Assembly: GCA_965140785.1 (NCBI GenBank)
Contig: OZ223497.1
Span: 160,001-224,000 of the forward strand
DNA from: an uncultured Ruficoccus sp.
Lineage (GTDB): Bacteria; Verrucomicrobiota; Verrucomicrobiia; Opitutales; Cerasicoccaceae
Reading direction: 5' to 3'
Length of the DNA stretch: 64,000 bases
Below the pieces are notes generated by a model. It had not been told where the DNA came from. It saw only the letters and a program-made list of their open reading frames with translations, and searched no databases. Every line of letters begins with the position of its first letter. Within the stretch, counting starts at the first letter, position 1. The position numbers were made by a program, and so were the translations under genes. Of this stretch, positions 1 through 64,000 are shown piece after piece.

Positions 1-971
1 ATTAATCCGAGCATCCCGCTGGGGAGCACTTCCACGCATACTGCAATGTAGGAGGCCTCCGCAGGCAGATTGAAATTCGAATATTTCTCCGCCAGGTCCG
101 GCACAATGATGAGTGCGCCGATGGCCGGGATGAACCAGAATACCGGCAGGACCAGATAGCCGATCAGTGGAATGAAGGCCGACTTGCGGGCATGCTTGTC
201 GTCCTTGGCCATGATGTATTTGGCCGCCCCGAAGGCGATGCTGTTTTTCTGGTAGATGCCCCAGATCAGGGCGGTCGTGACATAGAGCCAGTCGTACTTG
301 ATCGAGCCGAGGGGTTTGAAAAACTCCCAGTGGCTGCTGGGGATTTGCGAGATAAACGAAGAGAATCCTCCGACATGATGAATGGTCAGCCCGGCCACGC
401 CGATGCTGCATCCGATAAGCATGAGTGTCTGCACGAACTCGCCTGCGCTCACGGCCCACTTCCCCCCGACAGTGGCCAGGATGATAATCGTGCAACTGGC
501 CACCACGATAACCGGGATCTGGCTGATCCCGAACACGCTGGAGAGAAGAATCGACAGCGCCACCAGCCAGACAGCCCCGCCGACATAGGAGGTGATGATT
601 TGCAGCCAGGTGAACAACTGCTCGTTACCCCTTCCGAAGCGCATGCGAACAGCATCCATGGCCGTGATCAGACGCAGCCGTCGAAAACGGGAAGAGAACC
701 AGATGACGGAGATGACAAAGCCGGCAATGTCGATGAGCGGGATGCTGAAAAACAGGATACCGTAGGAGTAGGCCATGCTGGCCGCCCCGGTAAATGTCCA
801 GGCGCTGAAGTTCGTCACCAGGGCACTCGCCCCGAGTAACCACCAGTTCATTTTTCGACCCCCGGCGAAAAAATCATTTCCGCCCTTGTTGAGCTTCTTG
901 AAAATAAAACCGATGGATGCCATGAACGCGAAGTAGAACACAATCATGGCGTAGTCGTAGATCGTCAGCAT
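1..971 (-). CDS. Sodium:solute symporter (SSS family), runs off window start
   Basis: Not in the ORF track. Manual minus-strand translation from ATG 971: MLTIYDYAMIVFYFAFMASIGFIFKKLNKGGNDFFAGGRKMNWWLLGASALVTNFSAWTFTGAASMAY, a typical SSS N-terminus followed by hydrophobic helices. Confidence 0.9.
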   Translation of the reverse strand, partial: MLTIYDYAMIVFYFAFMASIGFIFKKLNKGGNDFFAGGRKMNWWLLGASALVTNFSAWTFTGAASMAYSYGILFFSIPLIDIAGFVISVIWFSSRFRRLRLITAMDAVRMRFGRGNEQLFTWLQIITSYVGGAVWLVALSILLSSVFGISQIPVIVVASCTIIILATVGGKWAVSAGEFVQTLMLIGCSIGVAGLTIHHVGGFSSFISQIPSSHWEFFKPLGSIKYDWLYVTTALIWGIYQKNSIAFGAAKYIMAKDDKHARKSAFIPLIGYLVLPVFWFIPAIGALIIVPDLAEKYSNFNLPAEASYIAVCVEVLPSGMLGL

Positions 972-1098
972 TGGGAAATGGGTTGCGTTGGTGACTCAAC
1001 AATGGGGCAGGCTGCCCTAAGCCTGATCCAATAGGCAATGAGTTCAGAGCTCATTTTTAGATCAGCAACGAGGAGGGAAATGCTGTCTAGGAGAAGGA

Positions 1099-2646
1099 TT
1101 ACGGAGTCCAGGTGTCCCCTGTGTAATCCAGCCACTTCTGCAGCTCGGTGGTTAGCTCAGCAACCACTTTCGGCTGTTCATCCGCCAGATTATGCATTTG
1201 GAACGGATCATCTTTGTTATTATATAGCCTTACAAATGGCTTATTGATATCGCGACTTTTGCTCAGTATTACGAAGGTGTATTGTTCAGTACGAACCCCG
1301 CGGCTTCCGCCGACATAAAAATTACAGTAATACGACGACTTTGGTCGTTCACCTTCCCCCGTCAGGAAACTTGAGGAAAAATCGCTGCCTTGTACCGCTG
1401 GCGGAATCTGGCTATGTAGTCCAGTCAAGCCCAGCAATGTCGGCATAATGTCCGGGGAATTAAACAGGAGGTTGTCTTTGCGTGGCGCGATTTTTCCAGG
1501 CCAGCGGACAATAAAAGGAACTCCGAAAGCTTCTTCATAAGGCTGCGGCTTCCCGCGTAGACCATGACTGGCCAACATTTCGCCGTGATCGGATGTAAAC
1601 ACAACAATCGTGTCATCTTCAATGCCTTCCTGACGTAACGTATCGAGTAGTCGTCCGAATTGTTCGTCGATTCCTGTAATCGCTGCGAAATATTCCTTGG
1701 AATATTGGGAGACCGCTGCGCCTTTTTTTGTTTTAGTGTCGATATTGGGGCGAACCAGTAGTTCCTGATCTGTTTTTCCGCTGTAGTTATCCAGATATTT
1801 ATCAGGGACCTGATCGAACGGCGGATGAGGAGGGTTATAGGAAATAAATAATGCGAACGGCTTTTGGGGGGCACGATACTTCCCGTCTGGGTTCTTAATG
1901 TACTCCACAGCAATGTCAGTTTCATGTTCCGGCGACCACTTGTTAATGGTGAAATGCTCCATGCGTGGCGTATCACGCTTCCAATAGTGTGGCGTAAGAT
2001 GCTCATCGCAGCAGCCGTAAGAATACCAGAAATAAAATCCGTGTCGCCGATCCGGTGGCGTCCACTCATCCCACCAAACAGGACCTCTTGGGGATGGGCG
2101 GGGCTTAAAGACATAGGGAGCTTGGGGTGGCTCCAAATGCCACTTTCCGATATAGCCCATGCTGTACCCGTTATCCGCCATAACATCGGAAATACAACGC
2201 TCTTCTTTATGCAGGTGATTGCCATCATCCGCAGTGGAGCGGCAGTTCATTTTTACGCCATGTGCTATTGGATATTTTCCGGTCAGCATGCTGGCACGGT
2301 GAGGACTGCAAACTGGCAATGTGCTGACTGCATCCGTCAGAACCAGACTCTCGGCAGCAAATCGATCAATATTCGGTGTGATGACTGGATCTGCATCCAT
2401 AAAACCGAGAGCCTGACGTCGGAGCTGATCCGGAAAAACATACAGGACGTTTGGCCGCTTGCCGGAAGCTTTCACGTTGGCAGCTAATCCAGTTCCTGAC
2501 AGGACTGCGGCTGATACTGCAATCGTCAGTTTTGAAAATTGCCGTCGCGTCAAAGACTGTTTCCTCAATGAGCTTTGCTGGTCGGAGGATAGAGGCTTGC
2601 TCTCTGTATTAAGTATCTCATTTGAAAGTGTCGGTATCTTTCTCAT
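1099..2646 (-). CDS. Sulfatase (formylglycine-dependent), Tat-type signal
   Basis: CSPHRASMLTG (CxPxR) signature, GKWHL and FTSDHG motifs; N-terminal RRQF twin-arginine-like signal. Confidence 0.93.
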   Translation of the reverse strand: MRKIPTLSNEILNTESKPLSSDQQSSLRKQSLTRRQFSKLTIAVSAAVLSGTGLAANVKASGKRPNVLYVFPDQLRRQALGFMDADPVITPNIDRFAAESLVLTDAVSTLPVCSPHRASMLTGKYPIAHGVKMNCRSTADDGNHLHKEERCISDVMADNGYSMGYIGKWHLEPPQAPYVFKPRPSPRGPVWWDEWTPPDRRHGFYFWYSYGCCDEHLTPHYWKRDTPRMEHFTINKWSPEHETDIAVEYIKNPDGKYRAPQKPFALFISYNPPHPPFDQVPDKYLDNYSGKTDQELLVRPNIDTKTKKGAAVSQYSKEYFAAITGIDEQFGRLLDTLRQEGIEDDTIVVFTSDHGEMLASHGLRGKPQPYEEAFGVPFIVRWPGKIAPRKDNLLFNSPDIMPTLLGLTGLHSQIPPAVQGSDFSSSFLTGEGERPKSSYYCNFYVGGSRGVRTEQYTFVILSKSRDINKPFVRLYNNKDDPFQMHNLADEQPKVVAELTTELQKWLDYTGDTWTP

Positions 2647-2797
2647 TTTATCTAGTACTTATTGTATTGAAGACATGAAAAATCTATCTCGCGTATGACA
2701 TCTATACGCGATAATCTACAGAAAACTCTAAAGGAGATTCACCTACAGCCCTTCCGGCGGAAGGAAATGCTGTTGGTGGAATATCGCCTTTTGCACG

Positions 2798-3643
2798 TTA
2801 GTCTTTCTTTGACCGCTGATTGCGAAGCAGGGCTACAACTGCGGAGAGCCCGACCAGCCAGAGCGCGGCTTGCTCTGGTTCAGGTATCTGGTGGCTGATA
2901 TCCGCTCCCTCGAAGAGGTAAACATCGTCGAGATACGCCTCGCGCGATAAGCCCGAATAGTCCGTGGAGAAGCGGAAGGTCGTCATGTCGTTGCCTCCTT
3001 CGGTATAGACCGTGGAGCCGGATACCACCGCGATGTTATTTCCCTTCAGGACTCCGTCGATCCAGATGTCGAAGGTCAGTGAGGCGACACTGTCGGAGCC
3101 ATCATTATAGGAAACCGCCGAGTTGGAGGTGTTCACCACCATGTCCACCCGGTGGAGGGTATCCTGACTGTATGCCGCAGCGAAGGTATTGTCCAAGTCG
3201 CTGAGTACACCGCCGTTGAAGGTGGCCTGAAAAGCGTAGTTTTCCCTCGTGTTATTGTTTTCCCCGAGGGTGAGCCTGAACTTGGTGCCGTTTACGGCGC
3301 TGGACTCATAGTAAAAAAAGCTCAATGTCGCCACCTGGAAGTTCATGCCGGTGGCATCCATACGAGTACTACCTGTGTTGGTCGTATCTCTGACCTGGAG
3401 GATTTTATTGCTGGTTCCCTGGCCGAAACTGTCCGCGGGGCTGAGGGGGGAGCCGTCGTCGAGCACCACGTCCAGCGTGGCATTCGTCGCGGTTGTGATG
3501 GAACTCCATTTGGGGCCGGTTAGTGGCGAGTCCGCCGTGTAGGATTCGAAATTGTCGGAGAAAAGAATGGTCTGCGCGTGGGAGATTGTGGCGGCTGCGA
3601 CCATCGTCAATACTAGGCTGGGGTAATACGTTAGTTTGTTCAT
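2798..3643 (-). CDS. PEP-CTERM sorting domain protein
   Basis: Signal peptide, beta-rich body, C-terminal IPEP + hydrophobic helix + basic tail (RNQRSKKD). Confidence 0.88.
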   Translation of the reverse strand: MNKLTYYPSLVLTMVAAATISHAQTILFSDNFESYTADSPLTGPKWSSITTATNATLDVVLDDGSPLSPADSFGQGTSNKILQVRDTTNTGSTRMDATGMNFQVATLSFFYYESSAVNGTKFRLTLGENNNTRENYAFQATFNGGVLSDLDNTFAAAYSQDTLHRVDMVVNTSNSAVSYNDGSDSVASLTFDIWIDGVLKGNNIAVVSGSTVYTEGGNDMTTFRFSTDYSGLSREAYLDDVYLFEGADISHQIPEPEQAALWLVGLSAVVALLRNQRSKKD

Positions 3644-3813
3644 AGGAAGCTAGTAAATCCTCGACCAGTTGGGGGCACAAACCCGAGCTTACGAAAACAG
3701 TTGCGTTAGATGGACGCTCCGGTCTTTGTAACTTTGTCCAGACTGCTTAACGCATCCATACGCCCTTTGGCCGCCTTCATTATAAGGCGTTCAACCGGGG
3801 GTTGAGTATGCGA

Positions 3814-5110
3814 TTTAGGTTTCCTTGTTTCTTTACAGCGACTTATGGCTTTCTGAAAAAGTTAGCTTGAAGCCGTAAGCTTTCCGTTTGTTGAGCAAGT
3901 TGGCGGGGTGGGGGAAGCTGCGAATCGCTGATCGATTAACCGCCAGCAGCAGCAAGTCATCGACTATTTGGTCGAGGTACCGAACTGAGGCGTAGCCTCG
4001 GTGACAAAGCGTAGCGCCCAAACCGTGTCCTTCGCGAGCAACTCGACATCCATGCCAAGGGCAAGCGCATTCGTTTCAACGCGAACCAACGCAGGCGCTT
4101 GGCAGAGAAAGGCCGTTGCCTGGGGCGTAAGATGCTGATGAAGATCGCGACGCTCGTGACGCCGGAGACGATCTATCGTTGGCATCGCCAATTCGTCGCA
4201 ATGGCTTATGGTCCGAAGGGCCACGATCATTCCGTAGTTCATGCGCGGCGGGCCGAGCGCAATGCGCTCATCATCAAGCTTGCGGTTGAGAACACGGGGT
4301 GGGGATACACGCGCATCCAAGGGGTGATGCAGAATCTCGGTTATCCGAAACTGAGCACTTCGACCATCGGGGAGGTGCTGCGAGAGGCTGGTATCCGGCC
4401 TTCGCCGGAGCGCGGCAGTCGCTTGGATTGGAAGATGTTCATTCGCGTTCATGCCGATCAGCTTGCTGCCACAGACTTCTTCATGGTGCCGGTGTGGACC
4501 TTGCGCGGACTGGCCATGTACCGGGTGCATTTCGTGATCGATCTGCTGACGCGAAAGGTGGAGATCACGCATATCGGTTGCCAATACTCCGGAGAGTTGA
4601 TGCTCCAAATTGCCCGGAACCTGACGGATGCGTTCGAGGGATTCCTGACCGGCAAGAAATACCTGCTGCACGATCGGGATACTCTCTTTACAAATGCGTT
4701 CCGCGAGTTGCTGCGTAGCAGTGGCACTACCCCTTTCAGGCTTCCTCCATGCATGCCGGTGATGAACGGCGGGCGCTACGCCAGCCCGCCCGGCTACGCC
4801 GAGTGCTTCGTCAAGTCGATCAAGCGTGTACCGAGCCTGCGAAGCGGCGACAAAGCGAAGCGCCTATGCCTGGCCAAGATGATTTTCTTCAGCGAGGATG
4901 CTCGTGCGGGAGGCCATCGCTCAATACGTGCGGCATTATCACCATGAAAGGCCGCATCAGGGCCGCGACAACCAGATCATTGAGCCGGACGTGGCAACCT
5001 TTCGCAATCAAGGCCCGATCCGAAAAATCGCACACATCGGAGGGCTCCTGAACCACTACTATCGTGATCCATTACCGAAAATCGAGGAAGAGGAGGGTAG
5101 GGCCGCATGA
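3814..5110 (+). mobile_element. Degenerate IS: integrase-core (DDE, IS3/IS481-like) transposase pseudogene, copy 1
   Basis: Pieces read ..LLSKLAGW / INRQQQQVIDYLVE / NRVLREQL..WGYTRIQG..ATDFF..HDRD..YAECFVKSIK..YHHERPHQG. Internal stop at 3876, four short inserts, frameshift near 4903. Homologous to 18606-19043. Confidence 0.85.
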
Positions 5111-5683
5111 GCTTTCCCGATAGTCACTTTTCTTCAAAAAATGCCCGAGGTCGATGCTCGGGTGACTCCTTCCCCATCGACTCATATGCCCTGAATCGGC
5201 AAAATCGCGGGCCTATGAGTTCGCCCTTCAACGAGCAAACGAAAGGACTGATTTTGAGTTTAGAAGCTATAGCGCTAGAACGGAGAAAATACTAGAAGTA
5301 TCTATTTATCAATTTCTTGAGAGAAATTGGTTGTCGAAATCCCTGAGTAGTGAATGCCATGTTTTACCTTCTGACCTTAATCATAATGCTATTATTGCCG
5401 CGCTAAAAAATGGAGATCGTGCGCATCGAATTCTCGATCAGAAGGCTTGGGATTTAATTCGTGAGAGAGTTCTAAAGTCGGGAGAGGCCAATGTCAGGAT
5501 CGCTTCTATTGCTTTTAGAATTGCCGGGGCACAAACAGCAGGTCCAGGTCTTGTGTCATGAACCTACGCCTGCTCAAGCCAGGCGAACTGGAGCGACGCT
5601 TGATGACGAGGGATCATTGAAAACAACGCTGTTGGACTCCTGTGCCGGGGACGGGCTTGCTTTGGGGTTCGTCGAAGTCTCGT

Positions 5684-6520
5684 CTATTTTTGGGCCTCGG
5701 CGCTTTCTTTCTGCAGCACGCGCTTGACCTCGTTGAGCAGGAGGGGGAAGGCTGGGCGCTCCATCCCGTGTCCGTAGCCGTCCAGCTCCATGATGCGGGT
5801 GTCCTTGTGCCCGGCGACGCGCATCATACGCATCATGTAGGCGTTTTCCTCGTAGCGGCCGAGTAATTCCAGCTCGCGGTCACCGGTGATCAGGAGCAGG
5901 GGCGGGGCGTCCGCGCGGACATAATACAGCGGCGCGTATTCGTCGATGACCGGGCGCTCCCAAGGGATGCCCTCTTCCTTGCGAATGGTGAAGTGCGTGA
6001 TCGTGTGCCCGCTGAAAGGGATGAGCCCGGCAATGCGGTTGGCGTCGATGCCGTAGTCGGCCAGGAGGGCCTTGTCCAAGCCCACCATGCTGGCGAGGTA
6101 GCCGCCGGCGGAATGGCCGGATAGGAATATCTTATCGGGGTCGCCGCCATACTCGCCGATGTGCTCGAAGACCCAGGCCACCGCGGCGGCGGCGTCATCG
6201 ACAGATGTCTTGCCGGAGACTTTGGGCGAGAGGCGGTAGTTGGGCGAGACGACCGCGTAGCCCTTGTTGCGGATTTCGCCGGGGAGGTACTTCTTCCCCT
6301 GTTCCAGGCCGCCGCCATGGAAATAGACGATGGTCGCGAAGTCCTCGACATCCTCCGGATAACTCATGTCCAGTACGCACATTTCGTCGCTGTAGGCGTC
6401 CTGACCGGTTTCGCGGTAGGGAATGTCCTTGAGGACTTTTTCGCCCGCGTGGATGGCGGAGGTGAGCGCGGCCATCAGTGTAAACAGTAAGCCCAGATGA
6501 GGAAGGAGTCGGTAGGTCAT
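5684..6520 (-). CDS. Alpha/beta hydrolase (secreted carboxylesterase)
   Basis: HGGG oxyanion motif, GHSAG nucleophile elbow, signal peptide; overlaps the upstream gene by 4 nt. Confidence 0.9.
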   Translation of the reverse strand: MTYRLLPHLGLLFTLMAALTSAIHAGEKVLKDIPYRETGQDAYSDEMCVLDMSYPEDVEDFATIVYFHGGGLEQGKKYLPGEIRNKGYAVVSPNYRLSPKVSGKTSVDDAAAAVAWVFEHIGEYGGDPDKIFLSGHSAGGYLASMVGLDKALLADYGIDANRIAGLIPFSGHTITHFTIRKEEGIPWERPVIDEYAPLYYVRADAPPLLLITGDRELELLGRYEENAYMMRMMRVAGHKDTRIMELDGYGHGMERPAFPLLLNEVKRVLQKESAEAQK

Positions 6521-8106
6521 GGTTGGTTCTCGTTGCTAAAGATTTCGCCGGCCTGGGAGCGGCGTGTCAGATTCATGAAGTGGTCGGGGCTTTGCCAGCG
6601 ACCGTCCCAGTAGTAATCGTAAGTACGATTGATGCCGGTGCCTTCACCCAGGTCGTTCCAGGTGGCCAGCACGAGGATATCGGAGTCGCGGGTCTGATCG
6701 AGGACGTGCTTGAGAATGGCATCGTTTTTGGCCAGGATATCACCGGCGTTGGCACGGCGCTCGGTGTTCTCGTTCCATCGGCTGGTGCTGTCCCAGCGCG
6801 GCATGCTGTGGCTGAGGGAGACGCCGTTGAGGGTGCTGGTGGCGACGTTCCCCGGTTGATTAAAGGTGTACCACAGGAAGCTTGCGTCGGAGACCTCCTC
6901 AATTTCGCGATTCAGCATGAAGGCCTGGTCCATGGCGACGAACGGCTCCTCGCCAAAGTCCTCCAGAAAGTGAACCTTCATCCGGTCGATGACTTCGGCC
7001 AGGTTCTGCGGGTTGAGCAAGGTGTTGCTGTTGTAGAAATAGATGAAGGGCCGTCCATCCACCGTGTACCAGTGCTCGCGCGGGAGCTTGGAAAAGAAGG
7101 GCTTCCACTTGGCTTCATAGAGGAGCTTGGCGGTCGCCTCCTCATCCGCACAATCGGGGCGTTGCTCCCAGAAGGTGCTGAACCAGGGCTGGCCCCAGGT
7201 CCAGGTGTCGTCGAGCATGCCGATCTTGATCACGTCGTCGCCATTCTCGCGTTGGAGGCGTTCAAGGGCTTCGTTGAGGGGCTGCATGTTCTTGTCGTCG
7301 AGATCCGGCCCGTAGACATTGAGGAGGACGAAGTCGAGACCGGCATAGCGCGCGTCCTTGAGTTCGCGGTACCAGAAGCCGGCGTTTTGCGGGTGGTAGT
7401 AGCCGCGGTGAGGCGAGCGGGGCGTGTCCCCGGCAAAGGTGTAGATGGGGGCGGGCTCGAACATGCCGGGGGAGTGGTTGTTGGCCCAGCCGGGGCCGCC
7501 GTTGGGGGCACGCGGTGAGGTGAAAAAGAACATGAAAACCGCTCCGAGGTCGCGGTCGATGACTTTAGGCGGCGGCTCGGTGAGGGCGACCTGCTCGCTC
7601 CAGGGGTCGCTGTAGCTCCAGGTCGGGCTCACGTTTGCCTCTTCGGCCAGCAGGAGGGCCAGGTCGATGCGGCGCGGGGCCTGCTCGGTGCCCAGGAGCG
7701 CAGCGCGGGAGTGGACCCAGTCTTCCTTCGGATGCTTGCCGGTCAACTGTGCCCACAGGCAACGGACAAAGGCTTCCGGGCTCTCGCCCAAGTTGACGTC
7801 AACGACGTTGGTTTGGGTCAGCGTCTGAGGATCGACCTCAGGCTTGAGTTTGAACTCCCCGGTCGCGATAGGGTCCGAGGCTGCCGTTGTTTTCTTTGTC
7901 TGCGTTGTAGCCGGGGGCGTGAGCGTCCCGGCTTGCGCTTCTGAGGGAGATGTCAGGTCGGTGGTGGCCTGCTGTTTCGGCGCGGGCGCGGCTTTTTTTT
8001 CAGCGACAGAGGGAGGTTGAGGGCGGTCGGGAGCGTCGCATCCCGCCAGAGCCAGGATGAGAAGGAGTAGGGAGATGCCCGGCTTTTTGAGGATTTGGTG
8101 TGTCAT
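6517..8106 (-). CDS. Lipoprotein, putative glycoside hydrolase (DUF5010 / GH99-GH71-like barrel)
   Basis: Lipobox LAGC, Pro/Thr/Ala linker, GLDFVL, DGRPFIYFY and TWNDLGEGTGI motifs. Confidence 0.65.
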   Translation of the reverse strand: MTHQILKKPGISLLLLILALAGCDAPDRPQPPSVAEKKAAPAPKQQATTDLTSPSEAQAGTLTPPATTQTKKTTAASDPIATGEFKLKPEVDPQTLTQTNVVDVNLGESPEAFVRCLWAQLTGKHPKEDWVHSRAALLGTEQAPRRIDLALLLAEEANVSPTWSYSDPWSEQVALTEPPPKVIDRDLGAVFMFFFTSPRAPNGGPGWANNHSPGMFEPAPIYTFAGDTPRSPHRGYYHPQNAGFWYRELKDARYAGLDFVLLNVYGPDLDDKNMQPLNEALERLQRENGDDVIKIGMLDDTWTWGQPWFSTFWEQRPDCADEEATAKLLYEAKWKPFFSKLPREHWYTVDGRPFIYFYNSNTLLNPQNLAEVIDRMKVHFLEDFGEEPFVAMDQAFMLNREIEEVSDASFLWYTFNQPGNVATSTLNGVSLSHSMPRWDSTSRWNENTERRANAGDILAKNDAILKHVLDQTRDSDILVLATWNDLGEGTGINRTYDYYWDGRWQSPDHFMNLTRRSQAGEIFSNENQP

Positions 8107-8109
8107 GGA

Positions 8110-10539
8110 CTAACGGGATAGTGAGACGGAAGTGGGGGCACAGCACTCGACGATACCGTGGGTGGAAAGCTCGATAGGCTGGCTCTGGGCGGCGGGGAAG
8201 GGCGCCCCGGCCAACTGGACTTCACACGGTGTCACGGACAAGGTATGGTTTTTCCCTTGTCCCTGAAGGGTGATACTGGAGAAATCATCATAGAGGATCA
8301 AGCTCAGTACAAAGGGAGATTGGTCCGCCTCGATGGTGTCGAACGTTACCTTCAGCACGCCGTTGTCGGCATGCGCTTCCAGCTTAAAGCGTGAGGTGTG
8401 GCCTGTGCCGGGGCAGCTAATGCCGTCGTCGCTGTGATAGTCGAGACGGGCTGTTTCGCGGGAGTTTTTGCGCAGAATGACATGGACTTCGAGCGTGTTC
8501 AAGTCCCTGGCCTGCGAAGCATTCCTGATCTCTCCGGGGCACATCGGGATCATATGGCCCTCCCGCAGGAAGAAGCCGGTATCCATGTCTTTCATGGTTC
8601 GCTTGATGTGTCCGCCGCCTTCCTGCCACTGGCCCGATGAGGTGTCGAACCATCCGGTAGCGGGCATGGTGATCTCGCGGCTGTCGGTGTGCTCTTCGAC
8701 GATGGGCGCCTGCATGATGGCCTCACCGACCATGAACTGGTCTCCGACATGGTCGAGGCGGCCTTGCGGGTCCTTGAAGGCGTAATACAAGGGCTGCAGG
8801 ATGGGATCTCCGTCGCGGGCCTGGCGGTGAAAACACTGGTAGAGATAGGGCAGCAGCTTGTAGCGCAGGCGGATGTAGTGGATGATGATGTCGCGCACCG
8901 GAGCGCTAAACTGCCAGGGCTCCTGTGGGGGAGAGAATTTTACACTATGGTTGCGAAAGAAGGGGAAGAGGAAGCCGGCCTTGTGCCAGTCAATGGCGAG
9001 GGCGGGGCTCGGCTCGCCCGCGAAACCGGGCACGTCGGGGCCGTTGAAGGGCACCCCGGAAATCGACAGGTTCAGGGACATGGCGATGCCCTCGCGCAGG
9101 TGGCGGTAATTGGACCAGTTGTCTCCGGTCCACAGGGCGCTGAAACGTTGCGTACTAATGAAACCGCTACGGCTGATGACAAAGGCGCGCTGCTCGGGGC
9201 GGGCCAGTTCCAGTCCGGCCAGGGTGGCCTGCTGCATGAGTAGCGCGTACTGGTTGTGGTAGGCTTCGTGGGGCTCGCGGCCGTCGTCGAAGCGCATGTC
9301 CTCCAGTTCCGAGGAGGCGGTGGAGGGGTCGTTCATGTCGATCCAGTATCCGTCGAAGCCGTAGGTCTGAGTGAAGGCCATAACCTGCTGTGCCCACCAG
9401 GATTGAGTGCGCTCCAGGGAAAAGTCGGGAAAGGCTGTCCGGCCTGGCCAGACAAAGCCCGAGTAGATGCCTGCCTCGCAGGTCTTGCAGTAGATGTCAC
9501 ATTCTTGCCCGCTGTCGAAGACGTCGAAGCCGGGCTCGTGTTTGACGCCGGGGTCCAGGATCGGGACGACTTTACGGCCTTTGGCCTGCAGGCGGGCAAT
9601 GCGTTCGGCGTGGTCCTCGAAGCCGTCGTTGACCGTGAAAACCCGGTAGGCGTCCATGTAATCGATGTCCAGCCAGAGACCGTCGCAGGGAATTTCCAGT
9701 TCGTCAAATTTACGGTCGAGTTCTTCCAGGTCGGCCAGGTCCCGGTAGCCGAAGCGGCACTGGTGGTAGCCCAGTGCCCATAGGGGGGGCAAGGGGGTAA
9801 GCCCGCTCAGGCGTTGGAGCTTGCGGGTGACCTCGGCAGGGGTCTGGCCGAGGATAAAGTAAACATCCGGCGTGCCGTCGTAGGCACCGATCTGGAGCGA
9901 GGGGGCCTGTTTTTCGTCGGCGTCGAGGAGGTTGGCGATGTTTTCCTCGGCGGCCAGGTTCATGAATACCGGGTAAGGGTTGTCGATGAGGATGCCGAGG
10001 CAGCCCTGGGGTTGCTTGATCAGCAGGTAGGGAATCGAGGCGTAGAGCGGATCGGTCTCGCAGTGTTCGGCCCGCCGGAACCCGAAATCGGCCAGCACGT
10101 CGGTGTTCCAGAACTTGCAGATTTGTCCGGTCTTCTCGAAACCGGTGTGTTTTTCGCCCAGCCCGTACAGGCGCATCTGCGGGTCGTGCGAGAAGCTCAT
10201 GATCCACTTCTGCCCGAGGACGCCGAAGGCCAGGCCCGTTTCCGAAACCAGCAGGGGCTGGTCGTGGAGTCGGAACGTCAGTGCCCCGTCTTCGCCCAGG
10301 ATGGCGGTGCCCGGATGGTCGGAGTTGGCAAAGCCGGAGGCGTCCAGCACGGCGCGGCTCATTTGACGCCACTGGGGTACGTTCACCGTGAGCCGGAAGA
10401 CCCCTTCGCCGCAGTTCTGAAGGGTGTGCGGGTAGGCTTCGCGGTTGGCTGGATGAAGGAGAGGCTGCCCTGCGTGCAGGGTGCGAAAATTGGCCGCCGG
10501 GGGAACCTTGTTGAAAAACATGCCCCTTAGCATACCCAT
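8110..10539 (-). CDS. Glycoside hydrolase family 31 (alpha-glucosidase-like)
   Basis: YGLGEK, WALGYHQCR, WLDIDYM, WIDMNDP nucleophile, WTGDN acid/base, FFRNH. Confidence 0.93.
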   Translation of the reverse strand: MGMLRGMFFNKVPPAANFRTLHAGQPLLHPANREAYPHTLQNCGEGVFRLTVNVPQWRQMSRAVLDASGFANSDHPGTAILGEDGALTFRLHDQPLLVSETGLAFGVLGQKWIMSFSHDPQMRLYGLGEKHTGFEKTGQICKFWNTDVLADFGFRRAEHCETDPLYASIPYLLIKQPQGCLGILIDNPYPVFMNLAAEENIANLLDADEKQAPSLQIGAYDGTPDVYFILGQTPAEVTRKLQRLSGLTPLPPLWALGYHQCRFGYRDLADLEELDRKFDELEIPCDGLWLDIDYMDAYRVFTVNDGFEDHAERIARLQAKGRKVVPILDPGVKHEPGFDVFDSGQECDIYCKTCEAGIYSGFVWPGRTAFPDFSLERTQSWWAQQVMAFTQTYGFDGYWIDMNDPSTASSELEDMRFDDGREPHEAYHNQYALLMQQATLAGLELARPEQRAFVISRSGFISTQRFSALWTGDNWSNYRHLREGIAMSLNLSISGVPFNGPDVPGFAGEPSPALAIDWHKAGFLFPFFRNHSVKFSPPQEPWQFSAPVRDIIIHYIRLRYKLLPYLYQCFHRQARDGDPILQPLYYAFKDPQGRLDHVGDQFMVGEAIMQAPIVEEHTDSREITMPATGWFDTSSGQWQEGGGHIKRTMKDMDTGFFLREGHMIPMCPGEIRNASQARDLNTLEVHVILRKNSRETARLDYHSDDGISCPGTGHTSRFKLEAHADNGVLKVTFDTIEADQSPFVLSLILYDDFSSITLQGQGKNHTLSVTPCEVQLAGAPFPAAQSQPIELSTHGIVECCAPTSVSLSR

Positions 10540-10565
10540 CGGGCCCGGAGGAGATAGCTCGCGTC

Positions 10566-10580
10566 TGTTTTACGTAAACA
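10566..10580. promoter_or_regulatory. Putative LacI operator A, site 1 (TGTTTTACGTAAACA)
   Basis: Palindromic core TTTACGTAAA in the divergent intergenic region; repeated at three other promoters of the locus. Confidence 0.75.
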
Positions 10581-10631
10581 TGGGGGCGCGTTGCCGTTGG
10601 GGGCTTTCCAAGGGAGGGTAAAGCCTCGTAA

Positions 10632-13600
10632 ATGTTCAGAATACCCCCATGCTTTAGCGCGGGCGCTTTGGTTATCCTGATGGGATTGGCCAGCGCCTTG
10701 GCCACCCCGGTTGACAAGCGGCTGGTCGTCGTCGGCTCCTCCGTGCCCAAAGGGCAGGGAGCCTACTCGGCGGGGACCTACTACGGCGATGATGTCGATG
10801 GCGACGGCTCGGCAGATTTTTTCGCCACGTACGGCTACGCGGGCCGCCTGAAGCGTCTGGTCGAGGCCGAGGGGTGGAGCTTTGACAACCAGTCCATCGC
10901 CGGTAACACGACTGCGGCGGTCAACGGGCGCTTTGACCCGGATGTGACGGACGAGAACCCCGAGTACGTCCTGATCGGGCTCTCCCTGGGCAATGAAGGG
11001 CTGGCGGGAAACTCCGACCCCGACGGGGTGCTGGAAACGTTCTCCACGGGCTTGCAGGCGATTATCGCGCGCGCTCGGGACGCGGGCAGCTATCCGGTCG
11101 TTTCTCTTGTGTATCCGCGTGGCAACTACAGCCGCCGTGAGTACGCGTTTGTCAAGCGCATGAACCTGCGCATCAATAGCTGGGGCGTGCCGTGCATCAA
11201 TCTGCTCGGTGCTCTCGACGATGGACGCGGGCGCTGGGCTGGGGGATTCGCCTACGACAACGGGCATCCGAACGTGCTCGGGCACCAGGAGCTGTATTAC
11301 GCGATTGTGCCCACGCTGTTCGAGGCCATCGAAGCGGGGGCCACCGAGGTGCCGACCTATCCGTCTTCGGAGGGGTTTGCCCGCGTCGATGCGGATACGA
11401 GCGATCCAGCCCCGCTGGTATTTACGCCAGAGTCCCCCCTGCACGCCTTTACCAGTAGCTTTCGTGTCCGTTCCTCGACTGCCGGGACCGTTGCGGCGGT
11501 CGGCACGCGCACCCGGCCACTCTTTCTGGTCGATTTTGGCCCGAGCAATGACGACGACGGGCGGGCCACCGATGGCCCTGATAGCAGCGGCTTGTATTGG
11601 AATAGCTGGCGCCCGGTGGTGGGCGGAAGCGTGGCTATCGCCGCCGGAACGCGGTTGGAAAATCTCGTCACGGTGGATCATGAAGCCAGCGCGGTCAGTC
11701 TTGAAATCACGGACGCTTTTTCCGGGGCGAACGGACGCCTCAATGGCGGGCTGAACGATCCGGACGCTACACTGCTTGGCCTTCTGGCGCAGCCGACAGC
11801 GACGGAGGATTACTTTTACGAGACGGGCACGGCGGGCTTCCGCATCAGCGGTCTGGACCCGGCCAAAACCTATTCTCTGCGTTTGTTCGGCAGCCGCAGC
11901 ACCACCCAGACGCGGGAAACTCGCTTCAGTGTGAGTGGGGCACTGCCGTATACGCCCTTCACCGATCTTGTGACCTCCGGCGACGGCCTCGGCAGCGACG
12001 GCTTGTATGATGGCAACGATGCCCTGATCGGGCTGGTCAATGGCGTTCCCCCCTCGGACGCGGGGGAGATCACGGTAACGCTGAGTATCGACGCCGGCTC
12101 CTACGCCTACCTGAACGCCCTGGAAATCATCGAAGAGGACGCGGCGGCGACGGCTTATGGCACCGTGGAGTTGCGGGACGGGGCAATCGCCTACGTGTCT
12201 CCGCGCGGCGAAGAGATTACCAGCCCGGTCAATGGCGTTGACGGTGGCTGGCACGACATCGCCTTGTCGCACCGCTACGCCCAGCAGGAAACCCTGCTTT
12301 ACGTGGACGGCGTGCTGGCGGGTACTTTGCGGGAAAACTACGTGCCCGCGTTCTTCGTGCTGGGCGGTCCCGCCGGAGCAGATGAGCGGGCGGACGCGCC
12401 CGCGCATGCCGATTATCAGGACTGGTGCGTGGTGCGGGCCGCGTGGACGCCGGAAGAAGCCCTGGCCCAGTCCCAGGGACAGTTGCAGCATGCCAGCCTG
12501 GAAATTTGCGCCCCGCTTGACGACGCAAGCTTTATCCGTGCAGGCACCGTTGAAAGCTGGGCCCAGAGCCTATCCACGGTTGAAGTGCGCTCCGGGGCTG
12601 TTACTGCGGGAGTCGCCGTTACGCCGCCCGGTTCGCTGGCAGCGGTTTCCTACGCCTTTGACACGGCCATCCTGGCCTGGGAAGACAACAGCTCGACCGA
12701 AAATGGTTTCGTGCTAGAGCGCCGAGGGGCAGGGGAGAACCAGCCCTGGGAAAAGATCGCCACCTTCGCGGCCCATGTGACAACGGCCACCGATCACAGC
12801 CTCAGCGCCGGTGAAAGCTATGCCTACCGCGTCGCCTCCATCGAGGCCGACGGCCTCAGCAGCTATTCCAATATCGCCTGGGTCGGCGCCGGCCAGGACG
12901 GGCGTTCTTACCGCGACTGGAGCACCGCTGCTTTTGCGCTGCCTCCGCGCACCTACCGGATCGATTTCAACACGGCGTCCGATCCTGATTACGGCGGACA
13001 GGTCTGGAACCAGATCAACCGCCTCGGCAGCGGCGGACCTTATCCGCTGGTGGACGCCGAGGGCGACGGTACCGACGCCATCAGTCTGACCGTTCTGAGC
13101 CCTTTCGCTGCCTTCCGGGGTGGAAACGGCAGCCCGCTGGCGGGGGTTGCGGCCGCCCCGCAGGAGTCCGGCTTCACGGTCAGCGACCAGACGCAGACGG
13201 ACCCCGCTCGCGTGCGGCTTTCCGGACTCAATCCGGACGCGGTGTATCAGCTGCGGCTTTTTGGCCGACGCGGCAACTTGACCAGCGGCTACGACTACTC
13301 CGGGCGCTATACGGTGGAGCACGGGGGGCGTACCGTCAGCTTCGAGATGAACAGCGCCGAGGCCGACGCGCCCGTTGATGTTTTCAACCTGCGCCCGGAT
13401 GCCGCCGGGACCATCACGCTCTCCGTCGCCGGGCCGGATGATCCCGCAGGCACCGTGATGGCCGTGCTGAGTTTTCTAGAGGTCGAGGAGTTGTCGGCAC
13501 CGGGGGCTTTCCTGGTTGATTTTGACGCCAAGGGAGACAAGGCGGTGTACGGCGAGGGCGAACATTGGACGACGATCAGCGCGTGCGCCGACACCTCTAC

Positions 13601-14414
13601 GCTTTATCCCCTGGCGGATGCCTCCGGGGACATGGGCGCGGGGGTCACGCTCCGGCTCACCCGCGCTTTCAGCCAGACGCGCGAAAACGACAGGTCTCCC
13701 CCCGGCCATGGCGTCTCCGCCGAGGCCGAGCGCACGCTCTTCAAGGCCAGCACGGCAGCGGGCGGCTCTAGCCTGACCATTGGCGGCTTGGATACGAACC
13801 GTGCCTACCGCGTTGTCATTTTGGCCCGTCGCGGCTACGTCGTCAGCGGCTTTGACTATAGCGGTGTTTACACCCTCAGCGGGGCCGCCAGCCGTACGGT
13901 CACGGTTGACGCGGCGGACAACGAGACCTTTACCGCCTTCGACGAGATGTTCCCCGGTCCCGGCGGCGAACTGACCCTGACCGTGGAGGCCGGGCCCGAT
14001 GCGGGGACGGACTTCCCGGTTCTAAATCTGCTCATGGTGATTCCGGGTGACTATGCCTCCGGCAGTGAGCCTGCCAGTGCCCGCTCAGATGACCCGGAGG
14101 GGGATGGCTCCAGTAACTTCATGGAGTACGTGCTCGGCTCGGACCCGCTGGTGGCAAGCCCCGCCCGTCGCGATCTGTTGTCGGTCGGGACCGGTACGGA
14201 CGGCGTGATCCGACTCAGTTACGAACAGAATCTGATGGCGCGTGAAGTGAATTACACTCTCGAGCGAACGGACGACCTAGCCGACCCCGCCAGTTGGCAG
14301 GCTTTTAATCCCCCGGCTGGACAGGCTACCCTAAGCGAAAGCGGGCGGATGGCGCTCGAGCTGGACTGGTCGCTTGATGCCGACACCACCTTTTTTCGTC
14401 TGAAAATCGAATAA
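10632..14414 (+). CDS. Secreted multidomain SGNH/GDSL esterase with LamG-like, FN3 and three repeated beta domains
   Basis: VVGSS, IAGNT, LGNE and DNGHPN SGNH blocks; DGGWHDIAL..LYVDG LamG; LAWEDNS..YAYRV FN3; DDPEGDGSSNFMEYVLGSDP and FFRLKIE C-terminus. Confidence 0.85.
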   Translation: MFRIPPCFSAGALVILMGLASALATPVDKRLVVVGSSVPKGQGAYSAGTYYGDDVDGDGSADFFATYGYAGRLKRLVEAEGWSFDNQSIAGNTTAAVNGRFDPDVTDENPEYVLIGLSLGNEGLAGNSDPDGVLETFSTGLQAIIARARDAGSYPVVSLVYPRGNYSRREYAFVKRMNLRINSWGVPCINLLGALDDGRGRWAGGFAYDNGHPNVLGHQELYYAIVPTLFEAIEAGATEVPTYPSSEGFARVDADTSDPAPLVFTPESPLHAFTSSFRVRSSTAGTVAAVGTRTRPLFLVDFGPSNDDDGRATDGPDSSGLYWNSWRPVVGGSVAIAAGTRLENLVTVDHEASAVSLEITDAFSGANGRLNGGLNDPDATLLGLLAQPTATEDYFYETGTAGFRISGLDPAKTYSLRLFGSRSTTQTRETRFSVSGALPYTPFTDLVTSGDGLGSDGLYDGNDALIGLVNGVPPSDAGEITVTLSIDAGSYAYLNALEIIEEDAAATAYGTVELRDGAIAYVSPRGEEITSPVNGVDGGWHDIALSHRYAQQETLLYVDGVLAGTLRENYVPAFFVLGGPAGADERADAPAHADYQDWCVVRAAWTPEEALAQSQGQLQHASLEICAPLDDASFIRAGTVESWAQSLSTVEVRSGAVTAGVAVTPPGSLAAVSYAFDTAILAWEDNSSTENGFVLERRGAGENQPWEKIATFAAHVTTATDHSLSAGESYAYRVASIEADGLSSYSNIAWVGAGQDGRSYRDWSTAAFALPPRTYRIDFNTASDPDYGGQVWNQINRLGSGGPYPLVDAEGDGTDAISLTVLSPFAAFRGGNGSPLAGVAAAPQESGFTVSDQTQTDPARVRLSGLNPDAVYQLRLFGRRGNLTSGYDYSGRYTVEHGGRTVSFEMNSAEADAPVDVFNLRPDAAGTITLSVAGPDDPAGTVMAVLSFLEVEELSAPGAFLVDFDAKGDKAVYGEGEHWTTISACADTSTLYPLADASGDMGAGVTLRLTRAFSQTRENDRSPPGHGVSAEAERTLFKASTAAGGSSLTIGGLDTNRAYRVVILARRGYVVSGFDYSGVYTLSGAASRTVTVDAADNETFTAFDEMFPGPGGELTLTVEAGPDAGTDFPVLNLLMVIPGDYASGSEPASARSDDPEGDGSSNFMEYVLGSDPLVASPARRDLLSVGTGTDGVIRLSYEQNLMAREVNYTLERTDDLADPASWQAFNPPAGQATLSESGRMALELDWSLDADTTFFRLKIE

Positions 14415-14432
14415 TTCTCAATCTGGAGAGCA

Positions 14433-14445
14433 GTTTTACGTAAAC
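14433..14445. promoter_or_regulatory. Putative LacI operator A, site 2 (GTTTTACGTAAAC)
   Basis: Same palindrome, about 68 nt upstream of ATG 14513. Confidence 0.75.
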
Positions 14446-14512
14446 CTTAATTTGATTTTTATCCGATACGGTTTTAGTCTTAACTTTCACCCAATTACCA
14501 AATCCTGTTTCT

Positions 14513-15214
14513 ATGAATACACCCAAAATTCTCGTTATTGTTGCTGCGTTGGCAGCTCCTCTCACCCTGGTTCACGGCGTTACGGCTGGTGATACCTTTC
14601 TGGTCGATTTCAGTAACGCCGACGGTACGACAAGCGGCAACTGGAACAACTCCAATAGCTCCGGCTACAGCATTACGAATATGATCGATACGACGGGAAC
14701 AGCCTCGTCCATTGACCTGAACTTTACCACGGGCGTGGCGCAGAACGGTGGCTTCGACGTGACGGGCGCTCCCGCTCCCTTTGATGTCGCGACGGCTTAT
14801 GAAGACGCGATCTTTCTGGCCTCGGGCACCACCACCTTTCGCATCTCTTCGCTCGATACGAATTACACGTACACGCTGGATTTTTTCGGCTCCCGTGATT
14901 CCACCTCGACCCGCGTCACCGCCTATACCGTTTACCAACAAGATCCCGTCAGCGGCACGACCGTCACGCTGACGACTTCCGGCACGGGTGTCGGCGGGGC
15001 AGGTATCAACCACAATATCAGCCAGACGGCCACGGTTGCCAATTTCACGCCCAATGGCAGCGGGGAAATCTACGTCGATATCACCATTGATGAGGGCAGC
15101 TTCGGCTACCTCAATGCCATGTCGTTGACGGTCGTCCCCGAACCCGGCACCTATGCCGCGGTCGCAGGTCTTTTAATAGGCGTGTTCGCTTTGATCCGGC
15201 GCCGCCGGCTATAG
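14513..15214 (+). CDS. PEP-CTERM protein made of one copy of the domain repeated in 10632..14414
   Basis: Signal peptide; VPEP + TM + RRRRL; FLVDF..FRISSLD..FFGSR..GYLNA matches repeat 1 of the upstream gene. Confidence 0.9.
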   Translation: MNTPKILVIVAALAAPLTLVHGVTAGDTFLVDFSNADGTTSGNWNNSNSSGYSITNMIDTTGTASSIDLNFTTGVAQNGGFDVTGAPAPFDVATAYEDAIFLASGTTTFRISSLDTNYTYTLDFFGSRDSTSTRVTAYTVYQQDPVSGTTVTLTTSGTGVGGAGINHNISQTATVANFTPNGSGEIYVDITIDEGSFGYLNAMSLTVVPEPGTYAAVAGLLIGVFALIRRRRL

Positions 15215-15236
15215 CACACTGATAAGGCATAATATC

Positions 15237-15270
15237 GGAGCCCCGGCGCATTGCCGGGGCTTCTTTTGTT
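15237..15270 (+). terminator. Rho-independent terminator
   Basis: GGAGCCCCGGC-GCATT-GCCGGGGCTTC followed by TTTTGTT. Confidence 0.85.
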
Positions 15271-15285
15271 CACGGAGTCGGGACT

Positions 15286-15298
15286 GTTTTACGTAAAC
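15286..15298. promoter_or_regulatory. Putative LacI operator A, site 3 (GTTTTACGTAAAC)
   Basis: Immediately after the terminator, about 60 nt upstream of ATG 15360. Confidence 0.75.
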
Positions 15299-15359
15299 TC
15301 TGGATTCTGTTTCGTCTTCACGCTCTTGTGTTATTGTATCCTTATTCCTTTGCTTGTTT

Positions 15360-16202
15360 ATGAATACCCGATTCTTCAAACTTCCTGTTTTTATTCTCTT
15401 CGCGGGCGCGTCAGCATCCGGACTGTGGGCCCAGAATGCCGTCAACCAGTTTGCCAACGACTGGAGCGCGATTCACTGGGAGCCTGTTGACACTGCTCCG
15501 ACAGCGACGCAGACCAGCTTTTTCAACGGCGAGAATTACGTCTCGATCACGAACTCGACGGTGGCTCAGGTGGGGACGCTCCGACTGGGAGATACCAGCG
15601 GCGTCTCCTCCAGCTTGACCCTGGAAGGCGCGGCTAGCCTGACGGTCGCCAACGGCGTCTATGTTGGCAACGCCAAGGACAGCAGCTTCACGCTCAACCT
15701 CGACGCCGGAACATTCTCGGCGCAGTCCTTGTTCATCGGAGGCGTGGCCAAGGACTCGACCGCAGGCCGGGCAATTGTCAACCTCGGTGCAGCCCAGGCG
15801 ACGGTGGCGTCCTTTATTCAGTTCACCCTCGGCACCCAGAGCAGGTCCGTTCAGTTGAACGTGACAGGCGAGGGTGGCAGCCTCAGCGCAAAGCAAGTGC
15901 AATTTGCTGCCGCGGAGGGGGGGAGTAACCCCGCCGAGATGCATTTTACCATGGGGGCCAACGGCATCGGCTCCATCCATCTTAGCGGCAGCCTTTATGG
16001 GGCCGAGCACATCGCGGTGACGGTGGACGGGACCGATTTCAAGGGCCAAGCCGGTCGCTACACCCTGATTGAAACCGACAGCGGCAACACCGGATCGGGT
16101 CAGATCTACGGTGATTTCCAAGCTTTACAAGCTGTCAATTTTAACGGATATCAGGCGAGCCTGACCAAGGAATACGGCGACCTGGTATTAACTCTCAACT
16201 GA
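15360..16202 (+). CDS. Secreted beta-strand-rich hypothetical protein
   Basis: ORF 15354..16202, ATG at 15360; signal peptide; Gly/Ser/Thr-rich passenger-like repeats. Confidence 0.7.
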   Translation: MNTRFFKLPVFILFAGASASGLWAQNAVNQFANDWSAIHWEPVDTAPTATQTSFFNGENYVSITNSTVAQVGTLRLGDTSGVSSSLTLEGAASLTVANGVYVGNAKDSSFTLNLDAGTFSAQSLFIGGVAKDSTAGRAIVNLGAAQATVASFIQFTLGTQSRSVQLNVTGEGGSLSAKQVQFAAAEGGSNPAEMHFTMGANGIGSIHLSGSLYGAEHIAVTVDGTDFKGQAGRYTLIETDSGNTGSGQIYGDFQALQAVNFNGYQASLTKEYGDLVLTLN

Positions 16203-16213
16203 GGAAACATGTC

Positions 16214-16900
16214 ATGACGGCACACTCATACTCCAAACGGCTCGTAGGCTCCGGGTTTACGCTGGTTGAAAGCTTGGTGGTCATCGCAGTCATCGGTGTT
16301 ATCGCGGGCATTCTGATCCCGGTGGTGGGGCGGGCCCGCGAATCGGCCAACAATGCTGGCTGTCTCTCCAACCTGCGTCAGTTGTCCTCACTCTATCTTC
16401 TCTACACCAACGATCACAATGGCAACCTGCTCAGCGCCAGCGAAGGCGTCCAGGGCGGTACATACTGGCAGTTTGAGTTGCAAGAGTTCATGGAGGCGGA
16501 TTTGCGGGAGCGCCAGATGGACGGTTTTCACTGCGCGTCCTGCCTGGCTCAGAACCCCGAGCTGGACGATGGGCGGGATATCCTGCGCTCGACCTACGGC
16601 CTCAATAATTTCATCGGTCGTGTGAACGACGGTGATTGGGCGATCGACATGATCCAACAGGCCGTGAATCCCTCCAAGACGATTCTTTTCGCCGATCCGG
16701 CGATGGAAAGCAAGCGCAACACCATGGTGGGCATTGGCTATGAAGCCAGTCTCTTTCCCGTGTCCTACCACAGCAACGACATGGTCAACATGTCCTTTCT
16801 CGATGGCCACGTGGAGAGCAAACCCCACGATGATATCCCGACCTCAGGCGAGGTCTGGCCGCGGGGGCGCGACGGTTCGATTTTCTGGAAGGGCTGGTAA
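16214..16900 (+). CDS. Prepilin-type N-terminal cleavage/methylation protein with H-X9-DG C-terminal motif
   Basis: GFTLVES..IAVIGVIAGILIP..ARESA..CLSNLRQ; C-terminal YHSNDMVNMSFLDGHVE. Confidence 0.9.
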   Translation: MTAHSYSKRLVGSGFTLVESLVVIAVIGVIAGILIPVVGRARESANNAGCLSNLRQLSSLYLLYTNDHNGNLLSASEGVQGGTYWQFELQEFMEADLRERQMDGFHCASCLAQNPELDDGRDILRSTYGLNNFIGRVNDGDWAIDMIQQAVNPSKTILFADPAMESKRNTMVGIGYEASLFPVSYHSNDMVNMSFLDGHVESKPHDDIPTSGEVWPRGRDGSIFWKGW

Positions 16901-17402
16901 TCCCTTGGTGCCGTCCGCGCTTGGAGCGCCTCGCCGCGTTTGGCGGAGACGTTAGTCGGCTGCAAGCCAAAGTCCTTCTTCGTTCATCCGAGGGCGTTAT
17001 GGCATCCTGCCGGCAAGGTGCCAGGCAAATACATGACCTGATGCTGCCTGGAATGCCGTAACCCTCGAATCGATCTTACGCGATACGTCTGGGCATGCGA
17101 TGGAAGGGGATTGCCTGGGCACTGTACGCAAACCTGCTCAGGCCACATCCTGGTGTGTGTTTGGGTCTGAATTTCGTGTCCTCGTCTCAGCAATTCTCAG
17201 AATTGTCTCACCGCAGAGGCGTCAGGCATCGTGCTGCCGGGGCCATTGGCACGCCTTGAGTTATGCGGTTCCAGCTATACGCCTTATGGCATCGGGGGAC
17301 GACCGGATTGTAACGCTACTCGTCCTCGCAATATCCCTCCACCTGAGTCGAAGGGTCGGCGGTTATGATTGGCGAGCGGTGGCTGTGCCTCGACCCATGG
17401 TG

Positions 17403-17418
17403 GAGTTTACGTAAACTC
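17403..17418. promoter_or_regulatory. Putative LacI operator A, site 4 (autoregulatory; GAGTTTACGTAAACTC)
   Basis: Perfect 16-bp palindrome about 46 nt upstream of the LacI ATG. Confidence 0.8.
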
Positions 17419-17463
17419 TTGTCTTTGCCGGTTTGGTGAAGTACATTCGGACTTAATCGCCCC

Positions 17464-18519
17464 ATGAAAGCACGCGTCAGTCTTACGGATATTGCCAATC
17501 GCCTGAAGGTTTCGAAAATGACGGTCTCGCTCGCGCTACGCGACAACCCGCGCATTTCAGCCGCCATGCGGGAGAAAGTTAAGATCGTGGCCGAAGAGAT
17601 GGGTTATAAGCCCAATCCGGAGGTGGCCCGCTACATGTCGGTTCTCCGGCAGGCAACTTCCGATGAGCGGGGGGTGCCGCTGGCTTATCTCACCACGGGC
17701 AGCGTTCAGCGGCAATGGCGGGCGTCACCCACCGAGTTGCATTACTGGGAAGGCGCCGTTGAGAGAGCCGCCCAGTATGGGTATTATCTCGAGGAACACT
17801 GGCTGGAGGCTCCGAATATGACACATGCGCGCATGAGCGACATCCTCTGGCACCGCGGCATCAATGGGGTGATCATTCCCCCGATCACCCGCCAACTGTC
17901 GCAGGAGCGCAGAAATATTCGCATGGATTTCAAATGGGACCGTTTTTCCGTGGTGTCCATCAGCGATATGTTGGCTAAGCCGGTTCTGAACCGGGTTGTA
18001 CATGATCATTACGCTTCGATGCTGATGCTGATGGATGTGCTCATCGAGCGGGGATATCGACGGATCGGCTTGTGCCTGACGCGGCATATGGACCTGACCG
18101 TGAATCAGCGCTGGCAGGCTGGCTATCGCGTTTACCGCGCCAACCATCCGATCAAGCGAATTGAGCCGCTGATTCGCGACGACTTGGATCCCGAGAGTAT
18201 CGCCAAGTGGGTCGATAAACATCAGCTCGACGCAGTTGTCAGCGCTGAGCGTAGAATGGCTCATTTTTTCCGTGAAATGGGCCTGCGCATGGGAAAGGAC
18301 CTGGCCTATGCTGATCTGGACGTCGATGTATCTGACCCCGAACAGGTGTATATCAGCGGGATTGTCCAGAACTCCGGGATGATGGGCAAGGCCGCCGTTG
18401 ATCTCGTCGTCTCGGCTATCCAACGTAATGAATTGGGCGTGCCGACCGTTCCGCTCGTGCTGCAGATCGAGGGCACTTGGTTGAACCGCGAATCATGTCC
18501 GGGAAAGTCCGGCGATTGA
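17464..18519 (+). CDS. LacI-family transcriptional regulator
   Basis: SLTDIANRLKVSKMTVSLALR HTH, MGYKPN hinge, GYRRIG sugar-binding domain. Confidence 0.92.
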   Translation: MKARVSLTDIANRLKVSKMTVSLALRDNPRISAAMREKVKIVAEEMGYKPNPEVARYMSVLRQATSDERGVPLAYLTTGSVQRQWRASPTELHYWEGAVERAAQYGYYLEEHWLEAPNMTHARMSDILWHRGINGVIIPPITRQLSQERRNIRMDFKWDRFSVVSISDMLAKPVLNRVVHDHYASMLMLMDVLIERGYRRIGLCLTRHMDLTVNQRWQAGYRVYRANHPIKRIEPLIRDDLDPESIAKWVDKHQLDAVVSAERRMAHFFREMGLRMGKDLAYADLDVDVSDPEQVYISGIVQNSGMMGKAAVDLVVSAIQRNELGVPTVPLVLQIEGTWLNRESCPGKSGD

Positions 18520-18605
18520 AGTCAATATGCGCCTATCCTACAAATTATCTTCGTCCTCTGGTAAACTTGTCTTTGGGTGTTCGTTTTTCAGGTGGGGGAT
18601 GGGGT

Positions 18606-19043
18606 TTTAGGATTTCTTGTTCCTTCACGGCGACTTATGATTTTTCAAAGTGAGTTTGAACCCGCAAGCTTTACTGTTGTTGAGCATGTTGGCGGGGAGG
18701 GGGAAGCTGCGAAGCGCTGACCTATGAATCGTCAGCAACAGCAAGTCATCGAGTATTTGGTCGAGGTACCGAACTGAGGCGTAGCCTCGGTGACAAAGCG
18801 TAGCGCCCATGCCTGAACAAGATGATCTTTTTAAGTGAAGGTGTTCTGCGGAAGGCCATCAGTGAATACGCGCTGCATTACCATCATGAGCGACCGCATC
18901 AGGGCCGTGATAACCAGGTCATCGAACCGGACGTGGAAACCTTTCGCGCTCAAGGCTCGATCTGAAAAATCGTACACCTCGGAGGGCTCCTGAATCACTA
19001 CTATCGCGATCCATTACCGGAAATTGACGAAGAGGAGGGCCGA
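18606..19043 (+). mobile_element. Internally deleted copy 2 of the integrase-core transposase
   Basis: MNRQQQQVIEYLVE joined via a 44-nt insert directly to CLNKMIFLSEGVLRKAISEYALHYHHERPHQG; homologous to both ends of 3814-5110. Confidence 0.85.
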
Positions 19044-19727
19044 TCAATCGCTCTGGTGGTTTAAGGCGTCGAGTATATCAAGGGTGAGGGTGCGAGCGTT
19101 TTTGCGGGAATGGCGTTGGTAGTAGGACGCCACCCAGTTTTTGTGTCCGAGTAGGTGGTTTAGCGTTTTCCACCCCAAGTGCGTGTCCATATAGTTCCTG
19201 ATTTCTTGAATGCGCGCCTGGACTTCGGGCAAGCTTGCGCGTTGGTGTGTAACGATGTTCTTTTCTATCTTTGATACAAAGTAGTATTCGAATTTGAATA
19301 CGTACTTGTGGTTCCAACGGATTTCTCCGGCGCGTTTGCTTTCGGATACCAGTTGGTACTCAAAGTATTTCTTGTAGGTATCTGCCCACGACAAACGCTG
19401 CCACTCCTGATGTGTGAAGCGTTTACTGTGATGGCCGATAGGTTCGATCTTTCGGGTCTGCCCGTTGCGCTGGGTGAAGTTTTTGTTGCGGCAATACTGG
19501 TAGACGTTGATCTGGTGTAAGATCGCCTTGAGGGTAGGGGCGTCCTTCCTGCGCGTTATGTCATCGCGCAGATGCAGGGACCGCACCCAGCCTCGCTGGT
19601 AGGGCTCATCTACTTCGATCAGCGGAGCGTTGTAGTGGGCTTTAAGCAACTGCCTGTACTCTCTTTCCAGAGCCAGCAGGTGCTTATGTCTGGCCGCAAT
19701 TATCCGGCCACGAATATTCGGATTCAT
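19044..19727 (-). CDS. Hypothetical basic protein
   Basis: ORF 19044..19793; likely ATG at 19727 (MNPNIRGRII). Lys/Arg/His-rich; no recognised catalytic motif. Confidence 0.7.
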   Translation of the reverse strand: MNPNIRGRIIAARHKHLLALEREYRQLLKAHYNAPLIEVDEPYQRGWVRSLHLRDDITRRKDAPTLKAILHQINVYQYCRNKNFTQRNGQTRKIEPIGHHSKRFTHQEWQRLSWADTYKKYFEYQLVSESKRAGEIRWNHKYVFKFEYYFVSKIEKNIVTHQRASLPEVQARIQEIRNYMDTHLGWKTLNHLLGHKNWVASYYQRHSRKNARTLTLDILDALNHQSD

Positions 19728-19732
19728 AGAAT

Positions 19733-19855
19733 TTATCCACGTTGGATGAGCGATAGCCGTTGCCGGTATCGACAGTGCGCGTGCTCCGAACACGACAAAG
19801 CAGTAGCCGTGTAACGGCTGTTGAGAGTTCAGGAACTAACGCGCGGTTAGTTGAT
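19733..19855 (-). ncRNA. Candidate structured leader RNA (five consecutive hairpins)
   Basis: Minus-strand stems: AACTAAC/GTTAGTT, AGCCGT/ACGGCT, CGTGTT/AGCACG (G-U), CGATACCG-GCAA-CGGCTATCG (GNRA loop), TCCA/TGGA. Confidence 0.4.
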
Positions 19856-20068
19856 GTTGACGCTTCATGCGGGCGAAAATCCCAGCGGGGAATTTCGCTT
19901 AGAACGTCAAGCTAGTGGATAAATGTAACGACATCTGAAACCTCCTTGTTGAATCAAGGACGGCAGAAGGTTGGAACACCTGTGGCGCTTCGTCAATCTA
20001 TTTGTATTACAAAGTTCTGGTGGCTGAATTTGAGGCACTTCTCTCGTGTCATCTCATCAAACCAGCCC

Positions 20069-22171
20069 TCAGGGCTCCTGATCGGCAAGGGCTATAGGCG
20101 CATAGGTGTGATCGGTGAACGCGTATTTGTCGGGTGGGAACCAGTTCGCCTCAGCAGCGGCCTGGCCCAGCGGAGTATGTGGGCAGCGGATGACGAGAGC
20201 CTGATAAAACGGTTGGGCTGCCTGTGGGTCGCGGTACTTTAACCAGGAGCCAGCGGTGTAAAGCACGTCGGCCGTGTCTTCAGAGTCGTTGGGGAGGAGG
20301 GCGGCGGCCCAGCCGCCCAGTGTGGCCGCTCGGTAGCGGTAGTGAAAGCGTTTCTCGGGAACCGTGTGCTCTTCGATCCTTTGTAATTCGTTTCGTGTCG
20401 GGGCTAGTGGGCCGCGCTCGTAGCGGGCGAGTTCCTGACGTGTCTCGGCGGGGTTTCCGCGAAAGGCAAAGTTGCCCCACCAGATTACGTTGTCGGGAAA
20501 CAGCTCGGTGCCGAACAGTTCCATGCCGTGCTCGTAGGCGAGCGTGGCTGCGATCCAGAACGACGCGGCCCGGTTCTCGGCTGGGTGGTTGCTGTCGTAG
20601 GCCGAACGGACGAGCGCAAGGTAGCGGTCCGCCTCAGGGCGGATGGCTTCGTCGAAATAGGCTATCGCCTCGTCAAAGCGGTTATCTCGCATGAGCCGTC
20701 TGGCGAGCAGATTGCGAAGGTTTTTGCGATTTTCCTGGAGGATACTAGTATAGTAGTTCGCCCAGGAACGTGAGAGCGTATCGGGCAGCGATTCGTGGTT
20801 AGTGCTCATGGACTCATCGACTACGGCTTCCAGGCGATCATTGACATAGGCGACAAGTTCATCTGTGGAGAGGACGCGTTCGGCGATGTAGGCAGCATCT
20901 TCCCAATGTCCACCCAGCAGCCATGCGGTGAGGGCTCTCTGCGGCTCGTCCAGCGCCAGCTCGACGCGGCCCAGTTCGGCATATATGAGTCTGCGGTAAG
21001 GGTTCAGTTCCGGTTCTTTCAGCGCCTTTTGCAGTGAATGTGCCGCCAGCGCGAGGTTACCTTCGCACTGGGCGATTTTGGCAGCTATCCACGAGGCGAC
21101 CTCGGCATCGGGTGGAGCGAGTGCCAGCCACTCTTTGGCTAGCTGAGTGTCGCCGCTTTTATAGGCGAGCCAGGCGAAATTCCCATATTCGTCGATCGAT
21201 GTAATATCTTCTGCGTTAAGCGTCTTCACCCAGCGTTGGCAGGCATGAAGGACTTGCTGGTTGTATTCTTCGTCCCAGTAGTAACGGTCTGTCCCGAGCG
21301 AGAGCAAATAGGCGGTCCAGAGGCGCCGGGCGGTGGCATCGCGCGCAAAATCATCGAATAGGTCGTCTGCTAGATAGTCGTAGCGGGACTGCGTGAAGAC
21401 CTTTTGCATGACCATGCGCAGGGAGTTGAGAGCAGAGGGGGCTCCTGCCTGGTAGTGGCGCAGGTAGAGGTCGGCGGCTTCGGCGTATTGGCTGTCATTC
21501 AGGTACGCCTTTGCCTCCCAGCCCCAACTCGCGTCGCGCATGTCCTGAGAGTCGCTGAAACCCTCGGCGGCGAGTTCGCGAACCTGACGGAAACGTTGAG
21601 TCGCTTCTTCCGGAGTCGTGGCAAGACGCCCCAGCATGTACGCCGCCCAAATGGAGCGGTGCTGGCGTTCGGTGGCGGGTAGGGTGAGAAGTTCTTCCCA
21701 CGCGCGTGCGGCGTCTTCACGATCACCTTGTTTGTAGGAGCGAGCGCCCTCCAGATACAGTGCGAACTCTTCGGGGACGCTGGCCGGCATTTGGTCTTTC
21801 AATTCCTCCGCGCTTAACTCGGTGAGCTGTTCGCGAAGCTTTGCGTAAGTAGCGACAGTTTGGTCAAGCGGTTCACCGGAAAGCCCTTGCTGAGTCAGGA
21901 CGGTTGCCAGTTCCTGAACATCGTCGAGGGCGCTCATGGCTTGGGTACCGCCCGAGTCTTTGGGGCTGTCGGTATCGACTCCAGCGATGAGCGCGACCTC
22001 CTTACCGAAGAAGGCTTCAGGGGCTGCCATGATCTGCTCGGCAGGCGCATCGAAGTAGCGGTTCGGGAAATCCGGCCCGCAGGCGTGGAGGTTCGGTAGT
22101 GTTGAGCCGCCGAGTAAGAGAGCAGTCGCGGTGAGGAGGGAACGGAGGCGCAGTTTTTTTCTAAAAATCAT
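20069..22171 (-). CDS. Exported TPR-like helical repeat protein (DUF3142 partner)
   Basis: ORF 20069..22255; likely ATG 22171 (MIFRKKLRL..LHACGPDFPNRY); Ala/Leu helical repeats; overlaps the upstream gene stop. Confidence 0.75.
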   Translation of the reverse strand: MIFRKKLRLRSLLTATALLLGGSTLPNLHACGPDFPNRYFDAPAEQIMAAPEAFFGKEVALIAGVDTDSPKDSGGTQAMSALDDVQELATVLTQQGLSGEPLDQTVATYAKLREQLTELSAEELKDQMPASVPEEFALYLEGARSYKQGDREDAARAWEELLTLPATERQHRSIWAAYMLGRLATTPEEATQRFRQVRELAAEGFSDSQDMRDASWGWEAKAYLNDSQYAEAADLYLRHYQAGAPSALNSLRMVMQKVFTQSRYDYLADDLFDDFARDATARRLWTAYLLSLGTDRYYWDEEYNQQVLHACQRWVKTLNAEDITSIDEYGNFAWLAYKSGDTQLAKEWLALAPPDAEVASWIAAKIAQCEGNLALAAHSLQKALKEPELNPYRRLIYAELGRVELALDEPQRALTAWLLGGHWEDAAYIAERVLSTDELVAYVNDRLEAVVDESMSTNHESLPDTLSRSWANYYTSILQENRKNLRNLLARRLMRDNRFDEAIAYFDEAIRPEADRYLALVRSAYDSNHPAENRAASFWIAATLAYEHGMELFGTELFPDNVIWWGNFAFRGNPAETRQELARYERGPLAPTRNELQRIEEHTVPEKRFHYRYRAATLGGWAAALLPNDSEDTADVLYTAGSWLKYRDPQAAQPFYQALVIRCPHTPLGQAAAEANWFPPDKYAFTDHTYAPIALADQEP

Positions 22172-23471
22172 CGGTTGCGTGAACTTGAAGGGAAACGGGT
22201 TGACGAAAGCGGAGCCAGCCGAGCGCGAGGCGTTGGTCGGGGGCGAGCGTGGCACTGGCAGGTAGGGCCTTGGTGGAAATGTGTACGGTGTGCATGTTGC
22301 GGTTGATGGTCATGGTAAAGATGCCGTTGCCATCCCAGGCGATGGGGAGGGCCGTCGGGGTGGCATCCCATGAGAGGCTGATTTCGGGTGGAAAGGACAG
22401 GGCGGTGTCCCCCGTGTTTTCGAGGTAAATCGTGGCGAGACCGTCGCTGCTTTCATTCCATTCGGGGGTTATGCTTAATCTGCGGGTGGGTATTTTCCCT
22501 TCGAGCATGGTCTGGAGTGTGCGCGGGCTCCAGTTGAGGCGATCTCCGGCCACAGGTAGCCGGAACCAGATCACGCCGAGGCAGTGCGCGGGTGGGGCAG
22601 AAGTGAGTTGCTGGGCGAGGCGGGCCATCTCTGTAGGATCGCTGCGAACAACCCGGACGCGAGTGCCCTCTGTCCATTGCGGGCGTGAGCCCTCGGCCAC
22701 GAGTGCCTTGAAGTGTCCCTCGGCGTCGAAAACAACCTCGTAGCCATAGGTCGGCAACGCGACGCGAAAAGGCACACCGACTGTCGAGGCCTGAGCGATC
22801 CAGGAGAGACTTTTAGCCGGGTCGCAGAGCGTGATCGGAGCGTCAAAAGAGGTGGGCTTCTCCAGCGAGTGAACTTGGAGGACAAAGCTGTCGGCCGCCG
22901 TTGCCAGTTGGCGGAACTCAGAAGTATGCCGCAGCCAAACGGGGAGGGCGGTGAAGCTCAGGCGCACGTCGGGAAACGCCCTTCTCAACTCTTGTCGCAG
23001 GGCCAGCAGCCACTTGCGGTAGCCGCTGAGCTTCGACTCTGCGCAGTCGAAGTCCAACTGGAACTCAGTTACTCTGATCCCTTGTGCTTGCGCCGTGATC
23101 AGGAGTCGCTCCGCCTGTGCGAGGATAGCCTTTGCTGCCGTGTCGTCCTCGCTGAACGGCCCGCCGTAGGGGCCGATGCGCATGACCAGCGCGAGCGGGA
23201 CCGAAAGCGCTTTGAGTGTTTGCGCGTCGTAGCTGGTTTGGAAAACTTGCGGCTGCCCCTTGTCGTCCCAGCTTATCTCTGCGGCGAGGATTTGCAGTCC
23301 GTCGAGTTCGGGAGAAATTTTCCTTACACTCTCGACCACCTGCGGCGTCCACTGCCTCTGCCACAGGTAGGCCTCTTGTGCCCAATCCGACCCAAATAGG
23401 CGACAGGAAAGGCCGATCAGGGCAAGCCAGCTCAGGATGCATCCCCAGTTTTTTGCCGACTCTCTTAGCAT
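22161..23471 (-). CDS. DUF3142-like protein (GH18-like barrel)
   Basis: YLWQRQW, FQLDFDC, TALPVW, FVLQVH, VALPTYGY and IWFRLP motifs; signal peptide. Confidence 0.75.
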   Translation of the reverse strand: MLRESAKNWGCILSWLALIGLSCRLFGSDWAQEAYLWQRQWTPQVVESVRKISPELDGLQILAAEISWDDKGQPQVFQTSYDAQTLKALSVPLALVMRIGPYGGPFSEDDTAAKAILAQAERLLITAQAQGIRVTEFQLDFDCAESKLSGYRKWLLALRQELRRAFPDVRLSFTALPVWLRHTSEFRQLATAADSFVLQVHSLEKPTSFDAPITLCDPAKSLSWIAQASTVGVPFRVALPTYGYEVVFDAEGHFKALVAEGSRPQWTEGTRVRVVRSDPTEMARLAQQLTSAPPAHCLGVIWFRLPVAGDRLNWSPRTLQTMLEGKIPTRRLSITPEWNESSDGLATIYLENTGDTALSFPPEISLSWDATPTALPIAWDGNGIFTMTINRNMHTVHISTKALPASATLAPDQRLALGWLRFRQPVSLQVHATDDF

Positions 23472-23789
23472 AAGGTCGGAATGGAGGGCTGGTCGTTACG
23501 CTCGGGGAACATGCCATTATATCAGTGGCAGTCGAGAAGGCGTTTCAAGGCGAAAGCATCCATTGTGAGTAAGTATTTCCCAGCCCACGGCGAAGACCAT
23601 GAAACTGGGTATGTGGAAAGCTATGCGGGCAAGATGTGGTTAACCTCTTCGTCGATCAGACTTTGCTTATGTGGTTGAAGGGGATGTTTCGTTTGCAGGT
23701 AATTTATCTTTTCTCGGAACGAGGCAACGCCTTCGGAATCTTCCTTGGCGAGAGAGGAAAGGGTACGGATCAGTAGGAGACGGCAACGA

Positions 23790-24015
23790 ACATTTGCAGG
23801 GTTACCTTTTCAAGGCACGTCTAGTCCCTATTTACCTGCTGGGAGGAATGCTACTGCTCGCCATGGCGACGCGTGTCAGCGCCGACTGGCTGCCGCTCAG
23901 CCGCATGAATCACTTAGGCTACGCAGCTATTGTCTGGATAGTTGGGCTCGGCATCTGGCTGTGCCGCTTTGGGCCCTATCTGCGCGATGACGTGGAACGT
24001 CAACAAACGATGTAA
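23790..24015 (+). pseudogene. C-terminal remnant of a membrane protein (NnrS-like)
   Basis: Two hydrophobic helices (ATRVSADWLP..HLGYAAIVWIVGLGIW) with no credible 5' part. Confidence 0.35.
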
Positions 24016-24087
24016 GCTGACGAATATGAACTCTCGGTAATGAGAGTTATATAAAAACTGTCGAGGCAGTGGGGGTGGTCTTCCGAT

Positions 24088-25146
24088 CTACAGGTTCAGC
24101 ATGAGCTGCTGGTACTTATCATCGTCGTAGAATTTTACACCGAGCCCGAGCAGCCGGACGCCCTTCTCACTGCGGGTGTAGGCCTCTTCCAGTAGACGCA
24201 GATAGACATCTATGTCCGGGCGCGGGTAGATGCACTCGCGGGTCGTCTGCTGGAAGTCGCTGAACTTTACCTTCACAACCAGTTTGTGAATGCTGCGGCC
24301 CTCGACTTTAAGTAGGTCCTTTTGCAGTTCATCGTAGAGCTTGTGAATCATCGATAAGCACGCTTCAAGTGAGAGTAGATCCTCCTGGAACGTGCGTTCG
24401 TTGCTGAGTGATTTCCGGATCGTGCTCGGGTCCACCGGGCGCTCATCAATGCCCCGGCAGCGCTGGTAAAGCTCATAGCTGGATGAGCCAAAATGGCGGA
24501 CCATTTTGTCCATCGCCAACGTCTGCAGCTCGCCACAGGTCTGAATACCCAGGCGGGCAATCTGCTCGGTGAGCACGGGGCCCACGCCGGGGATTTTACG
24601 CACCGGCAGGGGTTCGATGAAGGCCCCGACTTGATCGGGCGTGATCGTGTATTGGCCGTTGGGCTTTTTCCAGTCACTGGCGATCTTGGCGAGCATCTTG
24701 TTGGCGGCGATTCCTGCCGAGGCGGTCAGCCCTGTTTTGTCATAAATTCGCTGACGGATTTCCTTGGCAGTCGCGCTGGCGTAGCGCGTCGATGCGCTAA
24801 CATCGAGGTAGGCTTCGTCGAGAGACAAGGGCTCAATCAGATCCGTGTAGTCGTCGAAAATCTGGCGGATATGTAGGGACTCTTTCTTGTAGGCTTCGAA
24901 CCGAGGACGGATAATGACAAGCCCCGGGCATTGGACCTTGGCTCGCATCATCGGCATCGCACTGCGAACTCCGTATTTACGGGCCTCGTAACTGGCTGTG
25001 CAGACCACCGAGCGGGGATTATCTCCTCCCACCGCAATGGGTTTATCTCGCAACTCAGGATGGTCCCGGATCTCAATCGCCGCGTAGAAGCAATCCATAT
25101 CCACATGGATAATCTTACGGGGCGAAGATGTCGGTGTTAGCGGCAT
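24088..25146 (-). CDS. dinB: DNA polymerase IV
   Basis: IIHVDMDCFYA, TASYEARKYGVRSAM, SLDEAYLD, KIASDWKKPNG, IPGVG; likely ATG 25146. Confidence 0.96.
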   Translation of the reverse strand: MPLTPTSSPRKIIHVDMDCFYAAIEIRDHPELRDKPIAVGGDNPRSVVCTASYEARKYGVRSAMPMMRAKVQCPGLVIIRPRFEAYKKESLHIRQIFDDYTDLIEPLSLDEAYLDVSASTRYASATAKEIRQRIYDKTGLTASAGIAANKMLAKIASDWKKPNGQYTITPDQVGAFIEPLPVRKIPGVGPVLTEQIARLGIQTCGELQTLAMDKMVRHFGSSSYELYQRCRGIDERPVDPSTIRKSLSNERTFQEDLLSLEACLSMIHKLYDELQKDLLKVEGRSIHKLVVKVKFSDFQQTTRECIYPRPDIDVYLRLLEEAYTRSEKGVRLLGLGVKFYDDDKYQQLMLNL

Positions 25147-25420
25147 GAGAATATGGCAGAGAAGGAGACTACGGTTCACACTCAGCAACCCGAAAGCCCC
25201 GGCTTGTTAACATGCTCGGATCTGGCTGTGATGCAACTCCGTGGTTAGAGGAGGGGAAATGATTGTATGGACCAATAATGAGGCAGTGCGTTCTCGTCTG
25301 CAGCCAACGCGACTGCATGCAACTCAATGACCTTAACTGAGTCTTAACTGGTGAATTGGTTAAGTCGCTGTATGCTGGGAATCAGTGACTTACGAGTGGG
25401 TGACCGCGTCCCGCCACCTC

Positions 25421-25449
25421 CGCGGTACAGTTTGCGTAGGTAGGTCAAT
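25421..25449 (+). repeat. 29-bp direct repeat, copy 1 (copy 2 at 27353-27381)
   Basis: CGCGGTACAGTTTGCGTAgGtAGGTCAAT vs CGCGGTACAGTTTGCGTAtGcAGGTCAAT, 27/29 identical. Confidence 0.8.
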
Positions 25450-25623
25450 TGTTGGACGTGGGACTTCTATTCTGTTTGTATTTACCAGAATATGCTCAAC
25501 GAGCCACTGACGGTGTGCAATTCCAGCAGCGTGCCTTTTGTCAGCGGGGTGAGTGATGTATTGCCATCTGTAAGCGTGAAGTACGTGGCATGTTCATATC
25601 CGGGTTCGGGATAAAAGCGTAAC

Positions 25624-26304
25624 GTGGCCTCCTCCAGGCCCGTAACCATGATCTTTCGCTTGATTTTCGTAGACTTCAGTGGCTGCTCGACGCATCGGAT
25701 TGCCGCCGACAGCGAGGCTGCCCGGCAGAACTCCGGCTTGCTCGGGCCTGCTGTGGCTATGCAGGGTGAGTGTGATTGGAACCGCTACCACTACCTTGCG
25801 GATACCGATGCGGGGGAATCTCTGATGGGCGAGCGTTTTCGGCGTGCCTGGGATTGGGGCTTTCGCAAGGTCAAACTGGATATCATTTACGGTCCGCGTC
25901 GGGAGATGTTGGCGCTGATGCGACGCGTCAGGCGGGCCTTGGCGAGCCTGCCTGGTCACATGGAATTGGAGTGTCACGTTCCTGATCCATTTTTCGCCCA
26001 GTACTGCGAAGTGGTGCGACTCAATGATGTGATGATTGGTCCGGATTTCACCGGCTGGCGTTCGGTGGCGCAAGGGCATTTCGATGTATGTCGTCAGAGT
26101 GCGCCGGCTCACCTGCTCAATCTCGACCATTTGGACGGTAACCTGTGGGATGTTGGCGAGGCCGACTTTTTGGAGCATGTGGCCCTTCAGGCCATGCAGT
26201 TGCCGTGGGGCTGTCCCGTGGTGAGCTTGCTTCCCAGGCATGTCGGGCCGCAGGCCGAGGAGGCGGTGAGAGAATTATTGGATGCGGGGAATGCCGGGGC
26301 GTAG
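25624..26304 (+). pseudogene. 5'-truncated glycoside hydrolase fragment (clan GH-D, GH27/36-like)
   Basis: WGFRKVKLD resembles the clan-D nucleophile motif; N-terminal portion absent. Confidence 0.45.
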
Positions 26305-26429
26305 GTCAGTGGGGAGTTGTGTTTGCCTTGTATCTTTGATGATCGTTTTCGGATGATATGCTATGTTATGCTCGGACAGCTAAACTGCTGATAGATACAG
26401 GGATTCTTAGTGATTTATGGGAATTTTGT

Positions 26430-26452
26430 TGTGTTTCATTATTTAAAACACA
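26430..26452. promoter_or_regulatory. Putative IclR operator (TGTGTTT-N9-AAACACA)
   Basis: Inverted repeat just upstream of the IclR ATG; same GTTT-N9-AAAC geometry at 30433-30453. Confidence 0.5.
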
Positions 26453-26464
26453 TGGCTTTTATTC

Positions 26465-27244
26465 ATGCCTAGAGTTCTTACCTTGGAGAAGAGTATTTCT
26501 GTTCTGGAAACGGTGTTTTATTCGCCGAATGGTATGGGCACCCGTGCCTTGGCGCAGCAACTTGGGCTCAATGTAGCAACGGTTCACAATATTGCGTGGA
26601 CCTTTTGTGAACGCGGCTATCTGCGCCAAGATGCTCACTCGAAGCGTTTTTTTCCGGGGGTTCGGCTCATGTTGCTTGGACGACACCCTTCCTACCTCCA
26701 TTCGCTGACCGCGTCTGCCAAAGCGATTGTCGAGGATGTTGCTAAAACGCTCAACGAGAGTATTCTCCTTTCCTTCATTGATCATGGCCGGATTGTGAAT
26801 CTGATGTATATCCCCAGTCGGCAGGCACTCCGGGTTCATGAGCCCGAGGATGTCAGCGATCATGCTTACTGTACCGCCTTTGGGAAGGTGCTCCTTTCAT
26901 CGCTTTCCGAGCAAGACTTGGAGCGTTATTTGCAGGAGTATAAGCTTGAGAGGCTCACCCCCTCCACTCTTGACACGCCCGAAAGGCTGCGGGAGGAACT
27001 GCAAAAGGTGCGCGAAGTTGGCTATGCCAGCACACAAGACGAATACTGCGAGGGTATTAGTGCTGTTGCCATTCCCATCAAAGACCCCTGGGGCGGGATT
27101 TTTGCCAGCATTGGAGCCAGTGCTCCTACGGTCCGATTGAAACAGGCCAAGCAGTTTGAGAACACTATGCAGGTTTTGCGCAAGGCGGCTACGGCCATAG
27201 AATCTGCGTGGGGGGAGGATATGCGGGCAAGTGCTCCGAAATGA
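26465..27244 (+). CDS. IclR-family transcriptional regulator
   Basis: N-terminal HTH (LAQQLGLNVATVHNI), YCTAFGKVLLS, GISAVAIPI. Confidence 0.92.
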   Translation: MPRVLTLEKSISVLETVFYSPNGMGTRALAQQLGLNVATVHNIAWTFCERGYLRQDAHSKRFFPGVRLMLLGRHPSYLHSLTASAKAIVEDVAKTLNESILLSFIDHGRIVNLMYIPSRQALRVHEPEDVSDHAYCTAFGKVLLSSLSEQDLERYLQEYKLERLTPSTLDTPERLREELQKVREVGYASTQDEYCEGISAVAIPIKDPWGGIFASIGASAPTVRLKQAKQFENTMQVLRKAATAIESAWGEDMRASAPK

Positions 27245-27352
27245 CCCCCTCAAGGCTGCACTCGGGCGATGGCCCCTCCAGCCCAAGCCTTGGTTCACTA
27301 TTTTTACCTCACACTTTAATCACATCATTAACCCGTTCAGACTAACTCTCGA

Positions 27353-27381
27353 CGCGGTACAGTTTGCGTATGCAGGTCAAT
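27353..27381 (+). repeat. 29-bp direct repeat, copy 2; contains the probable ATG of the rhamnosidase pseudogene
   Basis: Matches 25421-25449; ATG at 27370 is in frame with the GH78 fragment. Confidence 0.8.
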
Positions 27382-28200
27382 GCCTTTCCAACCAGTGACA
27401 GTGAGTTACTCCAATTGGCCGAGTGGATCGCTATGCCAGAAGCCTTTCGTGCGAAACACGCACCCCTGTTTCGATGAGAGTTCATACTGAGTGCCGAGGT
27501 AAGCTCAGCCTCTTTCATTATTTGCGGCCTCGGCTTCTATGAGGCTTTTATTAACGGGCAACGCATCGGAGACCATGTGTTGGACCCGGCGCAAACCGAT
27601 TACGACATTCGCGTCTTCTATGTGAGACACGATGTTACGCGCTTGCTCCAGCGGGGCACGAATACCCTGGGTGTCATGCTCGGTGACGGCTGGTTCAATC
27701 AGGATGTGTGCTGGGAAAGCACCATGAGCTATGGCCACCCGCGCTTTATCGCTGTTCTGTCGGTTGAATTGGCCGATGGGAGCTCCGTCGTCGTGGGCTC
27801 GGACCATTCCTGGATCTGTGCACGAGGCCCCATTGTCAGCTCCAATGTATATGCCGGAGAACACTACGATGCCCGTCTGGAACCTGTCGGCTGGGATAGA
27901 AACGATTTCGACCTCGATAAGGCCAAGCACGCCTTTCGGTGGATGCAAGCTCAGGTTGTGCCTGCCCCGGAGGGCAGGCTTGAGCCACAAATCATTCCTC
28001 CGGTCAAGCGAGTCGGAACCATTCGTCCCCGGGCTATCACGCGACCACATCCCGGGTGTCAGGTGGTTGACATGGGGCAGAATTTCTCCGGTTGGGCTCG
28101 CATCAATGTCACCGCTCCTGCGGGTACGACTGCCCTCGCTTTGTTGCCGGGAACTGAAACGTACACCGAACTCAATGCCGGTGATTATCACTTCAACTGA
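27370..28200 (+). pseudogene. Alpha-L-rhamnosidase (GH78) pseudogene
   Basis: APLFR*EF (TGA 27475), GLGFYEAFING, LDPAQTDY, GEHYDAR, VDMGQNFSGW, then a jump to a C-terminal-like LP..ELNAGDYHF; catalytic domain missing. Confidence 0.8.
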
Positions 28201-28343
28201 ATTTCCAGGCTGATTCCGGGGGGCTGGATGCTTGGTTTGACTGCTCCAGCAGTCGCACCTGCTTATGGAAACTTAGGCGGCTCTTGCGGGTGTACATTTG
28301 CAGTAGCTTTTAGCGGATTTCGGGCCGCTTAGCTACGACAGCC

Positions 28344-28621
28344 CTAGAGCACTTTCGCTTTACTCAGTCGCACTCAGTGGGGAAATGTCTTGAAGGCTCG
28401 GCAGGCGGCTGGGGAGCGTAGCGGGCTGGAAGCCCGTAAGTCCCCCAGCCAACGCCGCGAGCCGCAAGACAGACCCCCATCCGAATGGACTGGCTGATTT
28501 TAAGCCTGGCGGCGTTCCTTTCAAGGGGCCAGGGCTTCCAGCCCAAGTCCCTTGAAAGAGCCTTGCCAGAACTTAAAATCAGCTCAGCCGAGTGCGGCAG
28601 ATTAAAGCGAAAGTGCTCTAG
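28344..28621. mobile_element. MITE, 278 bp, with about 34-bp terminal inverted repeats
   Basis: CTAGAGCACTTTCGCTTTA ... TAAAGCGAAAGTGCTCTAG (19 bp perfect, extends with few mismatches); internal GGGCTGGAAGCCC / GGGCTTCCAGCCC; no ORF. Confidence 0.8.
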
Positions 28622-28623
28622 TT

Positions 28624-30129
28624 TTATTGGGTGGGCGGTGTGACCAGGGCGTATTCGAGGTCAAGTATCTTGGCGATTTCGATGAGCTCTGAAGCGTGAT
28701 GACCGACCCCGAGCGCGAAATGGTGCGTGGGGCCTTCAGCGACCCAGCGTTTGAGGAAGGTTCTGACGTCGGGCTCAAACACGCCGTGGGTATTGGTATT
28801 GCCGGTGGGGGGGATTGGGCGACGCGCGGAAAAACCTTCGGCGATAACAAATTTAAAGCCGCCGGCAGGAGTCTGTCCGATACTGAGCATCGTAATCGGG
28901 CCTTCCTTGATTCGAAACTCCACACCTGCTCCGCTGCCGGGTTTGCCGTGGTATTTGGTCAGGCTTCGGATGACGGGTTTGCCGTCGGCGATGTTGATGT
29001 GGTGAGGGCCATCGTGCCCGACTAATACGCTGTCGAGTTTGAAGTCGATTGGATGAAACTCCGCGAAACTGCCTCCGATTTCCAGGCGGTCCATGATTAG
29101 CATGGCGATGCAGGTTTTCAGGTCGAACTCGCCGCACATGGGGAAACCACTACCGATGAGGAGTGAATTTGCCACGATGAGATTGGTTACCAGTGTATGT
29201 AATTCTGACTCGCGGTCCGCTTCGTAGTAGTAGGCGAAGCCGTCCATGTGTTTTTCTTTGATCAGGCCATCCAGTGCGACTCCTGCTTTGGCCGCGTTTT
29301 CCAGGTCGAGGGGGGTGAGTTTTCGTGTGATGGGGTCAGACTCCGGATCTGGAGTAGCGAAAAAGGAAAGGATGCGCTCCTTCCAGGATTCAATTGCCGC
29401 TGGATCCTGGTCGTGGTAGTGGCGCATGAGGTCGCAGGGTTCCACGAGGGTGACGTGTGCTCCGAAGGCGGCGGTAATAGCGGTGGGGTCGGTGTGCATG
29501 TCGAGCATGGATTCAAGTACATGCCCCATGAGCCCGATCCGTGCGGTACGCAGACTACGCAGGACCCGCGCTATGCCGCACCAGTGTTTGATTTCCTCGT
29601 CCGCTTGCGGATCATCCTTTTCGTGTCCGAGAATGACGGGAGGAGGATTGCGCCCGAAGCGAATGGCGACACCTGTGAACTCTGGTACTGAGCAGAAGTC
29701 GTCGTTGCAAAGCTGCATGAACGTTGTTCCCCTGGCATAGTCCATGGCTTCAAGCGGCTGCAAGGCTACCAGTACAATGGGTGCGTCAATTTCCCGGCAT
29801 AGCACGCCGAAGGTGGAAGAGGTTCCATAGGTAACCATGTCCACGAATAAAATGTCTATGTCGGATGCCTTGATTTGAGGAACTATTTTATAGGCCTGTT
29901 GGGCATTATCCACCATGCCGAATTCGGCGACCTCAACTCTGTTTTTGATGAGCTTGTCTTTCAGGCAGCCTAGCTTGCGGTGCATTTCATCCATGAGCCC
30001 CTCGAATTGCGGCCAGTATACATGGTGGCCTATGCCCAGGAGTCCGATTCGGGCGCGCAACGGGTTGATGCGGGCCATGGGCTTTTTTTTGAGGAGGGCG
30101 GTTTCGGTTTCTTTGGTAATCGTGATCAT
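28624..30129 (-). CDS. L-fucose/L-arabinose isomerase family protein
   Basis: GEFDLKT, GGSFAEF, GHDGPHH and EGPTHHFALGVGH motifs; start uncertain (30159/30129/30078). Confidence 0.85.
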   Translation of the reverse strand: MITITKETETALLKKKPMARINPLRARIGLLGIGHHVYWPQFEGLMDEMHRKLGCLKDKLIKNRVEVAEFGMVDNAQQAYKIVPQIKASDIDILFVDMVTYGTSSTFGVLCREIDAPIVLVALQPLEAMDYARGTTFMQLCNDDFCSVPEFTGVAIRFGRNPPPVILGHEKDDPQADEEIKHWCGIARVLRSLRTARIGLMGHVLESMLDMHTDPTAITAAFGAHVTLVEPCDLMRHYHDQDPAAIESWKERILSFFATPDPESDPITRKLTPLDLENAAKAGVALDGLIKEKHMDGFAYYYEADRESELHTLVTNLIVANSLLIGSGFPMCGEFDLKTCIAMLIMDRLEIGGSFAEFHPIDFKLDSVLVGHDGPHHINIADGKPVIRSLTKYHGKPGSGAGVEFRIKEGPITMLSIGQTPAGGFKFVIAEGFSARRPIPPTGNTNTHGVFEPDVRTFLKRWVAEGPTHHFALGVGHHASELIEIAKILDLEYALVTPPTQ

Positions 30130-30721
30130 GGACGTTCTTTTATTGGCTAGGAAATGCACATCGGCAGTTCGTCCTCGGTTGTTGTTGAAGGCTGGTGTTG
30201 GTTTTCTCGCTTTCGTATGTGCCTGTATGCGGTTTCAGGGACGGATTGTTTTAGCCGTGACGATGGGCACCGGACTCTCCTGGAGAGAGTTCGTTTTTAG
30301 GTATGGCCTACTGTTTACTAATGGCAAGCAAATAAATGCATTCAAGGGGTACTCTGTTATTCCTTTTATTATTTAGCTTTGTGGGGATATTTGATGATTT
30401 ACTGGGCATTTATTTAAACATAAATTGAAAAATTGTTTAAATTATACAAACAAGTGGGCTATTTGGTAAGACTGCGCGGTGGATGCCGCTTGCCTTAAGT
30501 CAACCTGTTCTGTCGGTTTCCTTGGCATGGCGATTTCTCTCTCGCAATGATGGTGGGGTAATTATGGCTGCTACCCGATAAATCTCCCCGGGCGTGCCGT
30601 CTGATAGGGCTGTTTGGGTGGTCCTGTTGGGGCTGACCCTTTCGGTTTGACCGTGTCCACGTAAACTGGTCCGCTTGCAAAGTTAGTCTGAGTGCTTAGA
30701 AAGGACTCAGACGATGAAAGG

Positions 30722-31739
30722 CACCCGAAGATACCTTCCGCGACCCGGGAGCGCATCGCCCGACTGGCTGAGAAGCTCGGGTACCGCCCGGACCCGTAGC
30801 GCTCAAAGCTGATGGCGGCGATCAGCTCCCCCAAGCCGTTGGGAGTGGCGTTGGGCTTCATTCGCAGCGGCTCGACGAGGGACTGGGATCCGATTGAAAA
30901 AATCTTTCACGACGAAATCCAGCGCGAGGCCGATGCCAGCGGTTACCGCCTGGAATCCTTCTGGCTATTTAATCCCCTGAGCACGCCGGAGAAAGTCAAT
31001 GCGACGATGTGGAACCGCGGCATCGAGGGACTCGTCATCCCCATGATCCACCCGCGGCAGTACCATGACCAACTGCGCACCCTGCCGATCCAGTGGGACA
31101 AGTTCTGCGCGGTGGAGATCGCCGATACTCTGCACGAGCCGAAGCTCAACGGCATTCGGCACAATCACTTCGGCGGCATGCTCCAGACCCTCAGCGAACT
31201 GGAGGCTCTTGGCTATCGGAGAATCGGCCTGTGTATGATCTCGGACCTGCAATTACGTACGCACCACAGGTGGACAGCCGCCTACCTGCTGTGGAAAACC
31301 ATGCGTGGGCTGACGGACGATCTGCCGATGCTTTTCCCTCCCGAACTCGAGTCCGGGCAGATTTGCGACTGGGTCGAGCGCCACGACCTCGACGCCGTCG
31401 TTAGCCCTGGGATCGAAGTCCTCGCCATGCTACGCGAGCGCGGCGTGCGCGTCCCGCAGGATGTCGGTTTTGCTACTCTCCACCAGTGGGGCGAAGGCTC
31501 GGAGAACGTCACCGGGATCAACCAGAACATGCCCGCGCAGGCGAAGATCGCCATCGACATGCTGATCGGCCTGATTTACCGCCGAATCCTTCGGTGTGCC
31601 TTCACACCCGATCATCGCGACGGACCCGGGCTACTGGCACATCGGTACCACTACCCGGCGTGCCCGACGCAGTCATCAGGTCGCCTATTTGGATAATGAG
31701 CGGCTCACCCGCGATATTGTACTAAATGCCTCTGAGTAG
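30722..31739 (+). pseudogene. LacI-family regulator pseudogene
   Basis: HPKIPSATRERIARLAEKLGYRPDP* (TAG 30797); HTH start missing; frameshift near 31584 before GVPSHPII..PGYW. Confidence 0.8.
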
Positions 31740-32040
31740 TGAGACTTCGATATTAGCCGACTTCGATTAACCTCGCTTGTTGATTCCGGAGTAGTTGTTT
31801 AGGCAAGATCATTGTTAAGCTGGCTCCAAGCACTCCTTACCTCAATGCCTACTCTGAGATGCCGAACCATTGGTTGGACATTACCACAAAGAACGCCCGT
31901 ACGAAGGCCTGGAAATAACCTGATCGATTTTCCCGAGCAGCCTAAAAGCTTTGGGCGACTCTGCTGCGAGAGGGTTTACCGAAAAGTTCTGCTTTCGAGG
32001 GAGAGTGCGCTATGTTGGCCGCGTCGTTCTGTCTGACCGC

Positions 32041-33513
32041 TTACTCAGAGATCAGATTCGCCGTTATTCTCCCGCTTTCGAAAATGGTGGGCAGTCCGCT
32101 GCCGGGGTGGGTGCCGCCGCCGACGAGATAACAGTTGTCCACTTCTTCGAACTTATTCCGGGGGCGGAAATAGAGCATCTGCGGCAGTGAGTGGGCGAGA
32201 TTGAAAGTCGCCCCGTCATAGACCCGGAACTGGTCGCGCCAGTCGGCAGGGGTGACGATTTTTTCCGTGGTGATGTGCTTGCGCAGGTCGGTCATCCCGC
32301 AGCGGGTTTCCAGCAGTTGGAGCGTCTGTTCGCGTATCCGCTGTTTGGCACTGGCCCAGTCGGTGCCGCTGCGGCAGTTGGGCATCGGCACGAGCACGTA
32401 CACCGCGCTGTGTCCGGCGGGGGCCAGCGTGGGATCGGTGATGGAGGCGTTGCGCACGTAGATCGAGAGATCGTCCGGAACTTCGTTGCCGAAGATCTGG
32501 CGGACGTTTTTCGCATAGTCCTCGGCGAAGAAAATCGTGTGGTGCGGCAGCTTTTCGTAGAGCTTGTCCACCCCGAGGTAGAGCATGAAGGTCGAGCAGG
32601 ACACGCCCATGCCGGCAAGCTTCTGCGGGGTGAATTTCTTGATCACGCCCTCGGGAAAAAGGTGGCTGGCGGCCCAGCCGAAGTCGGCGTTGATGATGAC
32701 CTCGTCGTGGCGCTCCAGGCTCCCGTCGGCCAGCCGCACGCCCTTGACCGAGCCCTTGACCACCTCCAGCTGAGCCACGTCGGTCGAGAGGCGGATTTTT
32801 GCGCCGAGTTTTTGTGCGGCCCGGGCGATGCCGGCGGAGATCTCGCTCAGCCCACCTTTGACATGATACACACCGAAGGCGTACTCGATGTATGCGAGCA
32901 TGGCGAAAAAGCCCGGACACTCCCACGGGGACATGCCGAGATATTTGCTCTGAAAGGAAAAGGCCACCGCGAGCTGATCCTCGCCGAAGTAGCCCTTGAG
33001 CACGTCGAAGACGGACCGCCGCCCGAGGACATCGGGGATCAGGCGCATCGTCCGCTGGTTGATCAGGTCGGTGAAGCGCAGGTAGGGCCGCTGAAGGCAG
33101 GGGGCGATCCGGTCGAAGCGCGCTTTCTCCGCCTTCATAAAGCGATCGACACCGAGCTCGGCACCGGGGTAGCGCGCGGCGATCTGGGCCTTTGCCCGTT
33201 CCAGGTCACGCGTGGCATCGTAGGTAAACCCGTCGGCGAATTGGAGTCGGTACATCGGGTCCAGCTCCATGAACTCGATCCAGTCGGAGCTGTTCTGGCC
33301 CGCCTCGGAGAAAATCTCGTCCAGGAGATACTTCATCATGAGAAAGGTCGGGCCGATGTCGAAGCTGTAGGCATCGAGCATGAACTTGCCGTTGCGTCCA
33401 CCGACCTGCTTGCCGCGCTCGTACACGGTGACGTCCATGCCCCGGCTGGCCAGCAGCAGGGCGGAAATGAGTCCGCCTGGTCCGGCGCCTACGATACCTA
33501 TGCGTTTAGTCAT
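32041..33513 (-). CDS. crtN: Phytoene desaturase family, CrtN-like diapophytoene desaturase
   Basis: GAGPGG FAD motif, FDIGPT, YLGMSP, VGGGTHPGSGLPTI; context with crtO/crtQ/crtP. Confidence 0.75.
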   Translation of the reverse strand: MTKRIGIVGAGPGGLISALLLASRGMDVTVYERGKQVGGRNGKFMLDAYSFDIGPTFLMMKYLLDEIFSEAGQNSSDWIEFMELDPMYRLQFADGFTYDATRDLERAKAQIAARYPGAELGVDRFMKAEKARFDRIAPCLQRPYLRFTDLINQRTMRLIPDVLGRRSVFDVLKGYFGEDQLAVAFSFQSKYLGMSPWECPGFFAMLAYIEYAFGVYHVKGGLSEISAGIARAAQKLGAKIRLSTDVAQLEVVKGSVKGVRLADGSLERHDEVIINADFGWAASHLFPEGVIKKFTPQKLAGMGVSCSTFMLYLGVDKLYEKLPHHTIFFAEDYAKNVRQIFGNEVPDDLSIYVRNASITDPTLAPAGHSAVYVLVPMPNCRSGTDWASAKQRIREQTLQLLETRCGMTDLRKHITTEKIVTPADWRDQFRVYDGATFNLAHSLPQMLYFRPRNKFEEVDNCYLVGGGTHPGSGLPTIFESGRITANLISE

Positions 33514-33574
33514 AAATGTTTGTGAAAGTTATAGATAAGGATTTTCAAGTGATAAGCAAAGTCTATCCGGACCC

Positions 33575-34075
33575 TCAGGGTGATGGCGACCCGGAGATGG
33601 CCGGGGCGCGGGGGCGTTCCGGCAGCCGTACGATCCGCAGGCGGGTGTAGCGCAGGTTGACGATGCAGGGCAGGTTGGAGGCCAGGGAGTAGGCGAGGAT
33701 AATCAGCAGGGCGGGCCAGGGCGTCCAGGCGACGAACCCGGCGATAACGGCCATCTGGCACCAGTGCGAGAACTCGCCGCGGCAGGTTTCGCGGCTGTAG
33801 GCGTGCAGGTAGGCCGGGTCCGAAGCGAGCAGCTTTTTTTTCGGAAAACCACCGAACCAGCTGGCCGCATCGGGCAAGAGGTGCTTCCAGGCGCGTACGT
33901 GGAGGCAGCGCTCGTAGCAGGCGGCTTCCCAGGTAGCGGTGGAAAAGAAGCGGCGATGGCGTTCGAAAAACGTGGCCGGCAGCCGCGTCGCCAGCCACGA
34001 CAGGCCCAGATGCGCACAGAGGATGCCCCCGATATTGACCCCGTAAAGCCAGGCTGTGGGCAGTTCAATGAACAT
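33575..34075 (-). CDS. crtO: Glycosyl-4,4'-diaponeurosporenoate acyltransferase
   Basis: VRAWKHLLPD, ETCRGEFSHW and NLPCIVNLRYTRLR match the CrtO family pattern. Confidence 0.8.
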   Translation of the reverse strand: MFIELPTAWLYGVNIGGILCAHLGLSWLATRLPATFFERHRRFFSTATWEAACYERCLHVRAWKHLLPDAASWFGGFPKKKLLASDPAYLHAYSRETCRGEFSHWCQMAVIAGFVAWTPWPALLIILAYSLASNLPCIVNLRYTRLRIVRLPERPRAPAISGSPSP

Positions 34076-35171
34076 GGCGGCCTTTCCAGAGCGTACCGGC
34101 CCGGCGGCCTGGCATCAGTGCCGTGAAAAACAGGGCCTGATAAAACAGCAGCGGGACCGGATAGAACACCGCCGTCCAGATCGAATAGGCCCCAACCAGA
34201 CGGAAGCTCCAGGCACACTGGACGGCATACAGCCCGTAGGCCAGCAGGGCGGTGAGGATGTAGGCCGGGGAGGGATTCACGACGGACAGCAGGAGCAGGG
34301 CCACCATGGCCGTCATCGCCCCGGTGATCCAGGCCGAGCACAGGGCCAGCGGCAGTCCGGCGGTGGCGGACGCCCCGGAGAGAAACCCCTTGGACCATCC
34401 CCGCCACAGAGAGCGCAGGCTCTCCGGGTACATGCGCATGCGGATCGTTTCCCGGCCCAGGTAGCAGACGCGTCCGATGCCTTGCCGGGAAAACGCCTCG
34501 GCCAGGTAAAGGTTTTCCAGTACGTGGTTTTTGACCGTTTCGTGGCCGCCGACCTGATTGTAGTTATCTTTGGATACGAGCAGACACTGGCCGAAAAGCG
34601 CCCCCGCGCCCCCGATGCCAAAGGCCCCCGCGCCGGCCACCATGCACAGGTTGAAAAAAGCGGACAACTGCTCGTGGGTCCGGCTCAGGCTGTGGTAAGG
34701 ACAAACGGAATAGGCGGCTGCCGCGTTGGCGGTGAGCGCGGTGAGTTTGTTCATCGCATCGGGTTCCAGCTCCGTGTCCGCGTCCAGAAACAGCAGCCAG
34801 GGGGCGGCGGCGGCGCGGGCTCCCTGAAAGCAGGCCCACGGCTTGCCGCGCCAGTCCGGGGGAAGGGCTTGGCCACTGAGGACGGTGGCTCCCTTTTCGC
34901 GGGCGATAGCGGCGGTCTTGTCGGTCGAGCCGTCGTCCACGACGATTATTTCCCGCGGGCGGAGGGATTGCGCATGGAGCGAGTCCAGCAACCGCCCGAT
35001 GACGTCCTCCTCGTCGCGAGCGGGAATGATAATGGAAATCCCTGCGTCCGTCGCGCCCGTGTCTGGGCTCACGGCGTCCGCTTCGGGTACCTTTCGCGGT
35101 CGTCCCAGCACCAGCCAGAGACTGGGCCACAGGAGCAGGGCGAGGGCGGGGATCACAAAGAGCATGGGCAA
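34065..35171 (-). CDS. crtQ: GT2 glycosyltransferase, 4,4'-diaponeurosporenoate glycosyltransferase-like
   Basis: IIPARDE, VDDGSTD, WRGKPWAC, FLDAD, RMYP..GWSK; C-terminal TM helices. Confidence 0.78.
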   Translation of the reverse strand: MPMLFVIPALALLLWPSLWLVLGRPRKVPEADAVSPDTGATDAGISIIIPARDEEDVIGRLLDSLHAQSLRPREIIVVDDGSTDKTAAIAREKGATVLSGQALPPDWRGKPWACFQGARAAAAPWLLFLDADTELEPDAMNKLTALTANAAAAYSVCPYHSLSRTHEQLSAFFNLCMVAGAGAFGIGGAGALFGQCLLVSKDNYNQVGGHETVKNHVLENLYLAEAFSRQGIGRVCYLGRETIRMRMYPESLRSLWRGWSKGFLSGASATAGLPLALCSAWITGAMTAMVALLLLSVVNPSPAYILTALLAYGLYAVQCAWSFRLVGAYSIWTAVFYPVPLLFYQALFFTALMPGRRAGTLWKGRHVH

Positions 35172-36671
35172 TCAACTCAAGGGGTGCGCGGCGGCGACTC
35201 TGTCCGCGACTTTTTGCCCGCACAGCACGACCATGGGCATCCCGCCGCCGGGGTTGACGCTGCCGCCGGTGAAGTAGAGGTTGCGGTACCGGGAACTGGT
35301 CTTGGGCGCCTTGAAGCCGTGGTTCAGGCGCCAGTCCGTGACCACGCCGTAGATGGAACCGCGGTTGGAGCGGTAGCGGCGCTCGATGTCCACCGGCGTC
35401 ATAAAGTCCTCCGTGATGATGTGCTGGCGCAGGTCTTTGAGGCCGCAGCGCTCCATCTTGTCGAGCATGCGCTCGCGCAGGGCCAGATAGTCCGCGTGGG
35501 TGATACCCGAGTCCGGGTCCAGCGGGGGGATGTGCGGAAGGATTTTTATGTTGTCGCACCCGGCGGGGGCTTTGGAAGGATCGGTGCGGGTGGGGGCGAC
35601 GACGTAGAGCGTGGGATCTTCGGGCAGCTGGTGCTTTTGAAAAACGCTCTGGAAGTGCTTGTGCTGGTTTTCCGAGTAGAAGAAATTGTGATGGGCCAGC
35701 TCGGGATAAATCTTGTCCGTGCCGATGTGCAGGACGAGGCCCGAGCAGGCGGGCTGGAACTTTTTCAGCTTGCGCATAAAGCGTGGCGCCTCGCCCAGCA
35801 GGTGCTCGTAGCAGGGGATGACCTCCATGTTGCTGACCACGATGTCGAAGGCGCGCCGCTCGCCTCCGGTCAGTTCCAGCGAGGTGACGGTTTTGCCGGT
35901 TTTATGCAGGCGACTGATCTCGGCGTTGAGGTGCACGGGGATGTCCAGCTCCTGCAGCAGCCGTTCGAGGCCGCGGGCCAGCTCGTACATGCCGCCGCGC
36001 ACATACCACAGGCCGTAGTCGAACTGGATGATCGGCATGAGGTTCATATAGCCGGGGGCGTCCAGGGCCGAGGAGCCGACATACTTGATAAAATACTCGA
36101 AAATGCTGCGCAGCTTCGGATGGGTGAAGAAGCGGGCGATGGAGTCGCTCATGCGGCGGCGGTAGTCGATCTTTGACCCGATCTTGAAGAGGCCGTAGAA
36201 GCGGATGAACTCCCACAGGTTGTCCAGACCCTTGTCGAAGTACCCGGCCTCGGTGATGGCGTATTGCTCCCGGCCGTAGTCGAGGAAGCGTTGCAGCTCC
36301 TGCCAGTGTTGGTCCGGCTCGCCATCGAGTTTTTCCAGCTCCTGGCGCATCCGGCTCTGCTCCTGATAGAGATCCAGCACGGTGCCGTCCTCGAAAAAGT
36401 TTCGCCACTGCGGCTCGACGGGCTCCAGTTGGACATAGTCGCGCATCTGTCGACCGGCGCGGGCGAAGAGTGACTCGAAGTACTGCGGCAGCGTGAAGAT
36501 GGACGGCCCGAGGTCGAAGGTGAAGCCGTCTTTCTCCAACAGGTTGAGTTTTCCTCCGATGTGGTCATTCTTCTCGAAGATTTCCACCTCGTAACCTTTT
36601 GACTTGAGAGCGATCGCGGCAGATAATCCACCAAGTCCGGCTCCAATGACTGCAATTCTCTGTGGCTTCAT
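35172..36671 (-). CDS. crtP: Diapolycopene/diaponeurosporene oxygenase (CrtP/CrtNb)
   Basis: GAGLGG, FDLGPSI, FIKYVGSS, NRGSIYGVV, GGSVNPGGGMPMV; likely ATG 36671. Confidence 0.82.
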   Translation of the reverse strand: MKPQRIAVIGAGLGGLSAAIALKSKGYEVEIFEKNDHIGGKLNLLEKDGFTFDLGPSIFTLPQYFESLFARAGRQMRDYVQLEPVEPQWRNFFEDGTVLDLYQEQSRMRQELEKLDGEPDQHWQELQRFLDYGREQYAITEAGYFDKGLDNLWEFIRFYGLFKIGSKIDYRRRMSDSIARFFTHPKLRSIFEYFIKYVGSSALDAPGYMNLMPIIQFDYGLWYVRGGMYELARGLERLLQELDIPVHLNAEISRLHKTGKTVTSLELTGGERRAFDIVVSNMEVIPCYEHLLGEAPRFMRKLKKFQPACSGLVLHIGTDKIYPELAHHNFFYSENQHKHFQSVFQKHQLPEDPTLYVVAPTRTDPSKAPAGCDNIKILPHIPPLDPDSGITHADYLALRERMLDKMERCGLKDLRQHIITEDFMTPVDIERRYRSNRGSIYGVVTDWRLNHGFKAPKTSSRYRNLYFTGGSVNPGGGMPMVVLCGQKVADRVAAAHPLS

Positions 36672-36725
36672 GAAATAGGCGATTGTCAAGCGACCGGACA
36701 ATAGCCCGAAAATGACAAAAATCCA

Positions 36726-38105
36726 ATGCCCGGAACAGTTTGTAGTAAAATAACTCAGGAGGCAGCTCGACGGCTGGAGAGCCAGCGTGCATTTTTCCAG
36801 GCGGGCCGTACCCGGGATCTTGCGTGGCGCTGCGCGAGCCTGAAGCGGCTGGAGGAGGCGCTGGCGCGACGCACGGATGACGCTCTGGCCGCACTCGCCC
36901 AGGATCTGGGTAAACCGGCGACGGAGGCTTACCTGTCGGAGATTTATTTTCTACAGCAGGAGATTCAGCGAACCCGCAAGCGTCTCAAGCGCTGGCTGAA
37001 GCCCCGGCGCAAGCCTAACCCGCTGTATTTTTTTCCCATGACAAGCCGGGTGCAACTGGAGCCCTACGGCTGCGTGCTGGTCATGGCCGCCTGGAACTAT
37101 CCGCTCCAGCTCGCACTGGCGCCGGTCATTTCCGCCGTGGCGGCCGGAAACACTGTCATCCTCAAGCCCTCCGAGTCGGCCAGCGCCACTGAGCGCCTGC
37201 TGGTCGAGCTGGTGACCGACTGCTTTGAGCCGGAACATGTGTCGGTGGTGACCGGGGGTGCCGAGGTGGCGGAGGCATTGACCGGGCTGAATTTCGATTT
37301 CATTTTTTTCACCGGCAGCGAACGGGTGGGCAAGCTCGTCGCCAGCCGTGCTGCCGCCCGCATGATCCCGTGCGTGATGGAGTTGGGGGGTAAGTGTCCG
37401 TGCGTCGTTGACGAGACCGCCACCCCGGCTGTGGCGGCGCGGCGCATCCTCACCGGTAAGCTCTTCAACGCCGGGCAGACCTGCTTTGCGCCGGACTTCG
37501 TCGTCGCGCATGAGTCCTGTTATGAGGAACTCGTCCGTGAGATGCAGCGCCTCCTGAGCGAGGGACGCTGGGAGCATGAGCTTGCGCGGCTGGTGAACCG
37601 GGAGCACTACGAGCGGGTCAAGAGTCTCGCCGGGTCTGAGGCCCTCGTCTATGGCCGGGACGAGCCGGAGGCGCTGCGGCTGGCTCCGCGTCTGATTCTG
37701 CGCCCGGCGTGGTCGCACGCGTGCATGCGGGAGGAGATTTTCGGCCCCGTGCTTCCGGTGCTGGCTTATGCGGATACGGGTGAACTGATCCGGCAGCTCC
37801 GGCAACTTTCTGCGCCCCTGGCGCTCTACTGTTTTTCGCGCCGGAAAGATTTTATTTCGATGCTGACGCGCTCGCTGCGCTCCGGCAGCGTGTGTCTCAA
37901 CGACACGATGAAACAGGCGGCAAACCTGGATCTGCCCTTTGGCGGGGTGGGGGCCAGCGGCTACGGGCGCTACCGCGGCGAGGCGGGGGTAGAGGCTTTC
38001 AGCTACCGGCGCAGCATCGCCCGGCGCTATTTTCTACCGGACCCGTTCGGGCTCATGCCCCCTTACGGAGATAAAATCCGTTTACTGCGGCGCTGGCTGA
38101 AGTGA
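36726..38105 (+). CDS. aldH: Aldehyde dehydrogenase (AldH/CrtNc-like)
   Basis: WNYP, LKPSE, FTGS, ELGGKCP, NAGQTC, EEIFGP, PFGGVGASG; divergent from crtP. Confidence 0.8.
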   Translation: MPGTVCSKITQEAARRLESQRAFFQAGRTRDLAWRCASLKRLEEALARRTDDALAALAQDLGKPATEAYLSEIYFLQQEIQRTRKRLKRWLKPRRKPNPLYFFPMTSRVQLEPYGCVLVMAAWNYPLQLALAPVISAVAAGNTVILKPSESASATERLLVELVTDCFEPEHVSVVTGGAEVAEALTGLNFDFIFFTGSERVGKLVASRAAARMIPCVMELGGKCPCVVDETATPAVAARRILTGKLFNAGQTCFAPDFVVAHESCYEELVREMQRLLSEGRWEHELARLVNREHYERVKSLAGSEALVYGRDEPEALRLAPRLILRPAWSHACMREEIFGPVLPVLAYADTGELIRQLRQLSAPLALYCFSRRKDFISMLTRSLRSGSVCLNDTMKQAANLDLPFGGVGASGYGRYRGEAGVEAFSYRRSIARRYFLPDPFGLMPPYGDKIRLLRRWLK

Positions 38106-38112
38106 GGTGCGC

Positions 38113-38748
38113 CTACTTGGTCAGCTTGCCGTATTCGGAGTCCGGGGCGAGGCGGTGGCAGTCGGCCTTCAACTGCTCGGCTCCGGGCATGTCCGCGTCT
38201 TCATAGCTAAGGTAGGCGTAGTAGAGGATCGCCTGCCGTTCGCTGAGGGTCAGGTCGCTCTTGCCGTCACGGGCGATCGGCACCAACTGCTGAAAGTCGG
38301 CCAGGGCGACAGGCCGCTTGTCGAAGCGCTCGGGAAGCTTGTACAAGCTGATGGCCCGGATCATCCGGACGCGGGGATTATCGGGCGCTTCCGCGACCGC
38401 TTCGTTCATGAGCTGATCGGCCCGCTCCAAATATTCGAGCTTGGTCATGCCCCAGAAACTCTCCTTGGCCCGCAGGGCACACGTACTGCCCAGATAGACT
38501 TTGGCCAGCGAATCTTCCGGGTGGAGCCGGAGTTGCTCCTCGAATTTCTCAATGCACACATCAATCTCGTCCACATCGCCCTGAAGAGCCGCTTCATGCC
38601 AGGCGCGATACTGGTTGAGCGGCTCCGAAGCGTCGGCGGGCGTAGCTATTGTGTTTATTTGGACTCCCAGCAAAAGCACTAAAGCCGCAAGGAGTCTGCG
38701 AGTCGGGTGTAATGATGCGCTTCTTTGTGATGTTGAAAATGCAATCAT
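38113..38748 (-). CDS. Secreted TPR-like protein
   Basis: Signal peptide; helical repeats (AKVYLGS.., AVAEAPDNPRVRMIRA). Confidence 0.7.
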   Translation of the reverse strand: MIAFSTSQRSASLHPTRRLLAALVLLLGVQINTIATPADASEPLNQYRAWHEAALQGDVDEIDVCIEKFEEQLRLHPEDSLAKVYLGSTCALRAKESFWGMTKLEYLERADQLMNEAVAEAPDNPRVRMIRAISLYKLPERFDKRPVALADFQQLVPIARDGKSDLTLSERQAILYYAYLSYEDADMPGAEQLKADCHRLAPDSEYGKLTK

Positions 38749-39130
38749 AGGCTTATGGGCGCAGTGTAAATCGTTACCATTTGGGTAACATTATCGATTT
38801 CATGGCGGAGTCAAGGGACAGGGGGGAAGTATTGATGTACTCAAGGTCCAACCATTTCTCGGACGGCGAAAAGCGCTTTAGCAGAGTGGCCTGATACAAG
38901 GGTGGTTTCTGCATTGGATTGTCGTAAAACTCATGCAGCCCGGTTGATGACTTTCCGGTACTTCTCTACCGAAAAGCCCGTCATCTAGGCATAAAAAAGC
39001 CTTCTCTATCAGGAGAGCTGGCAAGTATTGATGGAGCCGATCAGGATCAATCGTGGCGCTTGAGGCTGTGCGGGAGTTGTTGGAGAAGGTCGAATCGCTT
39101 TTACTTTTGCCGATGCATCTTTAGTCTGCG

Positions 39131-39973
39131 GTGATGTTAAGACTGGGAGAATTTCATAAACTGATCATTGATAGGGATGTCGGACCTGGGCTGTTCCTGA
39201 GAAATGACGACGGCGACGAGGTCCTGTTACCCGGTAAGGACATGCCCAAGAGCTTTCAGCTCGGTGAGGTTATCGAGGTCTTTGTGTACCTGGACCATAA
39301 GGAACGTCCGGTGGCAACCACGCGTAAGCCGCTGATTGAGAAGGGTCGCTTCGCATACCTGGAATGCACATCGGCGACCGGGATCGGAGCTTTTGTTGAT
39401 TGGGGGCTGGATAAGGAGCTGTTGGTACCGTTTGCCAATCAGGACTCGGCTATGCGCAAAGGCCACTCATACATCGTCTACATGGGGCTGGATGAAATTA
39501 CCGGCCGCCTGGTCGGGTATACGAAGCTGAACCGCTTCCTCAAGTGCGAGAAGCCCGACATCAAGCGCTTTGAGCAGGTTGATCTGCTCGTCTCCCACTT
39601 TACAGACATCGGCGCCAACGTGATCGTTAACGACCGACACCGCGGGATGATTTTCAATGACTCGATTTTTGAGAAAATCCATGTCGGAAGCCGGATGAAC
39701 GGCTATGTGAAAAATGTGCGTCCAGACGGTAAGCTCGACATCGTGCTCCAGCCGGAGGGGGAGCGCGGGGTGGCCGACTCGACGGCGTTGGTCTACGCGG
39801 CGATTGAGAAAAACGGCGGTGTCCTTCCGCTCCACGATAAAAGCTCGGCCGAGGACATTTACGCCGCGCTAGGAATCAGTAAGAAGGTGTTCAAGCGCGC
39901 CGTCGGCGCTCTCTACAAGGAGCGCCGCATCGAGCTGAATAAAGACAGCATTTCGGTCCCGAGAGTTGACTGA
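39131..39973 (+). CDS. cvfB: S1 RNA-binding domain protein, CvfB/YitL family
   Basis: EVLLP, GAFVDWGLDKELLVP, VRPDGKLD, SKKVFKRAVGALYKER (C-terminal winged helix). Confidence 0.85.
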   Translation: MMLRLGEFHKLIIDRDVGPGLFLRNDDGDEVLLPGKDMPKSFQLGEVIEVFVYLDHKERPVATTRKPLIEKGRFAYLECTSATGIGAFVDWGLDKELLVPFANQDSAMRKGHSYIVYMGLDEITGRLVGYTKLNRFLKCEKPDIKRFEQVDLLVSHFTDIGANVIVNDRHRGMIFNDSIFEKIHVGSRMNGYVKNVRPDGKLDIVLQPEGERGVADSTALVYAAIEKNGGVLPLHDKSSAEDIYAALGISKKVFKRAVGALYKERRIELNKDSISVPRVD

Positions 39974-40444
39974 ACTCTGCCCGGCGGTGGGCGGGGGAGG
40001 TTGACGTGCCCTTGCCAATTGCCGGGAAATGCATTCCTTTGCACGCTTAGTTCATGATGGGAAAGCTTTTGCCGAAACGCCTCGGGCCAATCGCTTTGGA
40101 GTTCAGCCCGGCAAGTCCCGGGAAATTCTAAGCAACAAGAGCTCCAAGGCGGCTCCGCCGTCTCGGCTCCCGGTACCGGTTCAGACGCAGGAAACCACCT
40201 CACCGCCTCAGTCGGAAATCGTTGCCGCCGTCGTCCCTCACTGCCCGTAGTCAGAGCCTGCCTTGCGCAGGCTCTTTGTGTATCCGTATATGAATACGCG
40301 GAAGGAGTGTCCTGTGGCATTTGCATGTATGCCAGTAGGCAATGGAGGGGTAGCGGCCTTGCTGGCCGCGTACCCGCGTGTACTCGTCGATGAGATTAAA
40401 CACGTGCAGCTTGCCACCACCTTCGCGGCGGCGCGGCGCTGGCG

Positions 40445-40665
40445 ATCCGCGCTCAGACCGCCATACTGCTTCTTCCAGCGGTGGTACGTCGGCGAACTGA
40501 CGCCGTACTCGAGGCAGATGTCATCTACACGCATGCCTTCGCTCGCGCGAAGAATGCGAATGATCTCTTCGGTCTTCGTTCGTCCTTTTTTATCTGATTT
40601 TGCGGTCATTTCTGATCGAAAAATCTATCAACAGCAATGGGCCAGTGTTAGGGGGGGGGCTGCCA
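40445..40665 (-). mobile_element. IS3-family remnant: left end and OrfA N-terminus
   Basis: Minus-strand end TGGCAGCCCC..AACACTGGCCCA, then EEIIRILRASEG..ICLEYGVSSPTYHRWKKQYGGL, truncated. Confidence 0.75.
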
Positions 40666-40679
40666 GGTTCTCTTTTTCG

Positions 40680-40792
40680 ATGAGGTGGTTTAAAGAGCAC
40701 GTACGGGCAGATGTAGCTGCGCGAGGTAAAACGCCTGAAGGAGCTTGAACGCGAGAACTCCGAGCTGAAGAAGCTGCTGGCCGACCGCATGG
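40680..40792 (+). mobile_element. IS3-family OrfA C-terminal fragment (opposite orientation)
   Basis: KSTYGQM*LREVKRLKELERENSELKKLLADRM leucine-zipper segment. Confidence 0.7.
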
Positions 40793-40860
40793 ACAACGGA
40801 GTGAGCGTTTGGGATGATTTACTCTTGGCTAAACAGACCGCTGGAGTTTTAATCGGTGGA

Positions 40861-42392
40861 ATGAAAACCATCTTTGTGCTGTTTGATTCCCTTAATCGGC
40901 ATACGCTGCCTCCGTATGGAAGCACGGTTATCGCCCCCAACTTCGAGCGGCTTGCGCAGCGCACGGTCACGTTTGATAACGCTTATGTGTGCAGCATGCC
41001 CTGCATGCCGGCCCGGCGGGATATGCACACCGGGCGTCCGAATTTCCTGCATCGCTCCTGGGGGCCGTTGGAGCCGTTCGATGACTCCATGCCGGCGATG
41101 CTCAAGGAAGCCGGCGTCTACACGCACCTGATCAGCGATCACTTCCACTACTGGGAGGAGGGAGGTGCTAATTATCATACGAAGTATAACTCCTGGGAGT
41201 GCATCCGCGGACAACAGGGCGATCCCTGGATCGCCCAGGTTCGCGACCCCGAGCCTATTGACGGCCCGGCCCTGCGTGAGGAGGCCTTAACTCTGCCAGG
41301 GGGCTCGGTGCGCCAGGATACCGTCAACCGCCAGGTCATGCGCGAGCCCGAGCAGTGGCCCATGTCTCAAGTGTTTTCACAGGCCGAAAAATTCCTCGAA
41401 CGCAATCACGGCGAAGACAACTGGTTCTTGCAGATCGAGGCTTTCGATCCGCACGAGCCGTTTTTCGTCCCCGCCGCTACCGGGAACTTTATCCCGAACA
41501 TTTCAACCAATACAACGGCCGTGATCTGGACTGGCCACCCTATCGCCGGGTCGAGGATTCCCCGGAGGAAGTCGAACACATCCGCCATACCTACGCCGCG
41601 CTGGTGTCGATGTGCGATGAAAAGCTGGGCAATCTGCTGGACAGGATGGACCGCTACCAGATGTGGGACGATACCCAACTGATCGTGGCCACGGATCACG
41701 GTTTTCTTCTGGGGGAGCATGATTGCTGGGCCAAGAATTGGATGCCATTTTATAACGAGATTGCCCACACGCCGTTTTTCATATGGGACCCGCGCAGTCG
41801 CATCCATAATGAACGCCGTGAAGCGCTGGTGCAACCGGCCATCGATATTGCGCCGACGGTTTTAAAGTCTTTCGGCCTCGATCCGACCGAGCGTATGACC
41901 GGCTGTGATCTGGCCGACACGGTCGCCGATGACACGCCGGTGCGCGAGACCGCGGTCTTTGGCCTGTTCGGCGCTCACGTCAATATCACGGATGGGCGCT
42001 ACGTGTACATGCGCGGCAACCCCGGCGGCCAGTCCAACCAGCCGCTTTTCGACTACACGCTCATGCCTGCTCATATGCGGACGCCGTTCCCTCACTGGAA
42101 ATTTGAGGCGCCGCTGGAGTCGGCCACCTTCGACTTTACCCAGGGTTGCCACGTCATGAAGCTGCGCACGCCGATGAGTGCGGACAAACGATTCGAGACA
42201 CAGCTTTACGACCTGAAAATCGATCCCGTGCAAGGGCAGCCGATCCGCAACGAAGCCGTTGAATCCCGTCTGCAGGCTGCGCTCAGCGAACATCTCGAGG
42301 AACTGGACGCGCCCGCCGAGCAGTGGGAGCGACTCGGTTTATCCCATTCCGTTCAGGCAGGCAGCACTTCAATGCCGAAGATCAACGCTTGA
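40861..42392 (+). CDS. Sulfatase, split by a 1-nt frameshift near 41470
   Basis: CMPARR signature and FDPHEPF in the first frame; ATDHGFLLGEH in the second. Adding one C in the run at 41469-41472 fuses them. Confidence 0.85.
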
Positions 42393-45300
42393 TTGGCGCT
42401 GACCTGCGGGAAGTGGAGGGTGAGGACCTCGCTCTTGATCGTGACGGTATAGCTGCGGCAAAGTGCGTGGTGCGAACCTCCGCTTTCGCTCCAGACATCG
42501 AGCTTGGACTCGACGGTCTCGCCGTTGATCGCAACATCGAACAGCCGCCAGCCGCGGCAGTCGGCGGCTCCGCCCACGCCGAACCAGGGCTCGGCGAAAT
42601 GGCAAACGATCCGGTAGCGTCCCGGCCCGGTGCGGAAGTGATACTTGAGCTGCTCGCGACCGTATCGGTAATCTCGATACATCCCTTGAAGTCCACTCCC
42701 GCGCACCGGTGTCATCGTTTCGCCCCGGCTGGCCAGATCGTCCGGTATGTTGTCAAAGTGACAGCCCCAGCTTTCCCAGCCCCAGTAGGCTTGCTCCCAT
42801 GGTTTGTCGGCTGCCCAGACCAGTCCGCGGGGATCCTGATAATCCACCTGCGCGCCACAGTTGACGCGAAACAGGGCCTGTCCCGTCGTTGGCTCAATGT
42901 CTTTGGGATGACCGATCCAATCATTGACGGTGCCGTCTTCGGGCAGGTGATCGAGCACGATCAGGTCCTCGGCCACGACGCGGCCCGCCTCGCGGGCTAC
43001 GGCGTGCAGAATGTTCGTTGCGGGTTCCACATTCTGCCATTCGAAGTGACACCCTCTGCCGGGATTTTTGCGTACGCCGAGTGAGCGCTTGCCCACGCCG
43101 TTGTAGAGCTCCACCTCCTCGCAGTTACTGTACACAATCGACACTGCGTGGTGCGGGTATTTTCCAGCGGTCCGGCCAGGTATGGGAGACTATGTAAACC
43201 ATCGGATCGGTGGCCGGGTCAGTATAATTGGAACGAAACAGGTAGTACAGATCGCTCGGCTGATGCCAGGCGGTGAGAAGACCTTTGTTATTGATCGGTC
43301 CGATCTGGCCGTTGCCCGGCCCTTCGTAGTTCTCCGCCGTGCGGCCCGGATTCGGGAAGCTGTTGAATACCCAGTGAAAGTGCCCGACGGCTTGGTCGCG
43401 CGTTTGCTCGGCCAGACGGATCTTGGTCTCCATCGCATAGCAGGCCCAGCTTTCCGAGCGGTCGTTTTCATTGCCGATGTAGGGAATCTCCGTGTGGACG
43501 CCGAAGGCCCGCCAGGCCCCGTACTCGCCGACGAGTTGGCGGCTGGGCAAGTCGTAGTCGTGGCAACTGCCGCCGTACGTGCCGCTCCATTCCTGAGGCA
43601 CATTCCAGTCGGTTCCTTTGCCCCCGTTGCACGTCGTGGTGAGGCGCCACGCCGGGCTGGTCGGGTCCAGTTCACGGATGAGGTCGCGCATTTCGCGGGC
43701 GAAGTCCTCGGGGATGGCGGACTCATTTTGGAGGCCCCAGAGGATAATGCACGGATGGTTGCGACGCTCCTTCACCCACTCGGTGACGATGCGTCGGTGG
43801 TTGGCCCGGAAGCGGTCATTGTCGGCCCACATGTGCGAACCGATCTGCGTCCAGCAGACAATCCCCGCCCGGTCCCAGTGGTCGTAATAGCGGAGGTTGT
43901 GAGGGTGATGGGCATCACGAAAAGCGTTGAACCCGGCCGCCTTCATCATGGCGACATCGGCGTCGATCTGCGCATCGCTAAAGGCATGGTCGCAGCCGAG
44001 CAGGTTTTCGTATTCGCAGGTGCCGTTGAGGAAGAGGGGCTCGCCGTTGAGCTTGAGCACGCGTGGTTCGTCCTCAGTGAGGGCCTCGGCTTCAGCAGCG
44101 GGCAAAGGCTCATAGGTCGGGCGAGCGAGGTTGAGTGGTTTGCTCAGGTCCCAGTTCGGCCCGCGGATGCCGAAGCAGGTCTCGCTGCGCTCCCCACAAG
44201 ACGCCCTCGGGCGAACGCAGCTCAATGATCAGGCGATGCAGGTAGGGATCGATCTCGCGCCAGCGATGCGGATGCAAAATCGCCGGGACGTCCCACTTCA
44301 ACTCATGCCGCCCGGCCTCCAGTTTCAGGTGTTGCTGCCACTGGTGGAAAAAAATTGTGCCGCCGTCGTTCTGGACTTCGCAGAAGAGTTCGGCCTGTCC
44401 GGCTTTGAACGTGTCTATCGTGATCGAAGCCAGCAGCAGGGCACGGTCTTCAGCACTGGTATCGGGGCGTTGCTCGATCACGACACCCATGGGGGCCAGC
44501 CGGGCGGGTGATTCCTCCGCATGCTCCAGGATGTTTGTCAGGCCATTGTTGGATGCGGTGCGTTCCTCCAGCCCGGTTGAAATGATCTCCCCATGCCGTG
44601 AACTGCAAAAGGTGTTATGGTCGGCATCGGGTTCCAGGATCGTCGGCCACTCCAGCCAGCGCAGGCCGAATGTTGTTTCGGTCTGGTGGCTAAGTTTTCC
44701 GTCTACGTAAACTTCCGTTTGTGACAGATGCAGGGCAGGGGACGCCGGGCACCACAACTCGGGGTCGGCGATCGGCTCAAAGGTAAAATCAACCACCGCC
44801 TGCTCTCCCTCGACCCACAGGCTCCGCTCGTCCTGCCGCAGGCATGAGCCCGCCGGAGAATATATCCGTTGGTTAACACGGATCTCCCGCGCCTGCCCGT
44901 CGGGGTTGAGGACGGTCACGCGGCTGGCCACCGTGGCGCTCGCCTTGGAAACCTCCGGTGTCAGCATGTGCACCCCGAACGGCTCGATGCGCACCGGCCC
45001 GCAATACTCCAGCCAGGCCGGGCGGCTCATGCCGAAGGGCTGCGTGCCCTCGGTATTGGGCGCGCCCCAGCAGCCGCCACAGACAAAGGGGAGGTCGTCG
45101 ATCCCCTCTGGATGGTGAGCCCGTACCGCCAGGAGATTCTCTCCGGCTTGGAGGGCCGGCGTCAGGTCAACCGTGAACGTCGTCCTCCCCCCGGCATGGG
45201 AGCCGCAGTGCCGACCGTTTGCATAGACGTCTGCATAGCTGCCCACGCCTTCAAAAAAAGCATACACCCGCTCCTGTGAATCGCGTGGTTCCCAGATAAA

Positions 45301-45555
45301 ACTTGTCTGATACCAGGCCGTGCCATGCTGGTTGCCGTGGGAATCCACCCGATAGCCGTGATAGTCGTCCCAATTGTGCGGGACGCGTACCGCCTTCCAG
45401 CCCTGGCCGTTTGCCCTTTCGCTCGCATAGCTCGCCTTGTCTCCCAAAATGGAGTACCAGTGTGCCAGCTGCTGCCTGGGCTTGCCGAAGGGCGCAGGGG
45501 TGGGGGCTGTTGCATGTCCCCGGGGCAGTGTTTCCGATTCAAAACATGTATTCAC
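42353..45555 (-). CDS. GH2 glycoside hydrolase with C-terminal malectin-like domain, split by two 1-nt frameshifts
   Basis: VPHNWD, FEGVGS, FRDAHHP, WGLQNES acid/base, GEYGAW nucleophile, YSNCEEVEL, HFAEPW..RLFDVAING; shifts at about 44192 and 43139. Confidence 0.85.
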
Positions 45556-45594
45556 ATACTAGCAGTGGCGGTATGATGCCCAATAGCGCCTTTG

Positions 45595-45608
45595 CTCATC
45601 ACGATGAG
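45595..45608. promoter_or_regulatory. Putative LacI operator B, site 1 (CTCATCACGATGAG)
   Basis: CTCATC-N2-GATGAG palindrome about 40 nt upstream of GH2. Confidence 0.72.
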
Positions 45609-45700
45609 TTTGGTTTTCAAGGAGTACCCGTGTCCTTGGGCATACTCCAGGGCCTGATTATTCTCCAGGCGCGGAGGGCTCCGACCTGACTATGGACGGG

Positions 45701-46618
45701 TTAGCAGGGTTGTTTGTGTTTCTTACTCCGCACCAGACGCATCGAAAGGAGTCCGGCGGCAGCCAGGCCGAGCAGGAGGGAAACGCTTGAGGATTCGGGG
45801 ATTGAGGACTGGCGGATACTTTCGATTTCCGGAGCAGAGAGAGCACCCGAGGAGCCGCTGGTGCTGCCGTAAATCTGGATATCGCTCAGGGTGGTATCGA
45901 TGATCGCTCGATTGTTGGCGGATGTCCCTGCGTTGTAGGAGTTACCCAGCACAATCGTACTTGAATCGTCCATGGCCAGACCACTTGTATTGCCTACGCT
46001 GCCGGATGCATTGCCGAGCAAGCTGGCGGCATCCGTTTCGGTTCCGAAGTAAAACTTTACAGCATCGTTAAAAGAAGCCTGGGTCGAATCGATAGCCATG
46101 GCAAAAAAGACCCAACCTTGATTGAGCATGGTGTAAGTTCCGCTATCTTTACGGGCCGTAGTGCTTTCGACTGTGTTTTGAATTCTGAGGTAGTCGTCAT
46201 TCAGGTATATTTGCATAACCGCGCTCCCGTCGCCACTGGCGATAGATAGAAGACGCCCTCCCGCCTGTGCAGAGCTCATATTGATCCAGCCCGTGACCGT
46301 ATAGGATGTGAGTCCGTCAAATGTCGTACCCGTTGAGGTGTTACTCGCACGCTGGTTATAGTTGCTCTGGATAGCGCTATCGTACAGCGCGATACCGGTC
46401 CCGCCAACACCGGCACCATCGGCGGTCCATTTCAGGCCCACTGAAGTCAGATTTACGCCGTTGGCGCTGGAGTCGTTGATCGTCGTTGCTTCGGTTCCAG
46501 CTGGACCGTCATTCAGTTGATAATGGGCAAGTAATGTCTGCGCGTGAACCGCCCCTGCGCTGAGTGAAAAAGACGCGAGGGCAGTGATGATGAGTTGGGT
46601 AATAGGCATACGTTTCAT
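45701..46618 (-). CDS. PEP-CTERM protein with LamG-like domain
   Basis: Signal peptide, TVTGWI..GWVFFAM..SDIQIY, IPES + TM + basic tail; likely ATG 46618. Confidence 0.85.
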   Translation of the reverse strand: MKRMPITQLIITALASFSLSAGAVHAQTLLAHYQLNDGPAGTEATTINDSSANGVNLTSVGLKWTADGAGVGGTGIALYDSAIQSNYNQRASNTSTGTTFDGLTSYTVTGWINMSSAQAGGRLLSIASGDGSAVMQIYLNDDYLRIQNTVESTTARKDSGTYTMLNQGWVFFAMAIDSTQASFNDAVKFYFGTETDAASLLGNASGSVGNTSGLAMDDSSTIVLGNSYNAGTSANNRAIIDTTLSDIQIYGSTSGSSGALSAPEIESIRQSSIPESSSVSLLLGLAAAGLLSMRLVRSKKHKQPC

Positions 46619-46667
46619 AAGGCAACCATTGTTATCGCCTGTGCTGGAAAGGGCGAAATATAGTTTA

Positions 46668-46681
46668 CTCATCAAGATAAG
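46668..46681. promoter_or_regulatory. Putative LacI operator B, site 2 (CTCATCAAGATAAG)
   Basis: Lies in the divergent region between the PEP-CTERM gene and LacI. Confidence 0.7.
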
Positions 46682-46717
46682 CGCATAGCTTCATTGGATA
46701 CTTAATTCTTCAGTTCT

Positions 46718-47788
46718 ATGGCTAACCAACGAACGATAGCGAAAATGGCCGGGGTCAATCAGGCGACGGTTTCCTTGGCTCTGCGCAATGATCCCTCCAT
46801 CCCCCCGAAAACACGGGAGCGCATCCGGCGGATCGCGGAAGAGATCGGCTACAAGCCGAACACATATGTGTCCTCCCTCATGTCCCAGATCCGCTCGGGG
46901 CGGCCGCCTCAGGACAAAGGCTGCATCGCCATTCTCGTCGGGGCGCATAAGCCCGTGTCAGGCTCTGCGGACAAATGGCCGGGCAAGGTGGTTTACCAGT
47001 TGCAATACCGGGGGATGACGCAACGCGCCGAAGAGCTGGGGTTCAAAACGGAGTTCTTCTTCCTCATGGATACGGACATGAGCATGAAGCGGGTGAACGA
47101 TATTCTGTGCGCGCGCGGGATCACGGGGGTGGTGTTGGGAGCGCCGAATGTTAACGAGGCCGACCCCACGCAACTGTCGTTGGATTCGCTGGCGATTGCC
47201 ACCATTGCCTATACCTGGAAGGGGATTGACCTGGACCGGGTCACTTCCCACCACCGTCATAACGTGCAAATGGCTTATGCGCAGTTACGCGAACGCGGCT
47301 TTAAGCGCATCGGCATGTGCCTGCCAACGGAAGCCGCCACGGGCGTCGATACGAACTGGCGGGCCGGCTACCTGATCGAGCGGGAGAACACACCTGCGCG
47401 GCACCGCATCCCGCTCTTTGTCGGCAGGCCCGATCAAACCCCGCGGGCCAAGTTTACGGCCTGGCTCCAGAAATGGAAGCCCGAGGCGATCGTCACCCTC
47501 TTGGGGCATGAAAAGCGCTGGCTGGACGAACTGAAGATTCCCATCCCCGAGGAGCTTTCTGTGGTTTGCATCAACCGGCTCCCCAGCAGTGAGTTTTCCG
47601 GTACCCAAGAGAATCACGAGATGATCGGCGCCGCCGCGATCGACCTGGTGGCGACCCGATTGATTCACAACGAGTACGGCCTGCCGAAATTTCCCAAGCT
47701 GATTCTCTTTGAAGGCACCTGGGTGGAGGGCAAAACGATAGGAAAGCCTCCACGCCGTCGAAAGCAATGGCCGGAGACCCCGCAGTAG
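46718..47788 (+). CDS. LacI-family transcriptional regulator
   Basis: IAKMAGVNQATVSLALR HTH, IGYKPN, GFKRIG. Confidence 0.92.
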   Translation: MANQRTIAKMAGVNQATVSLALRNDPSIPPKTRERIRRIAEEIGYKPNTYVSSLMSQIRSGRPPQDKGCIAILVGAHKPVSGSADKWPGKVVYQLQYRGMTQRAEELGFKTEFFFLMDTDMSMKRVNDILCARGITGVVLGAPNVNEADPTQLSLDSLAIATIAYTWKGIDLDRVTSHHRHNVQMAYAQLRERGFKRIGMCLPTEAATGVDTNWRAGYLIERENTPARHRIPLFVGRPDQTPRAKFTAWLQKWKPEAIVTLLGHEKRWLDELKIPIPEELSVVCINRLPSSEFSGTQENHEMIGAAAIDLVATRLIHNEYGLPKFPKLILFEGTWVEGKTIGKPPRRRKQWPETPQ

Positions 47789-47851
47789 GGGGCAATCGCT
47801 GGCGCATCCTCCGGACGACGTGGAGTTTTCCCAGTGTCAGGCGTGCGTGCT

Positions 47852-50053
47852 TTAAGGCTGAGAGGCAAGCACACCCGAATGGTAAAGCAGGTTTTGGTAC
47901 TCGATCTCGTCGAGCACGACGTGGTTGCCCATGCCGTCGATCACGGGCTTGCCGTCGCGCATCAGTTCGAACTCAGGCGTGAAGGTTTCGCCCTCGGGCA
48001 GCGGGACCTTGAACGACACGATGCCCGCTTCGGCTTGCTTGCGGTGGACTTCGCCGCCCACACGGATGATGAGTTCTCCAGGCTCCTTGAGAAAGGCGAG
48101 CAGCGCGATCTGGTTCAGCGAACCCATCTCCGGGCCACCGTACTGCTGCACCAGTTTCCATTTGCTGCCATACTTCGGCTCCAACTCCGTGTGGTGGATG
48201 CGATAGCTGTAGTAGAGGACGTCGCGGATGATCTCCGGCTGCTGGCCTGTCTTGAACCACTGGATGTAGTAGGTGTTGATGTCGTGCAGGGCGTAGCCGA
48301 CACGCGTCGAAGGTGCCATCGCCTGCTCGGAATAGTCCGACCAGGTGTTCAGGATGGCCCAGTCCGCGTTCCCTTCGATGGCAGCCTTCCAGGTGTCCAG
48401 CAGAGTGTCGAAGTTGGCCGACTCCCAGTAGATTTGTCCCCGTGTGCGTATGTCGTGCGAAGCGATGGGCGCGCACAGCGTCTGTGTGTACGGGCGTGCC
48501 TTGTCCAGCCAGCCGTATTTTCCGGGTGAGCGGGGTCCCCAGTGGGACAGCGCGTAGGAAAACTCTCCGAACTCCTCGACGGTGTCGGTCGAGTTCAGTT
48601 GGGAGAGGAATGCGGTGCGAATTCCGCGCTTTTCCAGGTCGGCCATTTCCTGCTTCCAAAACTCGGCCGGCCATTGCTCCGGACGCCACTTGCTGAAGAG
48701 CATGCGGCCATCCTCGGTACGATAGACACCGGGCATTTCATTCAAGCGGGTGAAAATCTCCGATTCGGAATATTTCTGCGCACTCTCCTTGCCCGGAAAA
48801 ATAGAAGGAATGACCTTGAAATGCGGATCCACCAGCGGCGCCGCTTCGATCAGGGCGAAGGAGATAGTGTTGAAGTGCTTCTGCCCGCCCCGGTTGGTGG
48901 GATAGGAGAAGATATCGGTAATGAAACCGTCCAGCCCCATGGTATCGGCGATGCGAATCTCCTCTTCGGCGGCGCGAACTTTTTCCTCGTGGAGGGTTAG
49001 CCCGGACTCCATCGGGGGGCGGGGCAGCGGGGTGTACATCAGCTTGGTTCCGGCATCCGTGCGGCGAGGGTCTACCGAGACGGACGGGTTGAGAGTTTTG
49101 AGGGCATAGTAGTTCAGGCCCGGGTCGTCCGAGCTCCAGCGCGAGCTGTAAATTTCATAAAAATAGGCGAACACCTTTTTCTCACTCTGCTGTAAAACCT
49201 CGAGCGGTGCCTGCTTGAAGGGGAGCCAGGCCGTGCGGTCGGCATCCACCTGTCCGGCCATGAGGATATTATCCACCGCCCAGGTTCCCCTGCGGTTATT
49301 TCCACCGGAACTGGTGAAGGAGAGCTTCACGGGTGTCTCAGCCGGGAGCAGTTTGACCACGCCGAGCTCGATGGGTTTGGGGTGCCTGGAGTCGTCAAAC
49401 AAAACGACATTGGCGATGCGGTCCTCGTCCACGGTCACGCCGATGCGGTACCAGTGCCCGGCTTTGAGCGGGCGGTGCAGCCAGGCCTGCTGGCCCTCGT
49501 CGGCCTCGACGATGACGCCGTTGTCATTGCGCAGGCGGATGGCGAGTCCGTCGCCCGCCGGGTCGGTCAGCTCGACGAAGAGGCCCGGTCCGTCCGTGTC
49601 CTCGGCTGTCTCGCCCAGGCGAAAGTCAAAGCCGAGATACACCTTGCCGGCCGGGGGTGGGGTGAAGGTAGTGCTGAAGCCGACGCCTTCGCCGGTTTCC
49701 TGACTTTCGTCGCGCAGCAGGAACCCTTTCCCCGTGACCTGGTTGTTGCGGAAGGCCGACTCCGCCGATTCCTCCAGGCTCACTTCTACACCCGGGGTAA
49801 AATCGTTCTCCATCACCCAGGGGTAGGGTGGGATGTCTCCGGCGGGGTACTCATCGAAGTGTTCCAGGGGGAGGTTTTCGGTCGTGCCCAGCTCCATCTT
49901 TTTTTCCGGCTGGGCGGTGGCCGCAGAGGACGCTTTTTCGTGAGCTGAACCGGCGGCAGGGGGTTGGCCGGATTCGGCGCATGCCACGAGCAGGGTACTG
50001 ATCAGCCCGCAGGCTGCAAATTGGCGAAGGGGGTGGAGGTGTTTTCTGAGCAT
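47852..50053 (-). CDS. Lipoprotein with beta-sandwich domain and GH71-like (alpha-1,3-glucanase-like) domain
   Basis: Lipobox LVAC, KKVFAYF, MGLDGF, TWSDYSE, YYIQWFKTG..P..DVLYYSYR; likely ATG 50053. Confidence 0.72.
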   Translation of the reverse strand: MLRKHLHPLRQFAACGLISTLLVACAESGQPPAAGSAHEKASSAATAQPEKKMELGTTENLPLEHFDEYPAGDIPPYPWVMENDFTPGVEVSLEESAESAFRNNQVTGKGFLLRDESQETGEGVGFSTTFTPPPAGKVYLGFDFRLGETAEDTDGPGLFVELTDPAGDGLAIRLRNDNGVIVEADEGQQAWLHRPLKAGHWYRIGVTVDEDRIANVVLFDDSRHPKPIELGVVKLLPAETPVKLSFTSSGGNNRRGTWAVDNILMAGQVDADRTAWLPFKQAPLEVLQQSEKKVFAYFYEIYSSRWSSDDPGLNYYALKTLNPSVSVDPRRTDAGTKLMYTPLPRPPMESGLTLHEEKVRAAEEEIRIADTMGLDGFITDIFSYPTNRGGQKHFNTISFALIEAAPLVDPHFKVIPSIFPGKESAQKYSESEIFTRLNEMPGVYRTEDGRMLFSKWRPEQWPAEFWKQEMADLEKRGIRTAFLSQLNSTDTVEEFGEFSYALSHWGPRSPGKYGWLDKARPYTQTLCAPIASHDIRTRGQIYWESANFDTLLDTWKAAIEGNADWAILNTWSDYSEQAMAPSTRVGYALHDINTYYIQWFKTGQQPEIIRDVLYYSYRIHHTELEPKYGSKWKLVQQYGGPEMGSLNQIALLAFLKEPGELIIRVGGEVHRKQAEAGIVSFKVPLPEGETFTPEFELMRDGKPVIDGMGNHVVLDEIEYQNLLYHSGVLASQP

Positions 50054-50093
50054 AAGGTCTATGGTGGGCGTTATCGGTTCAAGGGGGCGGAGA

Positions 50094-51626
50094 CTATTGG
50101 GCGCTCCATGCATCCGTGCGAAAAGGTGCGGCGGGAAGCCCGCTTTCGTCGAACAGGATCGGGTGCGGCCCGGCACGCCAGGCATAGCGCAGGGCGACCG
50201 GTTCAGCAACCTCGGCGCTGCTCACCCGTATGCGGTTTCCCTGGAGGCTGGCCTGGGCGGGGTGAAAGACATGGTCCGCCCCAGCCAGTTCGAAGGCTCC
50301 CCACGTATCCGGTGAGTCCAGTAGCACGAGGTTTCCCTCACTGGCGACCTGCACGAGCATGGCGTCGCCATCCGGTGTGGCCGCGATAATCCGCGGGCCA
50401 TGTGAGCGGATGTCCTCTCCGAATATATCCGCGCGGATCACCCGCAGGGCGCGGTCGGCGAAGGCTTGCTTGTTAGTGGGATGAACTTCCGTTCCGTCGC
50501 AGAGGTCGATCGTGACGACAAGCGAAGTGTGCGAAGTGTCTTCAACGGTACGGGCCTGTCCCTCGCGCAGAACGGGCCAGCGGCTGGTATCGTCCGTCCC
50601 GAAGGGAGGAAGCTGGACAATGATAAAGGGCAAGTTTTCGTTCCGGGCGCGCTGGCGCCAGCCATGGATCAAGCCGCGCAACAAAGCGGCATACTCCTGG
50701 GGGTATTGCCAGTTCGATTCTCCCTGATACCAGATGACGGCGCGCACGGCATATTCCAGCACCGGATAGGCCATGCCGTTGTACAAGCTGAAGGGCATGC
50801 GGATGCTCCCGGGCTCTCCGTCGGGCTTGCGCGGCTGTTTGTTCTTAAAAGGGACCCCGGTTTGTTCGGCTTCGGCCTTGGCCTGTTTCCATGCCGCCAA
50901 TTCCTGGTTGTAGGCTTCCGCCTTTTGCGGATAGGCCGCCGCCGCGCGGTCCCAGCGCTCCGTCACCACCGCGAGCGAATCGTCCGTGGCCAGTCCCTCC
51001 GGACTGATCCAGGATTCGATGCGGGTGCCGCCCTTGGTGCAGTTGATCAGTCCCTGGGGGATGTGGTTCTCGTTAAAAAGCTCGCGCGCGAAAAAGTAAC
51101 CGATGGCGGTGAACCGCTCCACTGTGTCCGGGCTGCAAACCACCCACTTCCCCTTCGGCTCATACTGGGGCGTGCTGCTGGGCCGGGGGATGACCTTGAA
51201 GTGGCGAATCTGAGTGAAGTCCGCGGTCGCTTTCTCCTGCTCAAGATTATCCGCCAGGCGTACGGGGCGCTCCATGTTCGACTGACCGGCGCAGAGCCAG
51301 ACGTCTCCCACCAGAATGTCGTGGCTGGTCACCGAGCCCTGGTCACTGCTGATGACGAGTTCGCCCGAGTCGCCGGCCTTCATCGCGGGCAGCGTCACGC
51401 GCCAGTGGCCGTGCGCATCGGTCGTAGCCTGGACCGAGCTGTCGCCGAAAGTGACCCGGACCACCTCCCCGGGGTCGGCGCTGCCCCAGACCGGGACCGG
51501 GCAGTTGCGCTGGAGGACGGCATGATCTCCGAATAGGCTGGACGGTTCGGGCTTGGCCGAGGATGAACACATCGAAGCCAGGAGGCCGAGCATGATCAGT
51601 GACGAAACTTTGGACAATGGACGCAA
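50094..51626 (-). CDS. Sialate O-acetylesterase family (SGNH) carbohydrate esterase
   Basis: GDVWLCAGQSNM, GGTRIESW, IWYQGESN, VHPTNK, LPAAPFRTD. Confidence 0.9.
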   Translation of the reverse strand: MRPLSKVSSLIMLGLLASMCSSSAKPEPSSLFGDHAVLQRNCPVPVWGSADPGEVVRVTFGDSSVQATTDAHGHWRVTLPAMKAGDSGELVISSDQGSVTSHDILVGDVWLCAGQSNMERPVRLADNLEQEKATADFTQIRHFKVIPRPSSTPQYEPKGKWVVCSPDTVERFTAIGYFFARELFNENHIPQGLINCTKGGTRIESWISPEGLATDDSLAVVTERWDRAAAAYPQKAEAYNQELAAWKQAKAEAEQTGVPFKNKQPRKPDGEPGSIRMPFSLYNGMAYPVLEYAVRAVIWYQGESNWQYPQEYAALLRGLIHGWRQRARNENLPFIIVQLPPFGTDDTSRWPVLREGQARTVEDTSHTSLVVTIDLCDGTEVHPTNKQAFADRALRVIRADIFGEDIRSHGPRIIAATPDGDAMLVQVASEGNLVLLDSPDTWGAFELAGADHVFHPAQASLQGNRIRVSSAEVAEPVALRYAWRAGPHPILFDESGLPAAPFRTDAWSAQ

Positions 51627-51731
51627 GGGTTTAGAGGTTACGGGAATAACGATAGATACGGGGTGAATAGATCAAAGGCGGGATAAATATTATTCTTCGA
51701 GAAAGGCTGTTCGGTTTCCAATCATTCCGGG

Positions 51732-51745
51732 CTTATCACGATGAG
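51732..51745. promoter_or_regulatory. Putative LacI operator B, site 3 (CTTATCACGATGAG)
   Basis: Upstream of the esterase/GH71 unit; shares a 19-nt identity (CTTATCACGATGAGCTGGA) with site 4. Confidence 0.72.
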
Positions 51746-51788
51746 CTGGATGGAGGGTTTTCTCTGCGAAACCTCATGCGCCCCGCCT

Positions 51789-52517
51789 TTATTGCGTTCG
51801 GGCCGCTACGGGTTTGAATATATATTCGGGGATGACAAACATGGAGAGACCGTTGTCGTCCGGCATGGAGGGGACCGGTGTGGCGGTGGTGTCCTGAATG
51901 ATCATGAAGTAGCGATAGCGGGGCCTTAAAAGCATGTTTGTCGAAAACTTGACCCGGTTGTCCGAGTCGCGGAACCCGGCCACCTGGATGTTCGTATGGG
52001 CTCCTTGATTCTGGAGCTTGGGGACGGCGACTTCACCCGGACTGAGCAGAAACATTTCGTCCTCGATCTTGATCCCGATCTTGTAGGGGACGAAGCTACA
52101 GAGGACCATGCTGCCGACGGGGTAGTCCTCGCGGCTGTCGTTGATCGCCTTGAGGTAGTAAGCGTTTTCTCCTTTCGGGGTGACGACGACCAGGTTGCTG
52201 TCGGACTTGAGCCCGGAAGCGGCCAGATTTGCCACGGGCAGGTAAGGCGGGGCACCGGGCTCGGTGCTTTCATTTTTGCGATACAGCGTCAGGTCTTTGC
52301 CCGAAGCCAGCGTATAGTATTTTGACGGTTTTCCAAATGCGATGGAGGCGGGGACCATTTCGCTGTCCGCCTGGCAGTAGAGCCTATCGATCGCCGCTGG
52401 CCAACCAATGAGCCGGTACTGGCCGCCGTGTAGAGCGACGGTAAGAGCCAGATAGAGGCCGGTGAAAAAAAGGCGTCGTTGCACGGCGTATTTGCGGGGG
52501 TTAAACATCGTTTTCAT
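51789..52517 (-). CDS. Hypothetical exported protein coupled to the PilX-like gene
   Basis: Signal-like N-terminus; start overlaps the upstream gene's 3' end. Confidence 0.7.
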   Translation of the reverse strand: MKTMFNPRKYAVQRRLFFTGLYLALTVALHGGQYRLIGWPAAIDRLYCQADSEMVPASIAFGKPSKYYTLASGKDLTLYRKNESTEPGAPPYLPVANLAASGLKSDSNLVVVTPKGENAYYLKAINDSREDYPVGSMVLCSFVPYKIGIKIEDEMFLLSPGEVAVPKLQNQGAHTNIQVAGFRDSDNRVKFSTNMLLRPRYRYFMIIQDTTATPVPSMPDDNGLSMFVIPEYIFKPVAARTQ

Positions 52518-55500
52518 TCAGCCAGCGGAAATGGATCACACGGAAGCGGCGGCCCGCGGAAGGGGCGGCGGAGTCGATCCCGACCGGGGTCCGCTGAACG
52601 ATGGCTTCGCACCAGGTGCGGCTCTCGACCTTGCCGGTTACGGGGTTCACGGCATCGCCGTAGCAGCGGATGGTGAAGGTGTCCGAGCGCACCGTCAGCA
52701 GCGGGGCGAGGGCGGTCAGAATGTCTGTCTGCGACAGAAAGCCCGGGGCATCGGTAGAGAAGTACCCTTGGCTGTTTTCGCGGTACTGCGGTGCCAGCAC
52801 ACTCCAGGTTGACGTGACCACCTGGCGCTGTGCTCCGGAGTCGATAATGCCGAGCGGGTCTTCCACATTGCCATCAAAGGCCGGGGTCACGGCGGAGCCC
52901 AGGCTTTCCTGGAAATCCGCCTGCCGCAGGTCTTCGTTGATGTCGGGCAGGCCGTCCTCATTGACATCCACATGGTCGATGGCCGCCTGCAGGGTGCCTT
53001 TCAATCGGGTGTCATGCTGATCGACAAGGACGCGTAGCCGTGCATTGCCGCTCGGAGCCGGGTCCGGGTTTGGCTCCGGGTCCTCGTCTGTCAGGGTGCG
53101 GTTGACAAAGCTGGCCAGCGAGGGGAAGGGGCCGCGCAACTTTACCTGCTCGACGATTTCCTCGGCCAGAGCATCGAGCTGCGCATCGCTCAGGCTACGG
53201 AAGCCGCTCCACATGCGCGGGATGTTGCTGGTGTCGGTGTTGTCACCGATGTCCCCGCTGCGGTAGTCCTGAAAGGCCCAGTGGGTGATTCGCGGGAAGG
53301 CGTTGTCGAGCTTTTCCCCGGCCCCGTCCGGATCGTCGATGATGTCCGACAGGCCGCCCAGGAGTGCGCGCCAGGCATTGACCGAAGTCGAGTTAACATT
53401 GAAGGCCCCGTCCACGGCGAGGTAGCCGGCCGCCTCATCCCGCTCAAGAATGGCATCGACTTGAAGCGGCTCATTTACATCCAGAAACAGAGGGACGATA
53501 CGCGCGTTGGCAAACGGTTCTGACCAGTCCGTCGTGCCGGCGGGGATGGACGAGAAAAAGTACTGGTCCCAGAGCGCTTCGTTCACCCGGTAGGTGTAGT
53601 CGGCCTCATCCAGGGGCATGAAAGAGTTGGACCAGGAGTTGCCGATGACATAACTCGGGATCGTGTAATCCTGCGGGTTGTCGTTGGACCCGAGGTAGAG
53701 GGTGTTGCGCAGGTTCGCGTGGCGCAGGTCGCCGAGAGAAAAAATGCTTTCGCGGGGAACCGAGAACAGTACGACTTCATGCTCGCCGTCTTCATTGACG
53801 GAACGCCCGGCAAAGGCGGCATCTTCGTCACCGGGATCGTAGGTGATGCTGTTGGAGCCCATCGCGCCATTGACAAATGCGCCGCTGAGCCAGTTGCCGC
53901 CACCGTTCCAGAGCGTATAGGCAATATTCTCATCGCCGGGAGTTTTTAGGGCCCGGTAATTGAAATCCGCCAGCAGCCGCCAGCCATACCCGCCGGAGCT
54001 TCGCGGCAACAGGGTGCGCACACCGCCGATTCGGGCGCCGATGTGAGTTTCCGGAATCGTATCCCGAATTTGAGAGCCACTGGTGACTGTCCCTGAGCCC
54101 ATATGCGTGATGCCCCCAATATAAGCTTCCCCGCCATCGGGCGTGACTGCATACACATTTAAGGACACGTCGCCGCCACTGTCTATACCCATGGAGTAAG
54201 GAACGGGATTCGCCGGGTCCGTTTCATCAATCAAATCTTCCCGCTTATAAATGCCGTCCGGGTAGGTGAAATGAGCGGGCGAATTCGCGTTGTCATTCTT
54301 GAAGTTCCGGGTCAGGGGAATCATGAGAAAGCCGTTGGACTCACGATAACCCGGCGCCATCACCTTGGCCTCGTCGGGCATGTCTGAGGCATGATAAAAT
54401 CCATCAAGCACGAAATCATCGTCGGCCTGCATGCTGAGGACTTTGACCTCGCCCGGCGCGAAACCGACGGGCTCCTTTGTCATGTAGCGAACATAGCGTG
54501 TATTCGTGCCCGTTGCGTCCGATACGTTCTCCTCCACAAAGTACCGGTTGACGCTGTTGTCCTTGCTCAATCTGAACCGCAAATGGTTTTTGGACTGTTC
54601 GGGCAGGTTGTTGCTTTCGAAGATATAATTGGTGGGGGCGAGAGCGACGTCGTACGGGTTATGCAGGACGACGGCGGTCCAGATGATGGCGTGCAGCTGA
54701 TAGTCGGTCGTAGCGGGGATCTGTTTGAAATAGAAGCCATAGGCCAGGTCGTCGGCGAGCAGAACCGGATAGACACCCTGGGTGGTGTCGGTCTGGCCGC
54801 GCACGCTGATGATGTTTCCGCTGACGGCATCCTTGAGCCCGTAGTAGGAGCTGAGCAGCTCCCAGCGGGGGGCGGGCTTGTCGTCACCGGAATCGTTGAA
54901 CACCTTTCCCGTCAAGGGCTGGTCGTCGAGGCCGCGGGTGAGGTCGGTTTTGAGCCCGCCCTGGAGCGCGTTCGTGAGGAGCCCGTCGGAGGTCAGGGTG
55001 TAATCGTGAAAACCGGTTTTAACGATGCCCGGCGTATCGGCGGCGTTTCGGTCGATCAGCTCCAGCAGGCCGCGGGAAGCGGCCCGGCTCAAGCTGCTGC
55101 GGTCCGCTTCGTCGTCATAGTCCAAGCCCAGGCCGTCCTCGAGGACCTCGGGGGCGATCTTCTGCACGGCGTGAAGCCGGTTGAAGGTGTCCTCGGCGCT
55201 CGGGTTGGCGGCCAGCTCGTCGGGCGATTCGATCATATTGAGCTTGGCCTTCACCCCCTCGTCACCGATCCAGTAGGCGTAGTGGCCGAAGACATCTCCG
55301 TCCCCGCCGGCGACCTCGACCTTTTGCGCGGTGATCGCGTAGGGGTTGTCATTGCCCGTGGTATTGTCGCTGTCGGCGGTGCTGTCTCCGACCAGGGTGA
55401 CCCTGTCTCCGGCCCATGCATGGGTATGCCAACCGGACATATTCGCCCCGCTTTCCTCGGGGGCTCCCGAGACCAGCCAGCCCAGGAAACGCATTTCGCC

Positions 55501-55902
55501 GGTGCCGTTCGCGACGGGCTCATTGGACCATACGCCGGTCAGGTATTCTTTACCCTTGGCGGGGGCTCCCTGCGAATTACTCAGGTCGGTTAAGATGTCC
55601 GCGCGGGCTGTCGTGCGTTGGTCCGGTCCCGCCATCTTCTGTAACTCACCGATGGCGATATTGAGGGCGAGCAGTGCGTTTTGTTCGGATTGGCTTTTGT
55701 ACTGATGGTTCTGGGTGGTGGCGATCTCGACCTGAATCAGGGTGGAGATCCCGACGATCAGCAACATGACAAACGCCATGAGCGACAGCGCCAGGACCAG
55801 GGCGAATCCGGGCGACGGGCGCTTGGAAGCCCCGGGAGCGTCACCCGGCAGTAACCGGGGGTAGCGGGGCCGTTCATCACGAAGGGGTAAAGAGACTGTC
55901 AT
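52501..55902 (-). CDS. Large pilin-like (PilX / Verru_Chthon cassette A-like) protein
   Basis: GFALVLALSLMAFVMLL class III-like signal, GELQKMAGPDQR, AYWIGDEGVKAK, RGPFPSLASFVNR, VRSDTFTIRCYG, GRRFRVIHFRW. Confidence 0.75.
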   Translation of the reverse strand: MTVSLPLRDERPRYPRLLPGDAPGASKRPSPGFALVLALSLMAFVMLLIVGISTLIQVEIATTQNHQYKSQSEQNALLALNIAIGELQKMAGPDQRTTARADILTDLSNSQGAPAKGKEYLTGVWSNEPVANGTGEMRFLGWLVSGAPEESGANMSGWHTHAWAGDRVTLVGDSTADSDNTTGNDNPYAITAQKVEVAGGDGDVFGHYAYWIGDEGVKAKLNMIESPDELAANPSAEDTFNRLHAVQKIAPEVLEDGLGLDYDDEADRSSLSRAASRGLLELIDRNAADTPGIVKTGFHDYTLTSDGLLTNALQGGLKTDLTRGLDDQPLTGKVFNDSGDDKPAPRWELLSSYYGLKDAVSGNIISVRGQTDTTQGVYPVLLADDLAYGFYFKQIPATTDYQLHAIIWTAVVLHNPYDVALAPTNYIFESNNLPEQSKNHLRFRLSKDNSVNRYFVEENVSDATGTNTRYVRYMTKEPVGFAPGEVKVLSMQADDDFVLDGFYHASDMPDEAKVMAPGYRESNGFLMIPLTRNFKNDNANSPAHFTYPDGIYKREDLIDETDPANPVPYSMGIDSGGDVSLNVYAVTPDGGEAYIGGITHMGSGTVTSGSQIRDTIPETHIGARIGGVRTLLPRSSGGYGWRLLADFNYRALKTPGDENIAYTLWNGGGNWLSGAFVNGAMGSNSITYDPGDEDAAFAGRSVNEDGEHEVVLFSVPRESIFSLGDLRHANLRNTLYLGSNDNPQDYTIPSYVIGNSWSNSFMPLDEADYTYRVNEALWDQYFFSSIPAGTTDWSEPFANARIVPLFLDVNEPLQVDAILERDEAAGYLAVDGAFNVNSTSVNAWRALLGGLSDIIDDPDGAGEKLDNAFPRITHWAFQDYRSGDIGDNTDTSNIPRMWSGFRSLSDAQLDALAEEIVEQVKLRGPFPSLASFVNRTLTDEDPEPNPDPAPSGNARLRVLVDQHDTRLKGTLQAAIDHVDVNEDGLPDINEDLRQADFQESLGSAVTPAFDGNVEDPLGIIDSGAQRQVVTSTWSVLAPQYRENSQGYFSTDAPGFLSQTDILTALAPLLTVRSDTFTIRCYGDAVNPVTGKVESRTWCEAIVQRTPVGIDSAAPSAGRRFRVIHFRWLNENDV

Positions 55903-56026
55903 GTCTGTGGGGTAGGGAAGTCTGTGCTCCTTTGCAGGCCATGGTGGGTTATGTCAAACCTCGCTTGAGCGGATAAGATTAACCCATTGATAGAGCGATA
56001 CCGGATAAAAGACAAACCGGGCCTGA

Positions 56027-56040
56027 CTTATCACGATGAG
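56027..56040. promoter_or_regulatory. Putative LacI operator B, site 4 (CTTATCACGATGAG)
   Basis: About 125 nt upstream of the PilX-like gene. Confidence 0.72.
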
Positions 56041-56073
56041 CTGGAGGGTTAAGTCAGAGCAATTCTCTTACGC

Positions 56074-57282
56074 CTACCGTGTATTCACCGGGGCGAGAGC
56101 CTTGCGGAGCGTTTCGACTCCGGCTTGCAGCATGTCGTCCACGGCATGCAGGGTTCGGGTGACGAGTTCCCGGCTGGCCTCGGGCTCCATGATCTGCCGC
56201 ATGGCCGCGTCAGCGACCGCGTCGGCATCGACCTCGTCAATTTCCAGGATGCAGGACTCCAAGCCGATGTCTCGCCACATCTGGCCCTTGATCGAGTCGG
56301 TCGGTTGGCGCAGGTAAATCACAGGCACGCCCTGCCGCAGAGCCAGGATAGGCGAGTGGCATTCAAAGCTGACCAGGCTTCGGGCCTGCGCATAGACGGC
56401 GGTGGCTTCGTCCGGTAGCCAGTAACGACGTCGTACGTGGACGCGTGCCTTCACATCGTCAGGCAACGGATCGTAGAGTAGGGCGTCCATGATATCGACC
56501 TGGTAGGTCATCTCCGGGCACAGGAGCACGTCCAGTCCAGTTTCGCGGACGATGCGGATGATGGCGGCGCGCATTTTGCCGTGGTCCTGTTCTGCGTATG
56601 TGTCATTAACGGCATCGCGTCGGCGATGCTCGTCGTTTACATCAAAGCCGTGTATCTGGTGGTAAGGCGTGTAGCGCAGGCGTGGAACCATGCAGACAAA
56701 GCCACCGGGCCGCAGGCCGGTCTCCCGCAGGTAGGCGGATGCCTTGGCATCGTCCCGCAGGTCACAGGCAAAAGTGGCGTCCGGGCAGAACGCGACTTCG
56801 GGGCCCACAATGCCAGCCTCTTTTACATGCTGGATGGAAGTCGAATCTCGGGTCAGCAGAAACTGAGCAGGATTGGCGGCCTCGATGTGCTCCGGGCGTG
56901 GCCGCTCCGCCGTTATGCCGAAAAAGCCGTAGGGCTTGTCCGTCATGCGGTGCCAGGCGGACGCTTCCCGGTAGGCGCAAAACCCCGGTCCCGACCCATG
57001 CAGGAATAAATCCGCTTGCTCCCAGGCGGCTTTTACCTCTTGGGAAACCGGGCACCCCTCCGCATCCGCGTCCCCTTGCACAATTCGAAGGTCCGGGAAA
57101 TAGTGGCGCAGCAGCTCATCGGCTCCCCTGCCGAGGTTGCGGGGCCACAGGACCACCTCGGCTTCCGGATAAAACCGGGCCAGGGTACGCAGTAAACCGG
57201 GGGTGTGCGCGATGTCTCCGATATTGACCGACTGCCAGGAGGAACGCAAAAGCAGCACGGGCGGTCTGTTCTTTTTAATCAT
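56074..57282 (-). CDS. Polysaccharide pyruvyl transferase family protein
   Basis: NIGDIAH, HGSGP, TRDSTS, CPDATF and ECHSPILA motifs. Confidence 0.78.
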   Translation of the reverse strand: MIKKNRPPVLLLRSSWQSVNIGDIAHTPGLLRTLARFYPEAEVVLWPRNLGRGADELLRHYFPDLRIVQGDADAEGCPVSQEVKAAWEQADLFLHGSGPGFCAYREASAWHRMTDKPYGFFGITAERPRPEHIEAANPAQFLLTRDSTSIQHVKEAGIVGPEVAFCPDATFACDLRDDAKASAYLRETGLRPGGFVCMVPRLRYTPYHQIHGFDVNDEHRRRDAVNDTYAEQDHGKMRAAIIRIVRETGLDVLLCPEMTYQVDIMDALLYDPLPDDVKARVHVRRRYWLPDEATAVYAQARSLVSFECHSPILALRQGVPVIYLRQPTDSIKGQMWRDIGLESCILEIDEVDADAVADAAMRQIMEPEASRELVTRTLHAVDDMLQAGVETLRKALAPVNTR

Positions 57283-57401
57283 TAGCTCGCTTGTTTTTAG
57301 CTCTCGAGAAGGGTGGAGAGGGCATAGCTACCGCAGGACCACGCTACCGGCTTCGGTAGGCGCCGCCTGAATGATGCAGTCTTTACTGGGTTATAATATG
57401 C

Positions 57402-58232
57402 CTATTTACCCGAGCCGCTGACGGCACGCCGCCGACGGTAATAGAGACATGCGATCAAGGCAGCCATGCCCCCCCAAATTGAAAAAGCCGATATTTCCGG
57501 GATGCTCTGCGTCCCCAGGTCATCCAGGCCCCACAGCGGAGCGTTCAGGGTTTCTGCGGTAAAGCTAATTTCCACATAGGCGATAGCGCTGCCGGCTGAT
57601 TGGTAGCCCGTGTAGCCCACGCGGCTCTCCGTGCTGTCCAACACCTGTGTACTCAGGAGGGAATCGCTGGCATCATAATAAGCGATGGTGACTCCGCCGG
57701 TTGCGTCGGTATTAGGATAACGGCCTGTCAGCGTAAAACCAAGTGCCTGCGTTCCGCCCCCGAGGGTAAACGTATCGGAATCGCTGTCGTAAGATCCCAG
57801 GTCGATGCGGTACGTAGCCGACGATGAGGTGTTTGAAGCGACACGGAACGAACCACCCTCCGATGAGCGAAAAGATGAGTTGTTGATATAGACGCTATCC
57901 GCGGGGATGCTGCCGGAATCGGCGGTGAGGCTGATCCGGATGTCCGGTCGGGTCTCGTCCGAAAAGGCGAAGATATAGGCGTCCGAGGTGCTCAGGTTGT
58001 TTCCGTTAAGTGCGGAGTAGTTCTGAATGGACGCAAAGCCGTCCAACCCGACGAGCGTGCTGGCGCTGGTGGCATTCGTAGCGGTGATGGCGGTATTTCC
58101 TCCCAGCGTCGGAAGCTCAATCGCATTGCTGCCGGAGGTGAGGCTGGTGTCCGTGACGACCACATTGACCGCCTGTGCCCAAGGCATGAGGCCCAGGCAG
58201 GAGGCTACATATAAGAGTTGTAATTTCTTCAT
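57402..58232 (-). CDS. PEP-CTERM-like protein
   Basis: Signal peptide, Ser/Thr-rich body, IPEI + TM + RRRR. Confidence 0.82.
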   Translation of the reverse strand: MKKLQLLYVASCLGLMPWAQAVNVVVTDTSLTSGSNAIELPTLGGNTAITATNATSASTLVGLDGFASIQNYSALNGNNLSTSDAYIFAFSDETRPDIRISLTADSGSIPADSVYINNSSFRSSEGGSFRVASNTSSSATYRIDLGSYDSDSDTFTLGGGTQALGFTLTGRYPNTDATGGVTIAYYDASDSLLSTQVLDSTESRVGYTGYQSAGSAIAYVEISFTAETLNAPLWGLDDLGTQSIPEISAFSIWGGMAALIACLYYRRRRAVSGSGK

Positions 58233-58358
58233 AAGGGGAGGGGTTGGAATTATGATTTTGCAGCATTGGCGCTACGCTTGTAATCTTTCTAAATCCTCGT
58301 TAATAAACAAGGCTCAAGGAAGTTCACCCTGGCCCTTTGTGTATTCAAAAAAGCTCAT

Positions 58359-59240
58359 TTGACTATGCCCGTAGCCTCACCAGCCCAATTGCCGCCGTAC
58401 GCGAGCGACCGTCCCCGCCTGCAGATCAACCTGCGCTGGGCCTATGCGGCGCGTATTCCTGAAGACCGCTCGAACACGCACACGGTCAGTGGCATCACTA
58501 CCTGGCATCTGAAGGAAGGCGCCGTTAGACTGCTGACTGTTGATGGAGAAGTAAAAGTCAGCGCCCCCGGTGTCATCGTGCTGGGGCCTGGAAAGCGTTC
58601 GCACCATTTCCAGGGCGGTACCCGGCTCAGTTCGATTAATTGTCAGATCCAGTCCGCGCACGGGCCCTACCTGAAAATACCCTCCCTGGTGCAGGTTCCG
58701 ACATCCTTTCACTTGGGCAACGCCATGGAAGTGGTGACCGACTGCATCAACCGGCATAAAACCAACCCGACAGAGCCCGAGCAGGGGCTGTTGCAAATAG
58801 AGATGCACGCGGTTATCGCGCAATGGGGCTACCGGCTGACTGAGGTCTTGTGCGCGTTGCTGGACAACCCCTTCGCCCTTCCCGTCAAGCACCCCGGTCT
58901 GGCCCGTGCGCTGGCCTGGCTGAATGAGCATCCGCGGGATCACACCATACGGGAGGGTGAATTGGCGCAAATAGCGGGCCTGAGCTTGAGCCATTTCAAA
59001 CGTCTCATCCAGGCGGAAACCAAGCAGTCGTTTCGCGACGTCATGCTCGAGCGTAAGCTCGACGCCTGCAATGATCTGCTACTGCGGACAAACCTCCCGA
59101 TCAAGCACATCGCCCGTGAGCTTGGCTTCAACAGCGCCTCGAACTTTGTCCGATGGTTTCAACATCACAGCAGTCAAACACCCGCCGCCTACCGTAAGCG
59201 TCATCGTGCCTGGGGTCAGTCAGTCGGGCTGCAGGGATAA
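58359..59240 (+). CDS. AraC-family transcriptional regulator
   Basis: LAQIAGLSLSHFKR..IKHIARELGFNSASNFVRWF..TPAAYR double HTH. Confidence 0.9.
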   Translation: MTMPVASPAQLPPYASDRPRLQINLRWAYAARIPEDRSNTHTVSGITTWHLKEGAVRLLTVDGEVKVSAPGVIVLGPGKRSHHFQGGTRLSSINCQIQSAHGPYLKIPSLVQVPTSFHLGNAMEVVTDCINRHKTNPTEPEQGLLQIEMHAVIAQWGYRLTEVLCALLDNPFALPVKHPGLARALAWLNEHPRDHTIREGELAQIAGLSLSHFKRLIQAETKQSFRDVMLERKLDACNDLLLRTNLPIKHIARELGFNSASNFVRWFQHHSSQTPAAYRKRHRAWGQSVGLQG

Positions 59241-60060
59241 ATGTGCGAACCGATTCACACCCCGCTGTTACGGCAGCAAACCATCGGAGGTAGATTTTCA
59301 AAAATGTGAAATCAGCCTTGTTCGAGGGCAGTAGGATCAAGCACGCACTCAAAAGGATAGTGCCCAGATCATTGCGCGCCCTTCGATTCGGGGGGCGGAG
59401 GAAGGTTTTGTTTCTTTGGGGACGCTTGGACTTCATCGCTGACGCTTCCGATAAAAGCGGCGCAAAAAAGAATGGCTAGTCGGTCGATAAATCCGTTGAG
59501 AACGGCTAAGAGTGTAGCGACAAATCCTCAGTAGCACATGGCGATACATCCGACACGCTTTGTCTGCATACGGATGGAGGCCGGCTCCGATTTTTCGCAG
59601 ATATTCAGAGGGTGGGTCATAGGGTGAAAGAATGCCCGCACGTATTCTTGTCGATGTTCGCGTTACTGCTTGAACGAAAAAGCAATGCCTAGGTACACCA
59701 ACGAACCGGCCAAAAATTTCCGAGGGTTAGAATCATGTAACGGTTGGTATCAATCCCCGTCATCATGTCTTCTAAGCCGAGCTTATGCGCCCACTCCGCC
59801 ACCGTCGGAATAGAGCCGAAGCTGTTGACGATGATGCTGCCGGCCGGGACGATCTTCTGGTTCATTCCGCCGATTGACGGCCCGGCTGCTCGACAAATCT
59901 GACGTGCTCGCCGTGCCCCTGTCGAATCCAGCCGAGGCCAGCATGGCAGTGCTGAGCGTCAAGCTCCTGCCCAATCCCTGGCAATGGAGGGGCAAGAGGA
60001 AACCCGCTGAGCCTATCTTCTCAACCTTCTACCATTCTCAATTGAGGGCGCGGTGTCTGC

Positions 60061-60696
60061 TTGCCATCGACACCCGACTTCGCCCATACTCGGGCCATGT
60101 GGGACGAGCGATACCAACAATCAGACTATGCCTACGGCTCGGAGGCGAACGATTTTCTCAAGGCCGAGTACGCACGCATACCGGCAGGCGGACGCGTCCT
60201 GTGCCTGGCCGAAGGGCAGGGGCGCAACGCGGTCTTTCTGGCCCGGCAGGGCTATGCGGTGACGGCGTTGGATCAGTCGCCCGTCGGCCTGCAACGAGCG
60301 CGTGAACTCGCCCGCGCGCGTGGCGTGTCTATCGAAACCATCGTGGCCGATCTGGCCGACTATGATCTTGGTCACGCGGCTTGGGACGGCATTGTCTCAA
60401 TCTTTGGCCACACGCCGCCGCCGGTTCGGCAGCGCGTGCACTGTGCCGTGCCGGAAGCGCTGAAAGCGGGCGGGGCTTACCTGCTTGAGTCTTACACGCC
60501 GCGCCAGCTCGACATGCCGGGCACCGGCGGCCCTCCACCCGAACGTTGCGACTGGCTCATGGAGTTGGCCGTCTTGCAGCAGGAGTTGGCGGGGTTGGAC
60601 TTCAGTATCGGGCGCGAAATCGACCGTACCGTCAACGAGGGACGCTACCACCATGGGCTCAGCGCCGTCGTCCAGGTCGTGGCGACAAAGGCTTGA
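60061..60696 (+). CDS. Class I SAM-dependent methyltransferase
   Basis: MWDERY, VLCLAEGQGRNAVFLA, ALKAGG; ATG alternative at 60097. Confidence 0.9.
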   Translation: MPSTPDFAHTRAMWDERYQQSDYAYGSEANDFLKAEYARIPAGGRVLCLAEGQGRNAVFLARQGYAVTALDQSPVGLQRARELARARGVSIETIVADLADYDLGHAAWDGIVSIFGHTPPPVRQRVHCAVPEALKAGGAYLLESYTPRQLDMPGTGGPPPERCDWLMELAVLQQELAGLDFSIGREIDRTVNEGRYHHGLSAVVQVVATKA

Positions 60697-60755
60697 ATAA
60701 ACTCCGGTTTTTGATAGTCTCTGGCATTACCTCGTTCACCCTTACGCCTGATCTC

Positions 60756-61261
60756 ATGAACTCCAACAAACGCCTCCTTCTCGGTGCGGCCTTCGCGGCT
60801 AGCCTACTCATTTTCCCGCTGGAGTTGACTGCTCAGCAGTCCTCCATCTCCAATCGTCGCGTGCTGAACTCCGGGATTCGTCCAGCACCGCCGAGGAAGC
60901 CCATGGCAATGTCGGCCTCACCCTGAAAGTTCTTCAGGACGGTAAGCCCAAGGACGTCATCGAATTCCAACTGGTAAGAACGCGTGCGGATTTTTCTGTC
61001 CAGCATGTTCGGATGATCGATGACGAACCGGCTATCCTGCAGTTTAGCGGACAGATGACCCCTCTCGATGAGCAGACCTACCGGATTGACTATCAATTGT
61101 CGCAGTCCCTGCCCTACAAGTCCGTCAATGCCGTCCAGTATCGGGATTCCGGCTGGAAGGCCACGATCGAGCTCAAAATAGGCACGCAGGAAGTGCTCAT
61201 GCGCAACGGCGAGACCACCTATGTACTCGAGCTGAGCGACGGGATCAAAGAGCAGGAGTGA
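60756..61261 (+). CDS. Hypothetical secreted protein, split by a 1-nt frameshift near 60889
   Basis: MNSNKRLLLGAAFAA signal; the alternative frame EEAHGNVGLTLKVL.. runs open into ORF 61013..61261. Confidence 0.55.
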
Positions 61262-61281
61262 CGCCAGTATCCGCCCCCCTG

Positions 61282-62400
61282 TTACGTATACTTTTTCGCG
61301 GACGCCCGGGCTTTCAGACTCGCGATAAAAGCTTCGAAGCGCTCATAGGCGTGAGCCCAGCTCAGGGATTGCACCCGCTGCCAACCAGCCTGGGCGATTT
61401 GGCGGCGCTTGGGTTCGTCTTTGAGCAGCAGGGCGATCCGCTCGGCCAGTACGCTGGGCTCTGAGTGGTCGATGAGGAGGGCTTCCGCCCCGTCCTCCAG
61501 CGAGGCCGGGAAACCCCGCCGCGTGGCGACCAGCGCGGCTCCGCAGGCCATGGCCTCGGCTGCCGCCAGCCCAAAGCTCTCGTAGCGCGAGGGCATCAGT
61601 GCGATAGACCACTGATGGTAGCGCTCGCGCAGTTCCTCCCGCGTGAGCTTGGGCAGGTGGACAAGGCGTTCGCAGAAGGCGGGCGGAAAGACCTTTTCCG
61701 GTTGCAGGCTGTCCAGAGTGCCCACGATCTCGAATTCGGCCTGGGGGAAGCGTTCGGCCAGGCGGGGGAGGGCGGTCTCCAGCGCGTCCTTGCCTTTCAG
61801 GCTCGTCCACGTGCCGCAGTAGCCGATCCGCAGCGGGCGTTCGTGTTCGATCTCCTGCCCAAGAAAGAAAACGGGCAGCGAGTTGTTGATAGCGGTCACT
61901 GCGTCGGGGCTTTGCCAACCCTTTTGCCGGACATAGTCGGCGTCGAACTCCGAGACGGTGATAACCCCGTCGGCGCAACTGAAGGCCCGCTCATAGTGCA
62001 GAAATGCGTCAAAGAGTTTGCCCAGCCGGGTACTTTCCTCCGCGCCGATGCGGCGAAGCTGCTCGGTCACATGGGGCTCGACGCCATTGGAGTGGGCGAG
62101 CAGCAGCGGGCGCTGGGCTAATTTGTGCGCGTGGGAAAAGCCCTGCCACGCCTCCGCTCCGAACGCCTGGATCAGGTCGTAGTGTCCGCTGCGGATAGCC
62201 CGCTTGAGAGCGGAGGTGTAGCCGAGCTGGAGTCGCAGCCGGTGGGCCTTGGTCAGGCCGGGCCAGCGTTGATAATCGCCGGGTGTCAGCAGGTCCACCG
62301 TGTGGCCGTGCTCGCGCAGCCGGTCCACGAATCCCTGGATCACGTACCCCGAGCCCTGGCTGGCGATGACCGGTACGTTGCTGATCGTGAAGATGTTCAT
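61282..62400 (-). CDS. Glycosyltransferase family 4
   Basis: ITVSEF, LKGKD, PSRYESFGLAAAEAMACG (EX7E); likely ATG 62400. Confidence 0.9.
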   Translation of the reverse strand: MNIFTISNVPVIASQGSGYVIQGFVDRLREHGHTVDLLTPGDYQRWPGLTKAHRLRLQLGYTSALKRAIRSGHYDLIQAFGAEAWQGFSHAHKLAQRPLLLAHSNGVEPHVTEQLRRIGAEESTRLGKLFDAFLHYERAFSCADGVITVSEFDADYVRQKGWQSPDAVTAINNSLPVFFLGQEIEHERPLRIGYCGTWTSLKGKDALETALPRLAERFPQAEFEIVGTLDSLQPEKVFPPAFCERLVHLPKLTREELRERYHQWSIALMPSRYESFGLAAAEAMACGAALVATRRGFPASLEDGAEALLIDHSEPSVLAERIALLLKDEPKRRQIAQAGWQRVQSLSWAHAYERFEAFIASLKARASAKKYT

Positions 62401-62593
62401 GGGCGGGTTGATCCGCTTTCGGGGCTTATTACACTCTCTCACAATGCTCTGCCGCCAGCCGGGTTCAGTCAAGCGCCAAGCCCGCTTGCAGGACGGACTC
62501 CCCCTGTTTTTATGCACACACCGGGGCGAATCTGCCGTTGGCGTGAGTTTAGGCTTTTCGTGGGCGGACTTTCCGCGTGGAGTGATGGGCTGC

Positions 62594-64000
62594 ATGCTAC
62601 AGGTCTCACAGCTCGGCAAAGCCTTTGCCAGTCAGGTTCTTTTTGAGGACGTGACGTTCCGCATCAACCGCGAGCACCGCGTGGCTCTCGTCGGCCCCAA
62701 CGGCGCGGGCAAGACAACACTCTTTTCCATCATCCTCGGGGAGACCGAGCCGGACGCGGGCGTGGTCGATCTCGAGCGCGGTGCGCGTATCGGCTACCTG
62801 CCGCAGGAGACCGCCCCGGAGGGCGACCAGACGGTGATCGAAATCGCTGCCGGGATCACGCCCGAGCATGCGCGGGTGCGCAAAATAATCGGGGACTGCG
62901 AGCGGTCGGGAGACACCTCCTCCAGCGCCTATGCCGATGCGGTGGCGCGCTACACCGAGCTGGGCGGCTATCAGGCCGAGCCCAAGGCCAAGCGCATCCT
63001 CGCCGGGCTGTCCTTCCGTGAGAGCGATTACGACCGGCCCGCCCGCGTGCTCAGCGGCGGCTGGGTCATGCGCGCCCACCTGGCCCGCCTGCTCACCGCC
63101 GAGCCAGACCTGCTCATGCTCGACGAGCCGACCAACCACCTCGATCTCGAGTCCCTCGGATGGTTTCAGAACTATTTAAAGAGCTACCCGGGCGCGATTT
63201 TCCTGATCTCGCACGACCGCGCCTTTCTCAACGCTCTGGTCGATCACGTGCTGGAGATTCGGCACTACCGGATCCACAGCTACCGCGGCAACTACGACGA
63301 TTACGTCGAGGAGTCCGCCGCCCGCGACGCCCAGCACATGGCCGCTTATAAAAACCAGCAGGGCAAGATCGCGCAACTCGAGCGCTTCATCGAGCGCTTC
63401 GGGGCCAAGGCGACCAAGGCCACCCAGGCCAAGTCCAAACAGAAGCAGATCGACCGCATGGACAAGATCGACGCTCCCCTGGACAAGGCCCGCCAGCTCA
63501 AGGTCAAATTCCCCGAGCCCCCGCCCAGTGGCCAGACTGCGATCACATTGGAGGACGTGCACTTCGCCTATGGCGAGCACCAGGTTTACCGGGGGATCGA
63601 CTTCCAGGCGCAGCGCGGCGAGCGGATTGTGTTGGTCGGTCCCAACGGCGCGGGCAAGTCCACGCTGCTCAAGCTCTTGGCCGGTGCCCTGACTCCGCAG
63701 TCCGGCGAATGCACGCTCGGCCACAATGCCAAGCCCGGCTACTTCTCCCAGAGCCGCCTGGATGTGCTTAACGCCGAGAACACCGTGCTGGAGGAGGTCC
63801 AGGGCATCAACCGCTCCATCAACGAGACTACCGCGCGCACTGTGCTGGGCTCGTTCCTCTTCAGCGGCGACGCGGTCTTTAAAAAGGTGGCCGTCCTCTC
63901 TGGCGGGGAAAAGTCCCGCCTCGCCCTGATCAAGCTCCTGCTCGATCCGCCCAACCTCCTGCTCATGGACGAGCCGACGACGCACCTCGATATCGCCAGT
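62594..64000 (+). CDS. ABC-F family ATP-binding protein, runs off window end
   Basis: Not in the ORF track. MLQVSQLGKAF..GPNGAGKTT, LSGGWVMR, LDEPTNHLD, ISHDR, second GPNGAGKST, LSGGEK, MDEPTTHLD; no TM segments. Confidence 0.93.
   Translation, partial: MLQVSQLGKAFASQVLFEDVTFRINREHRVALVGPNGAGKTTLFSIILGETEPDAGVVDLERGARIGYLPQETAPEGDQTVIEIAAGITPEHARVRKIIGDCERSGDTSSSAYADAVARYTELGGYQAEPKAKRILAGLSFRESDYDRPARVLSGGWVMRAHLARLLTAEPDLLMLDEPTNHLDLESLGWFQNYLKSYPGAIFLISHDRAFLNALVDHVLEIRHYRIHSYRGNYDDYVEESAARDAQHMAAYKNQQGKIAQLERFIERFGAKATKATQAKSKQKQIDRMDKIDAPLDKARQLKVKFPEPPPSGQTAITLEDVHFAYGEHQVYRGIDFQAQRGERIVLVGPNGAGKSTLLKLLAGALTPQSGECTLGHNAKPGYFSQSRLDVLNAENTVLEEVQGINRSINETTARTVLGSFLFSGDAVFKKVAVLSGGEKSRLALIKLLLDPPNLLLMDEPTTHLDIAS

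Follow-up and report, generated by a model that had tools for sequence, protein, structure and literature searches.

Hairpin-bearing inserts of 27-51 nt in transposase genes and tRNA pieces of Opitutales: candidate copies of a micro-sized mobile DNA element

An interrupted transposase gene and its insert-free paralogues

The window, a stretch of 64,000 nt from a contig of an uncultured Ruficoccus sp. (OZ223497.1), contains near its start an insertion sequence (IS) with a single open reading frame for a DDE transposase that is interrupted by four short segments, inserts a to d (Table 1). The original prediction of four such interruptions in one gene was borne out: each segment is present within 1 nt of the predicted position, and all four are missing from two intact paralogues. 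The breakpoints, for which an alignment to intact homologues had been proposed, were fixed using 10 copies of this IS, all from the window's own genome. The two paralogues lacking all four segments in this alignment, C26:80700-81785 and a copy near C4:131445, both contain unbroken reading frames of 362 aa. The 362-aa paralogue product matches the Pfam profiles rve_3 (E 1.1e-11), rve and rve_2, with rve_3 and rve_2 scoring above their cut-offs; against the NCBIfam models, it reaches 89 bits for IS3 (cut-off 160) and 87 bits for IS481 (cut-off 224), both below the cut-off.

Table 1. Features of the window discussed in the text (positions count from the first nucleotide of the window)
Feature	Coordinates	Strand	Basis and remarks
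Decaying single-ORF DDE IS (rve-type, IS481/IS3-like)	3803..5251	+	Ends approximate, given by the limits of similarity to other copies
Insert a, 23 nt, bulged hairpin with GAA cap	3911..3933	+	10-copy alignment; placement ambiguous by 1 nt in a G run
Insert b, 44-nt family member	3977..4020	+	Leading G can be counted as target; element proper 3978-4020
Insert c, 24-nt in-frame hairpin	4771..4794	+	Flanked by 4-nt direct repeats
Insert d, 39-nt family member, shorter bulged stem, GAA loop	4828..4866	+	10-copy alignment
Additional base causing a 1-nt frameshift, not related to the inserts	4904..4904	+	Alignment, three-frame translation and a paralogue contig that is one base shorter at this position
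Second IS copy, internally deleted	18647..19039	+	Insert a at 18701-18723; one family member at 18766-18809

The 1-nt frameshift marks the window copy as decaying. Besides this lesion, three stops are found in the insert-bearing copy C4:167376, and the insert-free copies are intact; in this genome, insert-bearing copies are a degenerate minority, and insert-free copies an intact majority. The original prediction had suggested looking for insert-free alleles in reads; contigs of a related metagenome run, X4, independently have site d without the insert and with AG at the joint, and these DNA-type contigs represent insert-free paralogues. An assembly artefact was rejected as the source of the inserts, which vary among copies, turn up again in separately made assemblies and in further genomes, and are spanned by contigs from two runs.

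Inserts b and d are built alike and take the place of the same two bases. Insert b is made up of a head, a stem of 8 bp closed by a GTA loop, the core, another mini-hairpin and a tail of CCCA. It replaces AG in a GAG codon (VE-E-NR), and the net gain of 41 nt shifts the frame; all of its 44 nt are identical in the paralogue C26:132666 despite a flanking dS of 0.44. Insert d replaces AG in another GAG codon (KR-E-CL), with a net gain of 36 nt that is in frame and stop-free, and its tail is mutated in the window copy, ending in TA.

Insert a lies just upstream of an internal start codon, itself mutated in the window copy. It is missing in three of the 10 aligned copies and occurs in eight genomic copies, all at one site of this IS family. 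As claimed, the heptamer GCGAAGC is exact in the second IS copy of the window and has one mismatch in the first. Insert a shares with insert d only a 10-nt bulged hairpin core and probably belongs to the same element family as b and d. Insert c contains the tail hairpin of the family, 11 nt long, in inverted orientation (4771-4781 against 4009-4019, 100% complementary) but has different ends; it is missing in three aligned copies, one of which has insert d, and is known at one site only. Hence, of the proposal that all four inserts form one family, the part concerning b and d stands, with a real family of about 40 nt, and the part concerning a and c does not stand as stated, both being single-site inserts with the partial resemblances just described.

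The second IS copy retains a single family member, in addition to insert a, whose left flank is that of site b and whose right flank is that of site d. An independent junction of the same kind, at C26:99296, combines a b-type head with a d-type tail, so the deletion came about through recombination of two inserts already present. Further deletion junctions marked by a single insert occur in an IS3-type element of the same genome. The inserts have two consequences: they interrupt the gene, and recombination between paired inserts removes the interior of the IS, leaving short derivatives.

Architecture, insertion rule and distribution of the family

The members of the family are 27-51 nt long. 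They share the head GTACCGAG, after which come, in this order, a stem-loop of variable sequence, the core CGACA, a mini-hairpin of the form AGCG-N-AGCG and a short tail with CA as its last bases. The stems are paired but differ in sequence between variants, and the blocks that flank them are invariant. RNAalifold found no consensus base pair in the 32-member family alignment, so the covariance model of the family is a sequence-only one. The tail motif shared by b and d occurs three times in the window against 0.17 expected, a count reached in none of 100 shuffles, whereas the bare heptamer GCGWAGC shows no window-wide enrichment (32 occurrences against 25.7 expected; 32 was reached in 11 of 100 shuffles). 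It is the longer architecture of head, core and tail that defines the family, not the heptamer. Group I or II introns and small self-cleaving ribozymes were considered and rejected, given that Rfam yielded no match over any insert (window positions 3700-5300 and four related loci) and that RNAalifold produced no consensus pair; the tRNA-linked units described below likewise had no match in Rfam.

Integration takes place in the DNA itself, after G, rarely C, and the next two bases, AG or AA, are lost; there is neither a target duplication nor a terminal inverted repeat. The window has G-[43 or 38 nt]-N at sites b and d, and the corresponding sequence of the insert-free copies is G-AG-N. For the second IS, an IS3-type element with OrfA and OrfB, about 12 insert-free copies give the same junction rule at four more sites, three of them G|AG and one G|AA, the latter on a Lys codon. 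The usual target is a Glu codon within a conserved motif of DDE transposases. The original prediction had placed b and d where a Glu codon is expected, and GAG is indeed found there in the insert-free copies; this holds generally for the family.

Searching the 4.36-Mb genome with the 32-member profile gave 25 matches at E<1, representing at least seven separate sites, and all 25 lie within IS, with two or more IS families represented. The 44-nt variant occupies an N-terminal site of the window IS as well as a catalytic-core site of the IS3-type element, and the copies at the two sites differ only in the middle base of the triloops. The family represented by b and d, originally proposed as a mobile or templated-insertion unit of about 40 nt, has moved between non-homologous sites and unrelated IS families.

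Beyond this genome, the family pattern was detected in four of 41 relatives and, across the order, in 16 of 401 genomes; the reversed pattern, used as a control, gave one match in each of three genomes. When 151 genomes sampled from the class were searched with the profile, two were positive, both inside the order, and none outside it. The record titles of the member genomes name Opitutales, Opitutaceae, Puniceicoccaceae or Pelagicoccus. The claim that the inserts target mobile-element genes held for this genome, where every match is in a transposase gene, but not for other families of the order, where tRNA T-loops and anticodon loops are also occupied. At these tRNA sites, the element obeys an identical junction rule. 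It lies in the T-loops of duplicated tRNA 3' pieces adjoining tRNA-Ser, tRNA-Arg, tRNA-Gln and tRNA-Pro, in a tRNA-Ser-like gene interrupted in the T-loop, and, where a 5' half of tRNA-Ser is duplicated, in its anticodon loop. These tRNA contexts span at least five families of the order, and the tRNA-linked units are kept between two species of one genus. An orthologous empty site for a tRNA-linked unit was not found, the related species examined having a diverged unit at the same place. Beside the one tRNA-linked array whose neighbourhood was examined, there was no recombinase; the adjoining ORFs encode a porin, a pectate lyase and a histidine kinase.

Three IS references contain 142 other G-A-R sites that are unused; the target motif is too short to account for the restriction to IS genes and tRNA loops. 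Targeting of loops was also rejected as a general rule: the loops occupied in tRNAs are 7 nt long, but the 10 IS targets showed no enrichment of predicted unpaired positions over the 142 controls (p 0.18 with RNA parameters and 0.27 with DNA parameters).

Origin and persistence of the inserts

We put at about even the chance that the inserts are copies of a family of micro-sized, non-autonomous mobile DNA elements, confined to one order as far as searched. A recombinase encoded by the host or by the IS would move the element in trans, acting on folded single-stranded DNA, and the element would persist in IS copies because these are dispensable and multiply it. The leading, if weak, candidate for the mover would be a Y1/HUH enzyme of the RAYT/IS200 type. 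Y1_Tnp homologues were detected in all five genomes tested, and also in six of 14 control genomes. The RAYT/IS200-type gene flanked by the motif that had been suggested as a further lead did not materialize: about 1.5 kb on each side of six Y1_Tnp loci in five genomes contained no family match (best E 3.1). This genome encodes two Y1-type proteins of 309 aa and was represented by one of its two loci, the one other than C43. A literature search found no published description of these inserts.

In two other genomes, insert-bearing IS have recently multiplied. In one genome of the order, G073, an IS at about 100% identity is present in at least 36 full-length copies, and the same insert was found in 31 of the 31 sampled. 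In another, G095, there is a 9-copy subfamily with a median identity of 99.8%, in which all left flanks are different and each copy has two inserts, one in frame and the other frameshifting. All 30 loci examined in G095 contain inserts, and the other seven full-length matches are too long to be insert-free. When the inserts are masked, the G073 copy and the L233-type copy of G095 show no stops and no frameshifts. Copies that share inserts have a low dN/dS ratio, 0.08 for those of this genome and 0.15 for those of G095, and the inserts are identical or nearly so across a dS of 0.4-0.5, with no co-converted flank. This combination of low dN/dS with insert identity would not be expected of a purely destructive neutral insert, unless homing to the same sites was recent and repeated. 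The expanded subfamilies contain inserts A, B and C only, and inserts D and E are found only in single, diverged copies. A 15-copy subfamily of G095 with an in-frame TAG has also multiplied, so mobilization in trans does happen in G095.

These observations on multiplication, masked reading frames, selection and the restriction of expanded subfamilies to A, B and C lend indirect support to a tolerated interruption, akin to the bypassed or excised interruption that the original prediction had named as an alternative, in which mobile inserts would be skipped during expression, by ribosomal bypass or RNA removal, and the IS would keep transposing at a throttled rate. Judged from the sequences, this is possible and lies on the unlikely side. 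In the bypass route, a head in Glu phase would be read as GTA CCG, with either the rare codon AGG or an early stop next, and a tail with CCA at its end would place a second Pro codon before the next exon codon, converting Glu to Val-Pro. Such a route is consistent with the low share of AGG in this genome (3.4% of Arg codons), with the purine run of Shine-Dalgarno type in the head, and with the hairpin that overlaps the early stop of the 44-nt variant. The Pro/Pro pairing is, however, found at five of about 10 simple sites and fails for tails of AAGACA or CTCA and for the Lys-phase site; precise removal would not regenerate the lost AG, so that a conserved Glu would be changed or deleted. The degenerate state of the insert-bearing minority in this genome, the mobilization in trans of the in-frame-TAG subfamily and the lack of an Rfam ribozyme or intron match also count against skipping. 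One universal recoding rule was rejected, since one-sign frameshifting, read-through and Pro/Pro hopping each fit some variants only.

It is quite improbable that the inserts lack current mobility and reflect a few ancient insertions that passed down with the IS lineages by vertical descent, with recombination and gene conversion reshuffling them among IS copies. Variants do tend to keep their own site across genomes, and the insert mosaics among copies of G095, G046 and G073 fit recombination, but this account is at odds with the 44-nt variant at non-homologous sites of unrelated IS families, with the occurrence next to or in tRNA sequences in at least five families, and with an insert identity far above the neutral expectation at a dS of 0.4-0.5 next to immediate flanks that differ. 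Silencing directed by the host, in which a cellular system would write cassettes into conserved motifs of DDE transposases and the tRNA-loop copies would be off-target products, is very improbable. It would accommodate the location of every target site in the most conserved IS3/rve motifs, the different variants at homologous positions of different IS families, and the inserts in all G073 and G095 copies examined. Against it, a search that covered Y1_Tnp found no candidate system; inspection by eye of the variable insert parts and the target flanks revealed no convincing guide-like complementarity; sites D and E are intact and empty in 24 copies, although inserts D and E are present elsewhere in the same genome; and the conservation of tRNA-linked units in two species of one genus is unlike off-target damage.

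If the inserts are indeed copies of a mobile element, they would rank with the smallest mobile units of DNA so far described from bacteria, with the unusual behavior of replacing two bases, a strong bias to conserved Glu codons of DDE transposases and to tRNA loops, and the generation of internal deletions; the insert-promoted deletions would then represent a concrete route for the decay of IS or for the origin of MITE-like remnants. If the interruptions are instead tolerated, no earlier case would be known in which a whole family of coding gaps in chromosomal genes of bacteria undergoes programmed skipping, and dozens of natural variants would make a long-isolated skipping phenomenon testable. 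For annotation, gene callers will list insert-bearing IS genes as fragments or pseudogenes.

Comparison with known small repeats and bypass cassettes

The inserts resemble the REP/REPIN sequences associated with RAYT (Y1/HUH) enzymes, in that REPs are non-coding stem-loop repeats of 20-40 bp thought to move as folded single strands, and Y1_Tnp homologues exist in this genome. The Opitutales species O. terrae is reported to be rich in GTAG-tagged REPs, some REPs are located inside ORFs, and the Rickettsia palindromic element RPE-1 lies in a gene of R. conorii (PMC3733652). In contrast to REPs, the inserts have no conserved GTAG or CGTC tag (the invariant head starts with GTAC, and the middle base of the triloop varies in the 32-member alignment), form two separate small hairpins rather than one palindrome, number about 25 in this genome, all inside IS genes, as opposed to hundreds of intergenic REPs, and replace two target bases; in the loci examined, none lies beside a Y1 gene.

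Rickettsia palindromic elements (RPEs) and intragenic REPs are selfish palindromic repeats that are tolerated inside protein-coding genes; RPEs, at 100-150 bp, are in frame and translated as an extra peptide in many housekeeping genes. The inserts differ from RPEs in being 27-51 nt long, mostly frame-breaking or stop-bearing, and confined to transposase genes and tRNA pieces. The small dispersed repeats (SDRs) of heterocystous cyanobacteria, reportedly 21-27 nt long, mobile by a mechanism said to be unknown and located in conserved hairpin contexts (described by Elhai et al. in 2008), are likewise very small mobile repeats in hairpin contexts, but their hosts belong to another phylum.

Elements of the IS200/IS605 type, of which PATEs are non-autonomous minimal derivatives, have hairpins near both ends and no target duplication, insert 3' of a fixed 4-5-nt target with no loss of bases, and are at least 100 nt long. 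Hairpins are present in the inserts too, but only the final G (or C) is common to the sequences 5' of the insert junctions, and two target bases are replaced. MITEs are characterized by terminal inverted repeats and target duplications, whereas the head and tail of the inserts are not inverted copies of each other, and two bases are lost at every junction for which there is an insert-free reference.

The byp elements of Magnusiomyces mitochondria are translational bypass cassettes. The inserts share with them and with the cassette of phage T4 gene 60 the character of short (27-55 nt) mobile coding interruptions, some with a stop or hungry codon in a hairpin and a Shine-Dalgarno-like run; such a run and a hairpin are among the features listed for the gene 60 cassette (bioRxiv 10.1101/2022.08.31.505936). 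Bypass is experimentally established in those systems and would be a prediction for the inserts; the match between take-off and landing codons (CCG...CCA) is seen at five of about 10 simple site types and is absent from the variants with AAGACA or CTCA tails; and the T4 cassette travels with a homing-endonuclease element, none of which was seen with the inserts. By analogy, the inserts might be bacterial counterparts of byp elements and of the gene 60 gap, that is, mobile coding gaps of 30-50 nt skipped by hopping or by cutting and rejoining of the RNA, which we consider rather unlikely. The hop would then lead from the Pro codon of the head to the Pro codon of a CCCA-type tail, with the head (AGG or stop, Shine-Dalgarno-like run and hairpin) serving as the recoding signal, and an IS could hold several gaps, make a trickle of transposase and keep multiplying.

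The insertion sequence of the window and its four inserts

The single-ORF DDE insertion sequence (IS) of the window has 29 matches in its own genome (4.36 Mb, 50 contigs, with the window at C26:160001-224000), and ten genomic copies were aligned. Two of the ten lack all four segments and encode unbroken 362-aa proteins, bearing out the original prediction that four short segments interrupt an ordinary transposase gene. The 362-aa protein matches Pfam rve_3, rve, and rve_2; its matches to the NCBIfam IS3 and IS481 models fall below both cut-offs. Where insert-free copies have G-AG-N at sites b and d, the window copy has G-(43 or 38 nt)-N; each insert thus takes the place of two bases in a Glu codon, GAG, without duplication. 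Site d is also insert-free in a metagenome run that contains a relative, where only AG separates the flanking sequences. An internal start codon follows closely downstream of insert a (23 nt), and insert c (24 nt) is in frame and flanked by 4-nt direct repeats. The window copy is decaying, and it contains, near 4904, a 1-nt frameshift independent of the inserts. The neighbours of the IS, with translations judged by eye, are a sulfatase-like ORF and a secreted protein with a PEP-CTERM-like end, which look like ordinary cargo for such a bacterium.

Coordinates of features in the window, in contigs (C) of its own genome, and in loci (L) or contigs of other genomes (G)
Feature	Location	Remarks
Single-ORF DDE IS, one copy	window 3803-5251	reading frame broken into pieces
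Insert a	window 3911-3933	
Insert b	window 3977-4020	
Insert c	window 4771-4794	
Insert d	window 4828-4866	
Second copy of the window IS	window 18647-19039	b-d interior lost, one insert at joint
Insert-free copy of the window IS	C26:80700-81785	
Insert-free copy of the window IS	near C4:131445	
Sulfatase-like ORF	window 1099-2646 (-)	515 aa
Secreted protein	window 2798-3643 (-)	281 aa
Y1_Tnp (RAYT/IS200-like) ORF	C10:480168-480497	309 aa
Y1_Tnp (RAYT/IS200-like) ORF	C43:224747-225076	309 aa
Acceptor-arm hairpin insertion	L278 (G096) 1764-1800, 1880-1950	~35 nt
Hairpin arrays, examples	G047 C148:16-380, C156:5608-5861, C129:8044-8293, C49:16004-16234	
OrfA insert	L182 (G073) ~950-990; also L191 (G046)	29 nt

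Architecture, target rule and contexts of the insert family

Inserts b and d belong to a family for which pattern and profile searches gave 22 to 25 members in the genome of the window, in several length variants (38, 39, 44 and 49-51 nt). The family occupies the window IS and an unrelated OrfA/OrfB IS3-type element. In an alignment of 32 members, the head is invariant and is followed by a stem-loop that differs in sequence between variants with pairing kept, usually around a three-base G-N-A loop; then come a CGACA core, a second mini-hairpin, AGCG-N-AGCG, and a tail ending in CA. For four more sites, base-exact junctions could be read from about a dozen copies of the IS3-type element that lack inserts, three of the sites being G/AG in Glu codons and the fourth G/AA on a Lys codon. 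The insertion rule is thus one of DNA (G followed by A and a purine) rather than of the codon as such. Insert a, which shares with d just a 10-nt bulged-hairpin core, is probably a relative of the family, and insert c, which contains the 11-nt family tail hairpin in reverse orientation, is possibly a family fragment; each is confined to its own site.

Several observations support movement at the DNA level. The same 44-nt variant occupies an N-terminal site in the window IS and a site in the catalytic core of the IS3-type element, the copies in the two IS types differing solely in the middle base of the triloops, and insert sites are polymorphic between paralogues. In two independent copies of the window IS, the interior between b and d is gone and a single insert remains at the joint, its head being of b type and its tail of d type in one case; therefore, two resident inserts recombined, deleting the IS interior. 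Comparable single-insert deletion joints occur in the IS3-type element. Recombination between IS families follows from two chimeric copies (L181 of G046 and L243 of G095), in which the first two thirds are the insert-rich IS and the last third is a second IS3-type element resembling the one in the genome of the window.

The family pattern is present in 4 of 41 relatives and, across the order, in 16 of 401 genomes (reversed-pattern control: one match in each of three genomes); when 151 genomes sampled from the class were searched with the profile, 2 were positive, both within the order. A loose pattern scan of species genomes returned at least 120 loci, mostly chance matches; among the matches listed, the real members, recognised by their flanks, are all in Opitutales, Opitutaceae, Puniceicoccaceae or Pelagicoccus records.

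The element lies beside tRNA genes instead of in IS genes in several families of the order, the neighbours being tRNAs for Ser (three anticodons), Arg (two), Gln (two) and Pro. Here, a segment that begins in the T-loop is tandemly duplicated; in its second copy, the element precisely separates the G of the loop from the A, and two tandem units occur in some cases. One tRNA-Ser-like gene has the T-loop itself interrupted, and ARAGORN found no tRNA there; a 27-nt member occupies the anticodon loop in a duplicated 5' half of tRNA-Ser, also at G/AA. In a sister species, the corresponding tRNA-Ser locus carries a diverged unit; tRNA-linked units can thus be old. In these tRNA-Ser genes, the stretch directly upstream of the T-loop is identical to the head of the element, which may hint at the origin of the family.

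The original main inference of an uncharacterised ~40-nt mobile unit parasitising mobile-element genes is largely borne out, and all 25 profile matches at E<1 in the genome of the window lie inside IS copies; however, the four inserts do not form a single clean family, and tRNA loops are targeted too.

At one locus (L278), an extra hairpin insertion lies in the acceptor-arm sequence of duplicated tRNA-Ser 3' pieces, in addition to the T-loop element. In G047, a ~27-36-nt hairpin repeat, also part of the flank of a tRNA-Ser locus, forms tandem arrays with a period of ~100-115 nt on many contigs (>45 matches); these arrays could be REP-like or unusual CRISPR-like ones.

Insert-bearing copies that multiplied

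In the genome of the window, insert-free copies are intact and numerous and insert-bearing ones are fewer, deleted or burdened with extra lesions, a picture that fits simple gene breakage. The question of how inserts affect their host IS is sharpened by G073 and G095, genomes from another family of the order, in which insert-bearing copies multiplied. G073 contains no fewer than 36 full-length copies of an IS3-type element with ~100% identity; the same 44-nt insert, in frame yet with an in-frame TGA, is present in all 31 copies sampled, and the copies hold a second, different in-frame insert with TGA in OrfA. In G095, a 9-copy subfamily (99.8% median identity, left flank different at every copy) combines the same in-frame insert as in G073 with a 33-nt frameshifting insert, and a subfamily of ~15 copies carries the same two. 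None of the 30 G095 loci examined is insert-free, and the other seven full-length matches are too long to be so. Once the inserts are masked, neither the G073 copy nor the 9-copy type of G095 contains another stop or frameshift.

The 29-nt OrfA insert, at ELEKE-N-TELKK (frame kept at net +27, TGA in frame), lacks the family head and has a tail-like purine-rich stretch in common. Separately, an in-frame TAG in the OrfB frame, ~20 codons past an A6G slippery site, is common to 7 of 13 diverged IS copies (L255, L230, L231, L232, L245 and L249 of G095, and L191 of G046); either these copies are non-autonomous and are mobilised in trans, or they tolerate the stop.

Multiplication and divergence of the copies fit recent, repeated gain of inserts at the same sites, which requires efficient site-specific homing; however, in the 24 expanded G095 copies, the sites for two further inserts that occur elsewhere in that genome are intact and unused. 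They also fit IS lineages that evolved under selection while carrying the inserts. Pairwise dN/dS among 13 copies is 0.13-0.44, and two copies in the genome of the window that share b, c and d have a dS of 0.44 and a dN/dS of 0.08, with b identical and d different at 2 of 39 positions. Flanks adjoining a shared insert differ in G095, and hence there is no conversion tract. Full tolerance is at odds with the in-frame TAG of the multiplied ~15-copy subfamily, from which it follows that mobilisation in trans occurs; moreover, removing an insert cannot restore the lost AG, and the variants are not all covered by any single recoding rule.

As for a possible recoding signal, the head of Glu-phase inserts is read GTA CCG, followed by AGG (3.4% of Arg codons in the genome of the window) or an early stop, and CCA-ending tails place a second Pro codon right before the next codon of the gene. 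Judged from these codons, a hop between the two Pro codons might yield Val-Pro in place of Glu at any insert length. The Pro/Pro pair fits 5 of the ~10 simple site types compared, and does not fit variants with other tails. These features resemble some that are described for the bypass cassette of phage gene 60 (bioRxiv 10.1101/2022.08.31.505936).

Candidate mover and comparison with known systems

The hairpins belong to a kind that is stable in single-stranded DNA, and, given this and the lack of inverted ends and duplications, the leading though weak candidate for its mover would be a single-strand HUH-type mechanism. Each of the five genomes tested has Y1/HUH (RAYT/IS200-like) genes, but so do 6 of 14 control genomes, and no family copy adjoins any of the six Y1/HUH loci fetched. 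No recombinase gene was detected near the one tRNA-linked array inspected, the inserts had no match in Rfam, and IS target sites showed no preference for predicted loops. In G047, there are 26 Y1_Tnp matches, mostly spanning just the first half of the domain and many of them <500 nt from contig ends; a highly repeated Y1/HUH transposase-like gene seems to break this assembly.

A search of the literature for these inserts found no description. The family was rejected as REP/REPIN (no GTAG tag, low copy number, intragenic position, no copies flanking the RAYT-like loci fetched), as a MITE (neither inverted ends nor duplication) and as an IS200/IS605-type element (no fixed target word, target bases lost). 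In size, the family resembles the dispersed repeats of cyanobacteria, which are reportedly very small, and in form it resembles bypass cassettes. With intragenic REPs and Rickettsia palindromic elements (PMC3733652), it shares the position inside genes.
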